From NCBI GenBank assembly GCA_943358385.1, contig CALRGX010000006.1:3559-67558 (forward strand): a DNA stretch of 64,000 nt, read 5' to 3'. The translations under genes were made by a program, and so were the position numbers. How positions within the stretch are numbered: the stretch's first letter is position 1; every line of letters begins with the position of its first letter. Below, piece by piece: positions 1 to 64,000 of this stretch. Origin of the DNA: Parcubacteria group bacterium. Lineage in GTDB: Bacteria; Patescibacteriota; Minisyncoccia; Phycocordibacterales; UBA2100. Under the pieces are notes generated by a model. That model was given only the letters and a program-made list of their open reading frames with translations, was not told where the DNA came from and did no database searches.

Positions 1-756
1 CTTACTGCACTCATTCCCCACGGTGCCAAACTCTTCCAAACCATACCGATTGAAAACTTTGCACTGGAGTTGTTCTTCCACGTAGGCCCTTACTGTTGGT
101 GAGAGATTTTCAGATACTGACACTATGTACTTCAGGGGGAATTTCCTAGGATTCTTCTGCATATAACTCGCCAATTCAAACAGCAAAGACGGATGTGTTT
201 CAAGTATATCGGGTTGAAAATCAATCATCTGCTGGACGGCAGCCTCCGTGTCGTTCAAGAAATCGTCAATCGCTATCACCAGATGATTTTTTTGCTGGCG
301 CGGATGAATACGGATATGAACGACACGTGCCCATGAAGAATCCACGCGCCATGGCGTGTCCCAGAATAGAAAACGGTAGTACAACGAGTCGCCATACCAA
401 GGGAGTCGTGTGTGCACGCGACGTAGTGGGGTAAACGGCGTACCACTCGATCCTGAAGTCTTCGCCCAGCGGCCATACAGCGGTCGGCTCTGATCGGTGT
501 ACTCTTCCACCGGGCGCCCGGCAAAAAGACTTTTGTCTATAATGGGAAGTAGGCGCAGGTCTTCAAGTCTAGAAATGCAATTTTGATTAACGCCACGTTC
601 CGCTAACAACTGTCGGTACAGTGCGATGTGCTCAGAAAGATAAGGGATGAGTGTCCGCAATCGCGACCATTGATAGCGTTCTATCGCGCGGCGATTACGC
701 AGGTGAACACTGTGAAATCGCAGAAAGCCAACGAGATGCCGAATACGCGAAAGCAT
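1..756 (-). CDS. PaaK/F390-synthetase-family adenylate-forming enzyme, paralog 1 of 3. Its 3' end is cut by the window start and it is absent from the ORF track.
   Basis: Manual minus-strand translation (codons in register with position 1) reads MLSRIRHLVGFLRFHSVHLR...WAKTSGSTGTPF...SVSENLSPTVRAYVEEQLQCKVFNRYGLEEFGTVGNECSK with no stop down to position 1. It is collinear and about 50% identical to the ORF at 787..2064. The ATG (cat at 754..756) lies 30 nt after that gene's stop. Confidence 0.8.
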   Translation of the reverse strand, partial: MLSRIRHLVGFLRFHSVHLRNRRAIERYQWSRLRTLIPYLSEHIALYRQLLAERGVNQNCISRLEDLRLLPIIDKSLFAGRPVEEYTDQSRPLYGRWAKTSGSSGTPFTPLRRVHTRLPWYGDSLYYRFLFWDTPWRVDSSWARVVHIRIHPRQQKNHLVIAIDDFLNDTEAAVQQMIDFQPDILETHPSLLFELASYMQKNPRKFPLKYIVSVSENLSPTVRAYVEEQLQCKVFNRYGLEEFGTVGNECSK

Positions 757-786
757 ACAGTAAAACAGTATAACAAGACGCCAATT

Positions 787-2064
787 CTACAGCGCTGACA
801 CTGATTCATCCTTGATAATCTGCGATTTACCTTGCGGGACTCGAGGAATTGAAGTAACGCACTGGACAGAAACGGCGATGTTCTCGCCAATACGCGCCTG
901 GACACGTTTTACAATATCGGGCCCGTCGCTTGTATGATATGCAGGGCCGGGCAACACTCGTACGCATATGTTCGTTTCAGTGAGCTTTACGACTTGATAC
1001 GAGATAATCTTATCCATAAATGAGTCCAGGGCAGCATCAAACTCAAAGTGATGGTATCGCTTGCCACCAAGAGTGAGAAAAGCGCCATATCGACCTTCAA
1101 TCCAAATGCGCGGGGCGTAGAGTCCACAGGCGCATTGCGTCCATGATATCTTTCCACAGTCACCCGTGTCATAGCGCACAAAAGGCATTTCGTCGTTGTA
1201 CAGGTCAGTTACGATCACACGGCCAAACACGCCGTCTGAACAGGGAGTGCCTTTGTCGTCAAGAATTTCTACCACGAAACTTTCGCAGTTCACATGGAAG
1301 CCGTTATGCTGCGCACATTCCACTCCCACGGTGCCAAACTCCTCCAATCCGTAGCGGTTGTAGATGGGGCAATGGAGGGCCTCTTGTACGACTGCTCGAG
1401 TGGCCGGTGACAAATTTTCAGAAACAGAAACGACGTACCGGGGCGAAAGCACCAACCCGTGCTTGTGCACATAGGTGGCCAACTCGAAAAGAATCGAAGC
1501 GTGGCTTTCAATAATGTGTGGCCCAAAATCAATGATGCACTGGACAGCGCGCGCGGTGTCATTGAGAAAGTCGGTAACAGGGACAACTAGGTGATTGAGC
1601 TTGTTATTGGGCAGCACTCGAATGTGTGCAATGCGCATCCCCTGTGCGCGCACAACCCACGGCTTGTCCCAAAAAAGAAAGCGATAGTGTAGTGAGTCAC
1701 CATACCACGGAAGGCGGACGTGTCTGCGCCTCAGGGGGTTGAAAGGTGCTCCACTTGATCCAGAGGTTTGCGCCCAGCGGCCACGTAAGGACCGACTTCG
1801 ATTTGTATACTCTCTGACTGGCTTGTTCAAGAAAATCGCCTTCGAGGTGACGGGCAATTTTTTTAGATCAGCGAGCGTTCTAATTTCTGCAGGTCGTATG
1901 TCTGCTTTTTTTAAAAGCTCCGCATACAGTGGTATGTGTGAAGCAATCATCGGAATGAGTCGCCGCAATCTTCCTGTCTGCCACTTCTTAATAGCCGTGA
2001 CTCCACGCAAATGCAACACGTGGAACTTGAAAAAAAGAATCTGGCGTCTCAACTTATTAAACAT
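787..2064 (-). CDS. PaaK/F390-synthetase-family adenylate-forming enzyme, paralog 2 (phenylacetate-CoA ligase / CapK-like).
   Basis: It carries the TSGSSGAPF adenylation motif and an RYDTGD motif typical of the PaaK/F390 synthetase family. The start is trimmed to M47 of the track ORF (cat at 2062..2064), because the longer ORF would overlap the upstream paralog by 134 nt and the homologous N-terminus begins there. Confidence 0.85.
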   Translation of the reverse strand: MFNKLRRQILFFKFHVLHLRGVTAIKKWQTGRLRRLIPMIASHIPLYAELLKKADIRPAEIRTLADLKKLPVTSKAIFLNKPVREYTNRSRSLRGRWAQTSGSSGAPFNPLRRRHVRLPWYGDSLHYRFLFWDKPWVVRAQGMRIAHIRVLPNNKLNHLVVPVTDFLNDTARAVQCIIDFGPHIIESHASILFELATYVHKHGLVLSPRYVVSVSENLSPATRAVVQEALHCPIYNRYGLEEFGTVGVECAQHNGFHVNCESFVVEILDDKGTPCSDGVFGRVIVTDLYNDEMPFVRYDTGDCGKISWTQCACGLYAPRIWIEGRYGAFLTLGGKRYHHFEFDAALDSFMDKIISYQVVKLTETNICVRVLPGPAYHTSDGPDIVKRVQARIGENIAVSVQCVTSIPRVPQGKSQIIKDESVSAL

Positions 2065-2068
2065 GCAA

Positions 2069-3415
2069 CTAGAAGGCTTTAATGTAGTAGAGGGCTTTGC
2101 CGCTTTTTGCAGGCTCAATACGGTCAACCGTTTCCCATTGCAGACGTGCATTCGGATGCAAGGATCGCCGGATGCGATTTTGCAAAGCCTCGCGTCTGTC
2201 ATTAAAGGAAGGTCCAGGAATGATACGGAGAGTGAAATCCAGTGGAGCCGTCTGCACTATTTGATACTGATGTACTGCATCCCAATATGCGTCAAACAAC
2301 GGCGAGATGTCGAGCAGTGAAAGTGTATGACCATCGCCCAGATCAATGACATCTGACTGCCGGCCTGAGAAGGTTATGGTTCGTAGGGTTCGTCCGCACG
2401 AGCATGCGTCGACGTCTATACTTCCTCGGTCGCCGATATCGTAGCGAATGAAGGGCATGACGGTGTTATCAAAGGTGGTAACGACAATCCGACCTTCTTG
2501 GCCATCGGGCAAACGGCGCCCCTGCGCGTCGACTATCTCTAGGTAAGCCCATTCCTCGTTAACGTGCATTCGTTTCTTTTCACACTCAAAACCGAGCCAT
2601 CCTAATTCTCGCGTCGCGTACGTGGTATAAAACGGAGCTTGAAAAACGTCTTCAATCATCTGCCTATCACGCGCCCCAATCCCTTCACCAGTGGCCACCA
2701 GGGCAAAAACACTAGGCACGGAAACCCCTTTGCGCACTTGCTTGGCAAGTTCAACAATCCACGAGGTATAGCCATACAGGATGACGGGGTGTGTGCGCAC
2801 GCGAAGTGTGGCTAGAAGTTCGGCGAGTCGATACTGTATGTCTGCTGACGCAGCAAGATAAAACATGACATGCCGATAGAATATGAACCCAATACGATGT
2901 CGTGCACGCATTGAAATAACATCATGCCGGAGGCCATGCCCCACGGCGTAAAATGTTCGTTCACAAAACGCAAAGCAGCGCAGCTCAGAGCGCCATCCGA
3001 AGTAGTAGCCAAATGGGCGTCCTGTTGACCCTGAGGTGAAGTCCTGATGACTGCGCTTGAGCTCGTCGACGCTCGTGAATTCAGAATCTTCTCTTCCTGC
3101 GTAAGTACTTTTGGACGAAATGGGCAATAGCTGCAATTGGTCGACCGGGTCACCCTTCTCACGCTCATAGGTTTGCAATTGTTTTTGCCACAGTGGCAAT
3201 AGTTTAGCCTCTTGCAAAAGCGTATCTAAACGGTCGTTGGCGAGTCGGTTCAAGCGAGTTCGCGGCCAATACTGACTTAGCAATAAGGAGCGAACATCAA
3301 AAAAGAGCGGGATACGCCGAAGTGGGGTTGTGAAAATAAGCGGATGCGTCCAGAGCGCATCGCTGCGTAGTCCTTTTTTTTTGAGTACCTGTTCAGTAAG
3401 GTCCATAGAGCGCAT
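2069..3415 (-). CDS. PaaK/F390-synthetase-family adenylate-forming enzyme, paralog 3.
   Basis: It carries TSGSTGRPF and RYDIGDRG motifs and shares the overall layout of paralog 2. Its stop lies 4 nt before the start of paralog 2. Confidence 0.85.
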   Translation of the reverse strand: MRSMDLTEQVLKKKGLRSDALWTHPLIFTTPLRRIPLFFDVRSLLLSQYWPRTRLNRLANDRLDTLLQEAKLLPLWQKQLQTYEREKGDPVDQLQLLPISSKSTYAGREDSEFTSVDELKRSHQDFTSGSTGRPFGYYFGWRSELRCFAFCERTFYAVGHGLRHDVISMRARHRIGFIFYRHVMFYLAASADIQYRLAELLATLRVRTHPVILYGYTSWIVELAKQVRKGVSVPSVFALVATGEGIGARDRQMIEDVFQAPFYTTYATRELGWLGFECEKKRMHVNEEWAYLEIVDAQGRRLPDGQEGRIVVTTFDNTVMPFIRYDIGDRGSIDVDACSCGRTLRTITFSGRQSDVIDLGDGHTLSLLDISPLFDAYWDAVHQYQIVQTAPLDFTLRIIPGPSFNDRREALQNRIRRSLHPNARLQWETVDRIEPAKSGKALYYIKAF

Positions 3416-3427
3416 CTCAGTGCATTC

Positions 3428-4057
3428 TCACTGAATTTCAGACTTTTCCCTGCGCGACTGCCACCATTCCCAGCCCATAGGGAGAAAGGACGCAATGATG
3501 ATTACCCCAACAATGGGGAGAAGGTATTTCTCTACATCGGGTATCAGTGAACCGAGAAAATACCCTGCCAAAGTTACTCCGGTCGCCCATGCGAGAGCAC
3601 CAATGATGTTGTATCGGGTAAAGGTACCGTAGGGCATGTGTGCAGCCCCCGCCACAATCGGTGTAAAGGTACGCACTGCAGGAATAAAGCGAGCGAGAAT
3701 AATCGCCATAGCGCCTTTTCTATCAAAAAAAGCACGCGCGTCCTCAACACGTCGGTGGCTAAAAAGAAAGGAATCAGGACGCGTGAAAATGTAAGGACCG
3801 GCTTTTCTCCCCGACCAGTACCCCACCGCATCACCTAAGATTGCACAGACGGTAAGCAGTGGGACCAGTATCCAGATGTTTAATAGGCCCTGTGAGGCAA
3901 TAAAGCCCGCAGTAAAAAGTAAACTATCGCCTGGTAGAAAAAACCCAAAGAAAAGTCCAGATTCAGCAAAAACAATTGCCGCAAGGCCTGCGTAACCTGC
4001 AGATTCAACCAGGGTGGGCAAATCGGGGACGAACATACTAAAACTCGAGGGATTCAA
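3428..4057 (-). CDS. DedA-family (VTT/SNARE-associated domain) inner-membrane protein.
   Basis: It shows the multi-TM DedA signature (FLPGDSLLFTAGF ... ARFIPAVRTFTPIVAG). It is co-oriented with and 10 nt upstream of the PaaK-like triplet. Confidence 0.85.
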   Translation of the reverse strand: MNPSSFSMFVPDLPTLVESAGYAGLAAIVFAESGLFFGFFLPGDSLLFTAGFIASQGLLNIWILVPLLTVCAILGDAVGYWSGRKAGPYIFTRPDSFLFSHRRVEDARAFFDRKGAMAIILARFIPAVRTFTPIVAGAAHMPYGTFTRYNIIGALAWATGVTLAGYFLGSLIPDVEKYLLPIVGVIIIASFLPMGWEWWQSRREKSEIQ

Positions 4058-4250
4058 TGTTGCTCAGTTGCTCGTAGCTCGAAAGAAACGAAGGGATGGC
4101 GAACATAAGGCCAAGAATTGGCAAGACCAATGCAACGACAGTGGCGATGACCATCCCCAGAAAGTATTTGCGAGTTTTCTCTACTGAAATGTAAATGGCG
4201 TCTACTTTTTCTTCTAGATGCGCAAGTTTTTTCCACGTTTCGGTGTCCAT
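4038..4250 (-). CDS. Small hypothetical membrane protein (70 aa, one TM).
   Basis: The ORF has a hydrophobic core (VIATVVALVLPILGLMFAIPSF). It overlaps the DedA start by 20 nt and would be the first gene of the minus-strand operon. A TATAGT -10-like hexamer sits just upstream. Confidence 0.4.
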   Translation of the reverse strand: MDTETWKKLAHLEEKVDAIYISVEKTRKYFLGMVIATVVALVLPILGLMFAIPSFLSSYEQLSNIESLEF

Positions 4251-4422
4251 ATGTAGGCACTATAGCACTCAATTGTTCATCACCCGTGTGGAGCAATATG
4301 AGCATAAGGGGGACTTGACGTATCATGTGTGCGTGCTATGGTGCTGTCGGTCAAGACAGAGTCTTGGCACTTGGGCACTGCCCAAGTACTGAGGATAGCA
4401 ACAGAAAGTTGGAGAACGCACC

Positions 4423-4761
4423 ATGCGTAGTTTCATCGCGATCCTTGCACTCGGCACCGCCTGCCTTCTTCCACTCTCCTCGGCTTCGGCAGCAACATGC
4501 CAGGAGCTCAAGGCGGCCGACGACAGCCTCGTCAATGCCGTAGCGGCCATCGACGCGAAAGTGGTGAGCCCACTTGATGCCCTGAAGGTCTCGGCCGCAC
4601 AGCTCGCCGCCATCACCGACATCGACCCCGACAAGCGCAAGAAGATCGCCGACACCGTGGCCGCCCTTCTGGCCGCAAACGCTGGGCCCGAGCCCGTGAA
4701 AAAAGCGTTCGGCGAGGCGCGCACTGAGGTTGCCGACGCTCGCACGAAGAAGAAGTGCTGA
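4423..4761 (+). CDS. Hypothetical secreted protein (signal peptide, Ala/Lys-rich, about 63% GC).
   Basis: The N-terminus MRSFIAILALGTACLLPLSSASAA is a signal peptide. A TTGACG-16-TATGGT promoter-like pair lies at about 4313..4340 and a terminator hairpin follows the stop. Confidence 0.6.
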   Translation: MRSFIAILALGTACLLPLSSASAATCQELKAADDSLVNAVAAIDAKVVSPLDALKVSAAQLAAITDIDPDKRKKIADTVAALLAANAGPEPVKKAFGEARTEVADARTKKKC

Positions 4762-4784
4762 CGCCAGTCAGCCCACTGAACAAC

Positions 4785-4811
4785 AGGCGCCCGGACATTG
4801 TCCGGGCGCCT
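4785..4811. terminator. Bidirectional terminator hairpin between convergent genes (AGGCGCCCGGACA / TGTCCGGGCGCCT).
   Basis: A 13-bp inverted repeat sits between the stop of 4423..4761 (+) and the stop of 4810..5130 (-). There is no clean U-run. Confidence 0.5.
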
Positions 4812-5130
4812 ACTTATTACGCACGATCTTTTCGTAGCGCTGCTGTGCATGGACAAGCTCAAGCAGCGCTTTAGTACGCGCGTCCCAACATTTTGTGTAA
4901 TGACCATTGCGGAAGCCATCTGGGTTGTTTACTTTTTCCCATGCCTTATGCCGTTTAATAAATTCTTCTTGCAGCAGTGCAACTTTTTTGCTTGCCATGT
5001 CTGAGCTCCATTTTTCTGCCGCCAGTATACATGGTCTGCTCTTTTGTTGCTTTTCCCAGGATGGAAAGTCTATCCTGCTATTCACGAGCTGCGGAGACGT
5101 CTTATGTAAGGACATCAGCCTCACTGCCAT
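4810..5130 (-). CDS. Hypothetical small protein (the start may be the internal M at 4995, giving 61 aa).
   Basis: The ORF overlaps the GIY-YIG gene stop by 10 nt in the same orientation. I recognised no family. Confidence 0.4.
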   Translation of the reverse strand: MAVRLMSLHKTSPQLVNSRIDFPSWEKQQKSRPCILAAEKWSSDMASKKVALLQEEFIKRHKAWEKVNNPDGFRNGHYTKCWDARTKALLELVHAQQRYEKIVRNK

Positions 5131-5375
5131 TCACCATTTATTAACTTCTGTTTTTTCTCCACTGTCCACCCTTTGAGTTGAATTTCCCGCTTCCTTGCTT
5201 CTGATTTGTTCTGGAATGGATTCGATACATACACAAGAATGAATGGACCCTGCTGTCTCGCCATACTCGACCCGAGGCCCGCATTGTGCTTGCGGAGCCG
5301 TTTTGGCGGATCATTAGTGATACCAACGTAATGTCTTCCTGTTCCTGTGGCAGCAATGTATACAAACCAACTCAT
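5121..5375 (-). CDS. GIY-YIG (URI) domain small nuclease-family protein (COG2827-like).
   Basis: The motif WFVYIAATGTGRHYVGITNDPPKRLRKHN matches the GIY-YIG signature (GIY, YVG, R, N) of stand-alone 80-100 aa URI-domain proteins. Confidence 0.75.
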   Translation of the reverse strand: MSWFVYIAATGTGRHYVGITNDPPKRLRKHNAGLGSSMARQQGPFILVYVSNPFQNKSEARKREIQLKGWTVEKKQKLINGEWQ

Positions 5376-5456
5376 ATATTTTGCTGCCCTTCGACAAGCT
5401 CAGGGTACTTCACCTCGCTTCTCAGTTTACACTGAGCGAGCGAAGCGAGTCGAAGT

Positions 5457-5475
5457 GTGGACCCATGGAGATTCG
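5457..5475. repeat. Exact 19-bp direct repeat (GTGGACCCATGGAGATTCG) copying the 3' end (T-loop to discriminator) of tRNA-Ala. Candidate distal att-like site.
   Basis: It is identical to 8369..8387 inside the tRNA-Ala gene. The flanking bases differ on both sides (t vs g before, g vs a after), so this is a discrete 19-mer rather than a larger duplication. Confidence 0.8.
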
Positions 5476-5797
5476 GGGTCAAGTCACTAAGATTTTGCGG
5501 CGCTGCACTAGCAAAATCTAAGTGCTTCCTCCCCGAGCTCGCCGACAAGCGCTCGTTACACTCGCCTTGTATACCGGCCCCGCTTTTCGAATCTCCCTGT
5601 ATCCTACAAAACAAAAGTCGCCGAATGCTTACGCATCCGACTCCTTTGTTTTGTGGAGATTGTACCGCAAAGTTCGGACCTATTTCAAACAGAACCCGAT
5701 CTGATGCGCGCGCCGCGTGCGCTGTATCGCATTCCAACAAGGTACGCGCGGAGCGCGTGCCAACACTGGGCACCGCCCGCCGCCGCGAAGGGGCGGC

Positions 5798-5888
5798 AAC
5801 CCCGAAAGAAACCGCTCCTTGCATTTCTGATTCGGCGGGGGTGAATTCGTGCATTCAAAAAAAGGAAAGGGCGGTTTCTTTCGGGGTT
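5798..5888. repeat. Perfect 18-bp inverted repeat (AACCCCGAAAGAAACCGC / GCGGTTTCTTTCGGGGTT) flanking a 55-nt loop that contains GAATTC, inside the non-coding part of the islet.
   Basis: The arms at 5798..5815 and 5871..5888 are exact reverse complements. Additional hairpins lie at 5490..5518, 5889..5904 and 5918..5951. Confidence 0.6.
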
Positions 5889-6090
5889 CTGCCCTTTGGG
5901 CAGGGGCGGCGCAAATGCGAACGGCTCAGATACCGGGTATGCGAGCCGTTCAATGCAAATACAAGTGGTATCTCGCCATTCAAAAGTCTTTAAGGAATGG
6001 CGAGACGCAAATCTATTTGCGCTTGGCCCGACCCGCCCATCCGCGCGCAAACATCCGCCGCAAGGAAAAGATGCGGCGGAGGACTCCCCG

Positions 6091-8265
6091 TTAGTCCCGA
6101 TATGACGTTATTGTTTCTGCTTGGTCAAAATCAATGCAGTAGACTTTCGGTGGCTTGTCATAATTTTCCGTCCCGTCGCTATTTTTTTCAAACACCAAAC
6201 AAAAGTTATCCCAGTGCATATGTCCATGTTTTATTCCTAGTTCACCGAGCCCCTGCCAAATCTTTCTGTACTGCGTGTTTACGTGGTCAAACCAGCGTGG
6301 GCTTTTTTCTGCCCATGCTCTGAACGGAATACCTACCACCCCAGACGATACATACACCTTTGACGGATCATGCGAATCTGGTCGAACAGACAAAATTGGT
6401 TCAATTGGTACATATGAAAAACCCAATTTTTTCCAGGTCTGGTGAGCCTCAAAGGCTTTACGCCACTGTAAATACGAATCCGCTTTAATATGTCTTACGA
6501 TTTCTTTCTCTTTGAACTTACCACCTAACAGGTCTAGCTCACTGCCTGTTTTGTCGAACCTTGTTCGTCTGCCGACCTCAGTTGTCGCGTACAAAGTATT
6601 TTCAACTGCCTCAATGGGCGCAGTTTTCTCTATGAGCGCTTGCGCCTCAGGAGATAGGTCGCGAATAAGTGGGAATGAGCCATTTCTGCCAGCTTCGTTA
6701 AGATCTCCTGTGACAATCCTTCGCATTCTAGGTTCTGGGTCTTGAATTGCGGCTAACACGTATTTTTCTCTCAAGGACGGCGGGAGTTGAATTAGATTTT
6801 CCAAAGCGTAGAGCTTATCAGCCGGTGTGCTATTGAAATTACCCTCTATATATTCATCCAGTTTCTTAAACAACTGACTTGAATACTTCTCTGGCAGGGA
6901 CTCTATCAATTGTCGAAGCCGAGGGTGGTCTAAATCTTTATCAGGCGACAATTTCGCTGCAATCGTTCGTGATACGTCTTCGTACCCCATCTCAGCTAAA
7001 TCGGACGGTAGCGTTCTCAGTAACATTACTAACTCAGGCGTTTCTTTGCGCTTTAGAATTTCAGACCAAAGTAGTTGTTGAGCGTATAACTTATCCTCTG
7101 ACTCTGGCATTTGAGATATCACTTTCGCCAAGTCCGTTCCAGTTTCAAACAATCCATTCCCTGAAAGCCCTTTCTTTATTTGCTCAAAACGCGCTTGTGG
7201 CGGTAAATGAAAAATGAGTTTTGCCGCCGCACGTTGTTTTTCATAGTTTTTATTCCAAGCGTCATTGACCCACTGTTCCAAGCGTTCTGTCGGGATACCT
7301 GCTGTCTTATCTGGTGGAAGTTTTGAAATAGCCTCCGCTGCACTATCTCGTACCCACGACTCCGCGTCCTCAAATGCGAGAATAAGGATTGGCAATTGTG
7401 CGTCAACTGGCAGCTCCTCTATTTGTTTGATTGCATCAACTTTCTTCGTCGAAGCGTGCTCACCTTTGTAATTCTTGAAAATGTACTCGATAGGTTTTAC
7501 AAGTTGCGAACCTCTCATTCCTTGCATAACTTCCCCAACGTCAAACAGATCCTTAAAATCTTTTGACTTCGTTTTCTCCGATATCCATTCGTCAACGCGC
7601 GCATAGTATTCACCACGCTGCTTTTCCTCAAGAAAATCAATGAACCTAACCGCCGTCGACGTCAAATCGCCACTGCCGAGTTCAGCGTCAATCAAATTTT
7701 TCATACCACTTTGTAGACGAGGAAGAAGTGCGGACGGGAGTTTTTCAAGCAAATTTAAAACTTTTTCACGTACGTCCCATGTCATGTCTGAAAGTACAGT
7801 TTCAAGATAAGCGGGCTGTAATTGTGTTGGCAGTAGACCCACCAGCTGCACAGCCGAAGCCCTGACTTTCGAGTCGGTTGAATTTATATTCTCTGCTATT
7901 TCCTGTCCAAGTTTCTCGAATGCAGCGTCCTGAGCACTCTCGGATAAAGTCTTTGCAGCAACACGCGCGGAGCGTCTAACTTCGGGGTCTTTATCCTTGA
8001 GAGCAGCGACTAGTGCCGAAGTCTGTTCGGCGGCCGGCATTTGCGGAATCATATCAGCGGCGCGTTTGCGCGTTTCCGAACTTGCACTACTTAAATCATA
8101 TTGGACTGCTTTGTTGATTTGAGTCTGAACAATCGCGTTTGACGTTTGATATCTACGAAGCCAACGCTTTGCCACTACTTCAGGAATACCTTCTGGCACA
8201 TACATTTCGAGCGGAATTTCCACTCCGCTCGGTTGATTCAGTTTGGGACTCTCGCGCATCTTCAT
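6091..8265 (-). CDS. HEAT-repeat protein with a C-terminal atypical protein-kinase-like (RIO/Kdo-kinase-like) domain.
   Basis: The 724-aa ORF has N-terminal PBS-lyase/HEAT-like repeats (DKDPEVRRSARVAAKTL; DAESWVRDSAAEAISKL; MTWDVREKVLNLLEKL). The last ~230 aa show a kinase-like order of motifs: a beta3-like IVRHIK, an HGHMHWDNF stretch aligning to the HGDLxxxN catalytic loop with Asp replaced by His, and VYCIDFDQA resembling the IDFxQ/DFG segment. Its GC content is lower than its neighbours. Confidence 0.8.
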   Translation of the reverse strand: MKMRESPKLNQPSGVEIPLEMYVPEGIPEVVAKRWLRRYQTSNAIVQTQINKAVQYDLSSASSETRKRAADMIPQMPAAEQTSALVAALKDKDPEVRRSARVAAKTLSESAQDAAFEKLGQEIAENINSTDSKVRASAVQLVGLLPTQLQPAYLETVLSDMTWDVREKVLNLLEKLPSALLPRLQSGMKNLIDAELGSGDLTSTAVRFIDFLEEKQRGEYYARVDEWISEKTKSKDFKDLFDVGEVMQGMRGSQLVKPIEYIFKNYKGEHASTKKVDAIKQIEELPVDAQLPILILAFEDAESWVRDSAAEAISKLPPDKTAGIPTERLEQWVNDAWNKNYEKQRAAAKLIFHLPPQARFEQIKKGLSGNGLFETGTDLAKVISQMPESEDKLYAQQLLWSEILKRKETPELVMLLRTLPSDLAEMGYEDVSRTIAAKLSPDKDLDHPRLRQLIESLPEKYSSQLFKKLDEYIEGNFNSTPADKLYALENLIQLPPSLREKYVLAAIQDPEPRMRRIVTGDLNEAGRNGSFPLIRDLSPEAQALIEKTAPIEAVENTLYATTEVGRRTRFDKTGSELDLLGGKFKEKEIVRHIKADSYLQWRKAFEAHQTWKKLGFSYVPIEPILSVRPDSHDPSKVYVSSGVVGIPFRAWAEKSPRWFDHVNTQYRKIWQGLGELGIKHGHMHWDNFCLVFEKNSDGTENYDKPPKVYCIDFDQAETITSYRD

Positions 8266-8284
8266 AGTTTATCAGATTATCAGC

Positions 8285-8339
8285 GGAGTGGCATTTCCTT
8301 GCGGAAATGCCACTCCATGCGCGCGGCTCCGCCGCGCGC
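8285..8339. promoter_or_regulatory. Two adjacent GC-rich hairpins between the tRNA-Ala 3' end and the start of the islet gene. The first is a perfect 14-bp-stem palindrome with a 4-nt loop (8285..8316) and the second is an 8-bp GC stem (8319..8339).
   Basis: The arms GGAGTGGCATTTCC and GGAAATGCCACTCC are separated by ttgc, and GCGCGCGG / CCGCGCGC by ctccg. No U-run follows on the tRNA strand, so this is not a canonical intrinsic terminator. Confidence 0.5.
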
Positions 8340-8367
8340 CCTTTGGATTTCTCGGCAAATTCAATCG

Positions 8368-8442
8368 GGTGGACCCATGGAGATTCGAACTCCAGACCTT
8401 CCGCTTGCAAAGCGGTTGCTCTACCAACTGAGCTATGGGCCC
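8368..8442 (-). tRNA. tRNA-Ala (anticodon UGC).
   Basis: The reverse complement reads GGGCCCAUAGCUCAGUUGGUAGAGCAACCGCUUUGCAAGCGGAAGGUCUGGAGUUCGAAUCUCCAUGGGUCCACC. It has a cloverleaf with the G3:U70 Ala identity pair, an anticodon loop UUUGCAA, a GTTCGAATC T-loop and discriminator A. CC is encoded and the terminal A is not. Confidence 0.9.
8369..8387. repeat. Proximal copy of the 19-bp direct repeat, lying inside the 3' end of tRNA-Ala.
   Basis: It is identical to 5457..5475. Confidence 0.8.
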
Positions 8443-8528
8443 AACATAAAACTGCGCACAGAAAACCGAGTGGCAGTATACCAAGGCTTTCCAAAAAAGT
8501 GTAGGGTTCACCGTCCCCAGCAAAAATG

Positions 8529-9500
8529 CTAGAAACCACGCTGTGCAGTTACCACCAGGTGGTCTACGAACTGCGGCAAGGACGTACCAATTGCATTGAG
8601 TGCCTTTGGGATGAGCGATTCTGCAGTCATCCCAGGGAGTGCATTTGCCTCGAGGAAGTACACCTTACCGTTCCTACCAATGCGGAAGTCTGATCGCGAG
8701 TAATGTGCTAACCCGAGTGATTCGTGCGCGGTGCGGGCAGCATCTTCCAGCCGAGTCTTGAGATCATGCGAAAAGGTTGATGGGCACAATTCTCGCGTCG
8801 CCCCACTGTATTTTGCATCGTAGTCAAATAATGAATCGTTCGCCAAAATAATTTCGACGGGAGGCAGTGCATACAGGTCTTGTCCACGGAAATCCTCGAC
8901 GACCCCCACTGTTGCCTCTTGTCCCACAATGAACTCTTCCACCAGCACTGATTCGTGTGCCTCAAGCGCATCTGCAATTGCATGGGCGAGCTCCATGAAC
9001 GTCTTGGCGAGTGTAAGACCAACTGAGGAGCCACCAAAGGCCGGCTTGATGATGTAGGGCGGCGCAAATGTGGCAAACACCTGATCGGCCATGGCTGCAG
9101 CGTTGCAATCATTCGGTAGTGCAAAGAACAGGCCGCGTGGCACAGCAATTCCCTGCTCACGCAGGACTACTTTTGCACGGTTTTTGTGCATTGAAAGCGC
9201 AGCGCCAGATGCGCGCGAGCCGGTATACGGAATTCCCGAGCGCTCCAGAAATCGCTGCACAGTGCCGTCTTCGCCGTAGGTGCCGTGCAAACCATTAATG
9301 ACGACATCTACGCCCGTAAGTGCGCGCAGCGGGTCCATGGGTCGCCCATTTCTGTGCCAGGCGCCGTCACGCGCTATAAACAAATCGTGTGGATGGTAGC
9401 GCTCTTCATCGAGTGCCGCCAGAAACGAGGCACCAGTTTTCAGCGACACTTCATATTCTGGTGAGGGACCACCGCGCAACACGCCGACAACGGTTTTCAT
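8529..9500 (-). CDS. ddl: D-alanine--D-alanine ligase.
   Basis: It has the ATP-grasp Ddl layout (MKTVVGVLRGGPSPEYEVSL ... IIKPAFGGSSVGLT ... EEFIVGQEATVGVV ... YFLEANALPGMT). The start is set at MKTVV, 20 codons into the track ORF. Confidence 0.9.
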   Translation of the reverse strand: MKTVVGVLRGGPSPEYEVSLKTGASFLAALDEERYHPHDLFIARDGAWHRNGRPMDPLRALTGVDVVINGLHGTYGEDGTVQRFLERSGIPYTGSRASGAALSMHKNRAKVVLREQGIAVPRGLFFALPNDCNAAAMADQVFATFAPPYIIKPAFGGSSVGLTLAKTFMELAHAIADALEAHESVLVEEFIVGQEATVGVVEDFRGQDLYALPPVEIILANDSLFDYDAKYSGATRELCPSTFSHDLKTRLEDAARTAHESLGLAHYSRSDFRIGRNGKVYFLEANALPGMTAESLIPKALNAIGTSLPQFVDHLVVTAQRGF

Positions 9501-9560
9501 ACATCCAGTATAGCAAGCAAAAGCAGCAACCTGTTGTTGCTGTAAACAAATTCCTGCCAC

Positions 9561-10793
9561 CTATCCCAAGAGTGCACGTCGCATTTTTTTTCTATGGAAA
9601 CCAATGGCGAAGCGGTGCGATTCAGCGTTGGCAAGGAGAATTTCACGCTGATAAGCTTTCTTTTTTGTAGAATCACCAAGAATCTCCTTTGCTTTGTGGT
9701 ATTCGTCTTTGAGCACACTGACCACGGGGACGTTAATGCCCAATTTTTCCAAAGTGCGTATAGCCATCGCAAGCTGCCCTTTCCCACCATCAATTACTAC
9801 CAATTGTGGTAGGGTCCACTCGCTATGCGCAAAGCGTCTTTGGAGTATCTCCTGTAACGCTTTGGTGTCGTCGTTTCCCACTGTGTGTACGTTAAATTTG
9901 CGGTAGTCGGACAGCTTGGTCTCACCATGCTCAACTACAGTCATAACTCCAACGGTCGCTTTTCCTGCCAAATGCGCAATGTCGTATGCCTCAATACGTA
10001 CGGTGCCACTTTCACCACCCGCCGAGTGGAAATCTCCCTTAATCAGCGCAACATCACGAATGTGAGTAAGTGCGTACACTTGTTTGCGTAAGTGAGCGGC
10101 ACTCTCAAATGCTTCGTTTTTTGCTGCGGTTTGCATTGCCTTTTCTAGTTCCTTGAGTAGTGCGTTCTTCTTTCCACTAAAAAGGAGAATAATGTGCTTG
10201 ATGATTCGTGCATAGTCACCCTTACTACAAGATCCATCGCATACACCGGGGCACAAGCCGAGCTGCCGGTTGAAGCATGGCTTGGGAAACTTTTGTAGTG
10301 CGGCTATCTGGCATGCATCGCGAAAAGGAAATATTTTGCGCACGAGCTTCATCGCGACCTTCAAGGCACCACCTTCAGGGAATGGGCCGAATAGTTTTTT
10401 TATATCCTTTTCCTGCCAATTTTGAAAGAGTTCACGACCACGTACCACCAATACACGTGGATACTCTTCTTTGGTGATGACGAGATAGTTATAACTTTTG
10501 TTGTCCTTTTCGCGCGCGTTGTATGGCGGCTGGTGTTTTTTTATGAGGTTTGCCTCTAGAATAAGGGCTTCCAGTACTGAATCTGTCGCTTCCCACGTAA
10601 TGGTGTCGGCCTCTTCTACCATCACCCGAATACGAGCTCCACGAGTGCTGGTGAGGTCTTTTGAAAAGTAGCTACGCACTCTGTCTTTGAGAGAGGTGGC
10701 TTTCCCCACATACAGTAGTTTTCTTCCTTTAAGAAAGCGGTAGATACCAGGTGTATCTGGCAAGGCACATTGTTCAAATTGAGCGCGTTCCAT
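9561..10793 (-). CDS. uvrC: Excinuclease ABC subunit C, short form (about 410 aa) lacking the C-terminal (HhH)2 domain.
   Basis: The N-terminal GIY-YIG domain (GIYRF...LYVGKATSLKDRVRSYF...YN) is followed by a Cys motif (CPGVCDGSC), a UVR region (FESAAHLRKQVYAL) and the RNase H-like endonuclease domain (IEAYDIAHLAGKATVGVMTVV...LVVIDGGKGQL). The protein ends after that domain. The start is at MERAQFEQ. Confidence 0.85.
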   Translation of the reverse strand: MERAQFEQCALPDTPGIYRFLKGRKLLYVGKATSLKDRVRSYFSKDLTSTRGARIRVMVEEADTITWEATDSVLEALILEANLIKKHQPPYNAREKDNKSYNYLVITKEEYPRVLVVRGRELFQNWQEKDIKKLFGPFPEGGALKVAMKLVRKIFPFRDACQIAALQKFPKPCFNRQLGLCPGVCDGSCSKGDYARIIKHIILLFSGKKNALLKELEKAMQTAAKNEAFESAAHLRKQVYALTHIRDVALIKGDFHSAGGESGTVRIEAYDIAHLAGKATVGVMTVVEHGETKLSDYRKFNVHTVGNDDTKALQEILQRRFAHSEWTLPQLVVIDGGKGQLAMAIRTLEKLGINVPVVSVLKDEYHKAKEILGDSTKKKAYQREILLANAESHRFAIGFHRKKMRRALLG

Positions 10794-10862
10794 ACTGAGT
10801 GACCATATCAAATAAATGTGTATAGTGCATGCAGCTCCACACCTGATAAGGAAGAGACGGTC

Positions 10863-11225
10863 ATGCCTGAAGAACATAGCCGGCCACCCGGCGCACAGAA
10901 AAATGCCTGGTGGATAACGTCGCAGAATGACAATCAAGAAGGTCTGCCAGATTCTTTCCCATACTACCGTTGTCGAGCAGGTTTGGCACTTGTCGGTTAC
11001 CTACTCATCCAACTGCTAATCCTCATGTGCGCCACGTGGTACCAGACGGAGTTGGTGCGTATTGGACGTGAGATGCGTATTACGCCCATAGACACTCAGA
11101 TGACGTCCCTCGTGGTGACTGCGTTGTTTGCAGCAGCGGGTACCCTAATTGCCACGGTATGGGCGGCGTGGGTCCTTATAGGAAACGCCCGGTTACTGAA
11201 AAGCGTCTGTCGCGAATGGCGCTAA
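10863..11225 (+). CDS. Hypothetical membrane protein.
   Basis: The ORF has two hydrophobic segments. The start is chosen at MPEEH to avoid overlap with uvrC. A terminator hairpin follows. Confidence 0.4.
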   Translation: MPEEHSRPPGAQKNAWWITSQNDNQEGLPDSFPYYRCRAGLALVGYLLIQLLILMCATWYQTELVRIGREMRITPIDTQMTSLVVTALFAAAGTLIATVWAAWVLIGNARLLKSVCREWR

Positions 11226-11232
11226 GAAGAGA

Positions 11233-11261
11233 GAGGCGGCAAAGCAAAGCTTTGCCGCCTC
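11233..11261. terminator. Bidirectional terminator hairpin (GAGGCGGCAAAG ... CTTTGCCGCCTC).
   Basis: A 12-bp stem sits between the convergent genes 10863..11225 (+) and 11265..11654 (-). Confidence 0.5.
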
Positions 11262-11264
11262 TAC

Positions 11265-11654
11265 CTATGCCACCTTCGCAAAACGAAAGTGCGGGAGCTT
11301 GACTACGTCGCGATGTGCCTGAAGCACGTAGCTGGACAACATGCCCATATGCGTACGATCAAGTCGCAAGTGTCCCGTGAATTCTTGCTGCTCATATAGC
11401 CTCTGATCGAACTCGACCATGGCACTGTCCGAGCTATCGAGCGTACCGTCAGGTCGTGCGAAGTACAACGCTCTTGCATGCATGAAAATTGCGCGCTCAG
11501 TCGTGCGAGCAACTTCCGCAGCCAGTGCTATGCCGGCAAGCTGTCTTGCCGCGACCATCTCATTGCTTGGAACAATGAGACAAATACGAAAGACTATCCG
11601 GAGCTCATCGAGCAGTGTTTGGGAGTCAGCGGGTCGTACGAGTGCCATCGACAT
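11265..11654 (-). CDS. Hypothetical protein.
   Basis: The ORF has plausible coding composition. I recognised no family. Confidence 0.4.
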   Translation of the reverse strand: MSMALVRPADSQTLLDELRIVFRICLIVPSNEMVAARQLAGIALAAEVARTTERAIFMHARALYFARPDGTLDSSDSAMVEFDQRLYEQQEFTGHLRLDRTHMGMLSSYVLQAHRDVVKLPHFRFAKVA

Positions 11655-11758
11655 GACTACCTCCTCGGAGAACGTTTCTAGACCTTAATGGTAGCAGGAC
11701 GGCACGTATTTGTCTTGTGGACAGAGAAGCACCGCAGCATAGCTGCGGTGCTAAAGAT

Positions 11759-12067
11759 TCAGGTGACGGACGCAATATAGCGCTCAACGAACGGCGTTAC
11801 GTACTCGGGAAACCCTTGACGGGCTGCACCACAACGGAGCGCGTCGACTTCTATCATTTCATGCTCCCAACTGTCGATTGGCGCATCGCTTTTGGAATAA
11901 TGCGCACGATAGCAATGCGCGAAAGCCGCTTCAAGCGAGTGTACTTTGAGCTGCTTACATAGAGCGTACGCTGCTCGCGAAAATGCCTGGTTTGGCGTTG
12001 GTTGAGTCATGGCGGGTTCCTCTAGCTGACTATGGGCGAGCATAGCGACAACGAACAACACACGCAA
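11759..12067 (-). CDS. Hypothetical protein (possible N-terminal signal peptide).
   Basis: ORF only. It has a hydrophobic N-terminus MRVLFVVAMLAHS. Confidence 0.35.
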   Translation of the reverse strand: MRVLFVVAMLAHSQLEEPAMTQPTPNQAFSRAAYALCKQLKVHSLEAAFAHCYRAHYSKSDAPIDSWEHEMIEVDALRCGAARQGFPEYVTPFVERYIASVT

Positions 12068-12084
12068 GCGTAGCCTGTGGGAAA

Positions 12085-14691
12085 CTAGCGCTTCTTCAGA
12101 ATTTTTTGTAGGTACGAACCAGTTGCCGACTTACTGTTGTTAGCCACTTCCTCAGGCGTACCTTTTGCCACAATGTTGCCACCACCCGTGCCACCGGTAG
12201 GACCCATATCGATTATATAGTCGGAACACTTAATCAGATCGAGATTGTGTTCAATTACCACTACGGTGTTTCCTCGATCGACCAGTTTTTGCAATATTTC
12301 GATAAGCTTTCGGACGTCCTCGTAATGCAACCCGACTGTTGGCTCGTCTAAAAGGTACACCGTTTTGGTCATGTGCGGGCGATACAATTCGGATGCTATT
12401 TTTACGCGTTGCGCTTCACCCCCAGAAAGAGTGGTCGCACTCTGCCCGAGTTCCAAGTAGCCCAACCCCACATCAATTAGTGTTTGTAGGCGATCCGACA
12501 CTGCCGGAATATCGCGGAAAAATTCTTCCGCTTCTTCGATGGTCATGGAAAGGATGTCGTGAATACTTTTCTTCTTGTACTTCACCTCCAACGTTTCCTT
12601 CATGAATCGCTTCCCGTTACAGACATCGCAGGTCACGTAGACGGTAGGCAAGAAGTGCATTTCAACCGCAATCATGCCGTTGCCTTCACAAGATTCGCAG
12701 CGTCCTCCTTTTACGTTGAATGAGAATCTGCCAGGGCCCCATGCGCGGGCCTTTGCTTCTTCGGTGAGAGCGAACATGTCGCGGATATGCGTCCATGCCC
12801 CCGTGTAGGTTGCAGGATTACTGCGTGGTGTGCGGCCAATTGCCGACTGATCAATGAGGATGGTGCGGCCAAGGTAATCTAATGCTCCATCAAAGGTACC
12901 GACGTTGTACAGTTTTGCCGTCCGATAGCGGCGATCGAGCTTTGCACGCAGGTTCCGGTCAAGAATTTCATAAAGAAATGTAGATTTTCCCGAGCCTGAC
13001 ACACCTGTCACACAAACCAACTTTCCTAGTGGTAGATCAACATTGAGGTTTTTTATATTGAATTTGTTGGCGCCGCGGATTTTCAACTTCCCCTTGTCGT
13101 TGGTGCGGCGCTCCTCAGGTATCTCGATTGATTTTTCACCACGCAAATAGGCGAGTGTTTCTGAGCCGGATGTATTCTTCTTTGCAGTCAAAAGGTCCTC
13201 CAACCATCCAGAAGCGACGATATTGCCTCCGTGCACACCAGCACCGGGTCCAATATCAATAATGTAATCAGCAGCATAAATAGTGTCTTCGTCGTGCTCC
13301 ACCACAATCACGGTGTTTCCTAGGTCGCGCAGGTTCTTCAGCGTTTGGATCAATCGATCGTTGTCCCGTTGGTGCAAACCGATAGTTGGTTCATCCAGCA
13401 CATACAAGGCGCCAACCAATCCCGATCCGAGCTGTGAAGCAAGGCGAATGCGCTGCGCTTCGCCACCTGAGAGGGTGTTTGCACGGCGATCAAGAGTCAG
13501 ATACTCGATGCCCACATCAAGCATGAATTTCAAGCGGTTGGTGATTTCACGATTAATAGCTTGAGAAATTTCCTGCTCTTTTTTGCTGAGCTTCAATTTT
13601 TTGAAGAATTCGTCCGCGTCTTCGATAGACATGGACGCCACTTCGACAATATTCTTCCCTTCACCCTTCGGACCACCCATAAATACATTCAATGCTTCTG
13701 GCCGTAGTCGCGCTCCCAAGCACGCGTCGCACGGTTCATCACCAAACAAAAACTTGGTCCCGAGGCCGTTACAGGCTGGGCACGCTCCATACGGCGAGTT
13801 GAATGAGAAAAGGCGCGGTTCCACTTCAGGAAATGAAAACCCATCGTGCGGACACATAAATTTGCTCGAGGCGACACGGGTAGAACCATCAGGATTCTGC
13901 ACCTTCACTAATCCATCGCTTTCGTGAAGCGCTCGTTCAATAGCCTCGCTTGCACGCTCGCGTGAACCTTTCGGATCCGTCTCGAATTCGCTCACAAATA
14001 TTTCATCAACCACAATGTCGATGTGGTGCTTCTTGTTTTTGGAGAGCTCTACGCGCTCACGCAGTGATTTCACCTCGCCATCAATAATGGCTTTCTCGTA
14101 GCCTTTATTCAGCATGTCGTACAAAAGTTGGTAGTACTCACCTTTGCGACCGACTACAATCGGCGACAGGATACCCACTTTAGCCTGAGAAATCTCGGCC
14201 CCCATTACTTTCTTTTTTCCTGCCTTGCGTGCGTCCTCCACCATTCCCATCACTAGGGCTAGGATTTCTTCATTGCTGAGCTTACGCACCTCATGGTCAC
14301 AAGCCAAGCAGTATGGCTTTCCAACGCGAGCATACAAAACGCGTAGGTAGTCGTAAATCTCGGTAATAGTGGCAACCGTCGAACGTGGGTTGTTTGAGCG
14401 GCTCTTTTGGTCGATGGAAATGGCTGGCGAAAGGCCGGAAATTTCATCAACATCTGGCTTTTGCATTTTATTCAAGAATTGGCGGGCGTATGCCGAAAGA
14501 GACTCAACATATTTTCGCTGACCTTCTGCAAAAATAGTGTCAAACGCAAGCGATGACTTCCCAGAGCCAGAAAGCCCGGTGAATACGATAAGCTTGCCTC
14601 GCGGCATCTCTACCGAGACGTTCTTGAGGTTGTGGGTACGTGCACCCTTTACAATTATTTTTTCGTAGTCGTCTTTCTTTTGCATAGCCAT
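12085..14691 (-). CDS. uvrA: Excinuclease ABC subunit A.
   Basis: It has two ABC ATPase modules with Walker [13 protein letters not shown] and [17 protein letters not shown] signatures and zinc-finger Cys clusters. The start is at MAMQKK. Confidence 0.95.
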
Positions 14692-14794
14692 CGCCCCCTC
14701 TGCATGCGCAAAGGGGTACATGGGGGCACTGTAACACAACGGAGAGTTCTATACACGTGGAAATACCACGCATTGTGTTTGCTATACTGCTCGC

Positions 14795-15997
14795 ATGGAG
14801 CACGCGTTTGATATGACCCACATCGCGTTAGTACTCTTCCTCGCTTTTCTAGGTGGCACTTTCATTAGCAAACTTCGCCTTCCTTCAATGGTGGGATACA
14901 TTCTGGCAGGTGCCTTGATCGGCCCAGGAATTTTGGGCCTGCAAGGACCGACTGCTGAAATTCAATGGCTTTCAGAATTGGGTATCATACTGCTGCTATT
15001 TCTATTGGGTCTTGAAATTGATATCGAACGTTTCCGCTCGTCGATGAAAACTGCTCTTGCCGCCACCTTGTGGCAGGTGGCACTTGGGCTTGCCCTCATG
15101 CTCCCTGTTGCCTTTTACTTCGGTTGGTCGCTTCCCCTCGGTTTAATTCTCGGTTTCCTCGTCGCTCTCTCGTCAACCGCTATCGCAATCGGGATGCTCA
15201 AAGACCTGGGCGCACAGGGTACACACACTGAGCGTTTGGCAACTGCCATCCTCGTGGCACAAGATATTTTGGTGGTGCCCATGCTGCTTTTGGTGGGAGC
15301 ATTCGGTGCAGGAACACCTGATGCCTGGGCGCTGGCACGTGTGGGATTTGCTCTTGCAGTGGTAGTGACGAGCATGTGGGCCATCTTTACCCTCTGCAGG
15401 AGCCCGTACTGGTGCGAGCGTTTTGGCCGTCTTTTAAGTATTGGTCGCAAGCAGCCAGTGATCGCAGGTCTCGCCTTTTGTTTCGGTGCCGCAGCACTTA
15501 CGGGCGCTCTTGGTCTTTCGACCGCATACGGAGCATTTATGCTTGGCGTTCTTATCGGCAACATGGGCGCAGCTGGTGCACCGTATCGTATCGCGATCGA
15601 GCCAATTCGCGACCTACTGCTGATGGTATTTTTCCTTTCTATCGGCCTCCTCCTGGATGTGTTCTTCATTATCGAACACTGGATCGAAATTGCCCTCCTG
15701 TTGGGTGCAGTCATTTTGGCGAAGACCATTTTGAATATCGTCATTCTACGTATGCTCCGAGTGACCGATTATCGCGCGTATACACTCGGCGCAGCATTGG
15801 CGCAGGTAGGAGAGTTTGGCTTTGTTTTGATTGCAGCTGGACTTTCTAGTGGATTCATCGATCGCGATGGCTACCAGCTGGCACTTGCAGTTATTGCACT
15901 CTCACTCGTCGTCTCTCCCTTGTGGCTCGGCATGGTGCGCAGCTATCTCGCCTACCGCCACATTTACCTCAGTGGCACCAAGCCTGACGTAGCGTAG
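14795..15997 (+). CDS. Cation:proton antiporter (CPA2 / Kef-type Na+/H+ exchanger family) membrane protein.
   Basis: The 400-aa ORF has about 12 TM segments with a typical CPA2 N-terminus (LGYILAGALIGPGILGL ... ELGIILLLFLLGLEID). Confidence 0.85.
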   Translation: MEHAFDMTHIALVLFLAFLGGTFISKLRLPSMVGYILAGALIGPGILGLQGPTAEIQWLSELGIILLLFLLGLEIDIERFRSSMKTALAATLWQVALGLALMLPVAFYFGWSLPLGLILGFLVALSSTAIAIGMLKDLGAQGTHTERLATAILVAQDILVVPMLLLVGAFGAGTPDAWALARVGFALAVVVTSMWAIFTLCRSPYWCERFGRLLSIGRKQPVIAGLAFCFGAAALTGALGLSTAYGAFMLGVLIGNMGAAGAPYRIAIEPIRDLLLMVFFLSIGLLLDVFFIIEHWIEIALLLGAVILAKTILNIVILRMLRVTDYRAYTLGAALAQVGEFGFVLIAAGLSSGFIDRDGYQLALAVIALSLVVSPLWLGMVRSYLAYRHIYLSGTKPDVA

Positions 15998-16003
15998 ATA
16001 TAG

Positions 16004-16032
16004 TCATAATATGAGGCCCACTAGCAACTGCT
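16004..16032 (+). terminator. Hairpin after the antiporter gene (GAGGCCC...GGGCCTC with an inner CTAGC stem).
   Basis: The inverted repeat lies 7 nt after the stop. No U-run follows. Confidence 0.4.
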
Positions 16033-16344
16033 AGCGGGCCTCTGTGCACACGCCGTGCACGGTACGGCGAGGCCGCAGTGATGCGGGCCACCGTAATCTG
16101 GCATTGGCGTGGTGCGCCGGTTCGCGCTCTTCACGCTAAGCACCCTCCCACGTGGTAGTCGCGCACATGCTTGTGAGGGCATGGGCCAAAACCACTGTGT
16201 TTGCCGACGACATCAAGAACCACCACCGCACTGGAGATGACACTTGCCTCATGACCGTACCATTTTTACGTGCGATCGCCAAGTTTTTGACATATGGCGT
16301 CTGTGTGTTAGTTTCAAACAAGCACTGAACCAGGAGGTTTTGAC

Positions 16345-17169
16345 ATGCTCACCCAAAGAAGCACGGCTGCCACTCTGCAGAATTGGACTCAATCGTATAT
16401 TGATGACGCTTCCGTTATTGCGGAAGTGGATGCCGTGGTCTACGACAACGTGGAACTGGCGCGTGCCGAGCTCGCTGATGTGGGCACGGCGCTCGAGGCA
16501 CTGGGCAAAACCATTGGCCCGCGTGTATTCGTACCTGCATGTGGCACCGGTCGGCACGTCTATCCGCTGGTACAAGCAGGACTCACCGTATATGCCGCAG
16601 ATTTCTCGCGTGAGTTTTTACGGCGGGCAGTCCTCAGAACCATGCGCATGACACCGTTGCCATCGTATTGCGTCTGGGACATCACCAAGCGCTTCCCACA
16701 CACCGAGGCATTCAACACGTGCCTCTTGCTAGGCGGTAGTTTTGGCTACAACGACGATGCCACCAATTTCAAGACACTCGCCGTTTTGCGGGAATCACTG
16801 AAAGATGATGGCGCACTCGTCCTTGATGTCACGGATCCGGTGTATGCAAGGCAGATGGCACAAAGGCGACCGTTCACCAGCGAATTTGTGGACACACCTT
16901 CGTATGGTCGGGTCCACGACGCACGTGATCGGTTTTGGAACGAAGAGACTCACCGCATGCAAAGTCGTAAACGGCACATCCAGATGCCGGGTGGCCGCAT
17001 TCTGTTGGACGTGGAGTACGACATCGCCATATACGAAGTTGAGTACCTGTGCGAACAGATACGTGCTGCGGGTTTCAGCGCAGTGCACGTGCAGCGCGCG
17101 TCAGGAAGTAGTGATGATGCATTGGGCCTCATGGCAGGACGCGTCGTCATCGCGGCCGCATGCGGCTAG
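16345..17169 (+). CDS. Class I SAM-dependent methyltransferase.
   Basis: A motif I-like VFVPACGTGRHV lies in a Rossmann-type layout. The RBS is aggagg 7 nt upstream of the ATG. Confidence 0.7.
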   Translation: MLTQRSTAATLQNWTQSYIDDASVIAEVDAVVYDNVELARAELADVGTALEALGKTIGPRVFVPACGTGRHVYPLVQAGLTVYAADFSREFLRRAVLRTMRMTPLPSYCVWDITKRFPHTEAFNTCLLLGGSFGYNDDATNFKTLAVLRESLKDDGALVLDVTDPVYARQMAQRRPFTSEFVDTPSYGRVHDARDRFWNEETHRMQSRKRHIQMPGGRILLDVEYDIAIYEVEYLCEQIRAAGFSAVHVQRASGSSDDALGLMAGRVVIAAACG

Positions 17170-17179
17170 CGTGACACAA

Positions 17180-17213
17180 GAGGAGCGCCCAGGCGCTCCT
17201 CTTTCTTTTCTTG
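17180..17213 (+). terminator. Rho-independent terminator (GAGGAGCGCC cag GGCGCTCCTC followed by TTTCTTTTCTT).
   Basis: A 10-bp GC stem with a U-rich tail lies 11 nt after the methyltransferase stop. Confidence 0.6.
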
Positions 17214-17244
17214 ACCCTTCTCACTTTTCACTCACCAGCACGGT

Positions 17245-18543
17245 GTGTTACGCTCAGAAAGTATGAAATTACAGGAAGTCATCGCCAAACACACGGCGCT
17301 TTTCCCCGAGGAATGGTACTTAACGCGTGGCAATGCATTGCTCCCCACGACTGAAGACGCGGATCCCTTCGCACAGCGATACATGGAGCATCTCTCGTAC
17401 TACGAAACACACCTTGCCCCACTTTTCACCGAACGGACGGCCAAGCAGGCTTTGAATATTGCATACCACTTGGCAAACGACGAGGCGCTCACCGAACAGG
17501 AGCGATTCGTAGCGCTGACACTTCTTGAGGAAGAGCCCTCTCAACCACCGTGCGTTGCACGGTACCTAGCGCAAACAGACCTACGTGCGTCACTTCTTGC
17601 GCACGACGCACGCTTTCTACCGCATAAAGGTTCCCTCCCCGCGCGAAAAATACGTGAAGCGCCCGCATCTTTTGATAATCCCATCCACGATTGGGAGAAC
17701 TGGTGCCAATACATGTACGGGTTTACTCCTCTCACGCTACATGGACTTGAAAGTGCGGCACACGAAACACGCACCACTCTCGCCAACATGCCGGAGAGTT
17801 CCATCCCTCCATTGCCGGGAGACATTGCACCAATCGCTCAACAATTGTCTGACATTCTTGGACGCGCGCTTGATATGCATGTTACGAATGCATCAATTGT
17901 TCCACTTCCGAATTATCTAAAGAGCATGATTCCGTCCGCGGCGGCGTACTCATTCGCGCGATTTGAAAACCCACGACGAGTCACCTTCCTGAACATGCAG
18001 GCACCCTGGACACTTCCCAGCTTAACGCTCCTCATGGCACACGAAACCTACGCGCACCTCTGGCACTTTGCTGAAGTGGATGCACACGCAACTCTCAGCC
18101 GTCGACTTCCCGCTATGTATCGCTACACGTGCACCGAAGGTGTAGCCCTGCTGGTGGAAGATCATGTGGCAACCCGAGCTGTTGAGGCACTCTCGCAAGA
18201 ACTTTCAATTTCATTTTCTATCGATGCGACCACTATAAAACATGCACTAGTACGGACTATGCTTTCAATGCGCCTGCGCCGGATTCTTCGTTCAATGTTC
18301 GAGCACTACGTGTATGCACTGAAGATGGAGCCGGCAGCAGCGATCGCGCGAGTGCTGCCACTTTCATTTGACTCAAACGACGATCTGAGTGAGGACCTAT
18401 ACGCCTATCTTCCTACGCCTGGCTATGCATCGACCTACTTCAATGGGTTCTCGATTCTAAAAAAAATGGGTGCATCACTCGACGACGCGTGGCGAAAAAG
18501 GATTGCTGATAGTGGTTTTGATATCCAGAGCTTGGCATCTTAG
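17245..18543 (+). CDS. Hypothetical protein (432 aa). It contains an HETYAH...E stretch that might be a zincin-like motif. The start may be the internal M at 17263.
   Basis: ORF only. The zincin-like resemblance rests on the motif alone. Confidence 0.5.
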   Translation: MLRSESMKLQEVIAKHTALFPEEWYLTRGNALLPTTEDADPFAQRYMEHLSYYETHLAPLFTERTAKQALNIAYHLANDEALTEQERFVALTLLEEEPSQPPCVARYLAQTDLRASLLAHDARFLPHKGSLPARKIREAPASFDNPIHDWENWCQYMYGFTPLTLHGLESAAHETRTTLANMPESSIPPLPGDIAPIAQQLSDILGRALDMHVTNASIVPLPNYLKSMIPSAAAYSFARFENPRRVTFLNMQAPWTLPSLTLLMAHETYAHLWHFAEVDAHATLSRRLPAMYRYTCTEGVALLVEDHVATRAVEALSQELSISFSIDATTIKHALVRTMLSMRLRRILRSMFEHYVYALKMEPAAAIARVLPLSFDSNDDLSEDLYAYLPTPGYASTYFNGFSILKKMGASLDDAWRKRIADSGFDIQSLAS

Positions 18544-18592
18544 GAATAGGTGAAGCCCGCAGCATTGCTGCGGGCTTCGATAGTGCTGAGCA

Positions 18593-19783
18593 CTAGACTT
18601 TCAGCGATCCGAAGACCGCGTCTTGCGCACCGTGAACGATGAGCGATTCGGACGTCCGGCCGTTCCACATGCCACCAATGAGCTTGAAATTGCCCGTCGG
18701 CGTACTGCGAACAGCGAGTACACGCCATATCACCGTGCCATAGAGGGGATGCGAGCGCGGCTTGTAGAACGGTTGCACCACGTGGGTGACATGATTCTCC
18801 AATCCGGCCAGTACCTTCTCTACCCTCGTGCGGGTGTGGCTATGCTGGCGGTTCTCTGGTGCGTAGATGCAGACATCCTCCGCACCCCAGCCATCCAGCG
18901 GCTTGATGACGAATCCATGTGGGAAGACTTCGACAAGATCATCGAAACTCTCGAAGTTCCACAGATGGCGACCACCCGAAACGGGAAAGTCGATATCTTT
19001 CATACCCCACGGATCTGTTGCCAGACGCGTCCTGATTGAGTCTGGCGCCTGAGCTCCTTCGCATGAAACGTAGATTCGCTCTGCGTGTGCCGGCACGTCG
19101 TTCCAGTTCTCATAGAACGGCACGCCGACTTCTGAGAACACTGAGTACGCTTCTTTCCATTGAGCATATTTTGGAGGCAGCACTGCCGCATCCATCACCT
19201 GCACCAATGGTTCCCGTAGCACGGCGTTCAGCCGCATGGCAAGCGATATGCCGGGACTGGTCTCCACTTCGTAAATGGGAAGCGAACCAGCGCGACCAGC
19301 CTTCTGCATCGGCGCCATATCAAGGCGAACGATACGCGAAGTGGTCTTGTGTGCCACGTGCTCGTTCAGAACCTCTTCCAAGCACGCAACCACATCAAGC
19401 GGAATCGTGTCGACGTCCGCAGATACGAGCATCGAATGTTCGCCGATGGTGGTGCGCACACCTACTGACGGTGGTTTGAACTCCGTTGGTATAGGATCTG
19501 CAATCGCCGGCTCCATCAAAAGCAGATCTGCCAGTGTCGGCAGGATGCCGCGCACGGTCGGGATGCCCTGATGAACCACAAACCGGCGCTCTCGGCCAAG
19601 TTTGTCCTTTCGTTCCTCGGCACGCCAAGTGAATGCGGGGAATTTCTGCTTGATAGCTTCGTACTGCCGTTCACGTTTTGGCCATCGTTCGCTATCTGGA
19701 ACCGGCAAACCCAGTTTCTCGAGCGCCTCGTTGTTGTTGAGGAAGCTCTTCGCCCAGGCGCGGTGATTCGCTCCTGGAGTCAT
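18593..19783 (-). CDS. Hypothetical ATP-grasp-like domain protein. The start is uncertain and the longer ORF runs to 20047.
   Basis: The C-terminal segment FPHGFVIKPLDGWGAEDVCIY resembles the ATP-grasp central motif (V-I-K-P-x-x-G-x-G). The start is trimmed to MTPGANH. Confidence 0.5.
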   Translation of the reverse strand: MTPGANHRAWAKSFLNNNEALEKLGLPVPDSERWPKRERQYEAIKQKFPAFTWRAEERKDKLGRERRFVVHQGIPTVRGILPTLADLLLMEPAIADPIPTEFKPPSVGVRTTIGEHSMLVSADVDTIPLDVVACLEEVLNEHVAHKTTSRIVRLDMAPMQKAGRAGSLPIYEVETSPGISLAMRLNAVLREPLVQVMDAAVLPPKYAQWKEAYSVFSEVGVPFYENWNDVPAHAERIYVSCEGAQAPDSIRTRLATDPWGMKDIDFPVSGGRHLWNFESFDDLVEVFPHGFVIKPLDGWGAEDVCIYAPENRQHSHTRTRVEKVLAGLENHVTHVVQPFYKPRSHPLYGTVIWRVLAVRSTPTGNFKLIGGMWNGRTSESLIVHGAQDAVFGSLKV

Positions 19784-20079
19784 GCCGGCACGTAGCCGAA
19801 CTTGTGTGAGCTCATGCGGCGGCTCTGCTGCTCTCTGCTGCCTTCTCATTTTCTTCCTCTCTTCTCTGCCAAAGATCATTTCCATGCAGTGCCAAAGCAC
19901 CGGGCTGCGCATTCGATTTTCAAACAAGCAGCCCGACACTCGACTAAAAAGACCCCTCTTTTCGGAGGGGTCTTTCTCGGTGATTTGCGTGAGTATGCAA
20001 GTTACAAGAAAGTCCCCTCGGTAAAGAGAAGGCAATACATGGTCCAAATCGCTGTATGACGAACTTGCATATATCGAAG

Positions 20080-21024
20080 TTACACCAAGGGTGGAAAAGC
20101 GTCAAGACTCCCCATCACCGTGACTTCTGGTGATAACTCAACCGCGTATTGGGCTTTGACTTTGGTTGCTATGCGCTGAGCCAACTTCCACACATCGGCA
20201 GCGGTTGCTTCTCCCGTATCGTTTACTAAATAATTTGCATGCATCTGGCTTGATGCAGCTCCTCCTTCACGCTCACCACGCATGCCGACCTTTTCGATAA
20301 GCCAACCTGCTGGTACACGTCCGGCGCGTGCTTCCATGTGTTTCTCAGACGCGAACACAATCGCCACATCAGAAGGAGCAACAGGGTTAACAAAAAATGA
20401 CCCAGCAGCACGCACATGTTGCAAATGGCGCTTTTCTCTCTCGGCAACGGTCTCCTCGATAATGGTCGTGCTTTCCTTTGTGTCCGTCTCTCGCAGTGCA
20501 AACACCGCATCTAACAGTATCCATTCCGGGTGTTTTTTAAAATAACTGTACCGGTAAGAAAAAGCACATGCATCTTTTTTGAATTCACGGACATGTCCTG
20601 TGTGGCGATCTAGTGCACGCACACTGAGCAGGACTTCTCCTATCTCAGTGCCAAAAGCCCCCGCATTTCCTCGGATAGCCCCACCCACCGTCCCTGGAAT
20701 ACCAGAAAGACGCTCCCATCCACCTAAACCATCAGCAGCTGTTTCCCTAATGGCCTCATACAACGACGCGCCACACTGCACATGAATATTTGTGCCGCGA
20801 GTTTTCAAAAGGCCGCCTCGCATGCACATAACAACCCCAGAAACACCTTCATCGGCTATAAGCACATTACTTGCGCCTGCCAAAAGTGTGTGACTGTGCC
20901 GGAGACGTTCCGCATCAGCAAGTGCGCCGCGCACATCCTCCTCGCTTATCACCGTGGTGAAATATTCGGCTGGTCCACCTATAGCAAACGTCGTCTCGTG
21001 TCGTAGGAGATGCGCCCGTTCCAT
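20080..21024 (-). CDS. murB: UDP-N-acetylenolpyruvoylglucosamine reductase.
   Basis: It has the FAD-binding PCMH fold motifs of MurB (TTFAIGGPAEYF ... LLAGASNVLIADEG ... GIPGTVGGAIRGNAGAFG). Confidence 0.9.
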   Translation of the reverse strand: MERAHLLRHETTFAIGGPAEYFTTVISEEDVRGALADAERLRHSHTLLAGASNVLIADEGVSGVVMCMRGGLLKTRGTNIHVQCGASLYEAIRETAADGLGGWERLSGIPGTVGGAIRGNAGAFGTEIGEVLLSVRALDRHTGHVREFKKDACAFSYRYSYFKKHPEWILLDAVFALRETDTKESTTIIEETVAEREKRHLQHVRAAGSFFVNPVAPSDVAIVFASEKHMEARAGRVPAGWLIEKVGMRGEREGGAASSQMHANYLVNDTGEATAADVWKLAQRIATKVKAQYAVELSPEVTVMGSLDAFPPLV

Positions 21025-21027
21025 ACA

Positions 21028-23094
21028 CTACTTTTTTTGCACTGATTTTTTCTTTGCCGTTTTCTTCCCATTCTTTTTCTTCTGCTGTGCCGCATGTTTT
21101 TCCTCAAGTATGCGCACCTCATCGCGTAAGAGAGCCGCCGTTTCAAAGTCGAGTCGATCAGCAGCGTCGTGCATTTCTTCTCGCTTTTCGATAATCAGTG
21201 CTGAAAGATCTTTTGTGTGCGACTCAATGTCAACTATGGTGGACACCGCTTTCTGCCGAGCTTTTTGAATGTCTCCCATGATGTCGGCAATGCGCTTCTT
21301 GATGGTCTGTGGGGTAATGCCGTGTTTTTGGTTGTAGGCGTGCTGTGTAGCACGGCGGCGATTCGTCTCACCAATTGCTTTTTCAAGAGAGTTAGTCATG
21401 TGATCGGCATACAGGATTACACGGCCATTCACATTGCGCGCTGCGCGCCCAATAGTTTGGATCAAAGATGTTTCGCTGCGCAAGAACCCTTCTTTATCCG
21501 CATCCAGAATGCCCACAAATTCCACTTCCGGAAGGTCAAGACCTTCGCGCAGAAGGTTGACACCTACCAGTACATCAAATTCGCCACGACGAAATGCCGT
21601 CAATATTTCTATGCGCTCTATGGTCTTTACGTCACTGTGCAAGTACTGCGCCTTTATATGCTTTCCCTTAAGAAATTCTGCCAAATCTTCGGCCATTTTC
21701 TTCGTCAACACCGTCACGAGCGTACGTGCGCCGCGCTTGGTAATGCGATCTGCTTCTGCGATAAAGTCGTGTACCTGACCAGGATACTTTCCTTTTTCCA
21801 CCACTGGCCGGACTTCAATTTCAGGATCCAAGAGACCAGTCGGACGAATGACCATTTCAATTGGAATACCGCCTTTTTCTCGCTCGTATGCTGCAGGTGT
21901 GGCGCTGGTGTAAATAACACTTCCCACTCGTTCTTGGTACTCAGGAAAAGTAAGCGGGCGGTTATCAACGGCACTTGGCAAGCGAAAACCATGTTCAATG
22001 AGGGTGAGTTTGCGCGACCGATCGCCCGCATGCATGCCACCGATCTGTGAGAGGGTTACATGGGATTCGTCGATAATGGTGAGGAAATCAGGTGTGCCGT
22101 CGGGAAGATGAGGGAAATACGAAAGAAGTGTGTATGGAGGCTCTCCTGGTTTGCGTCGATCAAAGTGGCGAGAGTAATTCTCGATGCCGTTGCAATAGCC
22201 AAATTCTTGGATCATGGCGATATCTTGTTTGGTGCGTCGCTTGAGACGATCGGCCTCAAGGAGCTTGCCTTCCTTTTCGAAAACCGCCAGCTGCGCCTTC
22301 AGCTCTTCGACCATCTCCTGCACGGCGGCATCTTGGATGTCCTTTGGTGTTACATAGTGACGCGCAGGGAAAATGAAGAGCGTATCGTGCTCGCCACGAA
22401 TTTCACGCGTGACCGGGTCATATTCAGTGATTGACCCGATGCCATGAGGCGCAAACTGTACACGGTACAATGCGCGCTCGTTGGCGGGCATGATTTCAAC
22501 GTAATTCCCCAGTGCGCGGAATGTTCCTGGAGTAACGTCACCTGGTGTGCGAGTGAAGTAAATACCAATCAATGCCCGTATAACGTCCGCACGAGTCCCG
22601 GCCGTGCCTGCAGCGAGCTTTACGTTCACCTTTTCATACTCTTCCGGGCTACCCAAACCGTAAATACAAGAGACAGAAGCCACAATAATCACGTCTTTTC
22701 GCGTGAGGAGTGCCTGTGTGGCAGCGTGGCGAAGGCGCTCTATATCCTCATTGACCATCGCTTCTTTTTCAATGTAGGTGTCTGAGGTAGGAACGTAGGC
22801 CTCTGGCTGATAGTAATCGTAGTAAGAAACAAAATAATGCACTGCGTTGTGAGGAAAAAACTCGCGATACTCGGCCGCCAATTGTGCGGCCAGCGTTTTG
22901 TTGTGGGCAATCACCAGTGTTGGCTTGCCTATCTGTGCAATGACATTTGCAGCAGTATAGGTCTTTCCTGACCCGGTCACACCCAAGAGTGTCTGATGCT
23001 GCTTGCCAGCACGAACACCCGCGACCAATTTTTCGATGGCTTGCGGCTGGTCGCCAGCAGGTATGTGTGTAGATTCTAATGAAAAAGCACTCAT
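21028..23094 (-). CDS. uvrB: Excinuclease ABC subunit B.
   Basis: It has helicase motifs (GVTGSGKTYTAAN ... DESH) and a C-terminal UVR domain (LDFETAALLRDEVRILE). The start is trimmed to MSAFSL (cat at 23092..23094). Confidence 0.95.
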   Translation of the reverse strand: MSAFSLESTHIPAGDQPQAIEKLVAGVRAGKQHQTLLGVTGSGKTYTAANVIAQIGKPTLVIAHNKTLAAQLAAEYREFFPHNAVHYFVSYYDYYQPEAYVPTSDTYIEKEAMVNEDIERLRHAATQALLTRKDVIIVASVSCIYGLGSPEEYEKVNVKLAAGTAGTRADVIRALIGIYFTRTPGDVTPGTFRALGNYVEIMPANERALYRVQFAPHGIGSITEYDPVTREIRGEHDTLFIFPARHYVTPKDIQDAAVQEMVEELKAQLAVFEKEGKLLEADRLKRRTKQDIAMIQEFGYCNGIENYSRHFDRRKPGEPPYTLLSYFPHLPDGTPDFLTIIDESHVTLSQIGGMHAGDRSRKLTLIEHGFRLPSAVDNRPLTFPEYQERVGSVIYTSATPAAYEREKGGIPIEMVIRPTGLLDPEIEVRPVVEKGKYPGQVHDFIAEADRITKRGARTLVTVLTKKMAEDLAEFLKGKHIKAQYLHSDVKTIERIEILTAFRRGEFDVLVGVNLLREGLDLPEVEFVGILDADKEGFLRSETSLIQTIGRAARNVNGRVILYADHMTNSLEKAIGETNRRRATQHAYNQKHGITPQTIKKRIADIMGDIQKARQKAVSTIVDIESHTKDLSALIIEKREEMHDAADRLDFETAALLRDEVRILEEKHAAQQKKKNGKKTAKKKSVQKK

Positions 23095-23188
23095 AGCGTG
23101 TAGTGTGCCGTACAATGTGCGCAACGGCAACGCTTGTGTTGTTTGTGAAAAAGCGTCACAGTGGCGCCAGCCAATGAGGAGACCGTCA

Positions 23189-23446
23189 ATGCAGCGCACC
23201 CTTTCTCCATCAAACAATGTAGACAAGGCCCAGCCGGCATCCCAGACGCTGGCAGAACAAAGTACATTACGGAAAGACGCCGATCAGTACTTTCTCAGCA
23301 TCATCCACAGCGGCGGTGTCGACCAGGCCACGTATGAGGATTTTCGTTGGCAGCTCGCCAGACACGTGGGGTGTTCGGTCGAAGGTTTGGATGAAGTGCT
23401 TGCTCGTTTCATGTTGAAGTTCAACATGCGCAGCGTCGTCCCATAA
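23189..23446 (+). CDS. Hypothetical small protein (85 aa).
   Basis: A GAGGAG RBS lies 7 nt before the ATG at 23189. It is divergent from uvrB. Confidence 0.3.
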   Translation: MQRTLSPSNNVDKAQPASQTLAEQSTLRKDADQYFLSIIHSGGVDQATYEDFRWQLARHVGCSVEGLDEVLARFMLKFNMRSVVP

Positions 23447-23475
23447 GCACGCGCGCCTCACTTGATGAGGCGCGC
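23447..23475 (+). terminator. Terminator hairpin (ACGCGCGCCTCA ... TGAGGCGCGCGT) followed by a T-rich tract.
   Basis: The 12-bp stem lies directly after the stop at 23446. Confidence 0.5.
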
Positions 23476-23506
23476 GTACTCTTTCACTTCTTGAACTGAA
23501 CTTGAC

Positions 23507-23977
23507 CTAGCCCTTATTGTCGACAATCGCAAGAAGCTCTACCTCAAAATTGAGTGTTGCGTTTGGTGGAATCGGGCCGGTACCACGATCACCGTAACCG
23601 AGAGCTGGCGGAATTACCAACGTCCGTGTCCCACCCACTTTCATGCCCACGATGCCCTGATCCCATCCTTTAATGACCTGTCCCGTGCCCAGCGTGAACG
23701 AAAATGGCTGCCCGCGGTCCTTTGAAGAATCAAACTTCGTACCGTCTACCAAAGTACCTGTGTAGTGAACGGCGACCGTTTGGCCAGAACGTGCTTCAGG
23801 GCCAGTACCTACCACTACGTCTGTAATCTGCAATCCTTCCCCGGTAACACCCAATACTTCTCCATCAGTCATAGTTGCTTCTTTATCTTTTGCATACCAC
23901 CATACACCGCCAATAACGAGAACTACCAATGCTAATGCACCCAACATATACCCGAGATTGTTTTTTTCGTTTTCCAT
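23507..23977 (-). CDS. FKBP-type peptidyl-prolyl cis-trans isomerase with an N-terminal membrane anchor.
   Basis: It shows an FKBP core ([21 protein letters not shown] ... [25 protein letters not shown] ... YG) after a TM helix. Confidence 0.85.
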
Positions 23978-24040
23978 GGTCCAAGTATATCACGCCCCAC
24001 CAGACGTGCGATTGACAAAGTCGCTTGTGCGTTTCTCAGT

Positions 24041-25285
24041 CTATGCGCGAACAAAGAGCGCCGCATTCCGCTTGCCACGCTTTACGAGGGCCATGGTGCC
24101 CACAAAATCAGTATCTTCTACAGTGTGTTTTACATCAGTCATTTTTTTTCCATTCACGGTTACCGCACCATCTTCAATAAATTGCCGCGCTTCGCGCTTG
24201 GAAGACGCGAGCTTAGAAGCTTCAAGCGCATCAACCAAGGAAGTACCTAGTTCAACGACACTTTGAGGGGCGCAACCCAAAAGCATATCGCGCTCAACCG
24301 GCGTGACAGAAGAGATATCGGTGTCGCCAAAAAGTATTTCAGAAGTTCTTAGCGCTGCGTCCGCAGCCGGCTTTCCATGCACCAATTCGGTTACCGCATG
24401 CGCCAATGCGCGCTGTGCTCCTCGCTTTTGCGGTGCTTCGCTGTGGGTAATGAGCAACTGTTCGATATCTGCAAGTGTCCGCAATGTAAAAAGTTTGAGG
24501 TAATCACCGACACTTTCGTCGCTCGCATTCAACCAAAATTGCAAGAATTGAAATGGCGTTGTTTTCAACGGGTCAAGCCATACCGCATTCCCTTCGCTTT
24601 TGCCAAATTTTTTCCCAGTAGCTTTGTCGACAATCAACGGAAGTGTCAACGCGTAAGCCACCTTTCCTTCCTTGCGTCGTATCAACTCTACCCCTGCCGT
24701 GATATTACCCCACTGGTCAGAGCCGCCAATTTGTACGTCGCACCCTCGATGTATAAACAAATGCCAAAAATCGTATGCTTGTAGCAGTGGGTATGCAAAT
24801 TCTGTGTATGAAATACCTTCTTCGCTTTTGAGACGTTCCGCAATAGCATCCTTCTTCATCAAATTGTTCACGGTGAAATGCTTGCCCGTATCACGTAAGA
24901 AATTAATGAGATTCAGCTCACCGAGCCAATCGTGATTGTTGACGAATTCCACAGGAATATCACCCAATAGGCGACGTGCTTGAATTTGGAGCTTTTGCAC
25001 ACGTGCTGCAACCTCTTCCGGCGGGGTGAGTGGGCGCTCTACATCAGGCTTTGGGTCACCAATCATGCCAGTGCCGCCCCCAATGAGCACAATTACCTTG
25101 TGCCCTGCATCCACAAAGTGACGCAAAAGCATATAGCCCGCAAGATTGCCCACATGTATTGAATCGGCAGTGGGGTCAACGCCCAAGTACACAGTGCGCA
25201 CTGCCCCATCCGTCACATCACTTAGTTTTTCCGCAGAGGACTGATGTACAAAGCCGCGCAAGGTGAGTGTTTCAGATAGCATCAT
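24041..25285 (-). CDS. tyrS: Tyrosine--tRNA ligase.
   Basis: It has a HIGH-type motif (DSIHVGNL), KFGKSEGNAVWL (KMSKS) and a C-terminal S4-like domain. The start is at MMLSET. Confidence 0.9.
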   Translation of the reverse strand: MMLSETLTLRGFVHQSSAEKLSDVTDGAVRTVYLGVDPTADSIHVGNLAGYMLLRHFVDAGHKVIVLIGGGTGMIGDPKPDVERPLTPPEEVAARVQKLQIQARRLLGDIPVEFVNNHDWLGELNLINFLRDTGKHFTVNNLMKKDAIAERLKSEEGISYTEFAYPLLQAYDFWHLFIHRGCDVQIGGSDQWGNITAGVELIRRKEGKVAYALTLPLIVDKATGKKFGKSEGNAVWLDPLKTTPFQFLQFWLNASDESVGDYLKLFTLRTLADIEQLLITHSEAPQKRGAQRALAHAVTELVHGKPAADAALRTSEILFGDTDISSVTPVERDMLLGCAPQSVVELGTSLVDALEASKLASSKREARQFIEDGAVTVNGKKMTDVKHTVEDTDFVGTMALVKRGKRNAALFVRA

Positions 25286-25373
25286 GGCAGCACTATACCA
25301 CAGCACATACTCCTGATATGATGGCAATAGGCTGGGAAACTAGAGTACAACCTTGCATGAAAGGCAGGCACAC

Positions 25374-25793
25374 ATGAGTACCCTCACGGCAACAATCGAG
25401 GCCCGCGAACTAATCGCTCTCACCTTCAGCTCGCTTGGTAATTCCAACACCTGGACGACCAGGGCCACGGGGAGAACCGAGAGTGGTGAGACCATCGATC
25501 CGACCCATCGCGACGCAAAGCGTCGCTGCGCGGAAGGCTGGATGAGCTACCATGCGTCACAACGCGGCTTCAGCAAACGTACGGTTCGTGACGCACAACG
25601 AGCTGTGCAACTGCATTTGCCTGGCGTCACTGACAGGCAGCGGGCTCGAGCAATGAAACCAGCGTTTCGGCTTTTGGCCATGCTCCCCAGCATCCCGGAA
25701 ATCAACGACCGTCTAGGTCGCCAACAAATCCGAGACGCTTTCGGGCGAACGGTTCGTGCTTTGCAACCAATTCCAGCACCGGCGAATGCCTGA
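25374..25793 (+). CDS. Hypothetical protein.
   Basis: ORF. The start is chosen at MSTLT, with aaagg 9 nt upstream. Confidence 0.4.
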   Translation: MSTLTATIEARELIALTFSSLGNSNTWTTRATGRTESGETIDPTHRDAKRRCAEGWMSYHASQRGFSKRTVRDAQRAVQLHLPGVTDRQRARAMKPAFRLLAMLPSIPEINDRLGRQQIRDAFGRTVRALQPIPAPANA

Positions 25794-25808
25794 GCGTTTG
25801 CCACCATG

Positions 25809-25833
25809 AAAGGCGCCTCACCGAGGCGCCTTT
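25809..25833. terminator. Bidirectional terminator hairpin (AAAGGCGCCTC acc GAGGCGCCTTT).
   Basis: An 11-bp perfect stem flanked by an A-run and a T-run sits between convergent genes. Confidence 0.55.
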
Positions 25834-25853
25834 CCCTATGTCCCTTCATTTCT

Positions 25854-26768
25854 TTATTCAACAACAATGGGAAATTCGATAGACCCATCATGCTCAGGCA
25901 ATCCAGATGGATTGTCCTTTTTGATGACGACCGCGTACAAACCTGCACTTGCATCAGCGGGCAATTTAACAGTGGCAGAGAAAGGAACGAGCTCTGTGGT
26001 CATCCAGTCGCCCTGTGCGGCTGCTGGTACGGACAGTATGACTGTCCCTGTTGCATTTTTGATGTCAATGGGAAGATTTGCTTCGAAGAACCACGGGCCA
26101 CGCGCCGCCCCCGCAATAGTGAATGAGCGCGGCGTGTCGGCACCTGGAAGCGGACTCGCGACAACAATCTGCGGATCTGAAACGGTGCCGAAAATAACAT
26201 CACGCATAGCAAGCCCACTATCTGTGTATGCAAAGTGCAACACACGAGGTTGTGTAGGTGTGGCAGCCATCGGTTCTGTAGGGAGACGATCCTTAAGTGA
26301 CACAAGAATATCAAATGTGGTCGCAGCCGTTTGATTTGCCGCAACGCTGTCAATTGCTATACGGTCGCCAATGCCCAAACGCTGCTTCTCAATGAGCGTA
26401 TTACTAGCGCCCATATATGAAAACCACACGAGAAACTGGAATGTGCCGCTCCCACCACCATTGATATTTACTATCGCGAACACTTCGGCATTCTCGCCCT
26501 TGAATATTATTGCCTGTTTGTCGGAAAGCTGTGCAAAGCCCTGAGGACTAGTCGTACTGGTTGCATCAGTAACAAACGACGCTTCGCCGTCAACAAGCGT
26601 CACCGTTCCTGCCCCAAACTCCGACACATCGAGCGAAGTATTGCGCAGAACTTCACCAATGGATGCTTCCGTGGGTAGTGCGGCAGGTGCGGCACCTGTG
26701 GGTTTAAAGTAATACGCGCCGAGGGCGACCACTCCGAGCACAGCAAAAGCAATCAATATGTTTTTCAT
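25854..26768 (-). CDS. Hypothetical exported/membrane-anchored protein with a beta-rich extracytoplasmic domain.
   Basis: An N-terminal signal-anchor (MKNILIAFAVLGVVALGAYY) is followed by a Thr/Ser/Gly-rich soluble region. Confidence 0.55.
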   Translation of the reverse strand: MKNILIAFAVLGVVALGAYYFKPTGAAPAALPTEASIGEVLRNTSLDVSEFGAGTVTLVDGEASFVTDATSTTSPQGFAQLSDKQAIIFKGENAEVFAIVNINGGGSGTFQFLVWFSYMGASNTLIEKQRLGIGDRIAIDSVAANQTAATTFDILVSLKDRLPTEPMAATPTQPRVLHFAYTDSGLAMRDVIFGTVSDPQIVVASPLPGADTPRSFTIAGAARGPWFFEANLPIDIKNATGTVILSVPAAAQGDWMTTELVPFSATVKLPADASAGLYAVVIKKDNPSGLPEHDGSIEFPIVVE

Positions 26769-26805
26769 GGGGCCATGCTACCACAATGCAGCCTTCACGC
26801 CGAAC

Positions 26806-27387
26806 TTACTTTTTCGTCTTGAGCCACGCTGACCGCCAAATCCACGTCACATACACAGCAATAAGCAGAATGAGCACGGCAAAAATAAAGTGCTTTGCAG
26901 TGCGTACATCGTCGATGAATGCGAGTATCGAGTGGTGGAAGTGGAAGCCCAGGAAAAAGATAACTGGCACATATATTGAAACCGCCACCGCATCCCAAAA
27001 AGCAAAACGCACCCAACTCACGCCTTGATGTGCCGCAACCAGCGGCCCCAAGGTGCGAATACCAATAATAAAACGGCCAACCACAATGTAGAGCGCCGGG
27101 TATGTATCTTCTTTGCGTGCAATCTTTCCTGCCTTACTACTCAAAAGAAGTGCGTACAGCCACTCTGCATACTTTCCACCATGACGCGCGATACCGAAGA
27201 GTAGGTTGTCTCCAATGAGTGCGCCCAAAATTAGAGCGGCGAGTGTTGGGCCCAGGTGTACCGCCTTTGCTGATGCAGCATACCCGAGCGATAGTAATAC
27301 AATTTCCTCTGGAAGCGGCAGTACGGTGCCTGCGGCAACCATGGTGAGTACGATGGCACCGTATGAAAGTAAGAAGCCGAGCAGCAT
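26806..27387 (-). CDS. DedA-family membrane protein (second paralog in the window).
   Basis: It has the VTT-domain pattern (LGYAASAKAVHLGPTLAALILGALIGDNLLFGIARHGG ... VGRFIIGIRTLGPLVAAHQG). Confidence 0.8.
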   Translation of the reverse strand: MLLGFLLSYGAIVLTMVAAGTVLPLPEEIVLLSLGYAASAKAVHLGPTLAALILGALIGDNLLFGIARHGGKYAEWLYALLLSSKAGKIARKEDTYPALYIVVGRFIIGIRTLGPLVAAHQGVSWVRFAFWDAVAVSIYVPVIFFLGFHFHHSILAFIDDVRTAKHFIFAVLILLIAVYVTWIWRSAWLKTKK

Positions 27388-27499
27388 GTACAGATTATAC
27401 CTGTCACACGACGCATAACCAGAAGCAGGCAACCATTAGACAGGTGTCCTGGCCTGTGCAATAGTCCCCGACAGTACAGCGAACGAAAAAGGACACACG

Positions 27500-28258
27500 A
27501 TGGACAAACTCATCGATCTCTTCTTTCACTTGGTTACCCAAGCACCCGCGTGGTTGCAGGCAATTGCACTCGCGCTGGCCGCCTTGGTCGCCCTTGTGGC
27601 AACACTGCGATTCGTCAAAGAGGCCGAGCAAGGTCTCAAGCTCCGGTTTGGGCAGGTCGTGCGCAATCGACATGGCGAACCACGCATCATTCATCCTGGC
27701 TTTACCCTGGTCATTCCCAAGGTCGAGCAATTGGTGCGCCGCCATGTACGGCAGCAAACGCTGAAGCTTCACAATCAGGAAATCCTCTTGAAAGACAACA
27801 GCATCTTCATCGTCTCGGCGATTGTCTTTTTCCGAGTCGAAAACATCTACAAAGCGCTGTTTGAGGTAGACAACCTCGACGTAGCCGTGGAAAACTTCTG
27901 TATGCGAGTCTTGCGCACCACACTCCAAGGCCTTGATGGTGTAGATTCGATCAAAGACATCGCCCATGTTTCCAAATTGCTGGAAGATGCAGCACGCGAA
28001 CGTTTCGGCGATTGGGGCATTGAACTTGTGGAGTTTGGGCTGGTGAATTGCGCCCCTTCCCGCGAGACCGCGTCGTTCATCACAGCTGCTCCGGCAGTTC
28101 GCGCACGTGTGGAAGCCCTCAAGGCGCAATCAGTGACGAACCCCATGATGGCTGCGGCACTCTTGGGTGCTCCGGCAGTTGCGGCATTGAGTGATGCCGG
28201 CCCGGTACCCGTGCCTCGCGATTCGACCGTGACTGCACCGAACGAAGAAATTGCATGA
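27500..28258 (+). CDS. SPFH/band-7 (stomatin/prohibitin/HflK-like) domain membrane protein.
   Basis: An N-terminal TM is followed by an SPFH-like core (EAEQGLKLRFGQVVRNRHGEPRIIHPGFTLVIPKVEQLVRRHVRQQTL). Confidence 0.75.
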   Translation: MDKLIDLFFHLVTQAPAWLQAIALALAALVALVATLRFVKEAEQGLKLRFGQVVRNRHGEPRIIHPGFTLVIPKVEQLVRRHVRQQTLKLHNQEILLKDNSIFIVSAIVFFRVENIYKALFEVDNLDVAVENFCMRVLRTTLQGLDGVDSIKDIAHVSKLLEDAARERFGDWGIELVEFGLVNCAPSRETASFITAAPAVRARVEALKAQSVTNPMMAAALLGAPAVAALSDAGPVPVPRDSTVTAPNEEIA

Positions 28259-28264
28259 AACAGT

Positions 28265-28289
28265 GAGGCGCCCACAACGTGGGCGCCTC
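28265..28289. terminator. Bidirectional terminator hairpin (GAGGCGCCCAC aac GTGGGCGCCTC).
   Basis: An 11-bp stem sits between convergent genes. Confidence 0.45.
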
Positions 28290-28320
28290 CTCATATACAT
28301 AATTGCAACGAGCGTTTGCG

Positions 28321-28581
28321 TTATTTGCCCAGACGCTCCATAAACGGTGCAAGGTATGGTTGAAAGGGCTGAGTCAAACCAAACATGTCGAGCACGTACC
28401 ATGCAGTTGATGCCAAGATGCCAACCACAATAGTGGCACCGATAGCTGTACCAACACCGAGAACAATCCCTCGTGCGAGAGTATTACCGTATGAATTTTG
28501 CTGGGCCACTTGCTCGGTAAGCTCTTCCAGCTCAGCCACAAGCATTTTTTCCACATCCGGAGTACTTTCTGTAGGTGGCAT
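28321..28581 (-). CDS. Small hypothetical membrane protein.
   Basis: It has one TM (GIVLGVGTAIGATIVVGILASTAWYVL). Its start abuts the stop of the DUF360 gene. Confidence 0.4.
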   Translation of the reverse strand: MPPTESTPDVEKMLVAELEELTEQVAQQNSYGNTLARGIVLGVGTAIGATIVVGILASTAWYVLDMFGLTQPFQPYLAPFMERLGK

Positions 28582-28582
28582 A

Positions 28583-28915
28583 CTAAAACCAGCGTAGCGG
28601 TGCAAACAATGCGTTAACCACAGAGACGATAATGGCGAAAAGGAGCGCGGTCATCCAACCGTCAATGAACACCCCGGGTACAATATAGGCTGCAAGTAAG
28701 ACAAAAGCTGCATTCACCACCAGAGAAAAGAGGCCGAGCGTGACGATGGTTAGTGGCAAAGTGAGGAGCGATATCACCGGCTTTATGAAAGTGTTGATAA
28801 CTCCCAATACCACGGCAAGGACCGCAATCCCCATCCACGTAGCCTCCACACCCGGCAAGATGTACGCCGCGACGGCTATAGAAGCAGCTGAAGTAATCAG
28901 GTGCATGAGTCCCAT
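28583..28915 (-). CDS. DUF360 / YvlD-like (phage-holin-4_2 family) 4-TM membrane protein.
   Basis: The pattern ILPGV...GVINTFIKPVISLLTLPLTIVTLGLFSLVVNA...PGVFIDG is characteristic of this family. Confidence 0.6.
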   Translation of the reverse strand: MGLMHLITSAASIAVAAYILPGVEATWMGIAVLAVVLGVINTFIKPVISLLTLPLTIVTLGLFSLVVNAAFVLLAAYIVPGVFIDGWMTALLFAIIVSVVNALFAPLRWF

Positions 28916-28988
28916 AGCGGTATACTAGCATGGTATGGCTGGCCTTTCGTGTGGGTGGCTTAGACCGTACTATGTGTGTAATAAAACC

Positions 28989-29510
28989 ATGGCTACGCCG
29001 TCTTATACAAAGGAAAAAGATGAATTTTTGGCCGCCCACGAGGAGTTTTCAGATACCATCTTCCGGTTCTGCTTTTTGAAGGTGTCGAACCGTGAACTTG
29101 CCGTAGACCTCATGCAAGACACATTTACCAAAACATGGGAATACATCGCAAAGGGTGGCAAGGTGGATCATTGGAAGGCTTTTCTCTTTCGCACAGCAAA
29201 CAACGCAATTATCGACTATTATCGGAAGAAGAAGGCGCTGTCACTGGACGCACTGACGGATGACACCGGGTTCGTGCCCATCTCCGAAGACATGGACGCT
29301 GAAGAAGCGGCCCAAGTGACCGAGGCCCATCGCGCCCTCAAGCACTTGCCGCCGGAGTTCAGAGAAGTGGTCTCTCTGCGCTTTATAGATGGATTACAAC
29401 CGAAGGAGATTGCCGAACTTTTAGGATTGAGTACGAACGTGGTTTCAGTGCGCATTCATCGTGGCGTTGAGCAATTGCGAACGTACATGATGAATAAAAA
29501 AACTGTATGA
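28989..29510 (+). CDS. RNA polymerase sigma-70 family, ECF-type sigma factor.
   Basis: It has region 2 (DLMQDTFTKTWEY...) and a region 4 HTH (EIAELLGLSTNVVSVRIHRG). Confidence 0.85.
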   Translation: MATPSYTKEKDEFLAAHEEFSDTIFRFCFLKVSNRELAVDLMQDTFTKTWEYIAKGGKVDHWKAFLFRTANNAIIDYYRKKKALSLDALTDDTGFVPISEDMDAEEAAQVTEAHRALKHLPPEFREVVSLRFIDGLQPKEIAELLGLSTNVVSVRIHRGVEQLRTYMMNKKTV

Positions 29511-30778
29511 AAAACGAATACGATTACACCGACATTGAAAGGAAACTACACGCATTGAAAGGTGTGTCTCTTTCTGCGCGAGAGAAATTACAGTCGAAGG
29601 AGCTTCTAGAGGAGTTCATGGCTTTCCGCCCTATCCATACCACGGTTCCGAAACTTTCCCGTTCCCCTCTTTTCTTTTTCCATCCCATGCCTATGGTTGC
29701 ACTCCTCCTTTTAGTGGTGATGACTACCTCCACTGCGGCAGCCGCTGAAGGAGCACTTCCTGGTGATTTGCTCTACCCCATCAAAGTCCATGTGACGGAA
29801 GAAGTTCGCGCGGTAATAGCGATCCAACCTACCGCCAAAGCATCGTGGGCAATTGAACGCGCGGAACGCCGATTGGACGAAGCGGCTCAATTGAGTACTG
29901 AAAACCGCCTCGACGATTCGAAAAGGGCCGAACTCGCCCTCGCCGTTGAGAACCATGTACAAGTTGCTGAAGCATTAGTTGAGCTCCCCGTTGCCGCAAT
30001 CGCACGTGAGACATCACACACTGAGGGAACAGCACCTTTCGTAGCCACTACTACCGAAGAAGTGCCGCCAACTCTTGCTGAGAGCATTGACGAAGGTGAC
30101 GTGGAAGAAGCGCAGGAGCGAGAACGAGTGTTCACTCGAATCGCCATTGCGCGTGAAGCAAAGAGTCGCATCATAGAACGTCACGTGGCTCTTGCCGAAA
30201 CGACCACTGAAACTCCAGAGCGTACCATTTCACGTCGCGAGTCAGAAAACTCAAATCGCTCACGCAACCGCCGCAGCAAAGTGAAAATTGACGCACCAAT
30301 CGCCGCGACACTCCCTATCGCAGCTGAACCAGCGCCACTTGAATTGGATGCAATGATGCTTGCGGTTGAGCAGGCTAGTGCCACGCCCGAAACCGCATCT
30401 CTGGCGATGAGTGCAGAGATTGCTACAAGCAGCGACACCTCTACGACAAGCGCCGCGTCCGATACACCCGATGTTGAAAACCATTTCTCTAGCCAAGGCC
30501 GCTTAATGGGACTGCAGGAAGGTGTGCTGCGACGCATCGAGAGCGCCGAACGATCGCTAACCAATGCTGAGGCAAGCTATGGCAAAGAGACGTTTGCTGA
30601 TGTGCGTTCACAACTGGAAAAAGTAAAGGAGCTGGCCATTGCCGGTGATCGCAATGCAGACGAGGTGCTCGAGGACGCGGAAGATGCACTTGAGAAACTA
30701 CTGGATGTACTGGAAAAAACACAAGGCAAGGTAGAGCTATTGCGTTTGGAGTTATCGCAAAAAGAAAACGACTACTGA
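29507..30778 (+). CDS. Putative anti-sigma / DUF5667-like single-pass membrane protein cotranscribed with the ECF sigma factor.
   Basis: Its start overlaps the sigma factor stop (ATGA). It has a TM (VALLLLVVMTTSTAAAA), then an LPGDLLYPIK motif and a long Ala/Glu-rich coiled region. Confidence 0.55.
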   Translation: MKNEYDYTDIERKLHALKGVSLSAREKLQSKELLEEFMAFRPIHTTVPKLSRSPLFFFHPMPMVALLLLVVMTTSTAAAAEGALPGDLLYPIKVHVTEEVRAVIAIQPTAKASWAIERAERRLDEAAQLSTENRLDDSKRAELALAVENHVQVAEALVELPVAAIARETSHTEGTAPFVATTTEEVPPTLAESIDEGDVEEAQERERVFTRIAIAREAKSRIIERHVALAETTTETPERTISRRESENSNRSRNRRSKVKIDAPIAATLPIAAEPAPLELDAMMLAVEQASATPETASLAMSAEIATSSDTSTTSAASDTPDVENHFSSQGRLMGLQEGVLRRIESAERSLTNAEASYGKETFADVRSQLEKVKELAIAGDRNADEVLEDAEDALEKLLDVLEKTQGKVELLRLELSQKENDY

Positions 30779-30796
30779 CGTGCAGTCTTGCAGCAC

Positions 30797-31873
30797 TTAC
30801 AATTCCCGCACAAATAGTTCGATGGGCGGTGTATTCACGATAACGAAATTAGTTCTACCGACGAGTGTCTTTCTCTCGGTCTCAACCGAGCAGCGCCACT
30901 CCCCGATGGTCGTACGGAAGGTCTGGGAATATCCACGATATCCAGCATCGCGGCCACCGTTAATGGGAAAGGAGAGGTACGTGACTGTCTGCCACGAACC
31001 GTCATCAAGGCGCTTTTCCCAGCGGTGGAATATGGGCGCAGAGAGGCCAGTAGGTGCAAAGACAGATGAAAAGCAGTACGCCGGCTTCCCTGCTTCCAAA
31101 TGAAATACCGTATTCGTGTCGTGCCACCACTCGTACCAAGGAGCTCGCTCGAAGGAAACCGCATAGTTGCCTTCGGGGGTTCTTTCTAAAGTGTGATAAA
31201 TACCGATGTGTGTGAGTGACAGCGGCACGGGCGGCAACATGTTCAAAAAGTACATGCCAGTAAATATCCCGTAGATTGCTGCGATGGAAGCGGTCATCCG
31301 CACCAGTCCTAGGCGGATATCACGCGGCGCAACGCGTCGGATAACTTCTACCAGCGTAAATGTGATAGTCAGCGCAGTGATGCCGCTTGCTAGAAAAACT
31401 ACATCGCCGAACTGCCCCCACAGGATCGGCGCCACCATGGCGACGTACGGCAAAAACAGAAGAAACCATGTGGCGATTTGCACGTGCGTACGTGTGTAGC
31501 GGTCGCGGAGGAATTCGTTTGCGATCAAAAACGCAATCAGTGCACCGATGAAAATCCCGCTTCCCACGAGGGTCCCGCTGCGACCATACAAAACCAAGAG
31601 TGCTGACGTGAGGTTACCGAACGAGAATTGCACAATTGTAATCAGTGGCAAGGGTCCTAAGAAGCCATCCTTACCGCGGATGGTCATCAACATAATGCAC
31701 GCAGCCGCTATAATGAAATACGCGGTAATTATGAAATTCGTGTACAACTGATCCGGCCTGTTTGCGGTCACCGTGTCGAAAAGAAAACCGAGAAAAAGAC
31801 CGAACGCGGCGAGCTTTCTCTCGTGGAGGAGCATCACATCGCGCCAGGCGCGCAGGCGTTCTTGCATGGGCAT
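30797..31873 (-). CDS. Polytopic membrane protein with a C-terminal beta-rich soluble domain (possibly DUF2914-like).
   Basis: It has about 8 TM segments and a C-terminal domain of about 110 aa (FHLEAGKPAYCFSSVFAPTG...WRCSVETERKTLVGRTNFVIV). The family assignment is from memory only. Confidence 0.5.
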   Translation of the reverse strand: MPMQERLRAWRDVMLLHERKLAAFGLFLGFLFDTVTANRPDQLYTNFIITAYFIIAAACIMLMTIRGKDGFLGPLPLITIVQFSFGNLTSALLVLYGRSGTLVGSGIFIGALIAFLIANEFLRDRYTRTHVQIATWFLLFLPYVAMVAPILWGQFGDVVFLASGITALTITFTLVEVIRRVAPRDIRLGLVRMTASIAAIYGIFTGMYFLNMLPPVPLSLTHIGIYHTLERTPEGNYAVSFERAPWYEWWHDTNTVFHLEAGKPAYCFSSVFAPTGLSAPIFHRWEKRLDDGSWQTVTYLSFPINGGRDAGYRGYSQTFRTTIGEWRCSVETERKTLVGRTNFVIVNTPPIELFVREL

Positions 31874-32081
31874 AGTATACCCGCACACCTTCACATCCAA
31901 AACAAACACTCACTGTGCGCGGATACTGAGAGACGCCAACGCTCGATGACCCGCAGAGGGAGAAGGTGTGCGGGTGTATCTGACACCACTTCACAAGCAA
32001 AATTCGCATTCAGTACAGGCCTCTTGCTTCGCCACAAAAAACACGCCCTGAGGCGCGTTTTTTGTGGTCGCACGAACCCTC

Positions 32082-32300
32082 TTACATTGTTGCTGGGGTT
32101 ACACATTCCTTACAGTCTTTCTTGTGCGTTACAGCCAAGTAAACTCCAGCGAGACCTATCAAAATATATATGATTCGCGAAAGCATTGCCGCGGGGCCAC
32201 CCAACAGCATGCCCACGTCCCACTGAAACGCTCCAACCATGAGCCAGTTAATTGCCCCCACCGTAACCAGAACGAAGGCGACCATGTGAATCAACTTCAT
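32082..32300 (-). CDS. DUF378-family small membrane protein.
   Basis: The N-terminal VAFVLVTVGAINWLMVGAF is characteristic of DUF378. Confidence 0.65.
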   Translation of the reverse strand: MKLIHMVAFVLVTVGAINWLMVGAFQWDVGMLLGGPAAMLSRIIYILIGLAGVYLAVTHKKDCKECVTPATM

Positions 32301-32393
32301 ATGAGTGTCTTAAGATGATGTAGCTCTAAGCATCGACCAGTACTATCAAGCATACCGCTTGCTGGTGGTATGCAATAAACCCATGTGCACAAG

Positions 32394-33023
32394 CTAACCT
32401 AAGTGTGCGTGGTCATTCCATACCCACACCCACCACGTACCTTGCTTTTCGTCATAGACAAACACCGATAGACCCGTATTCTCCATATGATAGGTGCGTG
32501 AAAATTGTTTGAATTCTTTGCCGGAAAGCGCTGGGCCGAAAGTGACGTATGCCAGAAGCATCCGCATGAAAAAACCATGTGTGATAACGCCAATGTGCTC
32601 TTCAGGTCGTGCCGCCAGATATGCCAGGGCCTCACCCGCGCGTTCCTTAATCATTTCAAAATTTTCACCATCTTCCACTTGCCGCCCACTTTCTGTAAGA
32701 GACCTGAGCCACGCTGCATCGCGCCCTTGTACCTCAGGGTCATCATGTCGTTTCCCCACAAGTCCTGTAGGGCGGATGCGTTCAGTAAACAACTGTGATG
32801 ACTCTTTGGGGAGACCGGTGGTGCGCACAATAATGTCGCCCGTTTCTTGTGCACGAGCCATGGTACTCGCTACGAGCACTTGGAGCGGCAGGTGCTTGCA
32901 GCGCTCGGCAACAATTTTTGCCTGCATCACACCACGCGGTGTGAGAGGTGATTCTGCCCCCTGAAAATGACCATTCACATTTCCTTCACTCTCACCGTGA
33001 CGTACAAAATAAATACGCTTCAT
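32394..33023 (-). CDS. Histidine phosphatase family protein (phosphoglycerate mutase-like).
   Basis: It has the RHGE catalytic motif (MKRIYFVRHGESEGN) and downstream His. The start is trimmed to MKRIY (cat at 33021..33023). Confidence 0.85.
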   Translation of the reverse strand: MKRIYFVRHGESEGNVNGHFQGAESPLTPRGVMQAKIVAERCKHLPLQVLVASTMARAQETGDIIVRTTGLPKESSQLFTERIRPTGLVGKRHDDPEVQGRDAAWLRSLTESGRQVEDGENFEMIKERAGEALAYLAARPEEHIGVITHGFFMRMLLAYVTFGPALSGKEFKQFSRTYHMENTGLSVFVYDEKQGTWWVWVWNDHAHLG

Positions 33024-33093
33024 ATGTTTACTATACCGTATGCTAGGCAAAGCGGACCATGAAAGCATTTTCAAAGAGGAGTAGGAGGAAGGA

Positions 33094-33282
33094 CAGTACA
33101 AAACGAAACACCCCTCACTGAAAGGGGTGTCTGTCTGCAAGTCGCGTCGACTTGCCTGAAGGAGCAGTCAACATCAGTGTAGTTGACTATGGCTCCAGCA
33201 GGCTTTAGTCGTCGGATCAGAAGATCGTTCGACTACGCGCGATTGCAGGTTGGGGTGTTTGTCGCAAGGACATCACTCAACT
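33094..33282 (-). ncRNA. Candidate orphan small RNA (about 190 nt) of unidentified class.
   Basis: A TTGACA-17-TATACT promoter on the minus strand would start transcription near 33281. An intrinsic terminator on the same strand lies at 33094..33130 (stem ACACCCCU/AGGGGUGU followed by UUUCGUUUUGU). Internal hairpins are present (for example 33137..33155). No ORF is present. Confidence 0.4.
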
Positions 33283-33288
33283 GTTAGT

Positions 33289-33317
33289 AGTATAATCTAT
33301 ATTGACAGTTTTGTCAA
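33289..33317 (-). promoter_or_regulatory. Near-consensus sigma70-type promoter (TTGACA, 17-nt spacer, TATACT) reading toward lower coordinates.
   Basis: The plus strand shows AGTATA at 33289..33294 and TGTCAA at 33312..33317, which read TATACT and TTGACA on the minus strand with a 17-nt spacer. Confidence 0.5.
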
Positions 33318-33369
33318 GCATTCATAGTGCCGTGCTACCCTTCCATCAAAAAGCCTTCATGTAAGCCAT

Positions 33370-34011
33370 TTATAAGTCGACGCTATCCCCTTCCTTGAGC
33401 GGAATAAATTCGATGCCGTGCTGAGGCAGCACCACCCCTGGCACACGGTGCGCCGAGCCGATAAATTCATTTTTTATAAGTGCGTCGTGTACAGGAAATG
33501 CTTTTTTCGGCTTTACAGCGATGCAATAGCGAATCGCATCAGGCAATTTGCACCATGGGCCTGCCACAGGAAGCGCGAGTATGTCGATTGCCCTGCCTGG
33601 ATTTCCAAAGGAATCCCCTGGATAAAAAAGATGGTTGCCAATGAAATATCCCGTGTTTTGCACTTGCCCAATATCTTCAAAAATTTCTTCGTGCTTGCAG
33701 TCGAATGCTTCCAAGTGCACTCCAGCTACCTCCGCTGCTGCCGTACCCTCCAGGACCGTGCAGGCGATACTTTCCGCAGCAAGCAGTGCGGCAACTGAGC
33801 TATTCCCAACTACAACTGCCAGTGGATTGCACGTTAAAATCTGTTTCAGTGCCGGCACGTGCACATGATCGGCATGCTCGTGCGTTATCAAAACGACATC
33901 GATTCCTGTTTCTGCTTCCATACCCGAGGAAAAACTGCCAGGGTCAGTCATTATTTTCGTTCCCCGTTCTTCAATGACCAAACAGCAGTGACCGAGTTTT
34001 TTGATGTTCAT
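33370..34011 (-). CDS. MBL-fold metallo-hydrolase.
   Basis: It has the HxHxDH motif (ITHEHADHV) and downstream His/Asp. The start is at MNIKKLGH (cat at 34009..34011). Confidence 0.8.
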   Translation of the reverse strand: MNIKKLGHCCLVIEERGTKIMTDPGSFSSGMEAETGIDVVLITHEHADHVHVPALKQILTCNPLAVVVGNSSVAALLAAESIACTVLEGTAAAEVAGVHLEAFDCKHEEIFEDIGQVQNTGYFIGNHLFYPGDSFGNPGRAIDILALPVAGPWCKLPDAIRYCIAVKPKKAFPVHDALIKNEFIGSAHRVPGVVLPQHGIEFIPLKEGDSVDL

Positions 34012-34088
34012 GTGGCAAGTATATCGCACGTACGCAAAATGAAACTTCTGTGGTATGACTAGGCGAGTTGCAACCAGGAGGTTAACAC

Positions 34089-34511
34089 ATGACCAGTTCA
34101 AACCTACCGCTCGCAGAGGAAGCATTCGTAACAACGTTTGCAACAGTGCTCACGCTGAACCTGCTCGGCCAAATGATGCTGTATATATTTCCGGCGTCAC
34201 TGCCGGAAATTGGGCCGTACCGTCAGATCATCAATGTTGCCTGCATGACGTTCGTGCTCGGTGGAAGCGCTTTGATTGCCGCCTTGGCAGTACTAATCGC
34301 CATCCGAACACGTGACAAGCGAGTCGACATGCTGCTGCAATTTGGCGGATTCATGTTCGTGATGAGCATGTATTCACTCTGGGCATTCGCCGAGTTCGAA
34401 CCTATGAATACCGTCAGCAAGGCGGGTGCCCTTCTTGCCGGTCTGTCGCTTGGGTTAGGCATTGCGGCCGCTGTACGCGGAGTTCAGAGAAAGAACGTGA
34501 AGACTGGGTAA
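34089..34511 (+). CDS. Hypothetical membrane protein (4 TM).
   Basis: The RBS is caggagg 8 nt upstream and the product is hydrophobic. Confidence 0.5.
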   Translation: MTSSNLPLAEEAFVTTFATVLTLNLLGQMMLYIFPASLPEIGPYRQIINVACMTFVLGGSALIAALAVLIAIRTRDKRVDMLLQFGGFMFVMSMYSLWAFAEFEPMNTVSKAGALLAGLSLGLGIAAAVRGVQRKNVKTG

Positions 34512-34551
34512 TGTGCCTTCGGTGCCGGTAGCCTTTGGCTACCGGCATTTC

Positions 34552-35076
34552 TTATGCTCGCTTCCTTTTCGGCAGTGCCGTCAGCAACAGATCGCTATAC
34601 GAACTTTTAATATAATTCTTTTTATGTAGCTCAAAGCAAACCACGAGCTGATCCATAAGCTGTTTTGCTTGCACGTCGCTCCTATCAACCACTACTTCGA
34701 TTTCCAAGAACGTTCCCAAACCCTCCACATCGTCCAGATGGATGCGAGCGTTTTTATACAACCACAGTTCGCGGCGCTTGTGGACTTCTACCAGCATGCC
34801 CAACGTGCTCCCCATAAAGGCTCGAAATTCTGCAGGATTGTCGACGGGTAGTGTGTGGTAGGTACTGAAACGCTGCGCCGTTTTCTCGCCACGCTCATAA
34901 AATATGGCGTAGGCACCATTCTTGCCCTCATCACGCAACTTAAATCGCCCTTTCGGCACGCGAAAGTACGAATCGCTTTGGATCAGAAGTTCTTTTTTAG
35001 TGGCACCGAGCATCTTGAGTGCCATGCGTACCGCTGCAAGCTCTATGTTGCGCGCTTTAATCTCTAAGTTTCGCAT
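34552..35076 (-). CDS. CYTH-domain protein (class IV adenylate cyclase / thiamine-triphosphatase-like).
   Basis: An N-terminal EIKAR...(E-x-E-x-K) motif, an LRLRDEG-like segment and a C-terminal EIEVVV motif are arranged in CYTH order. Confidence 0.65.
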   Translation of the reverse strand: MRNLEIKARNIELAAVRMALKMLGATKKELLIQSDSYFRVPKGRFKLRDEGKNGAYAIFYERGEKTAQRFSTYHTLPVDNPAEFRAFMGSTLGMLVEVHKRRELWLYKNARIHLDDVEGLGTFLEIEVVVDRSDVQAKQLMDQLVVCFELHKKNYIKSSYSDLLLTALPKRKRA

Positions 35077-35078
35077 AC

Positions 35079-35363
35079 CTAGTCATCTTTTTCGTCGTCA
35101 TCGTCACCTTCCTTTTTTTCCACCATTTTTACCTGAATGGGGCTTTTCACATTAGGTGACCACTCGGTATTCAACACGCCAAATTGCTTCTCGTACTGTG
35201 CTACTTGGTGTGCCAAATGCTGTGAAATGCGCTTGGCATGCGCGGGTGTCACCGCGTACGCCTCTTCCTCCTCACCATTTTTAAGTGCGATCACAAAAAT
35301 CTCTTGTCCAAAACCTGCGAGTAAGTTTTCGCAGAACTTTTTGGGAAGGTTATTTAGGTCCAT
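35079..35363 (-). CDS. DUF3467-like small acidic protein.
   Basis: The segment VTPAHAKRISQHLAHQVAQYEKQFG resembles the conserved core of DUF3467 (LTPQHAKRLxxALxxNIxxFE). It has an acidic C-terminal tail. Confidence 0.55.
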   Translation of the reverse strand: MDLNNLPKKFCENLLAGFGQEIFVIALKNGEEEEAYAVTPAHAKRISQHLAHQVAQYEKQFGVLNTEWSPNVKSPIQVKMVEKKEGDDDDEKDD

Positions 35364-35447
35364 TTGTTCATTGTGCGCCGCCCACGGAGATGTGCAAGTT
35401 TACAACCGTCGCTCAATCCGCTATCCTGCTGGCCGCTACCCCGATAG

Positions 35448-35678
35448 ATGAAAGGCTCTTTCATGTGCACTGCACCCACCGTACTTACCGGCTATCGCAT
35501 TTGGGCCGATGAGGCCCGCCTCATCCGAGTGGACTTCTGGGTCTACAAAGAGGGCAAACAAGTGCGCCGTGTGCACAGTGGCCCCTTTACCGGCTGGCCC
35601 GCTGCCGAGCGCCGTGCTCAGCGTTTCAAAAGCCAGGTTCCGGTCCTCCTGCAACTGGAAGTACATGCTGGCCTCTAA
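35448..35678 (+). CDS. Hypothetical small protein.
   Basis: ORF only. Confidence 0.3.
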   Translation: MKGSFMCTAPTVLTGYRIWADEARLIRVDFWVYKEGKQVRRVHSGPFTGWPAAERRAQRFKSQVPVLLQLEVHAGL

Positions 35679-35735
35679 CCCACCAACGCCGCCCTCTACG
35701 AGTGCGGCGTTCTGTTGGCGCTATATACTTCTTGC

Positions 35736-36440
35736 ATGTCTGAAGGCGCGCCCAAAAATAAGAAGACACCGCTTGAAACTCCTTCGCGGCGAGACCTACT
35801 CAAAGCAGCACTGGCAGTGGCACTTGCCCCAGCCGCACTATCATGGGATGCCTTGCAATCAACGGCACACGCACTCAATGTTCCTCGCGGGACGCCACTC
35901 CTCCAAACACTCGAGGCACTGTTCAAAGCAACCGAATCAGAAAAATTTGAGTCACTTGCGTACGCCCTCCATCACCCAGTGCATTTTCCGAATGGATCTT
36001 CCGTTGACGTGAGTAAATCGATTGCTCAACGAAGTATATGGGGCATTTCAGGAAAAGGTATTCAACTCTTTTTCAATGTTTTATACGGTGTGCAAGGCCA
36101 TGACCTGTTGCATGCCAAAGGGATTACCATCTTCAGTGCGCACACGCATACCAAGGCAGGGCATCTGGCCCTCTTTCCGAAGGACGTACTGCAACGTATT
36201 GCTGCCACTGGGCGCGCGTACGTTGGCCTACCGTCTACTACCGATTTTAAAAGTACTGCCATAAATGGTTTGCAAAGTGCGCAGCGCGTACTGGCACATC
36301 ACGACCCAACCTTTGCTGGGATGCCAGCAATCAATGCACTGGACCTGGTGGTAACTAATGTGGGTGTGTACATCACACGTGCACTCCCTGAGCATCCATC
36401 ATCTGCAATGGATCTAGAAAAGATGTGCCGCCCACTCTAG
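35736..36440 (+). CDS. Hypothetical Tat-signal secreted protein. The downstream ORF 36425..36637 in another frame may be its frameshifted continuation.
   Basis: It has a twin-arginine-like motif (SRRDLLKAALAVALAPAALS). The start is chosen at MSEGAPK. Confidence 0.5.
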   Translation: MSEGAPKNKKTPLETPSRRDLLKAALAVALAPAALSWDALQSTAHALNVPRGTPLLQTLEALFKATESEKFESLAYALHHPVHFPNGSSVDVSKSIAQRSIWGISGKGIQLFFNVLYGVQGHDLLHAKGITIFSAHTHTKAGHLALFPKDVLQRIAATGRAYVGLPSTTDFKSTAINGLQSAQRVLAHHDPTFAGMPAINALDLVVTNVGVYITRALPEHPSSAMDLEKMCRPL

Positions 36441-36635
36441 AAAAAGCTTGGGCAGTGCAGAATGTGGCGTGGATTTCATTTGTTAATACTTCACTGGGGC
36501 AAGGCGCTACGTGGGACAGCATCCTCGCGTCGCCAGAATACGCGGCATTGCAACGTTTCGTTCTGGAACAGTTCGGCGTCAGCTTGAGTTTCGTGCCGCG
36601 CAGTGAGGTAAGCGTTGCGAATATGTTGCATAAGT

Positions 36636-36660
36636 AAAGGCGCCACAATGTGACGCCTTT
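36636..36660 (+). terminator. Imperfect terminator hairpin (AAAGGCGCCACA a TGTGACGCCTTT) followed by a GT-rich tract.
   Basis: The inverted repeat lies right after the stop at 36637. Confidence 0.4.
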
Positions 36661-36694
36661 GTGTGTGGTGTGTCTCAGCCCATAAAGCCCTAGT

Positions 36695-37123
36695 TCATCC
36701 GAGCTCTTGCACCACCTCATAGTGCTGCAGGTCTGAAAAGTGAAGCGCCAGGATGGGCCCAAGCACATTTCGAGACCGCGAGCTTTCCGTCTCTCGCACC
36801 AAGTACTCAGCGAGCGTGTCCAGACTGCATGGCTGCGTCTCGGTTTTCACCTCGACGACCCTGAAGTACTTGCCAGCGCGACTCTTGAGGACATCGCCGA
36901 TGGAGACGTTCGTATAGGCTCCGTAGCCATGGTGAACGAACTCCGGCAAGTCTTCGGGATAGAGCGGCTCACCAGTATCGTACAGACGATCCTTGCCAAT
37001 GCGCGCAGTCGTAGCAATCCGCCCATGTGCGGGCAGATCCTTTCCCACGGCGGTCACCACGTAGAGGACGCCGCGATTTGTCGCCAAGAGATTCGGTCGC
37101 AGGTCATTCAGGCTCAGTGGCAT
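36695..37123 (-). CDS. Hypothetical protein.
   Basis: ORF. The start is trimmed to MPLSLND. Confidence 0.4.
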   Translation of the reverse strand: MPLSLNDLRPNLLATNRGVLYVVTAVGKDLPAHGRIATTARIGKDRLYDTGEPLYPEDLPEFVHHGYGAYTNVSIGDVLKSRAGKYFRVVEVKTETQPCSLDTLAEYLVRETESSRSRNVLGPILALHFSDLQHYEVVQELG

Positions 37124-37202
37124 CAAGAACACTCCTGTTTTGTTCAGCCAGCGGGTATTTTGCGCTCCCAAAGCAATTTGTCAACCTTACTCGTATCTAA
37201 TT

Positions 37203-37314
37203 TTATAAAGGACCGACCTTTATACAAACGAACACCGTAGCGAGCCTGTCCATTTCAAGGGCAGGCTCACCTTATTACAAACATCGTCCGAAAATATAAA
37301 GGTCGGTCCTTTAT
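37203..37314. repeat. MITE-like inverted pair. Two copies of a 21-bp palindromic motif TATAAAGG-N5-CCTTTATA lie in opposite orientation at 37203..37223 and 37294..37314, flanking an internal 7-bp-stem hairpin at 37241..37267.
   Basis: Copy 1 is TATAAAGGACCGACCTTTATA. Copy 2 is TATAAAGGTCGGTCCTTTATA, its exact reverse complement. GAGCCTG...CAGGCTC lies between them. Confidence 0.55.
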
Positions 37315-37398
37315 AATTCTAGGGACTGACTGCAATTGACCTAACGCAGTACAGGGCGTAGGGTGCACCTAGTTTTCCTCCAACAAAGGATCTGCACT

Positions 37399-37683
37399 AT
37401 GCCTTGGATGAAGGTTACAATCACTGTTTTGGGTGCCGTTGCCCTCTCTCTCAGCCACTGCTTCGCGCAAGGGCAACCAGCGGCACCACCCCCAACGCTG
37501 CCTGCGCAGCAATGTGTTGTGATTTCACTTGACCAGATTCCACCCGAGAAGCGTCGCGAATACGAGATGCTTGCCGAGATTGGCAAAGCTCTCGGTCGAC
37601 CCATGGTGTGCACGGAATGCACCCAAAGCGGCGCCAAAATCATCACCTGCAACATGGGATGCCGCCCAGGTATCCAGTGCTGA
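37399..37683 (+). CDS. Small secreted cysteine-rich protein (about 94 aa precursor, signal peptide, 6 Cys in the C-terminal 45 residues).
   Basis: The sequence MPWMKVTITVLGAVALSLSHCFAQG shows an h-region and AXA-like cleavage context. The mature part is ...QQCVVISLDQIPPEKRREYEMLAEIGKALGRPMVCTECTQSGAKIITCNMGCRPGIQC. A TTGACC-17-TAGGGT promoter-like pair lies upstream at about 37335..37363 and an intrinsic terminator lies downstream. Confidence 0.5.
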   Translation: MPWMKVTITVLGAVALSLSHCFAQGQPAAPPPTLPAQQCVVISLDQIPPEKRREYEMLAEIGKALGRPMVCTECTQSGAKIITCNMGCRPGIQC

Positions 37684-37699
37684 CCATCACTTGGTCGTG

Positions 37700-37731
37700 C
37701 CCCGTCTTCCACAGGAGGACGGGGTTTCTCT
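37700..37731 (+). terminator. Rho-independent terminator (CCCCGTCTTCC aca GGAGGACGGGG followed by TTTCTCT).
   Basis: A stem with one mismatch and a U-tail lies 17 nt after the stop of the Cys-rich peptide gene. Confidence 0.6.
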
Positions 37732-37737
37732 ATAAAA

Positions 37738-37758
37738 TATAAAGGACCGACCTTTATA
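37738..37758. repeat. Third copy of the 21-bp palindromic motif TATAAAGGACCGACCTTTATA.
   Basis: It is identical to copy 1 at 37203..37223. It lies immediately after the terminator. Confidence 0.6.
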
Positions 37759-38305
37759 TTGGTGTTGTTTCGCGTGGTTTTGCGAGTGCGTCGATGATGC
37801 GGGTATTGGGGAGCGTGCCGAAGAATGATCCAGGCACGATGAGTTTTGAGTTGCGTACGCCGCTCCCTATCACCACCCACTCGCTCTGTGCAACCGCGGC
37901 ATCCACCAAAATGGGCCACTCGCTCGGCAATCCTACGGGCGTAATGGCCCCATACTCCATTGCGCTTTTACTCACGGCATCTTCCATCTTTGCAAAAGAC
38001 ACTTTCTTTACGGCAAGTGCGGTACGCACAGCAATGTTTACATCCAAGCGCATACTTCCCAGCACCATGCACGCAGCAAATATGTTTGTCTCGCCGCCTT
38101 TGCCTTCCACGATCACGCAGTTGGCGCATTGTGCCGGTGTCACACCATATTCTGTGCAAAACGCTGCAGTATCAGAAAATGATGGGTCAATCGGTGCTAC
38201 CAGCACATTAGCGCTTTGCAGTTGCTCTAAAAGTGCTCGCACTGGCGCCGCGAGTAACTCTGTAGCATCCTGCCACTTTTTGGTTTCAAAATTGCCGTAA
38301 TTCAT
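37754..38305 (-). CDS. YbaK/ProX-type aminoacyl-tRNA deacylase (trans-editing domain).
   Basis: The YbaK/ProRS-editing-like domain has KSAMEYGAITPVGLP and a Gly-rich substrate loop. The start is at MNYGNFE. Confidence 0.65.
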   Translation of the reverse strand: MNYGNFETKKWQDATELLAAPVRALLEQLQSANVLVAPIDPSFSDTAAFCTEYGVTPAQCANCVIVEGKGGETNIFAACMVLGSMRLDVNIAVRTALAVKKVSFAKMEDAVSKSAMEYGAITPVGLPSEWPILVDAAVAQSEWVVIGSGVRNSKLIVPGSFFGTLPNTRIIDALAKPRETTPI

Positions 38306-38327
38306 AGTTTTTCGATTGCTCGTGTAA

Positions 38328-38954
38328 TCAAGGTGCGTACGATACGTCACCAATTGAAAGAATTTCCCAACAGTTCTGCTCAGGGATGTATTCTACTGCA
38401 CTGACACTCGCATTTGGAATGTTGATTGAATACATATAGTCGACAACCACATCTTCGGTCGCAGTATTTCCGTGCTTCATGAATGCAAGTAGAACACCGA
38501 GAATGCCCATATGTGACACAACAGCCACTGCCGACAATGGGCCTTCTTCCAGACACTTTTTTACCCTGAACACTCGTTCTCTCAATTTTTCGAAAGGTTC
38601 ATCGTGTTCAGGAAGCCATTCTGGATATCCATCGCGCGCCGCGCGGACTGCTTCAATCATCTTGTCTTCAGGCAGTGCACGAAAACGATACGCGACCTCA
38701 AACACTCCTTTTCTTTCTCGCAAATCGTCCCATTCTTCGATAGACATTTCCTGCAACGTCATGTTGCGTGCGGTTTCCTTTGCGCGCAGGATGGGACTCG
38801 TGTAAATCATCTTGATGTCGTTGTCGACAAAAAAGCGAGAAAGCCCTGTTAGCTGTGAGATGCCGTCAAGTGTGAGAACGTCATCAATTGGCTGCGCATC
38901 GCCTCCACGAACATTTGAGTGCGCTTCAGCGTGTCGAACCAGGTAGACTTTCAT
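38328..38954 (-). CDS. Histidine phosphatase family protein (second paralog).
   Basis: It has MKVYLVRHAEAHSN (RHG/A motif) and further His phosphatase-like residues. Confidence 0.8.
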   Translation of the reverse strand: MKVYLVRHAEAHSNVRGGDAQPIDDVLTLDGISQLTGLSRFFVDNDIKMIYTSPILRAKETARNMTLQEMSIEEWDDLRERKGVFEVAYRFRALPEDKMIEAVRAARDGYPEWLPEHDEPFEKLRERVFRVKKCLEEGPLSAVAVVSHMGILGVLLAFMKHGNTATEDVVVDYMYSINIPNASVSAVEYIPEQNCWEILSIGDVSYAP

Positions 38955-38999
38955 AGCTGAGATTCTTAAGGTCATTTCCTAAACGCTATACGCTAATCC

Positions 39000-39923
39000 C
39001 TATACGCTTGTCCTTACATATATCCCTTCAGAAATCACCCTGTCTCCACCGGCGAGCTGCAGCTCACCATACTCACAATCACGACCAGGGAAATAGGATT
39101 CCACCAGCTGTAGAAACGAGGTGGGAGTGTAGCCAGCTGCGTAGCCGTTCAGGAGGAGAAATCCGTTCGTTGCGAGAAGCTTGGTGAGCTCGTTCATTAA
39201 TTTCGGTAGGTCTTCCTCGATGTGCCATACCTCGCCTTTTGCACCTCGCCCAAATGCCGGTGGGTCAAGAATGATGCCGTCGTAGGTGTTAGCGCGGCGT
39301 GATTCGCGCTTGGCAAACACTAGTGCCTCATCCACAATCCAACGAATTGCATCTTCCGGAAGCCCCGATAGTTTGATATTTTCTTTCCCCCATTCAATCG
39401 ATTGCTTTGATGCATCCACGTGCGTCACCTTTGCTCCTGCCTGTGCGGCAACAACACTCGCCACTCCGGTGTAACCAAAAAGATTCAAAACTTTTGGCTC
39501 TGTCTTTATCCTATTCGCTATACCCTTTACACTATTCCCTATCCATTCCCAATTGGGCGCCTGCTCGGGAAAAATGCCGATGTGTTTGAAATTAGTAAGA
39601 GTAAGCTGTGCCACTGCAGTATTAAATCGAATGTCCCACTCTTTTGGTTTGTGCGGGCCAGCCCACGAACCTTTACCTTCTTTCATGTAATACGTCGCAT
39701 CGGCTTTGTCCCACAGATTTTTGTCGGCTTTCTTCCAGATCGCTTGGATTTCCGGACGTGCCAGTGTGACATTACCAAAACGCTCGAGCTTCATGCCATC
39801 ACCCGAATCCAGGAGCTCGTAGTGGGGCCATTTTGCATTGAGGTCGTTGCGTACGTGCATAGGTGTATTGTAACGCGGCCACTGTGAAAAGACGAAGCCG
39901 CCTGGCGAGGCCAGGCGGCTCAT
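39000..39923 (-). CDS. Class I SAM-dependent RNA methyltransferase, RlmI/RlmK (YccW)-like.
   Basis: A C-terminal Rossmann motif (LNLFGYTGVASVVAAQAGAKVTHVDAS) and an NPPF-like DPPAF motif are typical of m5C/m2G rRNA methyltransferases. Confidence 0.7.
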   Translation of the reverse strand: MSRLASPGGFVFSQWPRYNTPMHVRNDLNAKWPHYELLDSGDGMKLERFGNVTLARPEIQAIWKKADKNLWDKADATYYMKEGKGSWAGPHKPKEWDIRFNTAVAQLTLTNFKHIGIFPEQAPNWEWIGNSVKGIANRIKTEPKVLNLFGYTGVASVVAAQAGAKVTHVDASKQSIEWGKENIKLSGLPEDAIRWIVDEALVFAKRESRRANTYDGIILDPPAFGRGAKGEVWHIEEDLPKLMNELTKLLATNGFLLLNGYAAGYTPTSFLQLVESYFPGRDCEYGELQLAGGDRVISEGIYVRTSV

Positions 39924-39939
39924 AGAATCAGCACATCAA

Positions 39940-40329
39940 TCAGAACAGCGAGAAAGCTCCGTCCGAGAGATGCAACCACACGAAACTCTTCTTCTCGTCG
40001 CTCGGGATGTCCAGCACTTCATCCGGCACCATGCCGGCAATTGAAGTGATCCGTAGCGCAATTTCTTCTGTGATTTTCTTCTTGTGCTTTGAGCGCTGCG
40101 GATACGCATTCGCGACGATATCGATTGAAAGTGCACGTACATTCTGATCCATGGGACCAGAGCGTCTGATGTGCACTTCCACATCAGCCGTGGTGAGCCG
40201 TGCACGGGGTCCGTCTTCTGCTGAAGTATCTAACGCAGAAGCCACGACCACTAACAGCTGCTCGCCGAGGCGACGCAGCACAGTGTCAGTGAGCATGGGA
40301 TGGTTTGCAGTAACGGTGACGCGTGGCAT
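39940..40329 (-). CDS. Hypothetical protein. Its N-terminal MPRVTV may indicate a Pro1 tautomerase-like fold.
   Basis: ORF. The start is trimmed to MPRVTVTANHP. The tautomerase assignment is speculative. Confidence 0.4.
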   Translation of the reverse strand: MPRVTVTANHPMLTDTVLRRLGEQLLVVVASALDTSAEDGPRARLTTADVEVHIRRSGPMDQNVRALSIDIVANAYPQRSKHKKKITEEIALRITSIAGMVPDEVLDIPSDEKKSFVWLHLSDGAFSLF

Positions 40330-40395
40330 CGCTGTGTCTTTCTCTGTTGCAACTCGTGGCATGGAACCACGTTGCGCTGCTCTATGCAATCCTTA

Positions 40396-41199
40396 CTAAA
40401 GAGCAGTCGGATTCTTTACGCTCCATTGGTGCATCACAATAGCGGCTGCAGTTGCTGCATTGAGTGATTCTGCACGAGCATTCATAGCGATAGAAAGTGG
40501 AATATCGCACAGCTCAAGTGTTTTTTCGCGAATACCTTTTGCCTCGTTTCCCAGTATGAAAAGTGATGGTTTCTCAAATGACTCTTTCTCCACTGGCTGT
40601 CCTTTCATGTCGAGGCCGTACACCCAGAATCCCTTTTCTTTCAGTGCACGCACTGTTTGATTGACGTTGCCAATACGCACGAGTGGCATTCGAAACGCCA
40701 TGCCTGCTGATACTTTCACCACGGCACCCGTTACCTGTGCTTGGTTGTGCTCGGGCATCAAAATTGCTGCAAGACCAAATGCTGCTGCGGAACGAATTAC
40801 GGCACCTACATTTTGTGGGTCGTGTACCTCATCCAACAGAACGAGCCCTGGATTTGTTGAAACATCGAGCGTGGTGAGCCATGTTTCAAAGGGGATCATC
40901 AACTTTTCAGGGTCGATTTGTGCCACCAGGCCCTGGTGTGATGCTTCTTCCAAAATATCTCGTGTTGCACCTGACTCACTGAGGGTGCCTGTTTGAATGC
41001 GGTGTTTTTTAAAGAGATTGAGGATATCCGGAGCGTCTACGTGCGGCGCCACAAAAGCGCGCTCGATAATCTGCGGGCGCTCGGTAAGAGCCTCGCGTAT
41101 AGCGTGCTTACCATAGATATACACGTTCTTCGGCTTTTTGACTTTGCCACCGTCCGTTTTTTTGCTTGTTTTCACATGACGGTTATACCATAGATTCAT
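40396..41199 (-). CDS. rlmB: 23S rRNA (guanosine-2'-O)-methyltransferase RlmB (SpoU/TrmH family).
   Basis: A SpoU substrate-binding N-domain is followed by a SPOUT core (VLLDEVHDPQNVGAVIRSAAAFG ... LFILGNEAKGI ... SLNAATAAAIVMHQW). The start is set at MNLWYN (cat at 41197..41199), immediately after the upstream terminator. Confidence 0.85.
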   Translation of the reverse strand: MNLWYNRHVKTSKKTDGGKVKKPKNVYIYGKHAIREALTERPQIIERAFVAPHVDAPDILNLFKKHRIQTGTLSESGATRDILEEASHQGLVAQIDPEKLMIPFETWLTTLDVSTNPGLVLLDEVHDPQNVGAVIRSAAAFGLAAILMPEHNQAQVTGAVVKVSAGMAFRMPLVRIGNVNQTVRALKEKGFWVYGLDMKGQPVEKESFEKPSLFILGNEAKGIREKTLELCDIPLSIAMNARAESLNAATAAAIVMHQWSVKNPTAL

Positions 41200-41232
41200 T
41201 AAAAAAGCGAGCGGCCACGTTGTGGCCGCTCG
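41197..41232 (-). terminator. Rho-independent terminator on the minus strand (CGAGCGGCCAC gtt GTGGCCGCTCG followed by TTTTTT).
   Basis: An 11-bp perfect stem with a 6-U tail lies downstream of the stop of 41258..41746 (-). Confidence 0.65.
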
Positions 41233-41257
41233 TTCCAGCGCAGACATCTTCCTATTG

Positions 41258-41746
41258 CTAGAAGGGACAGGCGTCGACTCGCTCGTAGGCATATGCTTCG
41301 GTCAGTGCTCCTTTCAGAGCACCGCCCGAAACTAATGCCACTACCCGACACGGTGCATTCTGCGCAATCGCGCTGCGTAGACACGCAGCATTCCTTGGCA
41401 CAAAATGACCCGGTACTAAAAGCGTTTCTGTTCCCAGTGGCGGCACTCGTGTCTCGCCTGGGGCCAGTTTTCGATAGCGCTCCTCCGTGAGCGGCACCTG
41501 CACCTCAAAAAGTGCTGACGCATTGCCCACCCCAAGCCTCACCTGCGCACGAAATGGTGGCCACCACTTGCGTATTAACAGCTGCAGTTCCCGTGGATAG
41601 ATAACAGCGACCGTGATGCCGTTGTTGATTCTGGTGTGCAGGATGCCGAAACTGGTCAGCTGCATGCCATATTCAATCGAGAGCACTTTCGAGCTGGAGA
41701 TCGAGGGCTGTAGTACCTGTCCCATGATGAGTCCCTGAGTTACCAA
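41258..41746 (-). CDS. Hypothetical protein.
   Basis: ORF. A terminator follows it. Confidence 0.45.
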   Translation of the reverse strand: MVTQGLIMGQVLQPSISSSKVLSIEYGMQLTSFGILHTRINNGITVAVIYPRELQLLIRKWWPPFRAQVRLGVGNASALFEVQVPLTEERYRKLAPGETRVPPLGTETLLVPGHFVPRNAACLRSAIAQNAPCRVVALVSGGALKGALTEAYAYERVDACPF

Positions 41747-41851
41747 ACTCTTTTAATTATGCCACAGATAGCTGTACCCCGCAATTCGTTGACGCATTCT
41801 GCACAGCGTGGGACGCTGTGCATAGAAGTAGCCCCAGCGAGGAGGTTCGTC

Positions 41852-42325
41852 ATGAAAAGCTCTCAGTCGAAGTTCTCCGGCAAATTGCTCTCTAGCAGTC
41901 GGTCAGTGCTTGAATTGCTGGCGTCCAGGCATGTGCAGATTCGCGCCACGATTCTTGATACCAAGGGCGAACGCGTCCAGGACGGCAACCGCAAGCCGCA
42001 TACGCTCACCACAAATCAGACATACGTACTGTTACCCGGCTTTGGCGGCAAAAAAGAGTTCACGCCCATTGTCGTGTTTGGCCTCGTTAAAGGCGAAACG
42101 TACCCAAAGGGGGTGATTATTCCCCACTCTCCCGACGAGTATGTTGATGTGAGCAGGATGCGCGTAGAGAAAGACGTCGTCCATTTTTATGACGATCCAC
42201 GTCGACTCCTAACGGTGCCGCACTCACACGTACTCTCGTTTTTGCGCGACAAGCTGGTGATTATCACCCTCTTGCACCGCAAGGAACGCGCCGATACCGT
42301 GCGACGAATCGCTGCTCAGACATAA
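41852..42325 (+). CDS. Hypothetical protein.
   Basis: A GAGGAGG RBS lies 7 nt before the ATG at 41852 (MKSSQSKF). Confidence 0.45.
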   Translation: MKSSQSKFSGKLLSSSRSVLELLASRHVQIRATILDTKGERVQDGNRKPHTLTTNQTYVLLPGFGGKKEFTPIVVFGLVKGETYPKGVIIPHSPDEYVDVSRMRVEKDVVHFYDDPRRLLTVPHSHVLSFLRDKLVIITLLHRKERADTVRRIAAQT

Positions 42326-42345
42326 CGCATATTCTGCAAAACACG

Positions 42346-42368
42346 AACGGGAGGCCTTGCCTCCCGTT
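42346..42368. terminator. Bidirectional terminator hairpin (AACGGGAGGC ctt GCCTCCCGTT).
   Basis: A 10-bp stem sits between convergent genes. On the minus strand it is followed by GUUUUGCAG. Confidence 0.5.
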
Positions 42369-42396
42369 CTCGTGCTGTATCTATCACCAATTCCAA

Positions 42397-43782
42397 TTAA
42401 TCCCCTTGGCGGTCGCGATTTTCTGGGCGTTGCGGCAAGCGTGTTGGTTGGAAGCGACGCGGTTCAGAGTGCCTTGATGAAGAACCGCCGTATGACGGGC
42501 GCGCACTCGAGTACGAACGTTCGCGTTGTGGCGGGCGTGATGATGAGCGGCCGTATGAAGAGCCGCCTGAACGGCCTCCTGACGATTGGCGAGATCCGTA
42601 ACGCCGTGGTTCGTCGTCTTGCATCACGGGCATGCTGCGGTGAGCAGGCAAATCGTGAGGCACCGGTGTCACCGTAAGCGGCTGACGAATCAGGCGTTCG
42701 ATGTCGCGCATGTCGCGGCGCTCATCTGGCATGGCAAACGTGATGGCATGACCTTCAGCACCAGCACGGGCAGTACGTCCAATACGGTGCACGTAGTCTG
42801 CGGTTTGCATCGGCATGTCGAAGTTCACTACCAGTTCGATGCCGCGCACATCAATACCACGGGCAGCGATGTCTGTTGCTACGAGCACCCGGTACTTACC
42901 CGACTTGAACCCTTCTAGAGCGTCTTTGCGCTGTCCAAGTGAGCGGTTGCCGTGAATTTCTGCAGCATTGTGGCCCATGTTTTTTACCAGCTGTGTCAAA
43001 CGCTTGGCACCGTGCTTCGTGCGTGTAAAGACAATGGTTGAGCCAGTGAATTTAGTGAGTACTTTTTCAAGCAGACGCGCCTTGTCGCTTTTTGGCACAA
43101 TGAAAAATTCCTGTGTCACACGCTCGGCAGTTGAGCCCTGTGGCGCAACCTCGATCGACACAGGTGTTCGCATGTGCTGCGTTGCCAATTGCATGATTTC
43201 TCGCGAAAGTGTCGCAGAGAAAAGCATCGTCTGGCGATCCTTTTGTAGTGAAGAAATAATATTTTTAATTTGTGGCCAGAATCCCATGTCGAGCATGCGA
43301 TCTGCCTCATCGAGTACAATTTTTGACACACCGGTGAGGCGGATAGTTCCTTGTTCCAAGTGATCATTCAAACGTCCTGGTGTTGCGATAACGACATCCG
43401 GGTTGCGCTTCAAGGCTGAGAGCTGTGGGCCCATTGATTGCCCGCCAATCAAAAGCGCGGTCTTGATACCGAGTGGGCGCCCGATTTTAAGGAATGTTTC
43501 CTCTACCTGCATCGCCAATTCGCGCGTAGGCAAGAGAATAAGCGCCTTTCCTTCACCACCATTGGAAAAATGTTGGATAAGCGGAATACCGAAGGCAAGC
43601 GTTTTGCCGGTGCCGGTCTGTGCTACACCAATGACATCCTTGCCTTCGATGGCATGCGGAATAGCCTGGAATTGAATAGGGGTAGCGTGAGTAAACCCGA
43701 GCTTGGTGATCGCTTCAAAAATGTTTGGCGCAATACCAAGACCCTCAAACGTATGCGCCACTGGCGCAGGAGTATCTTTCAT
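42397..43782 (-). CDS. DEAD-box ATP-dependent RNA helicase with a C-terminal Arg/Ser/Gly-rich tail.
   Basis: It has a Q motif, AQTGTGKT, PTRELA, DEAD, SAT and HRIGRTAR motifs, followed by a low-complexity RGG/SS tail. Confidence 0.9.
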   Translation of the reverse strand: MKDTPAPVAHTFEGLGIAPNIFEAITKLGFTHATPIQFQAIPHAIEGKDVIGVAQTGTGKTLAFGIPLIQHFSNGGEGKALILLPTRELAMQVEETFLKIGRPLGIKTALLIGGQSMGPQLSALKRNPDVVIATPGRLNDHLEQGTIRLTGVSKIVLDEADRMLDMGFWPQIKNIISSLQKDRQTMLFSATLSREIMQLATQHMRTPVSIEVAPQGSTAERVTQEFFIVPKSDKARLLEKVLTKFTGSTIVFTRTKHGAKRLTQLVKNMGHNAAEIHGNRSLGQRKDALEGFKSGKYRVLVATDIAARGIDVRGIELVVNFDMPMQTADYVHRIGRTARAGAEGHAITFAMPDERRDMRDIERLIRQPLTVTPVPHDLPAHRSMPVMQDDEPRRYGSRQSSGGRSGGSSYGRSSSRPPQRERSYSSARPSYGGSSSRHSEPRRFQPTRLPQRPENRDRQGD

Positions 43783-43957
43783 GTGTTTTTTAACACCAGA
43801 GAAACAAGCATTGAGAGCTAAAGTGAATCAAAGGTTTTTCGAGTGCTTAAAAGGCATTATAGCATGGCAGATTTCTTTTGTCTAGACACCTTTTTTATGG
43901 CGTGGTATATTCAACTCGGTTGCTCTTTAAGAGCATCGCACGCAAGGAGACTTGCAC

Positions 43958-45004
43958 ATGAAGTTCGCACATTCAGCCGAGACCGTCACTTTCTTCCGCC
44001 GTGGAGGCTTCTGCTTCCGCACATTGGAAGACCATGCGATTGCGGCGGCACAAACCGCGGCACGCGCCGTGCAGCCGATTGGATTCGGCGAACGTCAGAC
44101 CAAAGCTATAGCAGAGGTCACGACTCTCGTCATCAACCAAACCTACGCACTCGTCGAGTGCGCCAAGACGGATCAGCCGATGCAGGTGTTGGTCAGGAAT
44201 GGCCAAGACACCATCATTGCTGTCGCCGTCGAGGTGCACGCTCAATTCCTTCGCTTCAAGAATGAAAGCGGGAAGCACATCGATGTGAGCGCGGGCCGCT
44301 ACTATCTGAACCTCCTCGTGAGATTTGGCGTGAAGCCGGCCCAACCATCGATGGAGACTGTACTCCAAAGCATCCGTCGTATCATCCGCGAACTCCCGGA
44401 TACCGGAACGCGGTCTGACGACCTGAAAAGCATCCGCGGCATCGGTGTCCTCATCGAGAAGAAGCTGCAGAGCTTGGGCATCACTCGGTGGACACAGATC
44501 GCCAACTGGACCCAGGCCGACATCGACCGCGTCAGCAACGTCCTCGACTTCAAGGGACGAATCGAACGCGAACAATGGGTCGAGCAGGCTCGAATTCTCG
44601 CCGGCGGCGGTATGACTGAATTCTCACGTCGCACCGACCGTGATGATGCGAAGACGTTCAAACCAGCTCCGCAACCAAGCACTGCTGCATCAGCGTCATC
44701 GGTCGCAGCTGCAGCGTACGCTGCCTACGTTGCCACGCGCGCTACCATGGGCACTGACAGCAGCAACTTGCAACGAATAGGTGGCATCACTGCTGCCTAC
44801 GAGAAGATACTCAATGCGTGCGGGATCACCACCATTCGGCAAATCGCCGAATGGTCGGAATACGACCTCGCGGTCGTGAGCAGGCATCTCTGCATCCAAC
44901 GCGGCGTTTTTGCACAAATGCACTGGCGTGAACAGGCACAGCACCTGATCAAGCCTGAGGGCGAGAATCACGCCCAGATGACGCTGCATCTACGCAGTAA
45001 CTAG
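43958..45004 (+). CDS. Hypothetical protein with two tandem helix-hairpin-helix-like repeats.
   Basis: Two copies of the pattern L-x-x-I-x-G-I-G-(8)-L-x-x-x-G-I-T-x-(I/W)-x-Q-I-A-x-W-(4)-D-(13)-G-R-I-x-R-E-x-W-x-x-Q-A are present (DDLKSIRGIGVLIEKKLQSLGITRWTQIANWTQADIDRV... and SNLQRIGGITAAYEKILNACGITTIRQIAEWSEYDLAVV...). An AAGGAGA RBS lies 7 nt upstream. Confidence 0.5.
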   Translation: MKFAHSAETVTFFRRGGFCFRTLEDHAIAAAQTAARAVQPIGFGERQTKAIAEVTTLVINQTYALVECAKTDQPMQVLVRNGQDTIIAVAVEVHAQFLRFKNESGKHIDVSAGRYYLNLLVRFGVKPAQPSMETVLQSIRRIIRELPDTGTRSDDLKSIRGIGVLIEKKLQSLGITRWTQIANWTQADIDRVSNVLDFKGRIEREQWVEQARILAGGGMTEFSRRTDRDDAKTFKPAPQPSTAASASSVAAAAYAAYVATRATMGTDSSNLQRIGGITAAYEKILNACGITTIRQIAEWSEYDLAVVSRHLCIQRGVFAQMHWREQAQHLIKPEGENHAQMTLHLRSN

Positions 45005-45033
45005 CCTTTGCCACCGGCAGGCTTCAAGAATAC

Positions 45034-45060
45034 AAGAGGAGACCCTTAGGGCCTCCTCTT
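45034..45060 (+). terminator. Terminator hairpin (AAGAGGAGACC...GGCCTCCTCTT) followed by TTCTATTTGT.
   Basis: An inverted repeat with a U-rich tail lies after the stop at 45004. It is also downstream of the convergent gene 45073..45948. Confidence 0.6.
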
Positions 45061-45072
45061 TCTATTTGTATA

Positions 45073-45948
45073 CTACGCGCCCTCGCCATTAAGCTGCTTT
45101 GCCATCACCTCGATGGGTAGTGTGTAGATGCTGCATTGCTTACCGAAATGCGCCTCCAACTGAATACGTCGCTCTCGCGCTATGTTGCGCACTTTTTCAA
45201 AACCATCGTATTTATGTCGTGTTTCCATGGTTGGCCACGAACTCTGATACACCAAACGTTTCAACAGGTAGCTATTTGCTTTATGTTGAAATGTTTCAGG
45301 ATATTCTAGTGCGCGCGCCACAATCGGATGCTTCATATACGCATCGATCAGTTCCGGCGTTCTAAAAAAGAAGTACGGCTCATGTGATACCTTTGTACGT
45401 CTGCACCACTCCAACGGTGCGGCGTAGCCCGCCTGAAAGTGTAAAACTGCCGTCGGTATGCCTGAAACCATTTCAGTCTCGTACATCTGCTCACCCCCTC
45501 CCAAAATGGCAAGCCCACCCATACTCTCCACTGTTTTGAGTAAATACACTTGGAGATAGCGAAACGGGTAGTTTGCGACATACCCTTCTTTCACATAGGT
45601 ATCAATGTCAGAGCGTATAAACTTTTCCATGTCGATGGGCACAATTTTTTGCTCCACCCGGTGCGCTTTACACCACTTTTTTGCGTATGCAATATCGTAT
45701 GCGTTGGTACCTGCAGTATGCTGGAAGGTGAGGGCACGAAAATGAATTCCCTGGCGATACAACGATTCGCACACCACTTCACTATCAATGCCCCCACTAA
45801 AACACACCCAAATAGGCTTATTGAGACGACTGGCTTCACTCGCCACATCTCGTGCTGCGGCATCCACCTCGTCGTAGAAATTCTTTGAGGGGCGCGTGCG
45901 TGGTAAAAAAGCAATGGAAAATTGCTGATCACCTTCGGGTGTACCCAT
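45073..45948 (-). CDS. PP-loop superfamily ATP pyrophosphatase (PAPS-reductase / QueC-like N-type ATPase).
   Basis: It has the SGGxDS P-loop (VCFSGGIDSEVV) near the N-terminus. The start is at MGTPEG. Confidence 0.6.
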   Translation of the reverse strand: MGTPEGDQQFSIAFLPRTRPSKNFYDEVDAAARDVASEASRLNKPIWVCFSGGIDSEVVCESLYRQGIHFRALTFQHTAGTNAYDIAYAKKWCKAHRVEQKIVPIDMEKFIRSDIDTYVKEGYVANYPFRYLQVYLLKTVESMGGLAILGGGEQMYETEMVSGIPTAVLHFQAGYAAPLEWCRRTKVSHEPYFFFRTPELIDAYMKHPIVARALEYPETFQHKANSYLLKRLVYQSSWPTMETRHKYDGFEKVRNIARERRIQLEAHFGKQCSIYTLPIEVMAKQLNGEGA

Positions 45949-46050
45949 CTGATACAAAAGTGCGCTCACAGAGATATAGTAGCAAGTGCGCGCGTGGTTC
46001 CACAATGAAAAAGCAGCCTGGCGGCTGCTTTTTCAAAGTCGTATGTGCGG

Positions 46051-47817
46051 TTAGCGCGGCTTTACACCAGGCTGCTTGCGCAGGCGTACGTTGTCGGGAG
46101 TGATTTCCAAATATTCGTCTTCGGCCATGATTTCAAGCCCGCGCTCGATCGTGAGCGTAAATGGCGGTGTGAGTGTAATAGCTTCGTCTGAGCCAGATGC
46201 GCGCACGTTGGTGAGGTTTTTTCCTTTAGTAGGGTTTACATACATCTCATCACCTTTTGCGGTGTTGCCCAACACCATACCTTCGTAGACTTCAACGGCT
46301 GGGCCGATGTAGAGAAGGCCACGTTCCTGCAGATTCCAGAGGGCAAATCCAGAAGACTTTCCTTTTTCCATAGATACCATCGATCCCACTACACGTTTTT
46401 GTATTTCCCCGGCGTATGGGCGGAATTCAATAAAGCGAGAGGCAAAAATTCCCTCACCTTTTGTATCAAGAATGAATTGGCTGCGGAAACCAAGAAGCCC
46501 CCGTGTTGGTCCCTCAAACGTGAGTCGAACATTTGGCCCGTCTACCTGCATATTCGTCATGATGCATTTGCGCAGGCCGAGGCGCTCAATAACTGCTCCT
46601 TGGTACTCCGACGGCACATCAATCACCACTTCTTCGTATGGCTCGTGCTTGGTGCCTTCTACTTCATGGAAAATTACCTGGGGTTGTGATACCTGCAGCT
46701 CGAATCCTTCGCGGCGCATATTTTCCAAAAGAATAGCAACGTGCAATTCACCACGGCCCGATACTTTGTAGGCATCGTTGTTAGAGAAATCGACCTTCAA
46801 GCCCACGTTGATCTCAAGCTCCTTTTCAAGACGCTCGCGAATTTGACGGGTGGTGACAAATTTACCTTCGCGGCCGGCAAATGGTGAGTTGTTTACGAGG
46901 AAGGTGAGAGAGATGGTAGGCTCGTCTACGTGAATTGCAGGGAGCGCCTCAGTGGTCTCGCTGTCGGTAATTGTTTCCCCAATGGTGATATCTGGGATGC
47001 CCGCAATCAAGGCAATGTCGCCTGCGTCAACTTTTTCGTTTTCGACGCGCTGGAGGCCGTTAAAGCCAAAAAGCTTCACCAACTTTCCTGTTCGCGTGAC
47101 ACCTTCAGGATTACGGACAAAAACCGTGCTTCCGACCTTCAATTCTCCTTCGTACACACGGGCTATGGCAAGGCGGCCGAGGTAGTTGTCGTACCCGAGG
47201 TTAAATGGCTGTGCGCGCAGTGGCTTTGCTACCAATTCCGGAGTAGAGGATGAATGAATGTGGGTGAGAATGGTGTCGAGAAGTGGTGTGAGATCTTTGC
47301 GTTCGTCATCAAGCTTTTTCATCGCAACTCCTTCACGGCCAATAGCGTAAATTACAGGAAAATCTGCCTGTTCGTTCGATGCACCAAGCTCGAGGAACAA
47401 CTCCAACACCTGCTCTTCACAACGATCAGGGTTCGCCGCCGGCTTGTCTATTTTGTTGATGACGACAATAGGGCGCAAGCCGAGTTCGAGAGACTTTTTG
47501 AGTACAAAACGTGTCTGCGGCATAGGGCCTTCCTGTGCATCAACAATCAAAAGGACTGAGTCGATTGAGCGCAGTACGCGTTCAACTTCAGAGCCAAAAT
47601 CGGCGTGGCCAGGAGTGTCTACGATGTTAATCTTCGTGTCTTTATACGAAATAGAGGCATTTTTAGCGTAAATGGTGATGTTGCGCTCGCGCTCAAGGGC
47701 GTTGCTGTCCATGGAGGTACCATCCTCTACGACGCCTGCCTGTTTCAAAATGGCATCGGTAAGCGTGGTTTTGCCGTGGTCCACGTGCGCAATAATGGCG
47801 ATATTTCTGATTTCCAT
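46051..47817 (-). CDS. typA: Translational GTPase TypA/BipA.
   Basis: It has [19 protein letters not shown] (G1), DTPGHADF (G3) and NKID (G4), with EF-G-like domains II to V. The start is at cat 47815..47817. Confidence 0.95.
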
Positions 47818-48013
47818 AAAATAAAAAGGCGGCATTGCCGACGCGAAAAACAATAGCATACGTTTCTATTTTTGTATAGGCCAGGGCACGCTTCTGGCCT
47901 AAAAAGAGCGAATTTGTGGCGAGGTTATCCCCAAATACTTGACATTTACGCATTATCTGAGATATTCCATAAGGAAACGCTCGAAGAAAATTCAACAAAA
48001 CAGGAGTCGAACC

Positions 48014-48436
48014 ATGTGCAACCGAAAGCACCTATTCGCTACGCTCGGCAGTGCAGTACTTAAGGCACCGAGTTTCCCTGCGCCACTTGCTGCAGTACAT
48101 GCACAATGGGCGCGCACGCCTCGCGTGATCAGCGACCATTTCGACGAGCTCACCGAACGGCTCGGCAGCTCTGAACCGGTCGTCGCCACTTTCAACGTGC
48201 AGACGAGCGACCAATACGAATGGTTTGCGCAACTCACTTTCAAGGGCGAAGGCTACGTCATCGACGTGCTTTTGCCTGGGTGCGAGTCCTACATCAACAA
48301 AGACGGCACCACGACCGATCGCATGTCGGCAGTCTATCTGGAAGGTGATTGCGATGACGCGTCACTCTCGGCGCTGTTGTACAACCTTGCTGCTGCATTC
48401 AGCGAAATAGCAGCTACACGGCGACTGGCCGCCTGA
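48014..48436 (+). CDS. Hypothetical secreted protein.
   Basis: It has a signal peptide (MCNRKHLFATLGSAVLKAPSFPAPLAAVHA) and an aggag RBS. Confidence 0.5.
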   Translation: MCNRKHLFATLGSAVLKAPSFPAPLAAVHAQWARTPRVISDHFDELTERLGSSEPVVATFNVQTSDQYEWFAQLTFKGEGYVIDVLLPGCESYINKDGTTTDRMSAVYLEGDCDDASLSALLYNLAAAFSEIAATRRLAA

Positions 48437-48443
48437 ATGGAAC

Positions 48444-48470
48444 GCACCCCGAGACTTTGTCTCGGGGTGC
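48444..48470. terminator. Bidirectional terminator hairpin (GCACCCCGAGAC ttt GTCTCGGGGTGC).
   Basis: A 12-bp perfect stem sits between convergent genes. Confidence 0.55.
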
Positions 48471-48476
48471 ACTACT

Positions 48477-49043
48477 TTACTTGAAACCGGTAGTAGGCGT
48501 CACGTGGGCGCGTCCCATATACTCATGGTGGCCGACCTGCTCTTCCTGATGTGTGTTCATCACGATTTCCATCCCAGAAAACTGCAGGAATGATGAGTGC
48601 GGTGCAAAGCGGTTACGGTATTCAAAGCCGCCGCTTCCAATACATTGTGGCCCACGGCATCCGCAGAAACCATACTTTGTAGGATCGCGGTACGACTCCG
48701 CAAGGACCGCCTTCACGAACTCCGCAGCGGGCTTCGAATAAGGCCCGCCGTACTGCATGGTCCAGATCGGCTGGTAATCATTCTCGATGCGCTCGGCATC
48801 TTCATACATGCAGTCATAGAGAAGAACCGTATATCCGCCGCTGTACACGCTGCCCGGCGTCTTGGTCCACATATCGATAATTTTGTAGGGCGCTTTTACG
48901 TGCTGCATCTGCTTGTGCCCAGGATATCGACCGATGAGTGCTTTCTCCCCAGAAGCCCACCCTGTAGACATCAGCTCGTAGAAAACCGATTCAGCTTCTG
49001 CCCAGTCAATCTTCGACAGTACTGCCACCCGTTTCTCAAACAT
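48477..49043 (-). CDS. Hypothetical protein (Cys cluster CGCRGPQC).
   Basis: ORF. I recognised no family. Confidence 0.45.
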   Translation of the reverse strand: MFEKRVAVLSKIDWAEAESVFYELMSTGWASGEKALIGRYPGHKQMQHVKAPYKIIDMWTKTPGSVYSGGYTVLLYDCMYEDAERIENDYQPIWTMQYGGPYSKPAAEFVKAVLAESYRDPTKYGFCGCRGPQCIGSGGFEYRNRFAPHSSFLQFSGMEIVMNTHQEEQVGHHEYMGRAHVTPTTGFK

Positions 49044-49129
49044 CGGGCAACTCCTTTCGTTGGTTGTTCAGTGTATTTCCAAAAGAAACGTAACAGAAAG
49101 GCGCGCAGATGCAAGAAAAATGCGCGGTG

Positions 49130-50086
49130 CTAACGCACTAAACTCGTCAGTATTGCTTTCAAAGGTTTCAACGTTTCCTCATCAAGTACAGAAAGCGGCA
49201 ACGTATCGATGCCTTCGTCGGAAAACTGCTTTTGCACTTCGAGCAGTCGTTCTTTTGAGACTTCGTCTGCTTTACTCAAAAAAACGTGCTCATTTTTCTC
49301 TAAAAGTTCAGGATTGTATTGGCGCAATTCACTCAGAATAATGCGGTAGTCCTCGAGCGGATTTTCGCTATCAACAGCGACTAGGTGAAAAAGGGTCTTA
49401 GTACGTTCAATGTGTCGCAAAAATTTACCGCCCAATCCTTTGCCCTCTGATGCACCGGCAATCAATCCTGGAATATCAGCGAGGATAAGGCCGTAATAGG
49501 TCCCGAGATGTGGTTCAAGGGTAGTGAATTGGTAGTTCCCCACTTTACTTTTCGCTGATGTGAGCGCATTCAAAAGCGATGATTTACCCGCGTTCGGAAG
49601 GCCAATCAGGCCCACATCGGCAATCATTTTCAGTTCCAGTCGGATTTTCTTCTCCTCCCCTGGGCGGCCATCGCGCTGCTCATGCGGCGACGTATTCGTG
49701 GACGAGCGCATTTTGTAGTTGCCAATCCCACCACGACCACCACGGGCGAGCTTGATACGTTGACCAATTTCGGTAATTTCTTCTGCAGTGCCGCGTTCTA
49801 AGTCATGAACGACGGTTCCTATCGGGACTTTCACAATGCGGTCTTCCCCGTTGTGTCCATCGTTGAATTGCGCTTTGCCATTTTCCCCGTTTTCGGCAAA
49901 TACATCTTTGGTGTTATGGAACGGGAAAAGCGCACCCAAATCGGACACGCCTTCTACATAGACTGCGCCGCCCAGCCCACCATCACCACCTGCAGGGCCC
50001 AAGTGCATGGGAATTTTATTGAAGGCAACCATACCGTTTCCTCCCTTTCCTCCTTTTACGTGAATGGTGACGTCGTCAACTAACAT
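49130..50086 (-). CDS. obg: GTPase Obg/CgtA.
   Basis: An Obg fold N-domain with Gly-rich repeats (GGKGGNG, GGDGGLGG, GGRGGIGN) is followed by a G-domain (GLPNAGKSSL, DIPGLI, SKAD). Confidence 0.9.
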   Translation of the reverse strand: MLVDDVTIHVKGGKGGNGMVAFNKIPMHLGPAGGDGGLGGAVYVEGVSDLGALFPFHNTKDVFAENGENGKAQFNDGHNGEDRIVKVPIGTVVHDLERGTAEEITEIGQRIKLARGGRGGIGNYKMRSSTNTSPHEQRDGRPGEEKKIRLELKMIADVGLIGLPNAGKSSLLNALTSAKSKVGNYQFTTLEPHLGTYYGLILADIPGLIAGASEGKGLGGKFLRHIERTKTLFHLVAVDSENPLEDYRIILSELRQYNPELLEKNEHVFLSKADEVSKERLLEVQKQFSDEGIDTLPLSVLDEETLKPLKAILTSLVR

Positions 50087-50215
50087 GCGCAGAGACTAGC
50101 ACGTTCTTGCCATAAAACCCAACCCATGGCGGCATACAAAACGGTTGCTTGCGGATACCACATACGCCTGTATACAGTAGATAGGCACTTTGCCCTTTAA
50201 CTGAAAGGAAAGCCC

Positions 50216-52102
50216 ATGTGCGGCATCACGGCAATGATTGGAACTACTGTTGGAACACAGGTTCCTCAGCAATTACTCCTGGCACTGAAGAGGCTTGGCT
50301 ACCGCGGATACGATGGGGCTGGTGTTGCGTATCTGGCAGACGATGCATTGGTGCGCATCCGAAATCCCGACAAAAGCGGAAAAGGGATTGCGATGCTCAC
50401 CAACACGGTCAAAACTATGCAGTGCGCGAGCAGTCGAGGTATCGCTCATACACGCTGGGCAACACACGGTCAGGTTAACGAGACGAATACACACCCGCAC
50501 TTCTCTGCCGACAATTCCATTGCGGTTGTGCACAATGGCACCCTCGAGAACATCTCGGAACTGGAATGTCTCTTGGGTCGTGAAGGAATCTCTCTTGTAT
50601 CCGAGTGTGACACTGAACTCATAGCGCAGCTGATTATGCTTGAGCGACGAACGCGTGGAACCTTGTCAGAGGCAGTACTTGCCGCTCTCGCACATATTCG
50701 CGGGAGCTACGGCATCGCAGTGCTCTCAAACGATCCTCGGGACCCACTGGTCATCGCGCGCCACGGCTCGCCGCTATGCATCGGCTACAAAAAGGGTGCT
50801 TCCCGCACTCTCTACGCGGCATCTGACGAGATTGCCCTGGTGGGGCTCGCCGACGAAGTGCAATACCTCGCTGATGGCGAGTTAGCCACACTCTCTGCGT
50901 GCGGTGACGTCACCATCCACGGCCTTGATGCCGAAGAGGTGCAGAATCGATTTACTCCCGTATCACTGACCGAGGAGGATATTGGCTTTGGTGGCTATCC
51001 GCACCGAATGCTCTTGGAAATACACCAACAGAGCGAGGTGATAACTGATTGTTTACGTGGACGCATACGCGACGATGGTTCCGTGGAGTTGGGTGCGTTT
51101 CGTATCCCCAGAGAGCGTCTTTCGGGTTCAATCGTGGAGGCATTTCAGCGCGCGTCACTCCTCACTATCGCGGCACACGGTACCTCATACTTTGCGGGGT
51201 GCTACGGCGGCCGCTTCATGGAGAATATTGCACGCCTGCCAACGCGCGTTCTCTTGGCCTCGGAGTACCACCATGCTGATCATCTAACAAAGCCTGGCGA
51301 TGTCGTCCTCGGTATTTCCCAGTCCGGTACTACGACCGATACACTCCTTGCGTTGGAGGAAGCGGCACAACGCGGCGCACGCACGTTTGGTATCACGAAC
51401 CGAATTGGCTCTGATATCGCACGCTTCGTGGAAGCCGGTGTATATGTGTACGCAGGCCCAGAAAACGCTGTTGCGTCAACTAAAGCTTTCTCGGCGCAAG
51501 TAGTCGCATTATACCTCGTGGCACTTCGGGTTGCGCAACTTCGCGGAACCTGCGCGCACGAGGACATTGCGAAACGGACAGCCGAACTGGCGACACTCCC
51601 TGCGCTGGTGAAGACCGTCCTTGATGACCAATCCTTGCTCTTGTCGTTTGCGAAGTCCATGTCTTTGCCCAAGAGGTGCTTTATTCTTGGACGTGGCTAC
51701 GCACACCCACTCGCACTTGAAACGGCACTTAAGTTGAAAGAGGTCGCGTACATCGACGCTCACGCAGAGCATCTCACTGAGCTCAAACACGGACCACTCG
51801 CTTTGGTTGAAGAAGGAACGCCTGTCATTGCGTTCTTGCCCGACGATGGACTCGCCAACAAGAGTGCCATTGCGCTCATTGAGGCTGCTACACGTGGCGC
51901 CTCGCTCTTTGTAGTAGGAACAAAACTGCCGACCGCACTCGTAGGAAAGGTGCGCTCTTTCTTTCAAGTACCACATACATCACCCGAGCTTTTTGGCGTC
52001 GTAGCAGCTCCTATTGCACAGTTTCTTGCGTATGAGCTTGGTGTGCGACAAGGAATCGACGTTGACCACCCGCGCAATATCGCGAAGTCGGTGACGGTGT
52101 AA
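50216..52102 (+). CDS. glmS: Glutamine--fructose-6-phosphate aminotransferase (isomerizing).
   Basis: It has an N-terminal MCGI Ntn amidotransferase domain and two SIS domains. Confidence 0.95.
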   Translation: MCGITAMIGTTVGTQVPQQLLLALKRLGYRGYDGAGVAYLADDALVRIRNPDKSGKGIAMLTNTVKTMQCASSRGIAHTRWATHGQVNETNTHPHFSADNSIAVVHNGTLENISELECLLGREGISLVSECDTELIAQLIMLERRTRGTLSEAVLAALAHIRGSYGIAVLSNDPRDPLVIARHGSPLCIGYKKGASRTLYAASDEIALVGLADEVQYLADGELATLSACGDVTIHGLDAEEVQNRFTPVSLTEEDIGFGGYPHRMLLEIHQQSEVITDCLRGRIRDDGSVELGAFRIPRERLSGSIVEAFQRASLLTIAAHGTSYFAGCYGGRFMENIARLPTRVLLASEYHHADHLTKPGDVVLGISQSGTTTDTLLALEEAAQRGARTFGITNRIGSDIARFVEAGVYVYAGPENAVASTKAFSAQVVALYLVALRVAQLRGTCAHEDIAKRTAELATLPALVKTVLDDQSLLLSFAKSMSLPKRCFILGRGYAHPLALETALKLKEVAYIDAHAEHLTELKHGPLALVEEGTPVIAFLPDDGLANKSAIALIEAATRGASLFVVGTKLPTALVGKVRSFFQVPHTSPELFGVVAAPIAQFLAYELGVRQGIDVDHPRNIAKSVTV

Positions 52103-52112
52103 GAATCTTTAC

Positions 52113-52139
52113 AGAACGGCCGTTCGTTACGGCCGTTCT
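52113..52139 (+). terminator. Rho-independent terminator (AGAACGGCCG ttcgtta CGGCCGTTCT followed by TCTGTTATCTC).
   Basis: A 10-bp stem with a U-rich tail lies 11 nt after the glmS stop. Confidence 0.65.
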
Positions 52140-52211
52140 TCTGTTATCTCCCTATTGCTACAATTTCCATACTCGATATAGTGCGGGCAGTTGAAATCAG
52201 GAGGACCGGTA

Positions 52212-53180
52212 ATGATTATCACGAAGAGAAGCCGCTACCGCGGCGCGTTGGTTGGTCTACTTGCTGGCGATGCACTTGGTGCCCCATACGAAACGTGGGC
52301 AACCGATGCAATCGCACATGACCTTGCGGTTCGTAAAGGATTGGTTCCTTTTGACTATCTGGAACCATGGCGTGGCAAGTTGGCATTTCCTGCTGGCCGA
52401 CCAACTGATGATTCGGAACAAGCAGCGGCCCTGGCAACCACTTTGGTTGTTTGCCATGCGCTCGATGAAGAGTACCTGTACCGATTATTGCGAGAGCAGG
52501 TATACGAAGAGCGAAGCCTCTTGTGGAATGGTCGAGCACTCGGCGCGGGCAAAACTACGCGCGCACGTCTCAAGCCAGGATCACTGGAAGAATCGCGCTT
52601 GCTGGTGATTGAAAACGAGTACCCCAGTAACGGTGCCCTGATGCGTAGCGCGCCACTAGCGCTTTTCTTTGGCAATGCATCGCGTGTCAATCGCCACATA
52701 GTGGCCCGCGCATGTAAAGTTACCCATCAGCATCCACTAGCCGAACAAAGCGTCCAGCTGTATGTACACATACTTGCCTGTCTTCTGCAGGGAGCAGGCA
52801 TGCAGACTGCAATTGGCAGTGCGCAGATGCTTGCTGAATCATGGAGCCTTCACGCTGATTGTCGCCTCTTGTTCGATAAGATACTTCCTCAAAACATCGA
52901 GCCAATTGACCCTGGACGATGGCCTGAGCGCGGACATACACTTTTTACGTTGCATGTCGCGTTGTGGACAGCAATGAATGCCCGTGATTTTGCCGACGGC
53001 ATCACACAGGCAATCCGCGTTGGTGGCGACACTGATACGTACGCAGCTGTCGCTGGAGCACTCTTGGGTGCTCGATATGGCGAAGAAGGTATACCCGAAG
53101 AATGGCGGAAGATTCTGAAGGGTGGGGTGCACATGGCACTGCTTGCCGAAGGATTGTATGACCAGAGCCACACCTCTTGA
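52212..53180 (+). CDS. ADP-ribosylglycohydrolase family protein (DraG/ARH-like).
   Basis: It shows GALVGLLAGDALGAPYE ... DDSEQ ... GGDTDTYAAVAGALLGARYG. The start is at MIITKRS. Confidence 0.8.
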   Translation: MIITKRSRYRGALVGLLAGDALGAPYETWATDAIAHDLAVRKGLVPFDYLEPWRGKLAFPAGRPTDDSEQAAALATTLVVCHALDEEYLYRLLREQVYEERSLLWNGRALGAGKTTRARLKPGSLEESRLLVIENEYPSNGALMRSAPLALFFGNASRVNRHIVARACKVTHQHPLAEQSVQLYVHILACLLQGAGMQTAIGSAQMLAESWSLHADCRLLFDKILPQNIEPIDPGRWPERGHTLFTLHVALWTAMNARDFADGITQAIRVGGDTDTYAAVAGALLGARYGEEGIPEEWRKILKGGVHMALLAEGLYDQSHTS

Positions 53181-53204
53181 GCAGACGATATACTCAAGAA
53201 ACGC

Positions 53205-53229
53205 AAAGGCGCCCCAACGGGGCGCCTTT
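53205..53229. terminator. Bidirectional terminator hairpin (AAAGGCGCCCC aac GGGGCGCCTTT).
   Basis: An 11-bp perfect stem with A/T runs on both sides sits between convergent genes. Confidence 0.55.
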
Positions 53230-53246
53230 ACTCTTGCCAGCCAGCA

Positions 53247-53654
53247 CTATTTTGTCGCCTTCTTCACCGCCTTTTTGACTGCGGTCGTAGCCTGCTTCTT
53301 TCCTTTTGCAACGCCTTTTTCAATTTCAGCCTTAAGCTGATCCCAATTCCCCTTCAATTCCTTTGCAGCACTTACCACCTCCGCTGCGTCGATGTTCTTG
53401 GCTTGTTTGTATAGTTTTTCAACCTCAGATACTGCCTTCTTTACGGCAGCAGAATCCACCACGCCACTCTCCTTCACTTTGGCGATCACGTCTTTTTTAA
53501 ATTTACCTGCCCACGCTGCTGCATTCTTGCGATTCTTTGCAGCATCCTTGCTTGCATAAAAGAAAAATCCTGCCGCCGCAGCCGCAGCTGCCGCAACACC
53601 TGCCCCTACTTTAACTGCCGTTCTTGCAACACTGCTTTCTTTCTTAGTAGCCAT
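53247..53654 (-). CDS. Hypothetical Ala/Lys-rich protein (possibly YtxH/DUF948-like).
   Basis: It has an N-terminal hydrophobic Ala-rich segment followed by a Lys-rich coiled region. The family assignment is speculative. Confidence 0.45.
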   Translation of the reverse strand: MATKKESSVARTAVKVGAGVAAAAAAAAGFFFYASKDAAKNRKNAAAWAGKFKKDVIAKVKESGVVDSAAVKKAVSEVEKLYKQAKNIDAAEVVSAAKELKGNWDQLKAEIEKGVAKGKKQATTAVKKAVKKATK

Positions 53655-53656
53655 AA

Positions 53657-53947
53657 TTATTCGTTATCTTGCTTTTTAGTCCTAGTACGCTTACCAGTAT
53701 CACCGAATTTACTCAAAAACGAAAGTGTGGACATAAACTTGCTCTTACCGTCCTTTATGTCGGCACGGAGCTGCGCCATGTCTTCTCGGATGAAAGCACT
53801 CTCCTCAGCTACATGCTTTGATATGTCATCTACATGCGTGAGAATGCGATATATCCGATACAGCACCATCGATACCAAAAGTCCTACTGCAACGACTACG
53901 ACAGTAGAAACCACGAAAAACACGTCCATCTTTAAGAAATCGGTCAT
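53657..53947 (-). CDS. Hypothetical small membrane protein cotranscribed with 53247..53654.
   Basis: It has one TM (VFFVVSTVVVVAVGLLVSMVLY). Its stop lies 2 nt before the next start. Confidence 0.45.
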   Translation of the reverse strand: MTDFLKMDVFFVVSTVVVVAVGLLVSMVLYRIYRILTHVDDISKHVAEESAFIREDMAQLRADIKDGKSKFMSTLSFLSKFGDTGKRTRTKKQDNE

Positions 53948-54056
53948 AGAATAAGTATACCGCATCTGCACGCAGGACCAGCTGCATCGTCACATACTAA
54001 AGCGTTATTTTTTATGAAGAAACCTGGGCGCCCACGTGCGAGTGGGTCACACACGA

Positions 54057-55721
54057 TTAGATGTTTCTTGCAGCGGTCACATCCAAGTGACCTTTGGAGC
54101 TTTCAAATGTGGTTCCCACTTTTTTGCCGGGGTTGAAAATGTTAAGCGGATCATATATACGCTTGGTTTCTTCAAAAAGCCTGTACATGTCAGCGCCAAA
54201 CATATCCTCCACATACGGGGTGCGCACTAAGCCGTCGTTATGCTCACCACTGATCGAGCCGCCATAGGAGAGTACCAGCGCGTACACTTCTTTGCTCAAG
54301 CGTTCTACCAATTCCACCGCATCAGGCCGATTCGGGTCAATAAGCGGAATGATGTGCAAATTGCCGTCCCCGATGTGCCCGGCCACGGTGTAAATCATAT
54401 TATCCACGGTGCCCAGTATTGCATTGAGCTTTGGGAGAAACTCTGGCAAGGATGGTGGTGGCACCACGAAATCGTCAATAAATGGGGCTGTGCGCTTGCC
54501 ACGCACCTTTTTGCGCAGCAGGCTAAAGCTCTCGCGGCGGATGCTCCAGTACTTTTTCATACCAGCATCGTTTTCCGCAACCCGCAGTGAAAGGTTGGGG
54601 TGTTTTTCACGAATATCAGCTGCAACCACTTGTGCCGATGTGAGCGCCTCTTCTTGCGTTTCTGCGCGGAACTCTGCAAGTAGAACCAGTTTGGGCACAC
54701 CACCAGTCAACACCATGAAAAACTCGGGAATGAGTGACAGACCGAGCGCAAAAATGCCTGTTTTCATCTGGAGAGCAAGCTCTGGGAAATAACGAATCGC
54801 GAGAGAAAACGTGTGATCATCGTACGATTCGAAACTATCCGGATCATGCGCAAGTACTGATTGCGTCACGTCGCCCAAATCGTCCAGTGAATCGAGGAAA
54901 ATAATCGTCATGGCACCGTATTTTTTTGGCTTCACGAGTGACAGCCATGCTTTCGTGAAAATACCGAGAGTACCTTGCGCTCCTACAAAAAGACGCGCTA
55001 AGTTCATCCACCCAGCTTGTGGCGAGCCTATGTCCCACAGTGCGTAGCCTGATGAATTTTTTCGTACTTTTGGCTTAGCTTTTTCGATGGTGTCCTGATT
55101 ATTGCGCAAAAGCTCTGCCATACCTCGATATATCTCTCCTTCACGATTCTGTAGCGAAAGCTTCTCTTCAAGTGCAGCTCCGTCCACGCGCGTGAAATGT
55201 GCCAATGAACCATCGTCTAGTACCACGTCAAGCGCTTGTACGTAGCGGTCGGTCTTGCCGTATTTCAAATGCTTCTCCCCGCCCGAGTTATTTGAAACCA
55301 TGCCTCCAATAGCACACAACTCGCGAGAAGCAGTGTAACTGGGAAGCTCGTAGCCAACCTTCTTTGTTTCCTTATCAAAATCGCGAAAGTGTAGGCCCGG
55401 CTCTGCTGCTGCCACAGAGCCATCAATCCCCAGAAAAGCACCCATGTGGCGAGTGACGTCCAGCACAATCGAACTGGAGAGAGGTCCGCCCGACATATCG
55501 GTCCCGGCGGCGCGAGGTGTTATCGAAAGTGTTGGGTCGATTTCCTTTTCACTGCGTACGAGCCTCACCAACTCTTGAATGTCATAGGTATCTTTCGGAA
55601 AGACGACTAGCTGGGGCTTTACAGCAAATAAGCTGGCGTCGCGGCTGTACACTTCACGTACCGCATCAGTCCCATCTACTTCGCCTTTAAATATTTTTGC
55701 TATTTTTTCGTTCAATGACAT
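54057..55721 (-). CDS. FAD-binding oxidoreductase (FAD-linked oxidase, GlcD / D-lactate dehydrogenase-like).
   Basis: It has an N-terminal PCMH-type FAD-binding domain (VVFPKDTYDIQELVRLV ... PRAAGTDMSGGPL) and a C-terminal FAD-oxidase domain. The start is at MSLNEK. Confidence 0.8.
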   Translation of the reverse strand: MSLNEKIAKIFKGEVDGTDAVREVYSRDASLFAVKPQLVVFPKDTYDIQELVRLVRSEKEIDPTLSITPRAAGTDMSGGPLSSSIVLDVTRHMGAFLGIDGSVAAAEPGLHFRDFDKETKKVGYELPSYTASRELCAIGGMVSNNSGGEKHLKYGKTDRYVQALDVVLDDGSLAHFTRVDGAALEEKLSLQNREGEIYRGMAELLRNNQDTIEKAKPKVRKNSSGYALWDIGSPQAGWMNLARLFVGAQGTLGIFTKAWLSLVKPKKYGAMTIIFLDSLDDLGDVTQSVLAHDPDSFESYDDHTFSLAIRYFPELALQMKTGIFALGLSLIPEFFMVLTGGVPKLVLLAEFRAETQEEALTSAQVVAADIREKHPNLSLRVAENDAGMKKYWSIRRESFSLLRKKVRGKRTAPFIDDFVVPPPSLPEFLPKLNAILGTVDNMIYTVAGHIGDGNLHIIPLIDPNRPDAVELVERLSKEVYALVLSYGGSISGEHNDGLVRTPYVEDMFGADMYRLFEETKRIYDPLNIFNPGKKVGTTFESSKGHLDVTAARNI

Positions 55722-55796
55722 AGCAGCAGTATAACGCACAACCATTCCACCCCCTGGGCTGCGAGAGGTGGAATGGTTGGCGATTGGAAACCCTTT

Positions 55797-56561
55797 CTAT
55801 TTACTGCGTGATGTATACGCTGCGTACAGGGCACCTAGAACACCGAGCACCGCAAGTCCAAAGGTAACGTGATCAAGTGGCGTCTTTTCAGTTGCTTGGG
55901 CTACCGCGGCAAGGCTCACGGCCTCTTGAGGGAACCCATAGGCGGCCTTTTCCTTAGCACAACCGAATCCTCCTCGCTCAAACACTGTAGTGCCCATAGA
56001 CTCGTGATGTATCTCACCATCGTCATGGTCGGGAACGACTTGATGTGCTTCCTCCGCGGCCTTTGCCGTATCGTCCACACCTTCAGTGGATGTAGCGGTG
56101 GGATTCATGATGTGTCCCGCAGGGTTACAGGCGAACATTTGGTGGATATCCTTGCCGTCCATTGTTCCTTGTATGTGATAAGTGAATGCGGCCGTGTTTA
56201 CAGGATAAAAGGTTGTTTTATATGAACCTGACTCACCGTATACACCTGCCAGCTCCATTTCCTTAAGTACTTGACCTGCAGAGATCGAAATAGTTAGAGT
56301 TTCATCAAGACCTTCCAATGGCACTGCATTTTTTGGAATATCGCCTTTTGCGACACGGTCCTTGTACCACGACGTAGGGCCAATCTTAGAAACACGCAGA
56401 TCAAGACCAGTTTTATCGTCAACTATGACGGGCTCATTAAGTGACCCGACGGTCAGCTGGTAGAGCGTTCCTTCCAGGTCTATAACGCGTGTTTGATGTG
56501 CCGACGCGGCAACCGGTAATGCACATATGAATAGTAATAGTGCACCTATTGTTTTTTTCAT
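55797..56561 (-). CDS. Hypothetical secreted protein with a C-terminal membrane anchor (possibly YcnI/DUF1775-like copper-binding fold).
   Basis: The signal peptide ends ...AASA followed by His (AHQTRV). A C-terminal TM (VTFGLAVLGVLGALYAAYT) is present. The family is suggested only by the mature N-terminal His and the overall layout. Confidence 0.5.
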   Translation of the reverse strand: MKKTIGALLLFICALPVAASAHQTRVIDLEGTLYQLTVGSLNEPVIVDDKTGLDLRVSKIGPTSWYKDRVAKGDIPKNAVPLEGLDETLTISISAGQVLKEMELAGVYGESGSYKTTFYPVNTAAFTYHIQGTMDGKDIHQMFACNPAGHIMNPTATSTEGVDDTAKAAEEAHQVVPDHDDGEIHHESMGTTVFERGGFGCAKEKAAYGFPQEAVSLAAVAQATEKTPLDHVTFGLAVLGVLGALYAAYTSRSK

Positions 56562-56689
56562 AAACACCATACTCTCAATGAAACATGCCCCGTGCAAGGA
56601 AATGGAAGCAGACTCGAAACTTAATGATATGCACACCTTTCTTTGCATTTAAAGGATTCTGTGTTTCGGCGGAGATATACTAGGCCTAT

Positions 56690-57061
56690 ATGAACGAGGC
56701 ACTCTCGCAACTTTCTCATTATCATCGCGAAGAGAGACCTTGGGGAAGCTTCGAGCAGTTCACCCACAACGAGCAAACGACCGTAAAACGCATCGTGGTT
56801 AAGGCCGGAGAGGCGTTCAGCTTGCAAAAGCACACAAGACGATCAGAGTTTTATTACGTATTTGCAGGAGAAGGATTCATAACGGTGGGTACTGATCGCC
56901 GAGAAGTACGCGCCGGCGATTCGTTCTTCATCCCAGCAGGCGAACTCCATCGTGCCGAAGGCACCGATGATTCTGACCTCACTTTTTTGGAGATTGCCTT
57001 TGGTGATTTTGACGAGAGCGATATTACCCGTTTGGAAGATAAGTACGGCAGAAGTGCCTGA
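56690..57061 (+). CDS. Cupin-domain protein (mannose-6-phosphate isomerase type II C-terminal-like).
   Basis: The two cupin motifs are present (QKHTRRSEFYYV ... GDSFFIPAGELHRAEG). Confidence 0.7.
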   Translation: MNEALSQLSHYHREERPWGSFEQFTHNEQTTVKRIVVKAGEAFSLQKHTRRSEFYYVFAGEGFITVGTDRREVRAGDSFFIPAGELHRAEGTDDSDLTFLEIAFGDFDESDITRLEDKYGRSA

Positions 57062-57066
57062 ATCTC

Positions 57067-58218
57067 ATGACCGAACATCCGTACATACTACTGTGGCTCG
57101 TGGTTTTGACCGCGCTCGTCCTCATACAAATACTAGTACTTCTCTTTTCCGAAAAGGTACGCGAGAAGTACCGTCGTGCGCTCCCTTTTTCCCGCGCACC
57201 CGAGAATCCAATTCTTTCCCCAAACAGGAGCAACTGGTGGGAAGCCGAGGCAGTATTTAATCCCGCAGCGCTGTTGGCAGATGGACGCGTGCACCTTTTT
57301 TATCGTGCCATGGGGCATGATGGCGTCTCGCGCATCGGATACGCATCAAGTTCCGACGGTATCCATTTTGATGAGCGACTCACGTACCCTGTGTACGCTC
57401 CAATTAAGGGGTTTGGTATCCCACATGAACCAACGGGCCCTGGAACTGAAGTGTACGACCCTGCCAACTACCCTTCTGGTGGCGGATGGGCAGGATGTGA
57501 AGACCCGCGCGCGGTACAGATTGACGACAAAATTTACATGACGTTCGTCGCTTTCGACGGCTGGGGCTTTGTACGTATGGCAATGACCTCTTTGCCGGTG
57601 CAACACTTACGCAAGCGCCGCTGGTTCTGGAGCGCACCTGCGTTTCTCTCGAAACCAAACGAGGTACATAAGAACTGGGTATTCTTCCCAGAAAAAATTA
57701 ATGGCCGATACGCAGTGTTGCACACCATCTCTCCAGAAATTCGCATTCACTACGTTGACCGCCTGGAAGATTTTGAAGACGAGGGTACGTTTGTCGAGAG
57801 TTCCTATCAGCGCAGTGGCCGCAAGGACCATTGGGATAGCTGGGTGCGCGGGGCTGGCGCACCACCCCTCAAGACATCCGAAGGATGGCTGCTCTTTTAC
57901 CACGCCATGGATAAAAACGACCCAGACAAATACAAAGTTGGTGCCATGCTTCTTGATGTAAACGACCCAACGAAAATTCTTTATCGCTCTCCGGAGCCAC
58001 TCCTTTCGCCAGACGAATGGTATGAAAACGACTGGAAGCCAGGGGTGGTGTATGTGTGTGGTGCCGCGATCATCGGTGGAGATTTGCTGCTCTACTACGG
58101 AGGTGGCGACAAGTACATTGCAGCGGCAAAAGCACCCCTTGCAGATTTTCTTGCTGCACTTAAGGGTGAACACACCAACCCCATCCATCTGGCACGCATT
58201 GCACTAGAAATTGAGTAA
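57067..58218 (+). CDS. GH130-family glycoside phosphorylase/hydrolase (beta-mannoside-acting, DUF377) with an N-terminal TM anchor.
   Basis: An N-terminal TM (ILLWLVVLTALVLIQILVLLF) is followed by GH130 signatures (NPILSP ... VFNPAA ... HLFYRAMG ... SRIGYASSSDG ... GCEDPR ... LLFYHA ... LLYYGGGD). Confidence 0.8.
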   Translation: MTEHPYILLWLVVLTALVLIQILVLLFSEKVREKYRRALPFSRAPENPILSPNRSNWWEAEAVFNPAALLADGRVHLFYRAMGHDGVSRIGYASSSDGIHFDERLTYPVYAPIKGFGIPHEPTGPGTEVYDPANYPSGGGWAGCEDPRAVQIDDKIYMTFVAFDGWGFVRMAMTSLPVQHLRKRRWFWSAPAFLSKPNEVHKNWVFFPEKINGRYAVLHTISPEIRIHYVDRLEDFEDEGTFVESSYQRSGRKDHWDSWVRGAGAPPLKTSEGWLLFYHAMDKNDPDKYKVGAMLLDVNDPTKILYRSPEPLLSPDEWYENDWKPGVVYVCGAAIIGGDLLLYYGGGDKYIAAAKAPLADFLAALKGEHTNPIHLARIALEIE

Positions 58219-58243
58219 CATTTTATTATTTACGCATCTCACC

Positions 58244-60157
58244 ATGTACATTGCTAAGCGCTACGCAAAGAACCCTATCCTTACCCCCCTCCATGAGCAT
58301 CAATGGGAGTCGGTGACGGTGTTGAACGCATCGCCAGTAATGAAGGGCAAAGAGATGCATCTTTTCTACCGCGCCATTGGAAAGCCAGATCAAATGGTTG
58401 CTCCCGGCATACTCAAGTCAATCATTGGTAAGGCGACCTCAAAGGATGGAGTAAATTTTAAAAACCGCGAAGCATTTATTGAACCTGTCGAAGAATGGGA
58501 GAAATATGGCTGTGAAGATCCTCGCGTCACTTTTTTTGAAGGCAAGTACTATATTTTTTACACCGCCCTTTCGGTCATTCCGTTTCAAGCATCTGGTATC
58601 AAAACTGCCTGCGCCATCACTGCTGACCTCAAGAAAGTAGACGAACGTCATTTGGTCACCCCTTTTAACGCAAAAGCGATGACGCTCTTTCCTGAACGGA
58701 TTGATGGCAAGGCCACACTTATATTCAGTGCCCACACTGATGAGCCACCTACAAAAATGTCTATTGCTCAAGCATTCGACATAGAGGACTTCTGGAAGCC
58801 GGCTTTTTGGGAAGAGTGGCACAAAAACATCGATGACCACAGCTTGATTTTGAACAAGTACGACGGCGACCATTGTGAAGTAGGTGCAACGCCTATCAAA
58901 ACAGAGGATGGATGGCTCCTGGTCTACTCACACATTCAAAACTACTTCGATTCGAACAAGCGACTTTTTGGGATTGAGGCGCTACTCCTGGATGCGCGCA
59001 ACCCGCAAAAAATAATCGGTCGCACCAAGAACCCAATTATTATCCCGGAAGAACCGTACGAAAAGTATGGCATCGTGTCCGACATTGCCTTCCCTTCTGG
59101 AGCCATACTTAATAAAGATGGGCGGCTTGATGTCTATTACGGTGCCGGCGACACTTATTGTGCTCGCTTTTCATTGCACTATCCAGATTTACGCGACGCC
59201 ATGCTTTCAAGCGACCTGATGCTCACTCGTGTGCCGGATGCGACCTTTGGGCCTATCGCCGAGCACTCTTGGGAGAGCCGGGCAGTTTTCAACGCCGGCT
59301 CTGTTGATATCGATGGTATCACGCACATGTTGTACCGAGCTATGTCTGCCGACAATACCTCAACTTTTGGCTATGCCGTAAGCGATGATGGTGTGCACTA
59401 CACCCGCGATGCAGAGCCTGCCTATGTGCCTCGTGCAGATTTCGAGCTGAAAAAAGGATCTCCCACAGGAAACTCTGGCTGCGAAGATCCCCGCCTCACC
59501 AGAATCGGGCACAAGATCTACATGACCTATACGGCTTATGATGGCGTTAATCCTCCGCGCGTCGCCATCACACACATCAGCAAGAAAAGCTTTCTCGAGA
59601 AAGACTGGACTGCATGGTCGCCACCTGTCCTCATCTCTCCTGCAACCATGGATGACAAAGATGCGTGCGTGCTCCCCGAAAAAATTGACGATGAGTACAT
59701 GATTCTTCATCGCATCAAAGGCCATATCTGCGCAGACTTCACGAAAGACATCACCTTTAGCAAGCACGGACTCACCCGCTGTATTGATCTATTCGGTCCT
59801 AAGGCAGGATCATGGGAAAGCGCCAAGGTAGGCATTGCTGGGCCTCCGCTTGAGACACCTGACGGCTGGCTTTTGCTGTATCACGCCGTTGATGCGCATG
59901 GATTTTATCGTCTCGGCGCCGTTTTATTGGATCGCAATGACCCCACCACTATTCTGGGACGGACCATTGACCCTATTATCGAGCCCGTTGAGGAATTTGA
60001 AAAAGTAGGAGAGATTCCCAATGTGATTTTTTCGTGCGGACAAACAGTGCGCGATGACACTCTCATCGTGCACTACGGTGGTGCTGATAAAGTAATGGGG
60101 GTTGCTACCTGCTCACTCTCTCACCTGCTTGCTATCCTAAAACCAAAAACTCTCTAA
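58244..60157 (+). CDS. Fused protein with two tandem GH130 modules.
   Basis: Residues 1-320 and 330-640 each carry the GH130 pattern (NPILTP...LFYRAIG...GCEDPR...YYGAGD, and HSWESRAVFNAG...LYRAMS...GCEDPR...VHYGGAD). The start is at MYIAKRY. Confidence 0.8.
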   Translation: MYIAKRYAKNPILTPLHEHQWESVTVLNASPVMKGKEMHLFYRAIGKPDQMVAPGILKSIIGKATSKDGVNFKNREAFIEPVEEWEKYGCEDPRVTFFEGKYYIFYTALSVIPFQASGIKTACAITADLKKVDERHLVTPFNAKAMTLFPERIDGKATLIFSAHTDEPPTKMSIAQAFDIEDFWKPAFWEEWHKNIDDHSLILNKYDGDHCEVGATPIKTEDGWLLVYSHIQNYFDSNKRLFGIEALLLDARNPQKIIGRTKNPIIIPEEPYEKYGIVSDIAFPSGAILNKDGRLDVYYGAGDTYCARFSLHYPDLRDAMLSSDLMLTRVPDATFGPIAEHSWESRAVFNAGSVDIDGITHMLYRAMSADNTSTFGYAVSDDGVHYTRDAEPAYVPRADFELKKGSPTGNSGCEDPRLTRIGHKIYMTYTAYDGVNPPRVAITHISKKSFLEKDWTAWSPPVLISPATMDDKDACVLPEKIDDEYMILHRIKGHICADFTKDITFSKHGLTRCIDLFGPKAGSWESAKVGIAGPPLETPDGWLLLYHAVDAHGFYRLGAVLLDRNDPTTILGRTIDPIIEPVEEFEKVGEIPNVIFSCGQTVRDDTLIVHYGGADKVMGVATCSLSHLLAILKPKTL

Positions 60158-60160
60158 AAC

Positions 60161-60931
60161 ATGACTCTCCCGACTGCCATTGCATTTGATAGCGACAACA
60201 CTCTGTCCATCAGCAAGCAAACCATCACCCCCGAGATGGCCGCCCTGCTTGCCCAACTGACATACAAAATTCCAACGGCAATAATTTCTGGTGCGGGCAT
60301 GCCACAGTATCTTTCGCAGATTATTTCGCTTCTCCCTGCTGAAACCTGCTACAAGAATCTATACCTTTTCCCATCTACAGGTGCAGCGTGCTTCATTTCG
60401 CGTGACTCACACTGGGATCCGCTCTATACACACACCATTCCGGAAGCGGCTGCCCTGCGCGTAATGAAGGTAGTCGAGCAAGCGCTTCTCGACACGCGTG
60501 TAATCGCCGGCGAGCCGCGCTATGGCGAGATCATAGAAAATCGAGGCGCGAGTATTGCCGTCTCGGCGCTCGGACAACACGCGCCAGTTGCTGCCAAAGA
60601 AGCATGGGACCCCGACCACAAAAAGCGCGAAGAAGTAGTTGCCATCATTCAACCTCTTCTTCCAGATTTTGAAGTGCGCATCGGTGGCATGACCACCATT
60701 GACATCACTCTTAAAGGTATCGACAAAGGCTATGCGATGAAATGGTTCTCTGAGTATTTAAATGTACCTATTACATCAATGGTCTATGTTGGCGATGCGC
60801 TATACGAAGGCGGAAATGACGCATCAGTAATCCCTACCGGCATCGCAACGTATCCTGTAGAAAATCCTACGGGCACCGAGCAGTTGATCACACAACTTTT
60901 GAGCACAACAAACGGCGCGACTCGGGGATAA
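60161..60931 (+). CDS. HAD-superfamily subfamily IIB hydrolase (phosphomannomutase / sugar-phosphate phosphatase-like).
   Basis: It has motif I AFDSDNTLS, motif II TAIISGAG, and motifs III/IV (K...VYVGDALYEGGNDASV). It starts 4 nt after the double-GH130 gene. Confidence 0.75.
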   Translation: MTLPTAIAFDSDNTLSISKQTITPEMAALLAQLTYKIPTAIISGAGMPQYLSQIISLLPAETCYKNLYLFPSTGAACFISRDSHWDPLYTHTIPEAAALRVMKVVEQALLDTRVIAGEPRYGEIIENRGASIAVSALGQHAPVAAKEAWDPDHKKREEVVAIIQPLLPDFEVRIGGMTTIDITLKGIDKGYAMKWFSEYLNVPITSMVYVGDALYEGGNDASVIPTGIATYPVENPTGTEQLITQLLSTTNGATRG

Positions 60932-60962
60932 CGGAAGAAGATTTCGCGATGTCTGACATACT

Positions 60963-62786
60963 ATGCGTATGAGTGCACCTCGGCGCCTTTTCTTTTTAAC
61001 GTTCTCTCTCGCACTCTTGTTTCCCATACAGACAGTCTTTGCCGGATGCGGAATTTCTGGCGGAGGAGACAGTTATGCTGAAGGCTCATATTATGCACAG
61101 AGCTACTATCAAAGTTACTACCAAGCGAGCTATAGTGTCTCAAACTATCAGTATTTTATAACGCCAGGTATCACCTGGTTTGCCATTCCGAACCACAATA
61201 GTCTTACCGTAAAAATTTGGGGCGCAGGAGGTTCCGGCGGTGGCGGTGGCGGTGGTGGCACGATCGGTGGTGGTGGAGGAGGCGGAGGCTATAGTGCGTA
61301 CACTTTCCCTGCTGGAACCTATACTCCAGGATCGTTAGTGAAAATAACCATAGGAGCTGGTGGTGCGCCTATTATTTGGTACTGGGGCGTGAGTACCAAC
61401 CGCCCCGGAAACCCCGGCGAAAGTAGTGCATTCGGTGCATGGAGCGCCGCAGGAGGAGGTGCGGGAGACGGTATTGCACAAGGTGGTGCGTCAGGATCAG
61501 GCGGCTGGGGAGCAACCACATACGGGTTGACGGGCGCGGGTGGCGCAGGTGGCGCAGGAGGAAATGGTGGCGCAGGAGGAGGTGCAAGCGCTGCAGGAAC
61601 GGCGCCAGGTGGAGGAGGGGGATCCTCATGGGGGGGCGGTGGTGGGGGTGCATATGGCAACGGGGCTGGGAGCACTGGTGCTGGGGCTGCGGGCCGTATT
61701 GAAATCACGTGGGCTGACGCTGTGAACCCCACGTGTAGTGTGTGGGCTGATACATCCCCTATCGCATACGGAGGCTCCACCATTCTGCGCTGGACCTCAA
61801 GCAACGCTGCAAGTTTTTACCTAAACAATGTTGGTTGGGTCAGTCCGAACACCACAGGATCAACAAGTGTGGGTCCTCTTGCAAGCACCAACTATGGCGG
61901 AACTGCATACGGAACCGGAGGTGCAGCAGATATTACCTGTGCATACACACTCACTGTCTCTGCACCTGCCAGCTGCACTTTTAACGGCAGTACCGTTAAT
62001 CATGGTGAATCGGTTACGGCATATGAAACGGCGACCGTCCCGTACGGGAACACCTGTTCTCAAGAGCCGCGCACCTGTAACAACGGGACACTCGGTGGAA
62101 CTTATACTCATACGTCATGCACTGTAGACAATCCACCTCCACTGTGCACTGTCTCTGTTTCTCCGACCAGCATCTCATCTGGGCAAAGCGCCACTCTCTC
62201 ATGGTCTTCAACATATGCAACATCCTGCACCGGTGATAATTTTTCGACTGGTGGCGCAACCTCCGGCAACACCTCGGTATCACCAACAGACACGACCACC
62301 TATACCGCATTCTGCACCGGTGTCGGCGGCACATCTCAGTGCACGGGTACCGGTGCGGGAGGCATCGGTACTGAGCTAGAATTTTCCTGTACGCCCACCT
62401 GGAGCTGTGCAGGCAACACCATAACGCACACCAACGCACTGTGCGTAGTCACCAATGAAACACTCTGTACTGCACCGTACTTTTGCTCTGCTGGCTCATC
62501 AGTGTGTCTTAACGGTACACCATCGGGTTCTTTGTCTCTCTCTCGCCGCATCGTACAAACAAACGCAACGGTACAAGTACATTGGACGACGCAAGACGCA
62601 GCATCATGCACGGTGACAGGCACCAACGGCGATTCATGGAGCACTACCTCGGGCACCCATACTTCCCGTGCCATCACAGAAAAAACCATCTACACACTTG
62701 CGTGTGATGGACTCGATAGCGACACCACTGTGGATTTCACCGAGGAAGAGACCGTGGTCACGCTACCATTCTGGAAAGAGCTATGA
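60963..62786 (+). CDS. Secreted glycine-rich-domain protein (paralog A) with a Thr/Ser/Cys-rich C-terminal region.
   Basis: A signal peptide (MRMSAPRRLFFLTFSLALLFPIQTVFAG) is followed by the motif ITPGITWFAIPNHNSLTVKIWGAGGSGGGGGGGG and long Gly tracts. The C-terminal half has many TxT/SxS beta-like repeats and paired Cys. Confidence 0.7.
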   Translation: MRMSAPRRLFFLTFSLALLFPIQTVFAGCGISGGGDSYAEGSYYAQSYYQSYYQASYSVSNYQYFITPGITWFAIPNHNSLTVKIWGAGGSGGGGGGGGTIGGGGGGGGYSAYTFPAGTYTPGSLVKITIGAGGAPIIWYWGVSTNRPGNPGESSAFGAWSAAGGGAGDGIAQGGASGSGGWGATTYGLTGAGGAGGAGGNGGAGGGASAAGTAPGGGGGSSWGGGGGGAYGNGAGSTGAGAAGRIEITWADAVNPTCSVWADTSPIAYGGSTILRWTSSNAASFYLNNVGWVSPNTTGSTSVGPLASTNYGGTAYGTGGAADITCAYTLTVSAPASCTFNGSTVNHGESVTAYETATVPYGNTCSQEPRTCNNGTLGGTYTHTSCTVDNPPPLCTVSVSPTSISSGQSATLSWSSTYATSCTGDNFSTGGATSGNTSVSPTDTTTYTAFCTGVGGTSQCTGTGAGGIGTELEFSCTPTWSCAGNTITHTNALCVVTNETLCTAPYFCSAGSSVCLNGTPSGSLSLSRRIVQTNATVQVHWTTQDAASCTVTGTNGDSWSTTSGTHTSRAITEKTIYTLACDGLDSDTTVDFTEEETVVTLPFWKEL

Positions 62787-63307
62787 CCTACATACACGAA
62801 AAAAATGTTCACTGGATCGCATTGTGTGCGCTTGTTGTCGGTATTGTAATTTTTCTTCTAACCCCACAGTACAGCGACGCCCCACAGCCTCCAGCAAAGA
62901 GTGAACCAACCATCAGTGTTGAAACAATCCGAAATGGCACCGCACCACTTCCCACTGCACCTACCGAGCGCGAAATGCAGATTCTTGCATCCAGCACTGG
63001 TTTTCAATATCTGATTTCCTTCACGGGCGACCACTTCGAACCAGCGACCACTACAATCCATCGAGGAGAAACAGTTCGCTTTACTAATAATTCCTCTGCT
63101 CCGCTCTGGCTCACAGCCGACGCACGCCAGGGTGCAACCTATCCTTCATCTGGTGGGTGCGGCGTGAGTGCTTTGGATTCGTGCGGTGCAATTCAGCCGC
63201 AGGAATTTTGGGAATTTACTTTTAGTGAATCTGGCACCTGGGGTTTGATAAATACATTTGAATCAGAGACAACCGGCACCGTCGTTGTTGAGGTCGCCGA
63301 CGAATAG
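62783..63307 (+). CDS. Membrane-anchored cupredoxin-like (plastocyanin-fold-like) protein.
   Basis: Its start overlaps the preceding stop (ATGA). It has an N-terminal TM, then FEPATTTIHRGETVRFTNNSSAPLWLTAD, which resembles the cupredoxin F-x-P...V-x-W-x-N pattern. Canonical Cu ligands are not evident. Confidence 0.5.
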   Translation: MTYIHEKNVHWIALCALVVGIVIFLLTPQYSDAPQPPAKSEPTISVETIRNGTAPLPTAPTEREMQILASSTGFQYLISFTGDHFEPATTTIHRGETVRFTNNSSAPLWLTADARQGATYPSSGGCGVSALDSCGAIQPQEFWEFTFSESGTWGLINTFESETTGTVVVEVADE

Positions 63308-63311
63308 AGGT

Positions 63312-64000
63312 ATGAAGTCCGCACAACACGGGGCACGCATATTATACTTTTGCATTGCCCTGCTCGCACTGCCGCACAATGTTTTTGCAGCAGGCTCGCA
63401 AACTTTTTCTACTGCCGGCACGCATGCATTTGTGATTCCTGCATACGGAACACTTACCGTTCAGATGTGGGGTGGCGGCGGTGCTGGTGGCGCTGCATGG
63501 GGCGGCGATGGAAGTTCGCCTCCGCTAGGTACTGGCACCAATGGCGGAAATTCTAGCTTCTCATCAGTCACCGCTGGCGGAGGAAGCGGTGGTCGTGCGT
63601 ATTGGTGGACATCATACCCACCACCGGGTGGTGCTGGCGGTACCGCATCCGGAGGCGACACTAATACAGCAGGTACTGCAGGAAACACGGGAGATCCAGA
63701 CTGGGTGAATGGGTGGACATACTACCCTGACAACATTGGATACATAGGCCGGGGTGCTACTGCTCCGGGAGGAGGAGCAGGCGGCGCCGGTGGACTTTCT
63801 GGATACTCGTATGAGTATTCCTACGCAGTAGCTGGTACTGCCCCTGGTGGTGGCGGTGGTGGCGCGTCGCAGTCCGTCTTTGGTATTGGTGGTGGAGGTG
63901 GTTCTGGCTCGTATGCACGCAAAGTATTTGCCAGTGGAGCTCTCACGCCCGGTGCGTCCATGCCGGTAATCGTCGGTGCCGGTGGCACTGGTGTCGCGGG
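63312..64000 (+). CDS. Secreted glycine-rich-domain protein (paralog B). Its 3' end is cut by the window end and it is absent from the ORF track.
   Basis: Manual translation from the ATG at 63312 gives MKSAQHGARILYFCIALLALPHNVFAAGSQTFSTAGTHAFVIPAYGTLTVQMWGGGGAGGAAWGG..., the same motif family as 60963..62786. The frame stays open to the window end. Confidence 0.7.
   Translation, partial: MKSAQHGARILYFCIALLALPHNVFAAGSQTFSTAGTHAFVIPAYGTLTVQMWGGGGAGGAAWGGDGSSPPLGTGTNGGNSSFSSVTAGGGSGGRAYWWTSYPPPGGAGGTASGGDTNTAGTAGNTGDPDWVNGWTYYPDNIGYIGRGATAPGGGAGGAGGLSGYSYEYSYAVAGTAPGGGGGGASQSVFGIGGGGGSGSYARKVFASGALTPGASMPVIVGAGGTGVA

Follow-up and report, generated by a model that had tools for sequence, protein, structure and literature searches.

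Gene organization at the locus

The window, by which we mean the whole 64-kb stretch of DNA analyzed here, begins with five closely spaced genes on the minus strand, in the order TM70-DedA-LigC-LigB-LigA. TM70 (4250..4038), the first gene of the operon, encodes a protein of 70 aa with a single TM helix. The next gene (4036..3428) encodes a DedA/VTT-family membrane protein of 202 aa and lies directly upstream of LigC. LigC (3406..2069) is a C-type PaaK-like ligase of 445 aa, or 448 aa if translation starts at 3415. It is followed by LigB (2064..787, 425 aa) and LigA (756..1), both of which are PaaK-like adenylate-forming ligases of the AB type. Only the N-terminal 252 of the 427 aa of LigA fall within the window. 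This truncation is caused by the window edge alone, and the gene is complete at L001:11309-12592 in a contig (L001) that extends further; the window matches the reverse complement of L001:1-12064 at 99.99% identity.

The intergenic gaps measure 1 nt (TM70-DedA), 12–21 nt (DedA-LigC), 4 nt (LigC-LigB) and 30 nt (LigB-LigA). An initial annotation had placed DedA and a small membrane protein ahead of the ligases in the same operon, and gaps of 1–30 nt are tight enough for co-transcription. The operon was also expected to continue beyond the window, which it does: the extension supplies the rest of LigA and, 33 nt after it, P331 (331 aa), the sole further operon gene. The glycosyltransferases, acyl carrier proteins and flippases that had been anticipated there were not found in the extended contig. 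Downstream of P331 lie a convergent serine recombinase and then the housekeeping-type genes DUF1993, MFS and YqeY. TM70, DedA, LigC, LigB, LigA and P331 thus probably form a six-gene co-transcribed unit, of which the first five genes are in the window.

On the other side of TM70, an intergenic region of 172 nt (4251..4422), the presumed promoter region, separates the operon from the divergently transcribed P112 (4423..4761, plus strand), which encodes a secreted, Ala-rich protein of 112 aa. A promoter consensus scan gave matches at chance level and none above it. Terminator-like matches numbered 16, compared with 6.0 ± 2.5 in shuffled sequences; they were mostly within coding sequence, and none was located at an operon boundary. 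TM70 had no family match in the Pfam and NCBIfam searches, and P112 matched no known family. PADLOC matched none of the operon proteins, which ruled out an anti-phage defence island.

The arrangement is reproducible. Contigs of six separate samples or assemblies encode LigB next to the same genes, LigA and the following genes are found wherever the contig extends to them, and the compared assemblies are 99.98–99.99% identical over the shared stretch. An assembly artefact or a recent identical duplication is ruled out by this recurrence and by the divergence of the ligases described below, in agreement with the initial annotation.

Three ligases from two subfamilies

LigA, LigB and LigC retain the adenylation motifs TSGS[ST]G-PF, Y-x-x-x-E-x-G, RYD-x-GD, GR and a C-terminal GK. 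Across 31 AB-type homologs, the ANL core motifs (P-loop T-S-G-[ST]-[ST]-G-x-P, Y-G-x-x-E, Y-x-x-G-D, G-R and the C-terminal catalytic Lys) are invariant. A profile of the AB type matched the PaaK-like structure 4R1L in the PDB with E=7e-48 over residues 16–413, followed by PaaK 2Y27 and AjiA1; 9S3L was matched as well. Judged by sequence, all three proteins belong to the PaaK-like branch (COG1541) of the ANL superfamily and keep the residues required for converting a carboxylic acid and ATP into an acyl-AMP. The coordinates and motifs accordingly confirm three diverged, apparently functional adenylating enzymes, as had been noticed at the outset.

Assignment to a named family is a different matter. 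The Pfam model AMP-binding (PF00501) scored 13.9–18.9 bits against a gathering cutoff of 29.9, with no match for LigB, which shows how the ligases have diverged from this general model. In NCBIfam, the ligase matches to PaaK, FlxY and BagE/FevW reached 37–127 bits, compared with family cutoffs of 300–800, and LigB matched the DVU_1553, FlxY, PaaK and F390 families far under their cutoffs. Scores for the PaaK models TIGR02155 and NF041878 (37–86 bits) stayed below the equivalog cutoffs of 646 and 700, and those for F390 synthetase TIGR03335 (35–61 bits) below 458.7. Precomputed matches of the window proteins to CapK_C (PF27533) are classed as "weak" or "faint", and hmmscan gave none at E<=0.1. 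Standard phenylacetate catabolism is ruled out: the scores are far under the equivalog cutoffs, and the extended contig holds neither paa genes nor downstream CoA-thioester genes. The ligases should not be annotated as phenylacetate-CoA ligase, F390 synthetase or capsule protein CapK.

LigA and LigB are 55% identical over their full length, whereas LigC and LigA share 28%. The first two had rightly been called diverged, at an estimated 50% or so. The simple tandem triplication originally proposed gives way to a two-layered history, in which the C type and the AB type are two old subfamilies (~28% identical) and LigA and LigB are the products of a younger duplication. The phylogeny that had been suggested was run as a neighbour-joining tree without support values; it contains separate AB and C clades, usually with one gene of each per genome, and both stand apart from proteins bearing the PaaK C-terminal domain. 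C-type orthologs in L087, L090, L091, L094 and L097 are 41–68% identical to LigC.

DedA in the window genome and its close relatives

The DedA protein matched the Pfam family VTT_dom (PF09335) with 80 bits, above the cutoff of 33.9. It scored 162 bits with NCBIfam PRK10847 (cutoff 236), and its matches to the models of the undecaprenyl-phosphate transporter UptA (NF052604/5), at 59 and 50 bits, were below the cutoffs of 250 and 300.

Two close relatives, L087 and L088, carry versions of the locus with different numbers of ligases. L087 has two, in the order TM-DedA-LigC-LigB ortholog-P331, and L088 has one, in the order TM70-DedA-LigA ortholog, followed by the start of P331. The LigB ortholog in L087 is 67% identical and the LigA ortholog in L088 77% identical to its counterpart. 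In both relatives, TM70 (74–91% identical) lies directly upstream of DedA, and P112 (71–79%) occupies the same position. The tree joins LigB and the L087 protein as sister to LigA and the L088 protein. The AB-type duplication thus predates the split of the window genome from its two nearest relatives and was followed by differential copy loss.

In this comparison, DedA is 88–90% identical and the flanking genes 88–95%, whereas the ligases are 67–77% identical and number one, two or three. DedA stands beside ligases in the window genome, L087 and L088 only, with a DedA-to-ligase gap of 12–44 nt in the three genomes, and it is missing from all 14 more distant ligase loci. By its degree of conservation DedA resembles a housekeeping gene, and its link to the ligases is lineage-specific. 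The earlier suggestion that DedA points to a lipid-linked or envelope substrate is weakened by this distribution. On the other hand, the tight co-transcription in three genomes could be functional.

The ligase pair in more distant CPR loci

The C type and the AB type stand side by side in 12 of the 14 related CPR loci that lie outside the window clade. YcaO lies within 10 kb of the ligase pair in 10 of the 14, a fraction that overstates independence because some of these loci are phylogenetically related. Most YcaO-associated loci also have a nitroreductase-type dehydrogenase, the gene combination of linear azole peptide (LAP) clusters, and several of the distant loci contain Gly/Ser/Cys/Asp-rich precursor genes or sulfate-activation genes. 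In L094, YcaO-nitroreductase-LigC-LigAB-P331-ATP sulfurylase follow each other on one strand with gaps of 1–66 nt. The order LigC-LigAB-P331-ATP sulfurylase recurs in L095 and L096, with YcaO beside it, and in L097 and L098, where the contigs start just upstream of LigC. L007 carries YcaO-nitroreductase-U427-PQQ propeller-LigAB on one strand. In L091, a precursor gene and LigC-LigAB are on the same strand with three genes between them; this precursor family is defined by a TM anchor, a [VI]AHA[DE] motif and a Gly/Ser/Cys/Asp-rich tail. The divergent P112 of the window was considered as an analogue of such a LAP precursor and ruled out, since it does not resemble the Gly/Ser/Cys-rich precursors of the relatives.

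A different neighbourhood is found in L010, L012, L014 and L023, which are distant, Saccharibacteria-type loci. Here the ligases lie near a DegT aminotransferase, an SDR, a methyltransferase or a GT2/glycerophosphotransferase, and the C-type ligase directly adjoins DegT in L010, L014 and L023.

The window genome shows none of the azole-peptide genes. Searching by tblastn with the YcaO proteins of L007 and L094 returned nothing in the window or in L001–L004. No homolog of the FMN dehydrogenase (nitroreductase/SagB type) and no precursor ORF with a [VIL]A[HNQ]A[DE] motif was found in the window, L001, L087 or L088. Within 72 kb (the 64-kb window and 8 kb beyond) there is no YcaO, dehydrogenase, precursor or sulfurylase, so the link to azole peptides is drawn from homology of the cassette only, and the cassette may act differently in the window genome than at YcaO loci. 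The same 72 kb are devoid of glycosyltransferase, flippase, polymerase, carrier protein and sugar-nucleotide genes. PQQ propeller, DegT, SDR and other cluster genes are likewise absent from the window, apart from a partial match at 18.6 kb and a PP-loop protein at a distance of 41 kb.

The P331 beta-propeller

P331 is a cytoplasmic beta-propeller of six blades with a distant resemblance to aryl-sulfotransferases. The AlphaFold model of the family was made from P0121, a member 92% identical to P331 of the window genome, and is all-beta with a pLDDT of 92.9. In a Foldseek search of the PDB, its best match was Cpz4, a sulfotransferase of the aryl-sulfate sulfotransferase (ASST) type (E=7.7e-11, TM 0.60/0.44), with generic NHL propellers nearly equal. 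The Pfam family Arylsulfotrans PF05935 was weakly matched by 9 of 20 family members (best E=5.6e-5), and PF14269 by 2 of 20; the member 92% identical to the window-genome P331 matched neither. A sequence search with P331 against the PDB gave no significant match. His129, His199 and His242 are invariant in the family. ATP sulfurylase comes after P331 in L094 to L098, and in L092 and L093 the P331 homologs are not adjacent to ligases. Meanwhile, the propeller beside the ligases in L007, L009, L090 and L091 matches Pfam Beta-prop_ACSF4.

A proposed tailoring cassette uncoupled from azole-peptide genes

CPR bacteria (Patescibacteria) have tiny genomes, and the few biosynthetic pathways recognised in them include YcaO-type azole peptide clusters. 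The functional core of the operon described here is the cassette of LigC, a LigA/B-type ligase and P331. We tentatively favour, at somewhat under an even chance, the reading that the window holds a YcaO-less, expanded copy of an undescribed ligase and propeller tailoring module that has become uncoupled from azole-peptide genes. From its family membership, each ligase would adenylate a small acid and pass the acyl group to a thiol or amine acceptor. Our best guess for the acid is an aryl or phenolic one, because of the PaaK, FlxY and BagE affinities of the ligases and their aryl-sulfotransferase-like partner. The two ligase subtypes may act in sequence or as a complex, and the extra AB copy may widen or change the acid used. 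The module would tailor a secreted or surface product, having been freed from azole-peptide genes in the window lineage. DedA, on this tailoring-module reading, would be a positional, housekeeping neighbour on a shared transcript and no mechanistic partner.

The initial annotation leaned towards a capsule or CapK-like role, in which the ligases activate acyl or aminoacyl groups for a lipid-linked envelope glycan or polymer and DedA flips or recycles the polyprenyl-phosphate carrier. The short DedA-ligase gaps, the sub-threshold UptA matches and the weak precomputed CapK_C matches are consistent with this, as are the sugar-modifying genes near the ligases in the four Saccharibacteria-type loci, in three of which the C type adjoins DegT. 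However, the surroundings of the cassette are free of glycan genes, DedA is missing at every more distant ligase locus, and DedA is conserved like its housekeeping flanks while ligase number and sequence vary. We consider such an envelope role unlikely. Still less probable is that the enzymes are ordinary aryl-acid CoA ligases of the PaaK or indoleacetate-CoA ligase type, scavenging or detoxifying host or environmental aromatic acids with duplicates for different acids. Their best solved relatives (4R1L, 2Y27 and 9S3L) are indeed aryl-CoA ligases, and PaaK, FlxY and BagE/FevW are among their NCBIfam matches, but these matches fall far below the cutoffs, and paa and CoA-thioester genes are lacking nearby. 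Moreover, the pairing of AB and C types is specific to CPR bacteria, the tree separates both from proteins that carry the PaaK C-terminal domain, and their recurrent YcaO, dehydrogenase and sulfurylase neighbours favour biosynthesis over catabolism.

The missing YcaO, dehydrogenase and precursor, the differing gene content of close relatives and the adjoining serine recombinase could also mean that the cassette is a decaying, functionless remnant of a lost azole-peptide cluster, carried along on the DedA transcript. We regard this as very improbable. Neither the three ligase ORFs nor P331 is disrupted, all catalytic motifs are preserved, and the arrangement is nearly invariant among the compared assemblies. 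Orthologs have also been retained at 66–77% identity in sister lineages, which implies purifying selection.

Beyond the tailoring-module reading, a bolder proposal, which we think rather unlikely, is that the ligase pair and propeller make up a so far undescribed group of enzymes that tailor the azole peptides of CPR bacteria. They would carry out, for example, phenolic-acid acylation or the activation of Asp or C-terminal carboxylates in Gly/Ser/Cys/Asp-rich cores, with sulfuryl transfer by the ASST-like propeller as a further step. In the window lineage, the cassette would have left the YcaO cluster, acquired a third ligase and taken on a different target under DedA co-expression. If so, it would add new chemistry to the RiPPs, as a portable "acyl-adenylate + propeller" cassette. 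In our literature searches, we found no paper linking YcaO with PaaK or F390 synthetase, nor any joining PaaK-like enzymes with RiPPs or amide bonds, or CapK with F390 synthetase.

The presence of the ligase pair beside many YcaO clusters, in many cases together with a propeller and genes for sulfate activation, suggests that CPR azole products undergo more tailoring than a three-enzyme model would predict, and the cassette supplies concrete enzymes for testing. The window genome offers a natural experiment, with the cassette present without azole machinery, an extra ligase, and a copy number that varies among near-identical strains. Variable ligase copy number is the pattern expected of a surface or competition trait.

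Comparison with known systems

CPR clusters for linear azole(in)e peptides (LAPs) with YcaO and nitroreductase have been documented (Sharrar et al., 2020; PMC7298704). The relatives of the window genome resemble these LAP/TOMM clusters in that their ligase pair lies in or beside YcaO and a nitroreductase-type dehydrogenase, with adjacent small genes encoding Gly/Ser/Cys-rich tails. The available part of that report describes YcaO, nitroreductase, peptidase and precursor genes, with no mention of ligases. In contrast to such clusters, the window is devoid of all defining LAP genes.

Like the PaaK-type aryl-CoA ligases (4R1L from Bacteroides thetaiotaomicron; PaaK1/2, 2Y27 and 2Y4O), the ligases are about 430 aa long with the same domain order, and they share the P-loop, Y-G-x-x-E, the YxxGD/GR motif and the terminal Lys. 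The A/B type and 4R1L also have in common an E-C...H / C-x-C-G cysteine-histidine cluster. Even so, the nearest named PaaK-family proteins outside the clade are only ~25–30% identical, and the AB type reads GRY[SG]A where PaaK-like enzymes have GR[ST]DD. Unlike PaaK, the genes are a fixed pair of two subtypes and are not part of a paa operon. CapK and "F390 synthetase-related" proteins (COG1541; CapK_C) belong to the same superfamily branch; CapK_C matches are recorded for C-type proteins, and some distant homologs lie near DegT, SDR and GT genes. The window differs from CapK capsule loci in its weak or faint CapK_C matches and an extended contig without capsule or glycan genes.

P331, a beta-propeller in which several His and Arg residues are invariant, has its top structural match in Cpz4 (PDB 9KF4), an ASST from the two-step sulfation that occurs in caprazamycin biosynthesis. 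P331 is much shorter (331 versus ~460 aa), its sequence similarity is sub-threshold, and there is no sulfate-activation gene near the window cassette. A further parallel is ACSF4/AASDH, where an adenylation domain is fused to a PQQ-like beta-propeller; we know of no function assigned to the ACSF4 propeller. Both systems repeat the association of an adenylate-forming enzyme and a propeller, but in the cassette the two are separate proteins, and P331 represents a distinct, six-bladed family.

Organization of the ligase operon

On the reverse strand, the operon runs from TM70 (4250..4038; 70 aa, a single TM helix) through DedA (4036..3428; 202 aa, Pfam VTT_dom at 80 bits versus a cutoff of 33.9), LigC (3406 or 3415..2069; 445/448 aa) and LigB (2064..787; 425 aa) to LigA (756..1), of which the window edge leaves the first 252 aa. 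These genes are separated, in order, by 1, 12–21, 4 and 30 nt. P112, a 112-aa secreted protein (4423..4761, forward strand), is encoded divergently from the operon. The reverse complement of L001:1-12064, from one of the assemblies carrying this locus, matches the window at 99.99% identity, and the cut in LigA is therefore a windowing effect only. In the extended contig, LigA is complete with 427 aa, and one further co-oriented gene, P331 (331 aa, no Pfam match), follows 33 nt past it. The six-gene unit from TM70 to P331 is probably co-transcribed. By exact-protein look-up, LigB occurs with the same neighbours in contigs of six samples or assemblies, including the NCBI MAG GCA_943354405.1, and LigA and the genes beyond it are found wherever those contigs extend far enough.

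Beyond P331 lie a convergent large serine recombinase and then ordinary genes (DUF1993, MFS, YqeY). The recombinase gene (L001:13424-14782, reverse strand), just past window position 1, covers the last ~200 nt of P331. We notice that L001 and L002 are identical to L003 and L004 as far as L001:14753, within the recombinase gene, and divergent thereafter. L003/L004 encode the full 604-aa recombinase with a Resolvase domain (13424-15238), whereas the ORF in L001/L002 is N-terminally truncated (406–452 aa) and followed by host genes. L087, a relative with no recombinase, has host sequence that matches residues ~496–600 of the recombinase ORF in antisense. This split between the assemblies, together with the antisense match, suggests that a mobile element inserted directly behind the ligase cassette.

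Family assignment of the ligases and the propeller

LigA shares 55% identity with LigB and 28% with LigC. None of the three has lost the ANL-superfamily adenylation motifs, and the A/B-type profile aligns with the PaaK-like structure 4R1L (E=7e-48) along almost its entire length. On this basis, the tandem ligases indeed belong to the PaaK/F390-like superfamily branch, as the initial annotation had it, and are divergent members of it. The Pfam AMP-binding score is sub-threshold. NCBIfam matches to the DVU_1553 family, FlxY, PaaK, BagE/FevW and F390 synthetase all fall far under the curated cutoffs, and we reject the naming of any of the three as PaaK, F390 synthetase or another named equivalog. 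After the invariant Gly-Arg of the hinge region, the AB-type ligases (window 787-2064 and 1-756) carry Y-[SG]-A, versus Q-S-D in LigC (2069-3406) and S-D-D in 4R1L. A 9-residue insertion is located behind the P-loop in AB-type ligases.

The P331 family is tiny (20 clusters); at least six members adjoin AB-type ligases and two others do not. A confident AlphaFold model (pLDDT 92.9), computed on the family alignment, displays an all-beta six-bladed propeller. In the PDB it most resembles the ASST-type sulfotransferase Cpz4, with generic NHL propellers close behind in score. Pfam Arylsulfotrans is matched below threshold by 9 of the 20 members (best E=5.6e-5) and Arylsulfotran_2 by two, and the family has several invariant His, Arg and Asp positions. 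An ASST-like function is a reasonable lead for P331 rather than an established membership.

An old ligase pair with one later duplication

The nearest ligase homologs all reside in CPR/Patescibacteria MAGs (Paceibacterota, Kaiserbacteria, Saccharibacteria), and the A/B-type family is small, with about 49 clusters above 32% identity in a collection of 5.8 billion proteins. In a neighbour-joining tree, the AB and C clades are separate, usually with one gene per genome in each, and LigB with its L087 counterpart is sister to LigA with that of L088. The close relative L087 has the order TM-DedA-LigC-one AB gene-P331, its ligases being orthologs of LigC (68%) and LigB (67%). In L088, a LigA ortholog (77%) comes directly after TM70-DedA and precedes the start of P331. 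Flanking genes are 88–95% identical across the window genome, L087 and L088. The tree and the gene content of the two relatives indicate that the AB member of an old C/AB pair was duplicated in the common ancestor of the three genomes, with differential loss later; the window genome kept all three ligases. Thus, of the tandem triplication proposed earlier, the three diverged paralogs stand, whereas the notion of three equal copies gives way to a pair plus one duplication.

Ligase pairs beside YcaO clusters in distant relatives

We compared 14 ligase loci outside the window clade. Both subtypes are present in 12 of them, and a YcaO cyclodehydratase lies within 10 kb in 10, most of which also have a nitroreductase-type dehydrogenase. 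L094 encodes, on a single strand with gaps of 1–66 nt, YcaO-nitroreductase-LigC-LigAB-P331-ATP sulfurylase; the last four recur in the same order in L095/L096 and L097/L098. L007, likewise on one strand, reads YcaO-nitroreductase-unknown-PQQ propeller-LigAB. In L090 and L091, the ligase pair stands back-to-back with PQQ propeller-small TM-unknown-nitroreductase-YcaO.

A family of small genes adjoins YcaO in L007 (4359-4784, reverse), L009 (4435-4839, reverse), L090 (17185-17412, forward) and L091 (17181-17444, forward). A second L091 copy (4818-5219, forward) is upstream of LigC-LigAB on the same strand, with three genes between, rather than beside YcaO. The related gene adjoining YcaO in L094 (3-347, reverse) has an Ala-rich tail. 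The family combines an N-terminal TM anchor and a tail rich in Gly, Ser, Cys and Asp, such as ...SCGGDCGGDCGGDCGGK, with a [VI]AHA[DE] motif. We regard its members as putative azole-peptide precursors.

Genes of sulfate-ester metabolism also accompany the ligases. ATP sulfurylase adjoins the cassette in L094–L098 (L094:6382-7521; L095:7060-7935; L097:4105-5244), a Sat/CysC (Sat/APS-kinase) fusion and a PAPS-type sulfotransferase lie beside the pair in L090 (3410-5871), and two sulfatases in L091 (1-2437). Such genes are absent near the window cassette.

In tblastn searches of the window and L001–L004, the YcaO, dehydrogenase, PQQ propeller, DegT, SDR, sulfurylase, kinase, TPR and unknown cluster proteins gave no match, with two exceptions. 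One is a 310-aa PP-loop (SGGIDS) protein (45073..46005, reverse), 41 kb from the cassette and adjoining a translational GTPase-like gene (46051-47859); it shares 40% identity with a 295-aa protein, a weak Asn_synthase match, whose gene neighbours the ligase pair of L091 and L007. The other is a partial match at 18.6 kb: within a 484-aa ORF (18593-20047, reverse), the stretch 18602-18961 shares 36% identity across 127 aa with a 306-aa protein of no assigned family, encoded between sulfurylase and ligase pair in L090. The window holds no precursor-like ORF, and no operon protein matches defence-system models. Elsewhere in the window, a 724-aa protein with N-terminal HEAT repeats (6091-8265, reverse) weakly matches PADLOC HEAT-ARM; its C-terminal region contains HGHMHWDN...IDFD, which may resemble a kinase-like catalytic loop. 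This gene and the next two small genes (160 aa; GIY-YIG, 84 aa, 5121-5375) are absent from L088.

Possible role of the cassette

The LigC-LigAB(-P331) cassette is conserved. We propose that the ligases form acyl-adenylates from small acids, with aryl or phenolic acids as the best guess, and transfer the acyl group to a thiol or amine. The two subtypes would cooperate, and their genes, 1–4 nt apart, point to translational coupling. The substrates may be diversified by the additional AB gene. The cassette would tailor a secreted or surface product, in the window lineage without azole machinery, at least locally.

The CapK-like envelope or glycan module initially proposed is possible: DedA is tightly linked, and DegT aminotransferase, SDR, methyltransferase or glycosyl/glycerophosphotransferase genes lie near the ligases in four Saccharibacteria-type loci. 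However, neither the extended contig nor the wider comparison supports it. Leftward extension, expected to reveal glycosyltransferases, acyl carrier proteins and flippases, added only the rest of LigA and P331 to the operon; glycosyltransferases, carrier proteins, flippases and paa genes are all missing from the extended contig. The step from DedA to a lipid-linked substrate is weak, with DedA near none of the 14 distant loci; DedA is a lineage-restricted, housekeeping-like neighbour. A catabolic PaaK role is unlikely. The three PaaK-type ligases of two subtypes are predicted to be catalytically intact, and a dead remnant is likewise unlikely.

YcaO and nitroreductase LAP clusters of CPR have been described (110 clusters in 93 genomes), and in the available part of that source their components are YcaO, nitroreductase, peptidase and precursor, ligases not being among them (PMC7298704). 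Nothing in our literature searches ties ligases of the PaaK-like type to YcaO clusters. What is most informative and new here is that the ligase pair and its propeller are associated, in CPR, with YcaO clusters and with sulfate activation; we found no description of this association. Compared with these azole-peptide clusters, the LigC-LigAB(-P331) cassette of the window is homologous to and syntenic with the ligase modules embedded there.

Follow-up and report, generated by a model that had tools for sequence, protein, structure and literature searches.

A HEAT-repeat protein encoded on a strain-specific patescibacterial insert ends in a predicted half-kinase domain with histidine at the catalytic aspartate position

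The gene at 6091..8265 of the window (the whole stretch of 64,000 nucleotides that was analysed) raises the question of what kind of protein joins HEAT repeats to a domain with kinase motifs in which histidine stands where the catalytic aspartate is expected, and of how such a gene came to lie where it does. The gene is complete and occupies the minus strand as one uninterrupted ORF of 724 codons plus stop (stop codon 6091-6093), while in other assemblies the start codon is placed two codons downstream, giving a protein of 722 aa. From its N-terminus the protein consists of a conserved peptide, a run of ~14 HEAT-like helix pairs and, at the C-terminus, a domain of ~165 aa. The peptide (residues 18-43; 8137..8214, minus strand) was delimited by aligning 95 full-length family sequences, in which P18, M21, Y22, G26, R38 and Y39 are kept in ~75-93%.

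The ~14 helix pairs form a HEAT-like alpha-solenoid (~residues 46-545; 6631..8130, minus strand), assigned from Pfam and PDB matches and from a model. That the N-terminal part is built of HEAT repeats had been proposed in the initial annotation and was borne out, as Pfam HEAT scored 42.3 bits (cut-off 23.5) and HEAT_2 scored 42 bits (cut-off 27.7). The threshold is passed by some repeats only, at residues 58-119 and 291-316, and the remaining repeats are all-helical in a low-confidence single-sequence model. The best matches of this part in PDB sequence searches were alphaRep HEAT-like repeat proteins, down to E=1e-8, and HEAT_2 was detected in 52 of the 95 full-length family sequences scanned. 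PADLOC matched the full-length protein weakly to a HEAT/ARM repeat model within the HEAT region (E=5.5e-6), and for the C-terminal domain it gave nothing beyond a marginal hit to HORMA (E=0.029). Modelled by AF2 from its single sequence, the full-length protein reached a pLDDT of 50.6, too low for contacts between domains to be read from it, and any contact between the HEAT part and the kinase domain is a matter of conjecture.

The C-terminal domain (~residues 556-718; 6112..6600, minus strand) was modelled by AF2 with the family alignment (109 sequences), giving a pLDDT of 83.7 and a pTM of 0.79. [quoted passage not shown] Here the protein ends: the chain stops 10 residues past D714, and the activation segment and helices F-I, which would complete the C-lobe of a PKL fold, are missing from the window protein and family-wide. 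The domain is a 'half kinase', comprising kinase sub-domains I-VII only. Foldseek searches with this model gave 325 PDB matches at E<=1e-3, the best 50 of which are all kinase-fold (VRK1, p38, CLK1, Ire1 and the ThurKC kinase domain, among others), with modest TM-scores (~0.5 of the query) and large rmsd, and 80 matches at the same threshold among viral structures, where the named ones are mostly kinases or phosphotransferases. As modelled, the C-terminal region therefore has a kinase-like fold, which AF2 and Foldseek agree on and which the initial annotation had suspected from its motifs; the size of ~230 aa proposed there was too large, the domain measuring ~165 aa (556-718).

At the level of sequence the likeness is carried by divergent relatives. 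Searched apart from the repeats, the C-domain yields kinase matches by Foldseek, whereas neither it nor the main family profile has a meaningful match among Pfam, NCBIfam and PDB sequences, with no PDB chain at E<=10, and the family consensus draws only coiled-coil noise from Pfam. The divergent member P0242, by contrast, matches Pfam PF06293 (Kdo/WaaP) with 23.9 bits, over the cut-off of 21.3, and P0243 does so under that cut-off (18.1 bits, E=0.0019), both matches covering helix E, the catalytic loop and the DFD region; P0233 has a faint APH match (E=0.075). PF06293 itself found nothing in the window C-domain or the family consensus at E<=5-10. When a profile of 15 divergent members was compared with the PDB, 36 of 36 matches were kinase-fold, with CK1 delta/epsilon at E~0.02 and an alignment running from beta5 to the DFG motif, in which HGHxHxxNF falls on CK1 HRDVKPDNF and YLIDFDQAK on YIIDFGLAK. 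Comparison of the family profile with single Bud32, APH(3')-IIIa and PKA sequences by hhalign gave probabilities of <=1.2% and suggestive local registers only. RIO kinases have an STGKE-type loop, the catalytic loop HGDLSEYN and an IDxxQ motif, and KTGSE and IDFDQA are motifs that we would liken to the first and last of these; RIO1 had no match to the window protein (E<=10) or to the consensus and 19 divergent members (E<=5), and is absent among the matches listed (25 of 69 families) for the 95 full-length sequences at E<=0.01.

A word-indexed homologue search with the full protein returned only itself and one HEAT/NACHT protein, and the family surfaced when the C-domain alone was searched exhaustively. 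With the C-terminal 204 aa as query, 516 cluster representatives were found at E<=1e-3 and 419 at E<=1e-10, so that the family comprises at least 516 clusters at 50% identity. Since these 516 representatives were retrieved with the same motifs nearly invariant, the motif set lies far beyond chance. The half-kinase domain is C-terminal in every case (the tail beyond it has a median of 0 aa and a 90th percentile of 4 aa), the length of the HEAT solenoid is very variable, and the architecture of N-terminal peptide, HEAT repeats and half kinase is common to hundreds of Patescibacteria and DPANN proteins. Named records come mostly from Patescibacteria (CPR) and in part from DPANN archaea, and some MAGs with the gene bear the label Gammaproteobacteria or Bdellovibrionales; no eukaryotic homologue is among the named matches, and no relative was found on IMG/VR viral contigs. 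With the pattern used, a scan of 185,579 species genomes turned up the family in no more than 107 stretches. The homologues lie in unrelated genomic contexts: across 84 homologue loci no neighbour family occurs in more than 5 and no operon partner was seen. Our literature search found no account of such proteins, and this HEAT/half-kinase family is a large and so far undescribed one. Taken as a statement on origin, the eukaryote-like architecture named in the initial annotation is not upheld, as hundreds of Patescibacteria/DPANN proteins share this architecture and the repeats are of prokaryotic type.

Residue conservation was counted over 292 family sequences, and active-site geometry was deduced from motif order and secondary structure only. 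The three motifs singled out in the initial annotation, IVRHIK (589-594), HGHMHWDNF (680-688) and VYCIDFDQA (708-716), are present and in kinase order. At the position of the Gly-rich loop, model and alignment place K572-T-G574-S575 in the beta1-beta2 turn (6541..6552, minus strand), with K572 kept in 286/292, G574 in 283/292 and S575 in 270/292 sequences. The ATP-binding lysine of beta3 had been sought in K594; this assignment fails, as K594 occurs in just 56/292 sequences and the residue that is kept is R591 (6493..6495, minus strand; model and alignment), which is Arg in 283/292 and Lys in only 4. E606 at the end of helix C (6448..6450, minus strand; model and alignment) is Glu in 260/292 and is probably the salt-bridge partner of R591. 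The catalytic-loop equivalent, placed by the alignments, is H680-G-H682-M-H684-W-D-N687-F688 (6202..6228, minus strand), with the family pattern H-G-H-x-H-x-x-N (H680 288/292, H682 282/292, H684 255/292, N687 292/292). H682 occupies the position of the catalytic Asp, as had been proposed: the alignment to CK1 described above puts it there, and the only 5 members with Asp at 682 (HRD, HGD, HLD, HDD) align there column for column and carry Asn at D+5. Since 4 of these 5 also lack H684, the two histidines co-vary. The metal-binding DFG equivalent I711-D712-F713-D714 (6124..6135, minus strand; codons ATT GAT TTT GAC) has D712 in 292/292 and D714 in 291/292 sequences, D712 aligning to the DFG Asp of CK1. 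The family thus retains the DFG-type Asp of a canonical kinase and lacks both the beta3 Lys and the H-x-D Asp; the catalytic Asp and the Lys that follows it are systematically replaced by His (H682, H684).

What such a domain might do is a matter of graded likelihood. Our preferred reading joins identity, architecture and a catalytic mechanism, and we hold it as a whole at about even; the part that concerns identity and architecture is very probably right, while the mechanism is tentative and stands somewhat short of even. According to this mechanism, the half-kinase domain would still bind Mg-nucleotide and would, in a non-canonical and His-dependent way, transfer phosphoryl (or nucleotidyl) groups or hydrolyse ATP, and the HEAT solenoid would replace the missing C-lobe in cis, lending structural support and binding a partner or substrate.

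The alternative that survives best, although we consider it rather unlikely, is that the domain is a true pseudokinase, a module without catalysis, possibly stabilised by a nucleotide or a metal, which serves as a conformational switch or docking surface in a protein that is purely a scaffold or adaptor. By the usual sequence definition, with beta3 Lys and HRD Asp both missing, the domain is indeed a pseudokinase, and many of these are non-catalytic; the loss of the whole substrate-binding C-lobe, the fusion to a classical protein-protein interaction scaffold and the lack of partner genes pointing to a pathway all fit this alternative. Degenerate pseudokinases, however, usually lose the metal-binding Asn or Asp, whereas N687 and D712 are invariant here and the conservation of H682, H684, R591 and K572 is just as strict, and the interchange of His and Asp at 682 within the family fits a conserved acid/base role. 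Moreover, sub-domains I-VII alone suffice for an active kinase in OspG (PMC3585378).

OspG is also the closest parallel to the truncation. OspG and NleH are type III effectors of Shigella and EPEC, and the kinase domain of OspG consists of sub-domains I-VII and ends soon after its DFG-equivalent motif, with neither an activation loop nor helices F-I (PMC3585378). The family shares this limit and this stop with OspG/NleH. OspG makes up for the missing part through bound ubiquitin/E2, a task that the HEAT solenoid may take over in cis in the family. The main family profile is nonetheless without any PDB chain match at E<=10, and the PDB set searched would presumably include OspG, if its structure has been deposited. 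Unlike the family, with its Arg for the beta3 Lys and His for the HRD Asp, OspG keeps all canonical catalytic residues; the phyla differ, a type III secretion context is missing from the family, and the HEAT fusion is found in the family only.

An improbable alternative is that the fold has been repurposed, with H682/H684, D712/D714 and N687 forming a transition-metal site for hydrolysis or another reaction, or with an AMPylation-type transfer like that of SelO. The invariant H-x-H-x-H string beside two invariant Asp resembles a metal-binding cluster, H682 and H684 co-vary in that His 684 is mostly lost where Asp stands at 682, and SelO and SidJ are kinase folds with non-kinase chemistry. This alternative nevertheless has no known precedent, and no metallo-enzyme family was matched in Pfam, NCBIfam and PDB sequence searches. 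To judge from kinase structures, in which HRD has its first His packed in the core and not in the cleft, no more than two of the three His should point to the site. Conservation of the Arg-Glu pair and of the residues in the Gly-rich turn is what nucleotide binding predicts. That the motifs are fortuitous and the region is not kinase-like at all, for which the missing direct sequence matches of the window protein and main profile and the ~1% hhalign probabilities might be cited, is strongly disfavoured by a confident AF2 model that matches kinases only, a divergent member above the Pfam Kdo cut-off, 36/36 kinase matches in the expected register and a canonical HRDxxxxN loop in some family members.

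Among curated families, sequence comparison led only to Kdo/WaaP (PF06293), through the divergent P0242/P0243. Kdo/WaaP and RIO/Bud32/APH-type kinases carry HGDxHxxN followed by IDFD/IDFxQ, and a G-x-x-x-P-x-P stretch before beta4; the family, by contrast, has His for the catalytic Asp and Arg for the beta3 Lys and is without the C-terminal helices of those kinases, and the LPS-core context of Kdo/WaaP is missing from the Patescibacteria genomes, where the neighbours are unrelated. The best structural match is to CK1/VRK (VRK1/VRK2, TMq ~0.5, E~2e-5), at 10-16% identity, with catalytic residues not kept and the C-lobe missing in the family, and this similarity is too weak for a specific claim of relationship. 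Eukaryotic HEAT-plus-kinase proteins include PIKKs (mTOR/ATM), Vps15 and SCYL1, which like the family join a helical-repeat scaffold and a kinase or pseudokinase in one chain. Domain order and type differ, however: PIKKs have a PI3K-like kinase, Vps15 and SCYL1 have their kinase at the N-terminus, and the family repeats are of the prokaryotic HEAT_2/alphaRep (PBS-lyase) type. The likeness is an analogy only.

In its source genome the gene is accessory: it is carried by a strain-specific insert of 2.7 kb at the 3' end of a tRNA-Ala gene. The islet (5658..8368, 2,711 bp, unstranded) comprises the gene with 103 nt upstream and 433 nt downstream, and the insertion point is the 3' end of tRNA-Ala(UGC) (8367..8443, minus strand). 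Close strains were found through a UvrA homologue search; strain L165, 96% identical over 8.8 kb, lacks exactly 5658-8368, the junction falling precisely on the last base of tRNA-Ala, and more distant relatives keep the UvrA-UvrC-Ddl-tRNA-Ala order and lack the gene there. The description of the gene as standing alone on an acquired islet is supported by these comparisons, the gene being the only ORF called in the islet, and the locus is a strain-specific insert and not that of a core gene. A vertically inherited core gene, with the islet produced by a deletion or an assembly error, is accordingly disfavoured and very improbable: presence is documented in one population only (copies 0-2 nt apart) and a deletion in L165 is conceivable, yet the exact junction and the empty site in related species speak against it, as do the base composition (GC 45.1% versus 51.5 +/- 2.6%, with the lowest GC and GC3 among 32 ORFs) and the rarity and unrelated contexts of the homologues. 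The islet-bearing contigs are nearly identical, and only 0-2 nt differ within the gene, too few for a dN/dS between islet copies. A Ddl-based metagenome scan found relatives at 48% identity or less only, and megablast of 4000-11000 against the E. coli genome gave no match.

Because the distribution of the family is sporadic and mobile and its repeat number variable, a role in interaction with other organisms (a host cell or a phage), and not in housekeeping, is suggested. The protein-kinase fold is among the best-studied scaffolds of enzymes, and three of its supposedly essential features are changed here at once, with His for the catalytic Asp, Arg for the ATP-binding Lys and no C-lobe. The conservation of these changes in hundreds of divergent sequences speaks for function and against decay. 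An active domain would show that a kinase active site can be run or re-purposed in a new manner, and that a helical-repeat domain can stand in for half of the kinase fold; a dead scaffold would still be a new and large bacterial/archaeal pseudokinase family that is in no curated database. The boldest version, which we consider distinctly unlikely, would have the family represent a catalytic class not seen before in the kinase fold, where the HEAT solenoid replaces the C-lobe in cis and the His-His loop, with Arg for the beta3 Lys, performs non-Asp chemistry (a phospho-His intermediate, an ATPase switch or nucleotidyl transfer), making the protein a mobile, fast-evolving tool of ultra-small CPR/DPANN episymbionts against hosts or phages. 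The tiny symbionts of the Patescibacteria and of the DPANN, two groups that are not related, have a host-interaction machinery that is almost undescribed, and this strain-variable, horizontally moving gene offers a concrete candidate for a role in interactions of symbiont with host or phage.

The islet shares with tRNA-targeted islands the insertion at a tRNA 3' end with an empty site, strain polymorphism, deviant GC and tRNA-end debris nearby, and differs from them in its size of only 2.7 kb, in the lack of an integrase of its own (a serine recombinase lies ~7.5 kb off, outside the islet) and in its flanking repeat, which is not a tRNA-derived att repeat and measures just 5-9 nt (TCCAC / AATCTCCA..C). 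Its non-coding 3' part (5658..6090, minus strand) has 58% GC and is hairpin-dense, with an RNA fold z-score of -7.2 and no credible family in Rfam. The tRNA-Ala 3' end has an exact 19-nt repeat at 5457..5475 (minus strand; other copy at 8369-8387), which was considered as the islet border and ruled out, as the islet-less L165 also has this copy, with one mismatch, and the repeat is therefore an older attachment-site remnant.

The open reading frame at 6091-8265 proved to be real, as the initial annotation had it, but its strand needed correction: it lies on the minus strand and encodes a 724-aa protein, whose numbering is used for all residues here. An ENA metagenome contig (L001; ERZ27280191 k141_625623, 71.4 kb) matches the window with 6 differences in about 18,000 bases, one of which, at window 6524, falls in codon 581 (G581 in the window versus D581 in both this contig and the NCBI copy, L172); G581 is the Gly that the family consensus has in the LLGG motif ahead of beta3. 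The N-terminal HEAT repeats already noticed in the sequence were borne out by Pfam matches to HEAT (residues 291-316; 42.3 bits, cut-off 23.5) and HEAT_2 (residues 58-119; 42 bits, cut-off 27.7), with designed HEAT-like alphaRep proteins as the top PDB sequence matches (E=1e-8). Many helical-repeat families also matched below the Pfam threshold, and NCBIfam returned only a weak match to NblB (PBS-lyase HEAT). A low-confidence single-sequence model of the full protein is all-helical to about residue 560 and mixed alpha/beta beyond.

Residues 521-724 alone gave no meaningful match in Pfam, PADLOC or PDB. AF2 modelling of residues 541-724 with 108 homologues yielded a confident structure (pLDDT 83.7, pTM 0.79) with the element order beta1, beta2, beta3, helix C, beta4, beta5, helix D, helix E, loop, beta7, beta8, end. 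Foldseek comparison of this model with the PDB gave 325 matches at E<=1e-3, the best 50 of which are all protein-kinase-fold domains (TMq about 0.4-0.54, sequence identity 10-16%), including VRK1/2, p38, ERK2, CLK1/3, Ire1, CDK11, TTK and the kinase domain of the lanthipeptide synthetase ThurKC; of the 80 matches to viral models at E<=1e-3, the named ones are mostly kinases or phosphotransferases. By its modelled fold, the C-terminal domain belongs to the protein-kinase-like superfamily. The kinase-like fold proposed from the sequence thus stands, but the proposed size of ~230 aa had to be reduced (to residues ~556-718), and the truncation of the domain had gone unremarked. The chain ends 10 residues past D714, a truncation found family-wide; the domain thus corresponds to kinase sub-domains I-VII and lacks a complete C-lobe. 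In extent, it comes closest to the OspG/NleH half kinases, the Shigella effector OspG likewise comprising sub-domains I-VII, and in motif style to Kdo/APH/RIO-type and CK1/VRK-type loops.

The three strings quoted in the initial annotation (IVRHIK, HGHMHWDNF and VYCIDFDQA) occur in the protein in the order claimed, and three lines of evidence, each independent of the others, put H682 in the place of the catalytic Asp, in keeping with the proposed HGH at an HGD site. Five family members carry HRDFANKN, HRDTNLGN, HLDIADRN, HDDIADRN or HGDIHWEN in the catalytic-loop columns, which is the canonical H-x-D-x4-N spacing. The divergent member P0242 scores above the Pfam cut-off for the Kdo/WaaP kinase family (23.9 bits, cut-off 21.3) over helix E, catalytic loop and DFD motif; P0243 matches that family at E=0.0019, and a third, P0233, has a faint APH match. 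Finally, a profile of 15 divergent members gave 36 PDB matches at E<=10, all kinase-fold (35 protein kinases and one aminoglycoside phosphotransferase). Its match to CK1 delta/epsilon (E about 0.02), aligned from beta5 to DFG, pairs 'HgHlhdkNF' with 'HRDVKPDNF' and 'YlIDFDqAk' with 'YIIDFGLAK', so that in this alignment H682 corresponds to the HRD Asp, H684 to the Lys at +2, N687 to the Asn at D+5 and D712 to the DFG Asp. The domain itself departs from the canonical set of catalytic residues and belongs to neither the Kdo nor the RIO family of Pfam.

Conservation was counted over 292 non-redundant full domains. N687 and D712 are invariant (292/292 each), followed by D714 and E622 (291/292 each), H680 (288/292), K572 (286/292), G574 and R591 (283/292 each, with K at 591 in only 4), H682 (282/292), E606 (260/292) and H684 (255/292). 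K594, which had been taken for the beta3 lysine, is found in only 56/292, and the beta3 residue needed correction. His at 684 is mostly absent where 682 is Asp, so H682 and H684 co-vary. That the domain is a dead scaffold is the less favoured reading: both metal ligands are invariant, and the His-for-Asp, His-for-Lys and Arg-for-Lys replacements are conserved like normal catalytic residues, a pattern in the aligned sequences that gives no picture of decay and argues for a predicted nucleotide-Mg-binding, His-dependent enzyme or ATPase.

An exhaustive HMMER search with the C-terminal part recovered 516 cluster representatives at E<=1e-3, 419 at E<=1e-10 and 62 at E<=1e-30, the best non-self matches being 44-49% identical. 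In every case the match falls at the very C-terminal end of the protein (tail beyond the domain: median 0 aa, 90th percentile 4 aa), behind an N-terminal extension of 8 to 578 aa (median 324 aa). A profile search of an annotated collection found 108 proteins, all annotated as 'hypothetical' or 'HEAT repeat domain-containing' and without any Pfam domain over the C-terminal region; their sources are Nealson-, Kaiser-, Uhr-, Kuenen- and Moranbacteria, Paceibacterota and a few DPANN archaea (ainarchaeum, Woesearchaeota). A single peptide pattern detected 107 encoding stretches in GTDB contigs (one genome per species), whose named carriers are Patescibacteria lineages and DPANN (Pacearchaeota, Woesearchaeota, Nanoarchaeota); some genomes hold two family copies. 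Having found neither a curated model for the C-terminal domain nor a description of this HEAT/half-kinase family in the literature searched, we conclude that the family, kinase-like in fold and with a catalytic loop based on His, is undescribed; its named carriers are mostly CPR and DPANN. Among the family-bearing loci L005-L084, about 20 MAG records of one automated series are titled Gammaproteobacteria, Bdellovibrionales or Methanosarcinales, all remaining named carriers being Patescibacteria or DPANN; these labels may be placeholders or stem from contaminated bins, and if correct they would widen the family beyond Patescibacteria and DPANN.

In an alignment of 95 full-length sequences (the window protein and 94 relatives), Pfam finds HEAT_2 in 52 and HEAT in 28, with no kinase family among the matches listed (25 of 69 families), and an N-terminal peptide, P..MY.I.G...I......RY...K (residues 18-43; P18, M21, Y22, G26, R38, Y39), is common to the aligned sequences. 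The architecture is therefore family-wide rather than a one-off fusion. As it occurs in Patescibacteria and DPANN, eukaryotic HEAT-plus-kinase proteins being analogous and no more, the term 'eukaryote-like' does not hold if read as implying a eukaryotic origin. An invariant L558-Y559 directly precedes the kinase-like domain family-wide, and the number of HEAT repeats between the peptide and this pair is very variable; either element is a candidate intramolecular ligand or a candidate site of modification. By analogy with OspG, the HEAT solenoid might support the exposed face of the truncated domain and bind a target, with L558-Y559 or the N-terminal peptide perhaps involved.

The gene starts 103 nt downstream of tRNA-Ala(UGC) (8367-8443). 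L165, a contig assembled from a different sample (ERZ1758448), shares 96% identity with window 17164-8369 and then continues directly with window 5657-5044, its tRNA-Ala ending exactly at the junction. This makes 5658-8368 (2,711 bp) an insert specific to the strain, made up of the gene, 103 nt on its upstream side and 433 nt on its downstream side. The only repeat at its two ends is TCCAC (or AATCTCCA..C). The islet occupies the same site in three other assemblies, where the gene differs by 0-2 nt, and more distant relatives keep the order UvrA-UvrC-Ddl-tRNA-Ala and lack the gene, which is not core at this location. The host is a Patescibacterium of Parcubacteria/Kaiserbacteria type, its UvrA being 77-89% identical to proteins so named; in three independent assemblies of a related species with 88% identical UvrA (L166, L167, L168), contigs end inside or at the tRNA-Ala downstream of Ddl, the outcome expected if the sequence beyond the tRNA varies between strains. 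Among 32 long ORFs, the gene ranks last in both GC (45.1% vs 51.5 +/- 2.6%) and GC3 (41.9% vs 52.1 +/- 5.3%). Homologues elsewhere lie in unrelated housekeeping surroundings, with no neighbour family common to more than 5 of 84 loci, and no relatives were found in IMG/VR viral contigs. No integrase lies within the islet; a serine recombinase is encoded about 7.5 kb beyond it. The acquired islet initially proposed holds, and the gene is a mobile accessory gene in this genome.

An exact direct copy of the 19-nt tRNA-Ala 3' end (8369-8387) lies at 5457-5475, an inverted 84% copy at 5586-5604 and a short fragment, AATCTCCAC, at the distal islet end (5658-5666). The first two are also present in L165, the 5457-5475 copy with one mismatch; this copy is debris of an older event, and the tRNA-Ala therefore appears to be a hotspot of repeated insertion. 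The 433-nt non-coding islet tail (5658-6090, minus strand; 58% GC) is dense in hairpins (e.g. 5777-5826 with 5860-5909; 5919-5951; 5971-6005) and folds at -207.9 kcal/mol versus -162 +/- 6.4 for shuffles (z = -7.2). Rfam has no match for it, and neither the window nor the roughly 170 loci fetched hold another copy; candidate roles are structured RNA, terminator array and substrate for recombination of the mobile unit. Inside the islet between tRNA-Ala and gene start, 8285-8339 holds a perfect 14-bp inverted repeat (8285-8298 with 8303-8316) and a 9-bp all-GC palindrome (8319-8339), either of which might act as an operator, a terminator or a recombination site. Downstream of the gene, a 160-aa ORF (5372-5854, minus strand) extends across the islet border; L165 keeps no more than the last 94 residues (94.7% aa), its counterpart (8786-9307) being a 173-aa ORF that starts inside the tRNA, and the N-terminal part of the window ORF is probably non-coding. 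Beyond the hotspot (window 787-3415, L001 14860-20845) the genes are three tandem paralogues weakly similar to CapK_C/AMP-binding families, one for a VTT/DedA membrane protein, one for a small GIY-YIG protein and that of the serine recombinase, the last of these just outside the window. None of these genes was found adjoining Ddl-tRNA-Ala in related species, and the stretch may be a larger, older island.

Follow-up and report, generated by a model that had tools for sequence, protein, structure and literature searches.

A short hairpin-forming palindrome shared by several CPR genomes lies at strain-level breakpoints around a small secreted-protein gene in a Parcubacteria group bacterium

RESULTS

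An orphan secreted-protein gene between three copies of a palindrome

We analysed 64,000 nucleotides of DNA from a Parcubacteria group bacterium (GCA_943358385.1 CALRGX010000006.1:3559-67558), hereafter called the window, which has a coding density of about 92%. A gene for a 94-aa secreted protein lies there between a divergent gene for a 142-aa protein and a convergent ybaK-like gene (Table 1), and its other neighbours encode a phosphatase, a methyltransferase and proteins of unknown function. The -35 and -10 boxes of the 142-aa gene are conserved in four relatives. For the secreted-protein gene a putative promoter was read from the sequence, the -10 box and 5' UTR of which are identical in the related locus L038, with a diverged -35 region. 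The terminator-like hairpin that follows this gene is found in locus L010 as well, with its stem conserved and its loop altered.

Table 1. Positions of genes, signals and motif copies at the locus, counted from the first nucleotide of the window
Feature	Position	Strand	Remarks
142-aa gene	36695..37126	-	Divergent from the secreted-protein gene; no Pfam match
Promoter of the 142-aa gene	-35 box 37184-37179; -10 box ending 37157		TTGACA, 16-nt spacer, CAAAAT
Motif copy 1, TATAAAGGACCGACCTTTATA	37204..37224		19 bp before the -35 box of the 142-aa gene
Filler between inverted copies 1 and 2	37225..37294		70 bp, with a hairpin
Hairpin in the filler	37242-37268		10 bp, GC-rich
Motif copy 2, TATAAAGGTCGGTCCTTTATA	37295..37315		Reverse complement of copy 1, without mismatch; 20 bp before the inferred -35 box of the secreted-protein gene
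Putative promoter of the secreted-protein gene	37336..37364	+	TTGACC (37336-37341), 17-nt spacer, TAGGGT (37359-37364); inferred
Ribosome-binding site of the secreted-protein gene	37385-37390		AAAGGA, read from the sequence
94-aa secreted-protein gene	37399..37683	+	ORF; orphan family
Intrinsic-terminator-like hairpin of the secreted-protein gene	37699..37725	+	12-bp stem with 8 GC pairs, T-rich tail
Motif copy 3	37738..37758		Right arm carries the stop codon of the ybaK-like gene
Stop codon of the ybaK-like gene	37754-37756	-	TAA, inside the right arm of copy 3
YbaK/EbsC-type aminoacyl-tRNA editing gene (ybaK-like)	37754..38305	-	Convergent with the secreted-protein gene

A first-pass annotation of this DNA had described the product as a cysteine-rich signal-peptide protein of about 94 aa, which was borne out, with six cysteines in its last 45 residues, where we counted five. 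The protein has seven cysteines (residues 21, 39, 71, 74, 84, 88 and 94); Cys21 lies within the signal peptide and is not conserved, and the other six are the conserved cysteines of the mature part. Homologs among 5.8 billion proteins formed one close cluster (69% identity), and a profile search of 1.8 billion representatives added a single further homolog, P0127 (89 aa), with the same six cysteines. A second match from that search, P0128 (1400 aa), was discarded as apparently spurious because the cysteine pattern is missing from it. The dN/dS ratio was 0.19 for the whole gene, with values of 0.066 in its mature and 0.54 in its signal part; the ORF is thus conserved, and the gene is real and under purifying selection, with the mature domain kept and the signal peptide diverged. 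AlphaFold predicted a compact strand-helix-hairpin fold for the mature domain of 57 aa (pLDDT of about 90), for which a fold search of the PDB returned no matching structure. The protein had no match in Pfam, NCBIfam or PHROG and represents an orphan family. Its proposed likeness to bacteriocins or signalling peptides found no support, as it belongs to no known bacteriocin or pheromone family that we could find and no genes for maturation, export or immunity were found next to it.

The pattern TATAAAGG-N5-CCTTTATA occurs exactly at three sites in the window, all of which are exact matches to TATAAAGGNNNNNCCTTTATA. No other copy of TATAAAGGNNNNNCCTTTATA was found in the 64 kb when up to four mismatches were allowed, and the core AGGWCSGWCCT is absent beyond these three copies. 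Dinucleotide-preserving shuffles (n = 100) gave a mean of 0.01 matches and never three or more (0/100), in agreement with the original observation of three copies and no more in the window. The motif is a near-perfect palindrome, its asymmetry being limited to one W position and the centre base. The central pentamers of copies 1, 2 and 3 read ACCGA, TCGGT and ACCGA, so that orientation alternates along the locus.

Copies 1 and 2 are, as had been noted, exact reverse complements 70 bp apart with a hairpin inside (22-nt arms, 100% complementary), and the 131-nt unit that they make up was predicted to fold as single-stranded DNA with -29.2 kcal/mol (z = -8.5). Copies 2 and 3 form 26-nt arms, 96% complementary, that enclose 416 nt. 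The placement of copy 3 right after the terminator of the enclosed gene was likewise confirmed, the terminator-like hairpin ending 12 nt before it. When the whole window was searched against Rfam 15 at the gathering threshold, nothing except one tRNA was found, and at E <= 10 the region 37100-37800 gave chance-level matches only.

The palindrome recurs in non-coding DNA of other CPR genomes

The first-pass annotation had called for a search for the 21-mer in the rest of the genome; a search of other genomes gave positive results. In a scan of 185,579 species genomes, the exact 19-mer was present in four copies in the Paceibacterota MAG Gw_Eff_bin_92 and in five in the Patescibacteria MAG P6-19, and a scan of metagenomes added about nine distinct sites on contigs with a GC content of 0.38 to 0.56. 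The 19- to 21-mer that recurs in other CPR MAGs includes the asymmetric spacer TCGGT/ACCGA. Orthologs of window genes were found in Gw_Eff_bin_92 (L040) and in one protein labelled Candidatus Pacebacteria, which assigns the window to this Paceibacteria-type CPR lineage. Copy number is low throughout, with three copies in 64 kb and four or five exact ones in each MAG, as against tens to hundreds in classical REP or dRS3 families. The scan of species genomes gave, in addition, one match in a coding region of a Flavobacteriales MAG. The Flavobacteriales matches (L005, L022, L027 and L030) fall within a coding ORF and were treated as a single, unrelated locus, and the copy at L024, which is in a Bacteroidota-like integrative element, may be unrelated as well. 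A phage or plasmid origin was rejected, as no match was found in IMG/VR contigs, GenBank phages or PLSDB plasmids.

Beyond about 4 nt, consisting of a few A/T residues, the flanks of the motif are unrelated between sites, and the repeated unit is therefore a palindrome of about 21 to 29 bp only. The 112-bp doublet of copies 1 and 2 was seen in this species and at this locus only, and it is the palindrome alone that recurs elsewhere. This bears on the earlier proposal of a miniature mobile element around the peptide gene: a classical MITE, a unit of about 100 to 500 bp repeated as a whole, is not supported, since the 112-bp unit is unique and we found no direct duplications or target-site duplication around the copies and no transposase in the DNA searched, whereas the idea of mobility or recombination as such is favoured by the position of the copies at breakpoints (see below).

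Of the 17 sites with a clear context, 16 are non-coding (P < 1e-10 at a coding density of 80 to 92%). Nine sites lie 0 to 20 nt past a stop codon (window copy 3, L010, L006, L008, L009, L021, L026, L031a and L031b), the one at L009 being placed between the stop codon and a terminator. Copies are also found 4 to 21 nt past a GC-rich terminator hairpin (L001, two copies in L002, window copy 3 and L038a), 3 to 35 bp upstream of a -35-like hexamer (window copies 1 and 2, two copies in L038, L041, L040, L001, two copies in L002, L026 and L008) and between convergent genes (window copy 3 and L004). One copy separates rplJ from rplL (L031b), one is at the apex of a 20-bp terminator stem in a probable T-box leader upstream of thrS (L029), and one is in frame inside uvrC, in a segment of about 22 aa that is missing from the window's own UvrC (L007). 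Neither a common gene theme nor a fixed promoter geometry was found across the sites.

The motif and promoters

An operator controlling the peptide, which was the other option raised in the first-pass annotation, is not supported by this distribution: the 21-mer occurs beside many unrelated genes and also in places that would hardly suit an operator (the convergent, T-box, rplJ-rplL and uvrC sites), and the gene of the distant peptide homolog, located between polA and tsaE, has no motif nearby, so that the motif does not travel with the peptide family.

A wider regulatory role has to be considered separately, in which the motif, read as a 10-1-10 palindrome, would be the operator or activator site of a conserved CPR DNA-binding dimer that co-regulates a set of genes including the divergent pair in the window. 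Such a site would account for the near-perfect palindrome, for the conservation of the core across distant CPR lineages and for the symmetry by which the two divergent -35 boxes are preceded by copies 1 and 2 at distances of 19 and 20 bp; in relatives, the motif is 3 to 7 bp upstream of -35-like hexamers at five promoters and 13 to 35 bp upstream elsewhere. At least nine sites lie 3 to 21 bp upstream of a -35-like hexamer, a proximity that could reflect a regulatory role rather than an insertion preference. However, copy 3, L004, L009, L029, L031b and L007 are not promoter sites, and neighbouring genes share no theme. Next to the 142-aa promoter, L038 and L041 carry a perfect motif at a distance of 6 bp from the -35 box; the one in L040 has four mismatches and the opposite spacer orientation, at 3 bp; and L039, with gene order unchanged, has none. 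Distance to the orthologous -35 box thus varies (3, 6 and 19 bp), and the site is degenerate in L040 although that genome has four perfect copies elsewhere. The spacer is in the heterologous (T,A) state in about 22 of 23 sites, where a dimer tolerant of W would be expected to give mixed states, and the compensating changes in the outer arms (see below) would be unexpected for a duplex site read by one protein.

No regulator gene adjoins the motif. The 142-aa neighbour, which has no match in Pfam, NCBIfam or PHROG, was rejected as a candidate because it has no detectable DNA-binding domain, although its AlphaFold model is poor (low confidence, pLDDT 45). A LexA box was dropped from consideration because the LexA motif of Patescibacteria is a direct repeat (PMC7739468). 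Readings as dif, parS or Ter were set aside as well: the site sequence differs, and cumulative GC skew shows no switch in the window. Taken together, we regard regulation by a dimeric protein as unlikely, yet it keeps some weight because of the low copy number, the lack of an acting enzyme in the DNA searched, the deep conservation of the core and the proximity to -35 boxes.

An invariant apex on covarying arms

The core AGGWCSGWCCT is present in every instance, AAGGWCSGWCCTT never varies, and the 13-nt sequence AAGG-TCGGT-CCTT (or its complement) is likewise invariant. Outer-arm differences between sites often come in pairs that compensate each other (GATAAAGG/CCTTTATC, AATAAAGG/CCTTTATT, TACGAAGG/CCTTCGTA and TCTAAAGG/CCTTTAG), giving outer-stem pairs G..C, A..T, CG..CG and C..G, and the L031 contig carries two different arm versions. 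The predicted hairpin has a stem of 8 to 10 bp, AU-rich with two GC pairs, and a 5-nt loop (-6.5 to -8.9 kcal/mol, z -1.7 to -4.2). Because the apex is conserved and the base covaries, a hairpin-forming element fits the pattern better than a duplex operator does. The 13-nt core is identical across organisms whose ribosomal protein L10 is about 40% identical by eye; core identity of this depth fits purifying selection for a cellular function better than it fits a purely selfish element.

The spacer pentamer is nearly always one asymmetric sequence, which occurs in either orientation. At the sites that are surely transcribed, the loop reads UCGGU in seven and ACCGA in four, and orientation differs at similar or orthologous positions (window versus L040, and L026 versus L031a). 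A loop-specific function in RNA is therefore unlikely, and the mixed orientation speaks for action in DNA rather than in RNA; the spacer may flip through hairpin-mediated events.

These data also bear on whether the motif acts in transcripts, as an AU-rich hairpin with A/U tracts that would serve as a weak bidirectional terminator or as a stabiliser of mRNA 3' ends. Its position would suit such a role, with about nine sites within 20 nt past a stop codon and five just past a GC-rich terminator, and so would the predicted hairpin energies, the T-runs after many copies, the covariation of the arms, which keeps pairing, and the copy at L029, which extends a genuine terminator stem. Terminators, however, need no conserved loop or apex and normally show none across genomes, and here the loop is conserved in sequence while mixed in sense. 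Compared with an intrinsic terminator, the motif has a weak, GC-poor stem, with T-runs after some copies, and it often lies beside separate GC-rich terminators. Copies 1 and 2, moreover, are upstream of both promoters and probably untranscribed. We therefore consider a role in RNA improbable, the least likely of the alternatives that we weighed.

Motif copies coincide with breakpoints between relatives

Comparison with relatives, another step that had been proposed for this locus, showed both replacement of the segment between copies 1 and 2 and absence of the motif next to ybaK in some genomes. The alignment of L041 with the window starts at the edge of copy 1 and spans 3.4 kb at 94.8% identity, and that of L038 covers the DNA outside copies 1 and 2 on either side. 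The slot between the inverted copies in L038 holds, in place of the 70-bp filler, a 939-bp segment with a gene for a 267-aa His_Phos_1 protein and a terminator, and L041 shares this phosphatase segment as far as its contig extends. Homology with the sister strains extends to the inner edges of the two copies and ends there. The filler was rejected as a deletion remnant of the 939-bp segment, the two having no homology beyond chance.

At the other end, the ybaK relatives L033, L034 and L035 (82%, 73% and 68% identity) lack the motif as well as the peptide gene, and ybaK in them stops directly after ...AKPRE. In the window and in L010 and L042, ybaK is four to five codons longer and runs into the motif, which gives the stop codon. 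The equivalent of copy 3 in L010 and L042 is present in degenerate form, and in L010 the left arm has decayed and a hairpin is no longer predicted. The comparisons of the ybaK end and of the segment between copies 1 and 2 in close relatives thus place all three copies at structural breakpoints. In four assemblies the contigs of relatives (L010-L012 and L038) stop at the 5' end of the peptide gene, as would fit a population that is heterogeneous at this point. A pair of a single-copy empty site and a filled site at strain level was not seen.

The three sites alternate in orientation, and what lies between copies 1 and 2 is cleanly replaced, homology running up to the edges of the sites and no further; this makes it attractive to regard the copies as core sites at which a site-specific recombinase would shuffle small gene segments, in the way that Xer moves dif modules flanked by pdif. 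L038 likewise has a gene flanked by inverted copies, and a reading of the extended palindrome as 11-7-11 would match the typical size of sites for tyrosine recombinases. In the dif modules of Acinetobacter plasmids, sites also alternate, some segments are empty of ORFs and single segments are replaced between relatives (PMC13141974). The pattern of conservation is the reverse of that in Xer-type sites, however: pdif has conserved XerC/XerD arms and a variable 6-bp spacer, whereas the motif has an invariant centre and variable outer arms. Its sites are, furthermore, chromosomal, and in other genomes they mostly occur singly. No recombinase gene was found in the window, gene order in L039 is unchanged although the site is missing, and the 8 places listed for this species all share one arrangement, with no inversion variant among them (9 similar places were grouped with these; 18 contigs carry the gene). 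Spacer orientation, in addition, differs at orthologous or similar positions and may thus flip without directional meaning. The conservation pattern and the many solitary copies lead us to think it doubtful that the copies are sites of this kind, somewhat more so than for regulation by a dimeric protein.

Search for an acting enzyme

Pfam searches of the window, in four batches, gave no recombinase of the Y1/RAYT type, the IS110/Piv type or any other type. In 331 kb of the loci compared, tblastn with approximate enzyme probes gave none either, the exception being an integrase in a Bacteroidota-like contig. No enzyme acting on the motif was identified in this DNA.

DISCUSSION

A family of short palindromes exists in CPR genomes that is non-coding, common to several genomes, kept in its core with covarying arms, located at breakpoints and decaying in some lineages. 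Its members are probably recombination-prone or mobile hairpin elements and not a switch dedicated to the peptide gene. More specifically, we favour the reading that the 21-mer is a low-copy short palindromic extragenic repeat of Paceibacteria-type CPR that is prone to copying or recombination, a reading that we hold tentatively and that is nearly as likely to be right as wrong. The low copy number, the failure to find an acting enzyme in the window or the 331 kb of loci, the deep identity of the core and the frequent proximity to -35-like hexamers all count against it.

The closest analogues appear to be the REP/REPIN repeats and the dRS3/NIME repeats of Neisseria. REP sequences are, like the motif, short extragenic hairpin palindromes (20 to 35 bp) that lie downstream of genes or between convergent ones, in either orientation, and REP/REPIN families persist by vertical inheritance. 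In Enterobacteria and Pseudomonas they are mobilised by RAYT (Y1/HUH) transposases, the genes of which are usually flanked by REPs. A REPIN is an inverted doublet of REPs with a spacer of about 70 bp (PMC3337134, PMC3116915), an architecture that copies 1 and 2 resemble. The motif differs in its far lower copy number, as judged by the exact 19-mer in two MAGs, in having an AT-rich stem with no conserved 5' tetranucleotide flanking the hairpin, in having no RAYT/Y1 transposase in the DNA searched and in a core common to much deeper lineages than is usual for REP. With respect to REPINs, the window has one doublet, the inverted pair in L038 is 939 bp apart and other copies are solitary.

The dRS3 elements, 20-bp repeats that end in short inverted repeats (ATTCCC-N8-GGGAAT), are found on either side of variable intergenic segments and have been proposed as sites of insertion, deletion and rearrangement beside surface-protein genes (PMC3898611). 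The 21-bp motif resembles them in flanking variable segments beside a secreted-protein gene at strain-level breakpoints. Unlike dRS3, which numbers about 700 per Neisseria genome and is the attachment site of a filamentous prophage, the motif is unrelated in sequence, has few copies and shows no phage link in viral contigs or phage records. The alternation of sites that bound small segments, and the replacement of a single segment between close relatives, recall pdif modules. Operators of dimeric repressors and activators are similar in being near-perfect palindromes of about 20 bp between divergent genes and near -35 boxes; the motif differs from them in lacking a fixed promoter geometry, a coherent regulon and an adjacent regulator, and in being found at non-promoter sites as well.

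On the reading that we favour, the unit would be a hairpin palindrome, its apex fixed as AAGG-TCGGT-CCTT or its complement and its basal stem, four to eight more pairs long, free to change in sequence as long as pairing holds. We infer that a protein would recognise the apex of the hairpin or cruciform and copy or recombine the motif; no candidate for it was found in the DNA inspected. Copies would settle, or survive only, where a small palindrome is harmless, such as in A/T tracts past stop codons and terminators, just upstream of -35 boxes, in the loops of hairpins or in a tolerant loop of UvrC, and would then serve as points at which DNA is broken and rejoined in rearrangements. At this locus the copies would delimit two segments, the 70-bp filler (a phosphatase gene in sister strains) and the 416-bp stretch with the peptide gene and its terminator, and the three copies would then be a record of past changes at a variable hot spot beside ybaK, not a means of controlling the peptide. 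A stronger form, in which a conserved CPR protein would recognise the palindrome as a hairpin or cruciform with an invariant apex and would cut and rejoin DNA there, seems unlikely to us, on a par with the recombinase sites considered above. If true, it would amount to a chromosomal segment-exchange system in ultra-small bacteria, one that would swap small accessory genes, such as those for secreted proteins and phosphatases, between strains, with an outcome like that of dif modules or NIME arrays and a different site logic. If the motif is instead the binding site of a regulator, it would define one of few conserved regulons in CPR.

Genomes of CPR/Patescibacteria are tiny and tightly packed and are usually called poor in repeats and mobile DNA, and a family of hairpin-core repeats common to distant CPR lineages would be unusual. 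Because its copies sit where close strains differ, the motif would be informative on variation in accessory genes; it would mark variable hot spots and assembly breaks in CPR metagenomes and offer a handle on accessory-gene variation, including that of secreted proteins that may act on hosts.

Sequence differences beside the motif copies, and an apparently split gene

Directly beside copy 1 of the 21-bp palindrome, on its promoter side (37225-37190), sequence comparison showed that the window carries 13 bp more than the sister strains L041 and L038, and the bases before TTGACA, the −35 box of the divergent 142-aa gene, read aaattagatacgagtaagg in the window versus atatgg or aaaagg in L041/L038. 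Over the 40 bp that separate copy 2 from the −10 box of the peptide gene, the window and L038 were almost unrelated; the −10 box itself and the 5′ untranslated region were identical. The 13 extra bp at copy 1 and the almost unrelated 40 bp after copy 2 indicate that the DNA adjoining the motif copies is unusually unstable between the window and L041/L038. In L038 and three further relatives (L010 to L012), all independent assemblies, the contig ends 0 to 34 nucleotides upstream of the start codon of the peptide gene. The recurrence of contig ends at the peptide promoter in four assemblies suggests strain-level heterogeneity in this region.

Two overlapping open reading frames in different frames, one coding for 241 aa and bearing a TAT-like signal, the other for 70 aa, jointly match (at 38% and 48% identity) a single 291-aa gene in L033, a ybaK relative that lacks the motif, and the gene therefore appears to be frameshifted or split in the species of the window. 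The pair is called as two genes in every contig of that species; L039 and L040 carry single genes of 300 to 305 aa at the same position, which are putative positional counterparts. A few kilobases from the syntenic region, L033 also encodes a 409-aa protein that joins a reverse transcriptase domain (RVT_1) to a DnaG-type zinc ribbon and has no counterpart in the window.

Coordinates of features in the window and in related contigs
Feature	Contig	Position	Strand	Remarks
uvrC	Window	9561-10937
uvrA	Window	12085-14739
uvrB	Window	21028-23226
ECF sigma factor and DUF5667 protein	Window	28935-30778
Overlapping ORFs, different frames	Window	35715-36440 and 36425-36637	+
uvrC of MAG P6-19	L007	2126-3403		Motif at 2662-2682
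Half copy overlapping motif-like site	L024	4187-4222		GTCGGTCCTTTCA TATAAAGGACCGACCTTTATG
Probable T-box leader	L029	4233-4360		Upstream of thrS; weak Rfam match, GGUGGAACCGCG box
Inverted duplication	L031	1-10197
RVT_1 domain and DnaG-type zinc ribbon	L033	9287-10516		409-aa gene

The motif in other contigs

In L024, a Bacteroidota-like integrative element whose integrase adjoins a tRNA, the half copy precedes the motif-like site, which may be related to the CPR family, as may another variant found 2.5 kb from it, the fully symmetric TCTAAAGGTCGGACCTTTAG. Contig L031 is a near-perfect inverted duplication of itself, with all features mirrored and an LSU rRNA gene, represented by its 5′ end, at both contig ends, and is probably an assembly artefact.

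In the UvrC of MAG P6-19, the motif is read in frame (..KKIKVGPLSS..) within a segment of about 22 aa between two CxxC pairs; this segment is absent from the UvrC of the window. The uvrC, uvrA, and uvrB genes of the window all lie within 14 kb, and the ECF sigma factor and the DUF5667 protein follow farther along.

Contig L029 carries the motif in what is probably the T-box leader of thrS, judging from the box and from a weak match to the Rfam model in its 3′ part (E = 0.3). The terminator stem reaches 20 bp because the motif occupies its apex; were the motif removed, what remained of the stem would be a normal terminator closed by an AAAA/TTTT loop.
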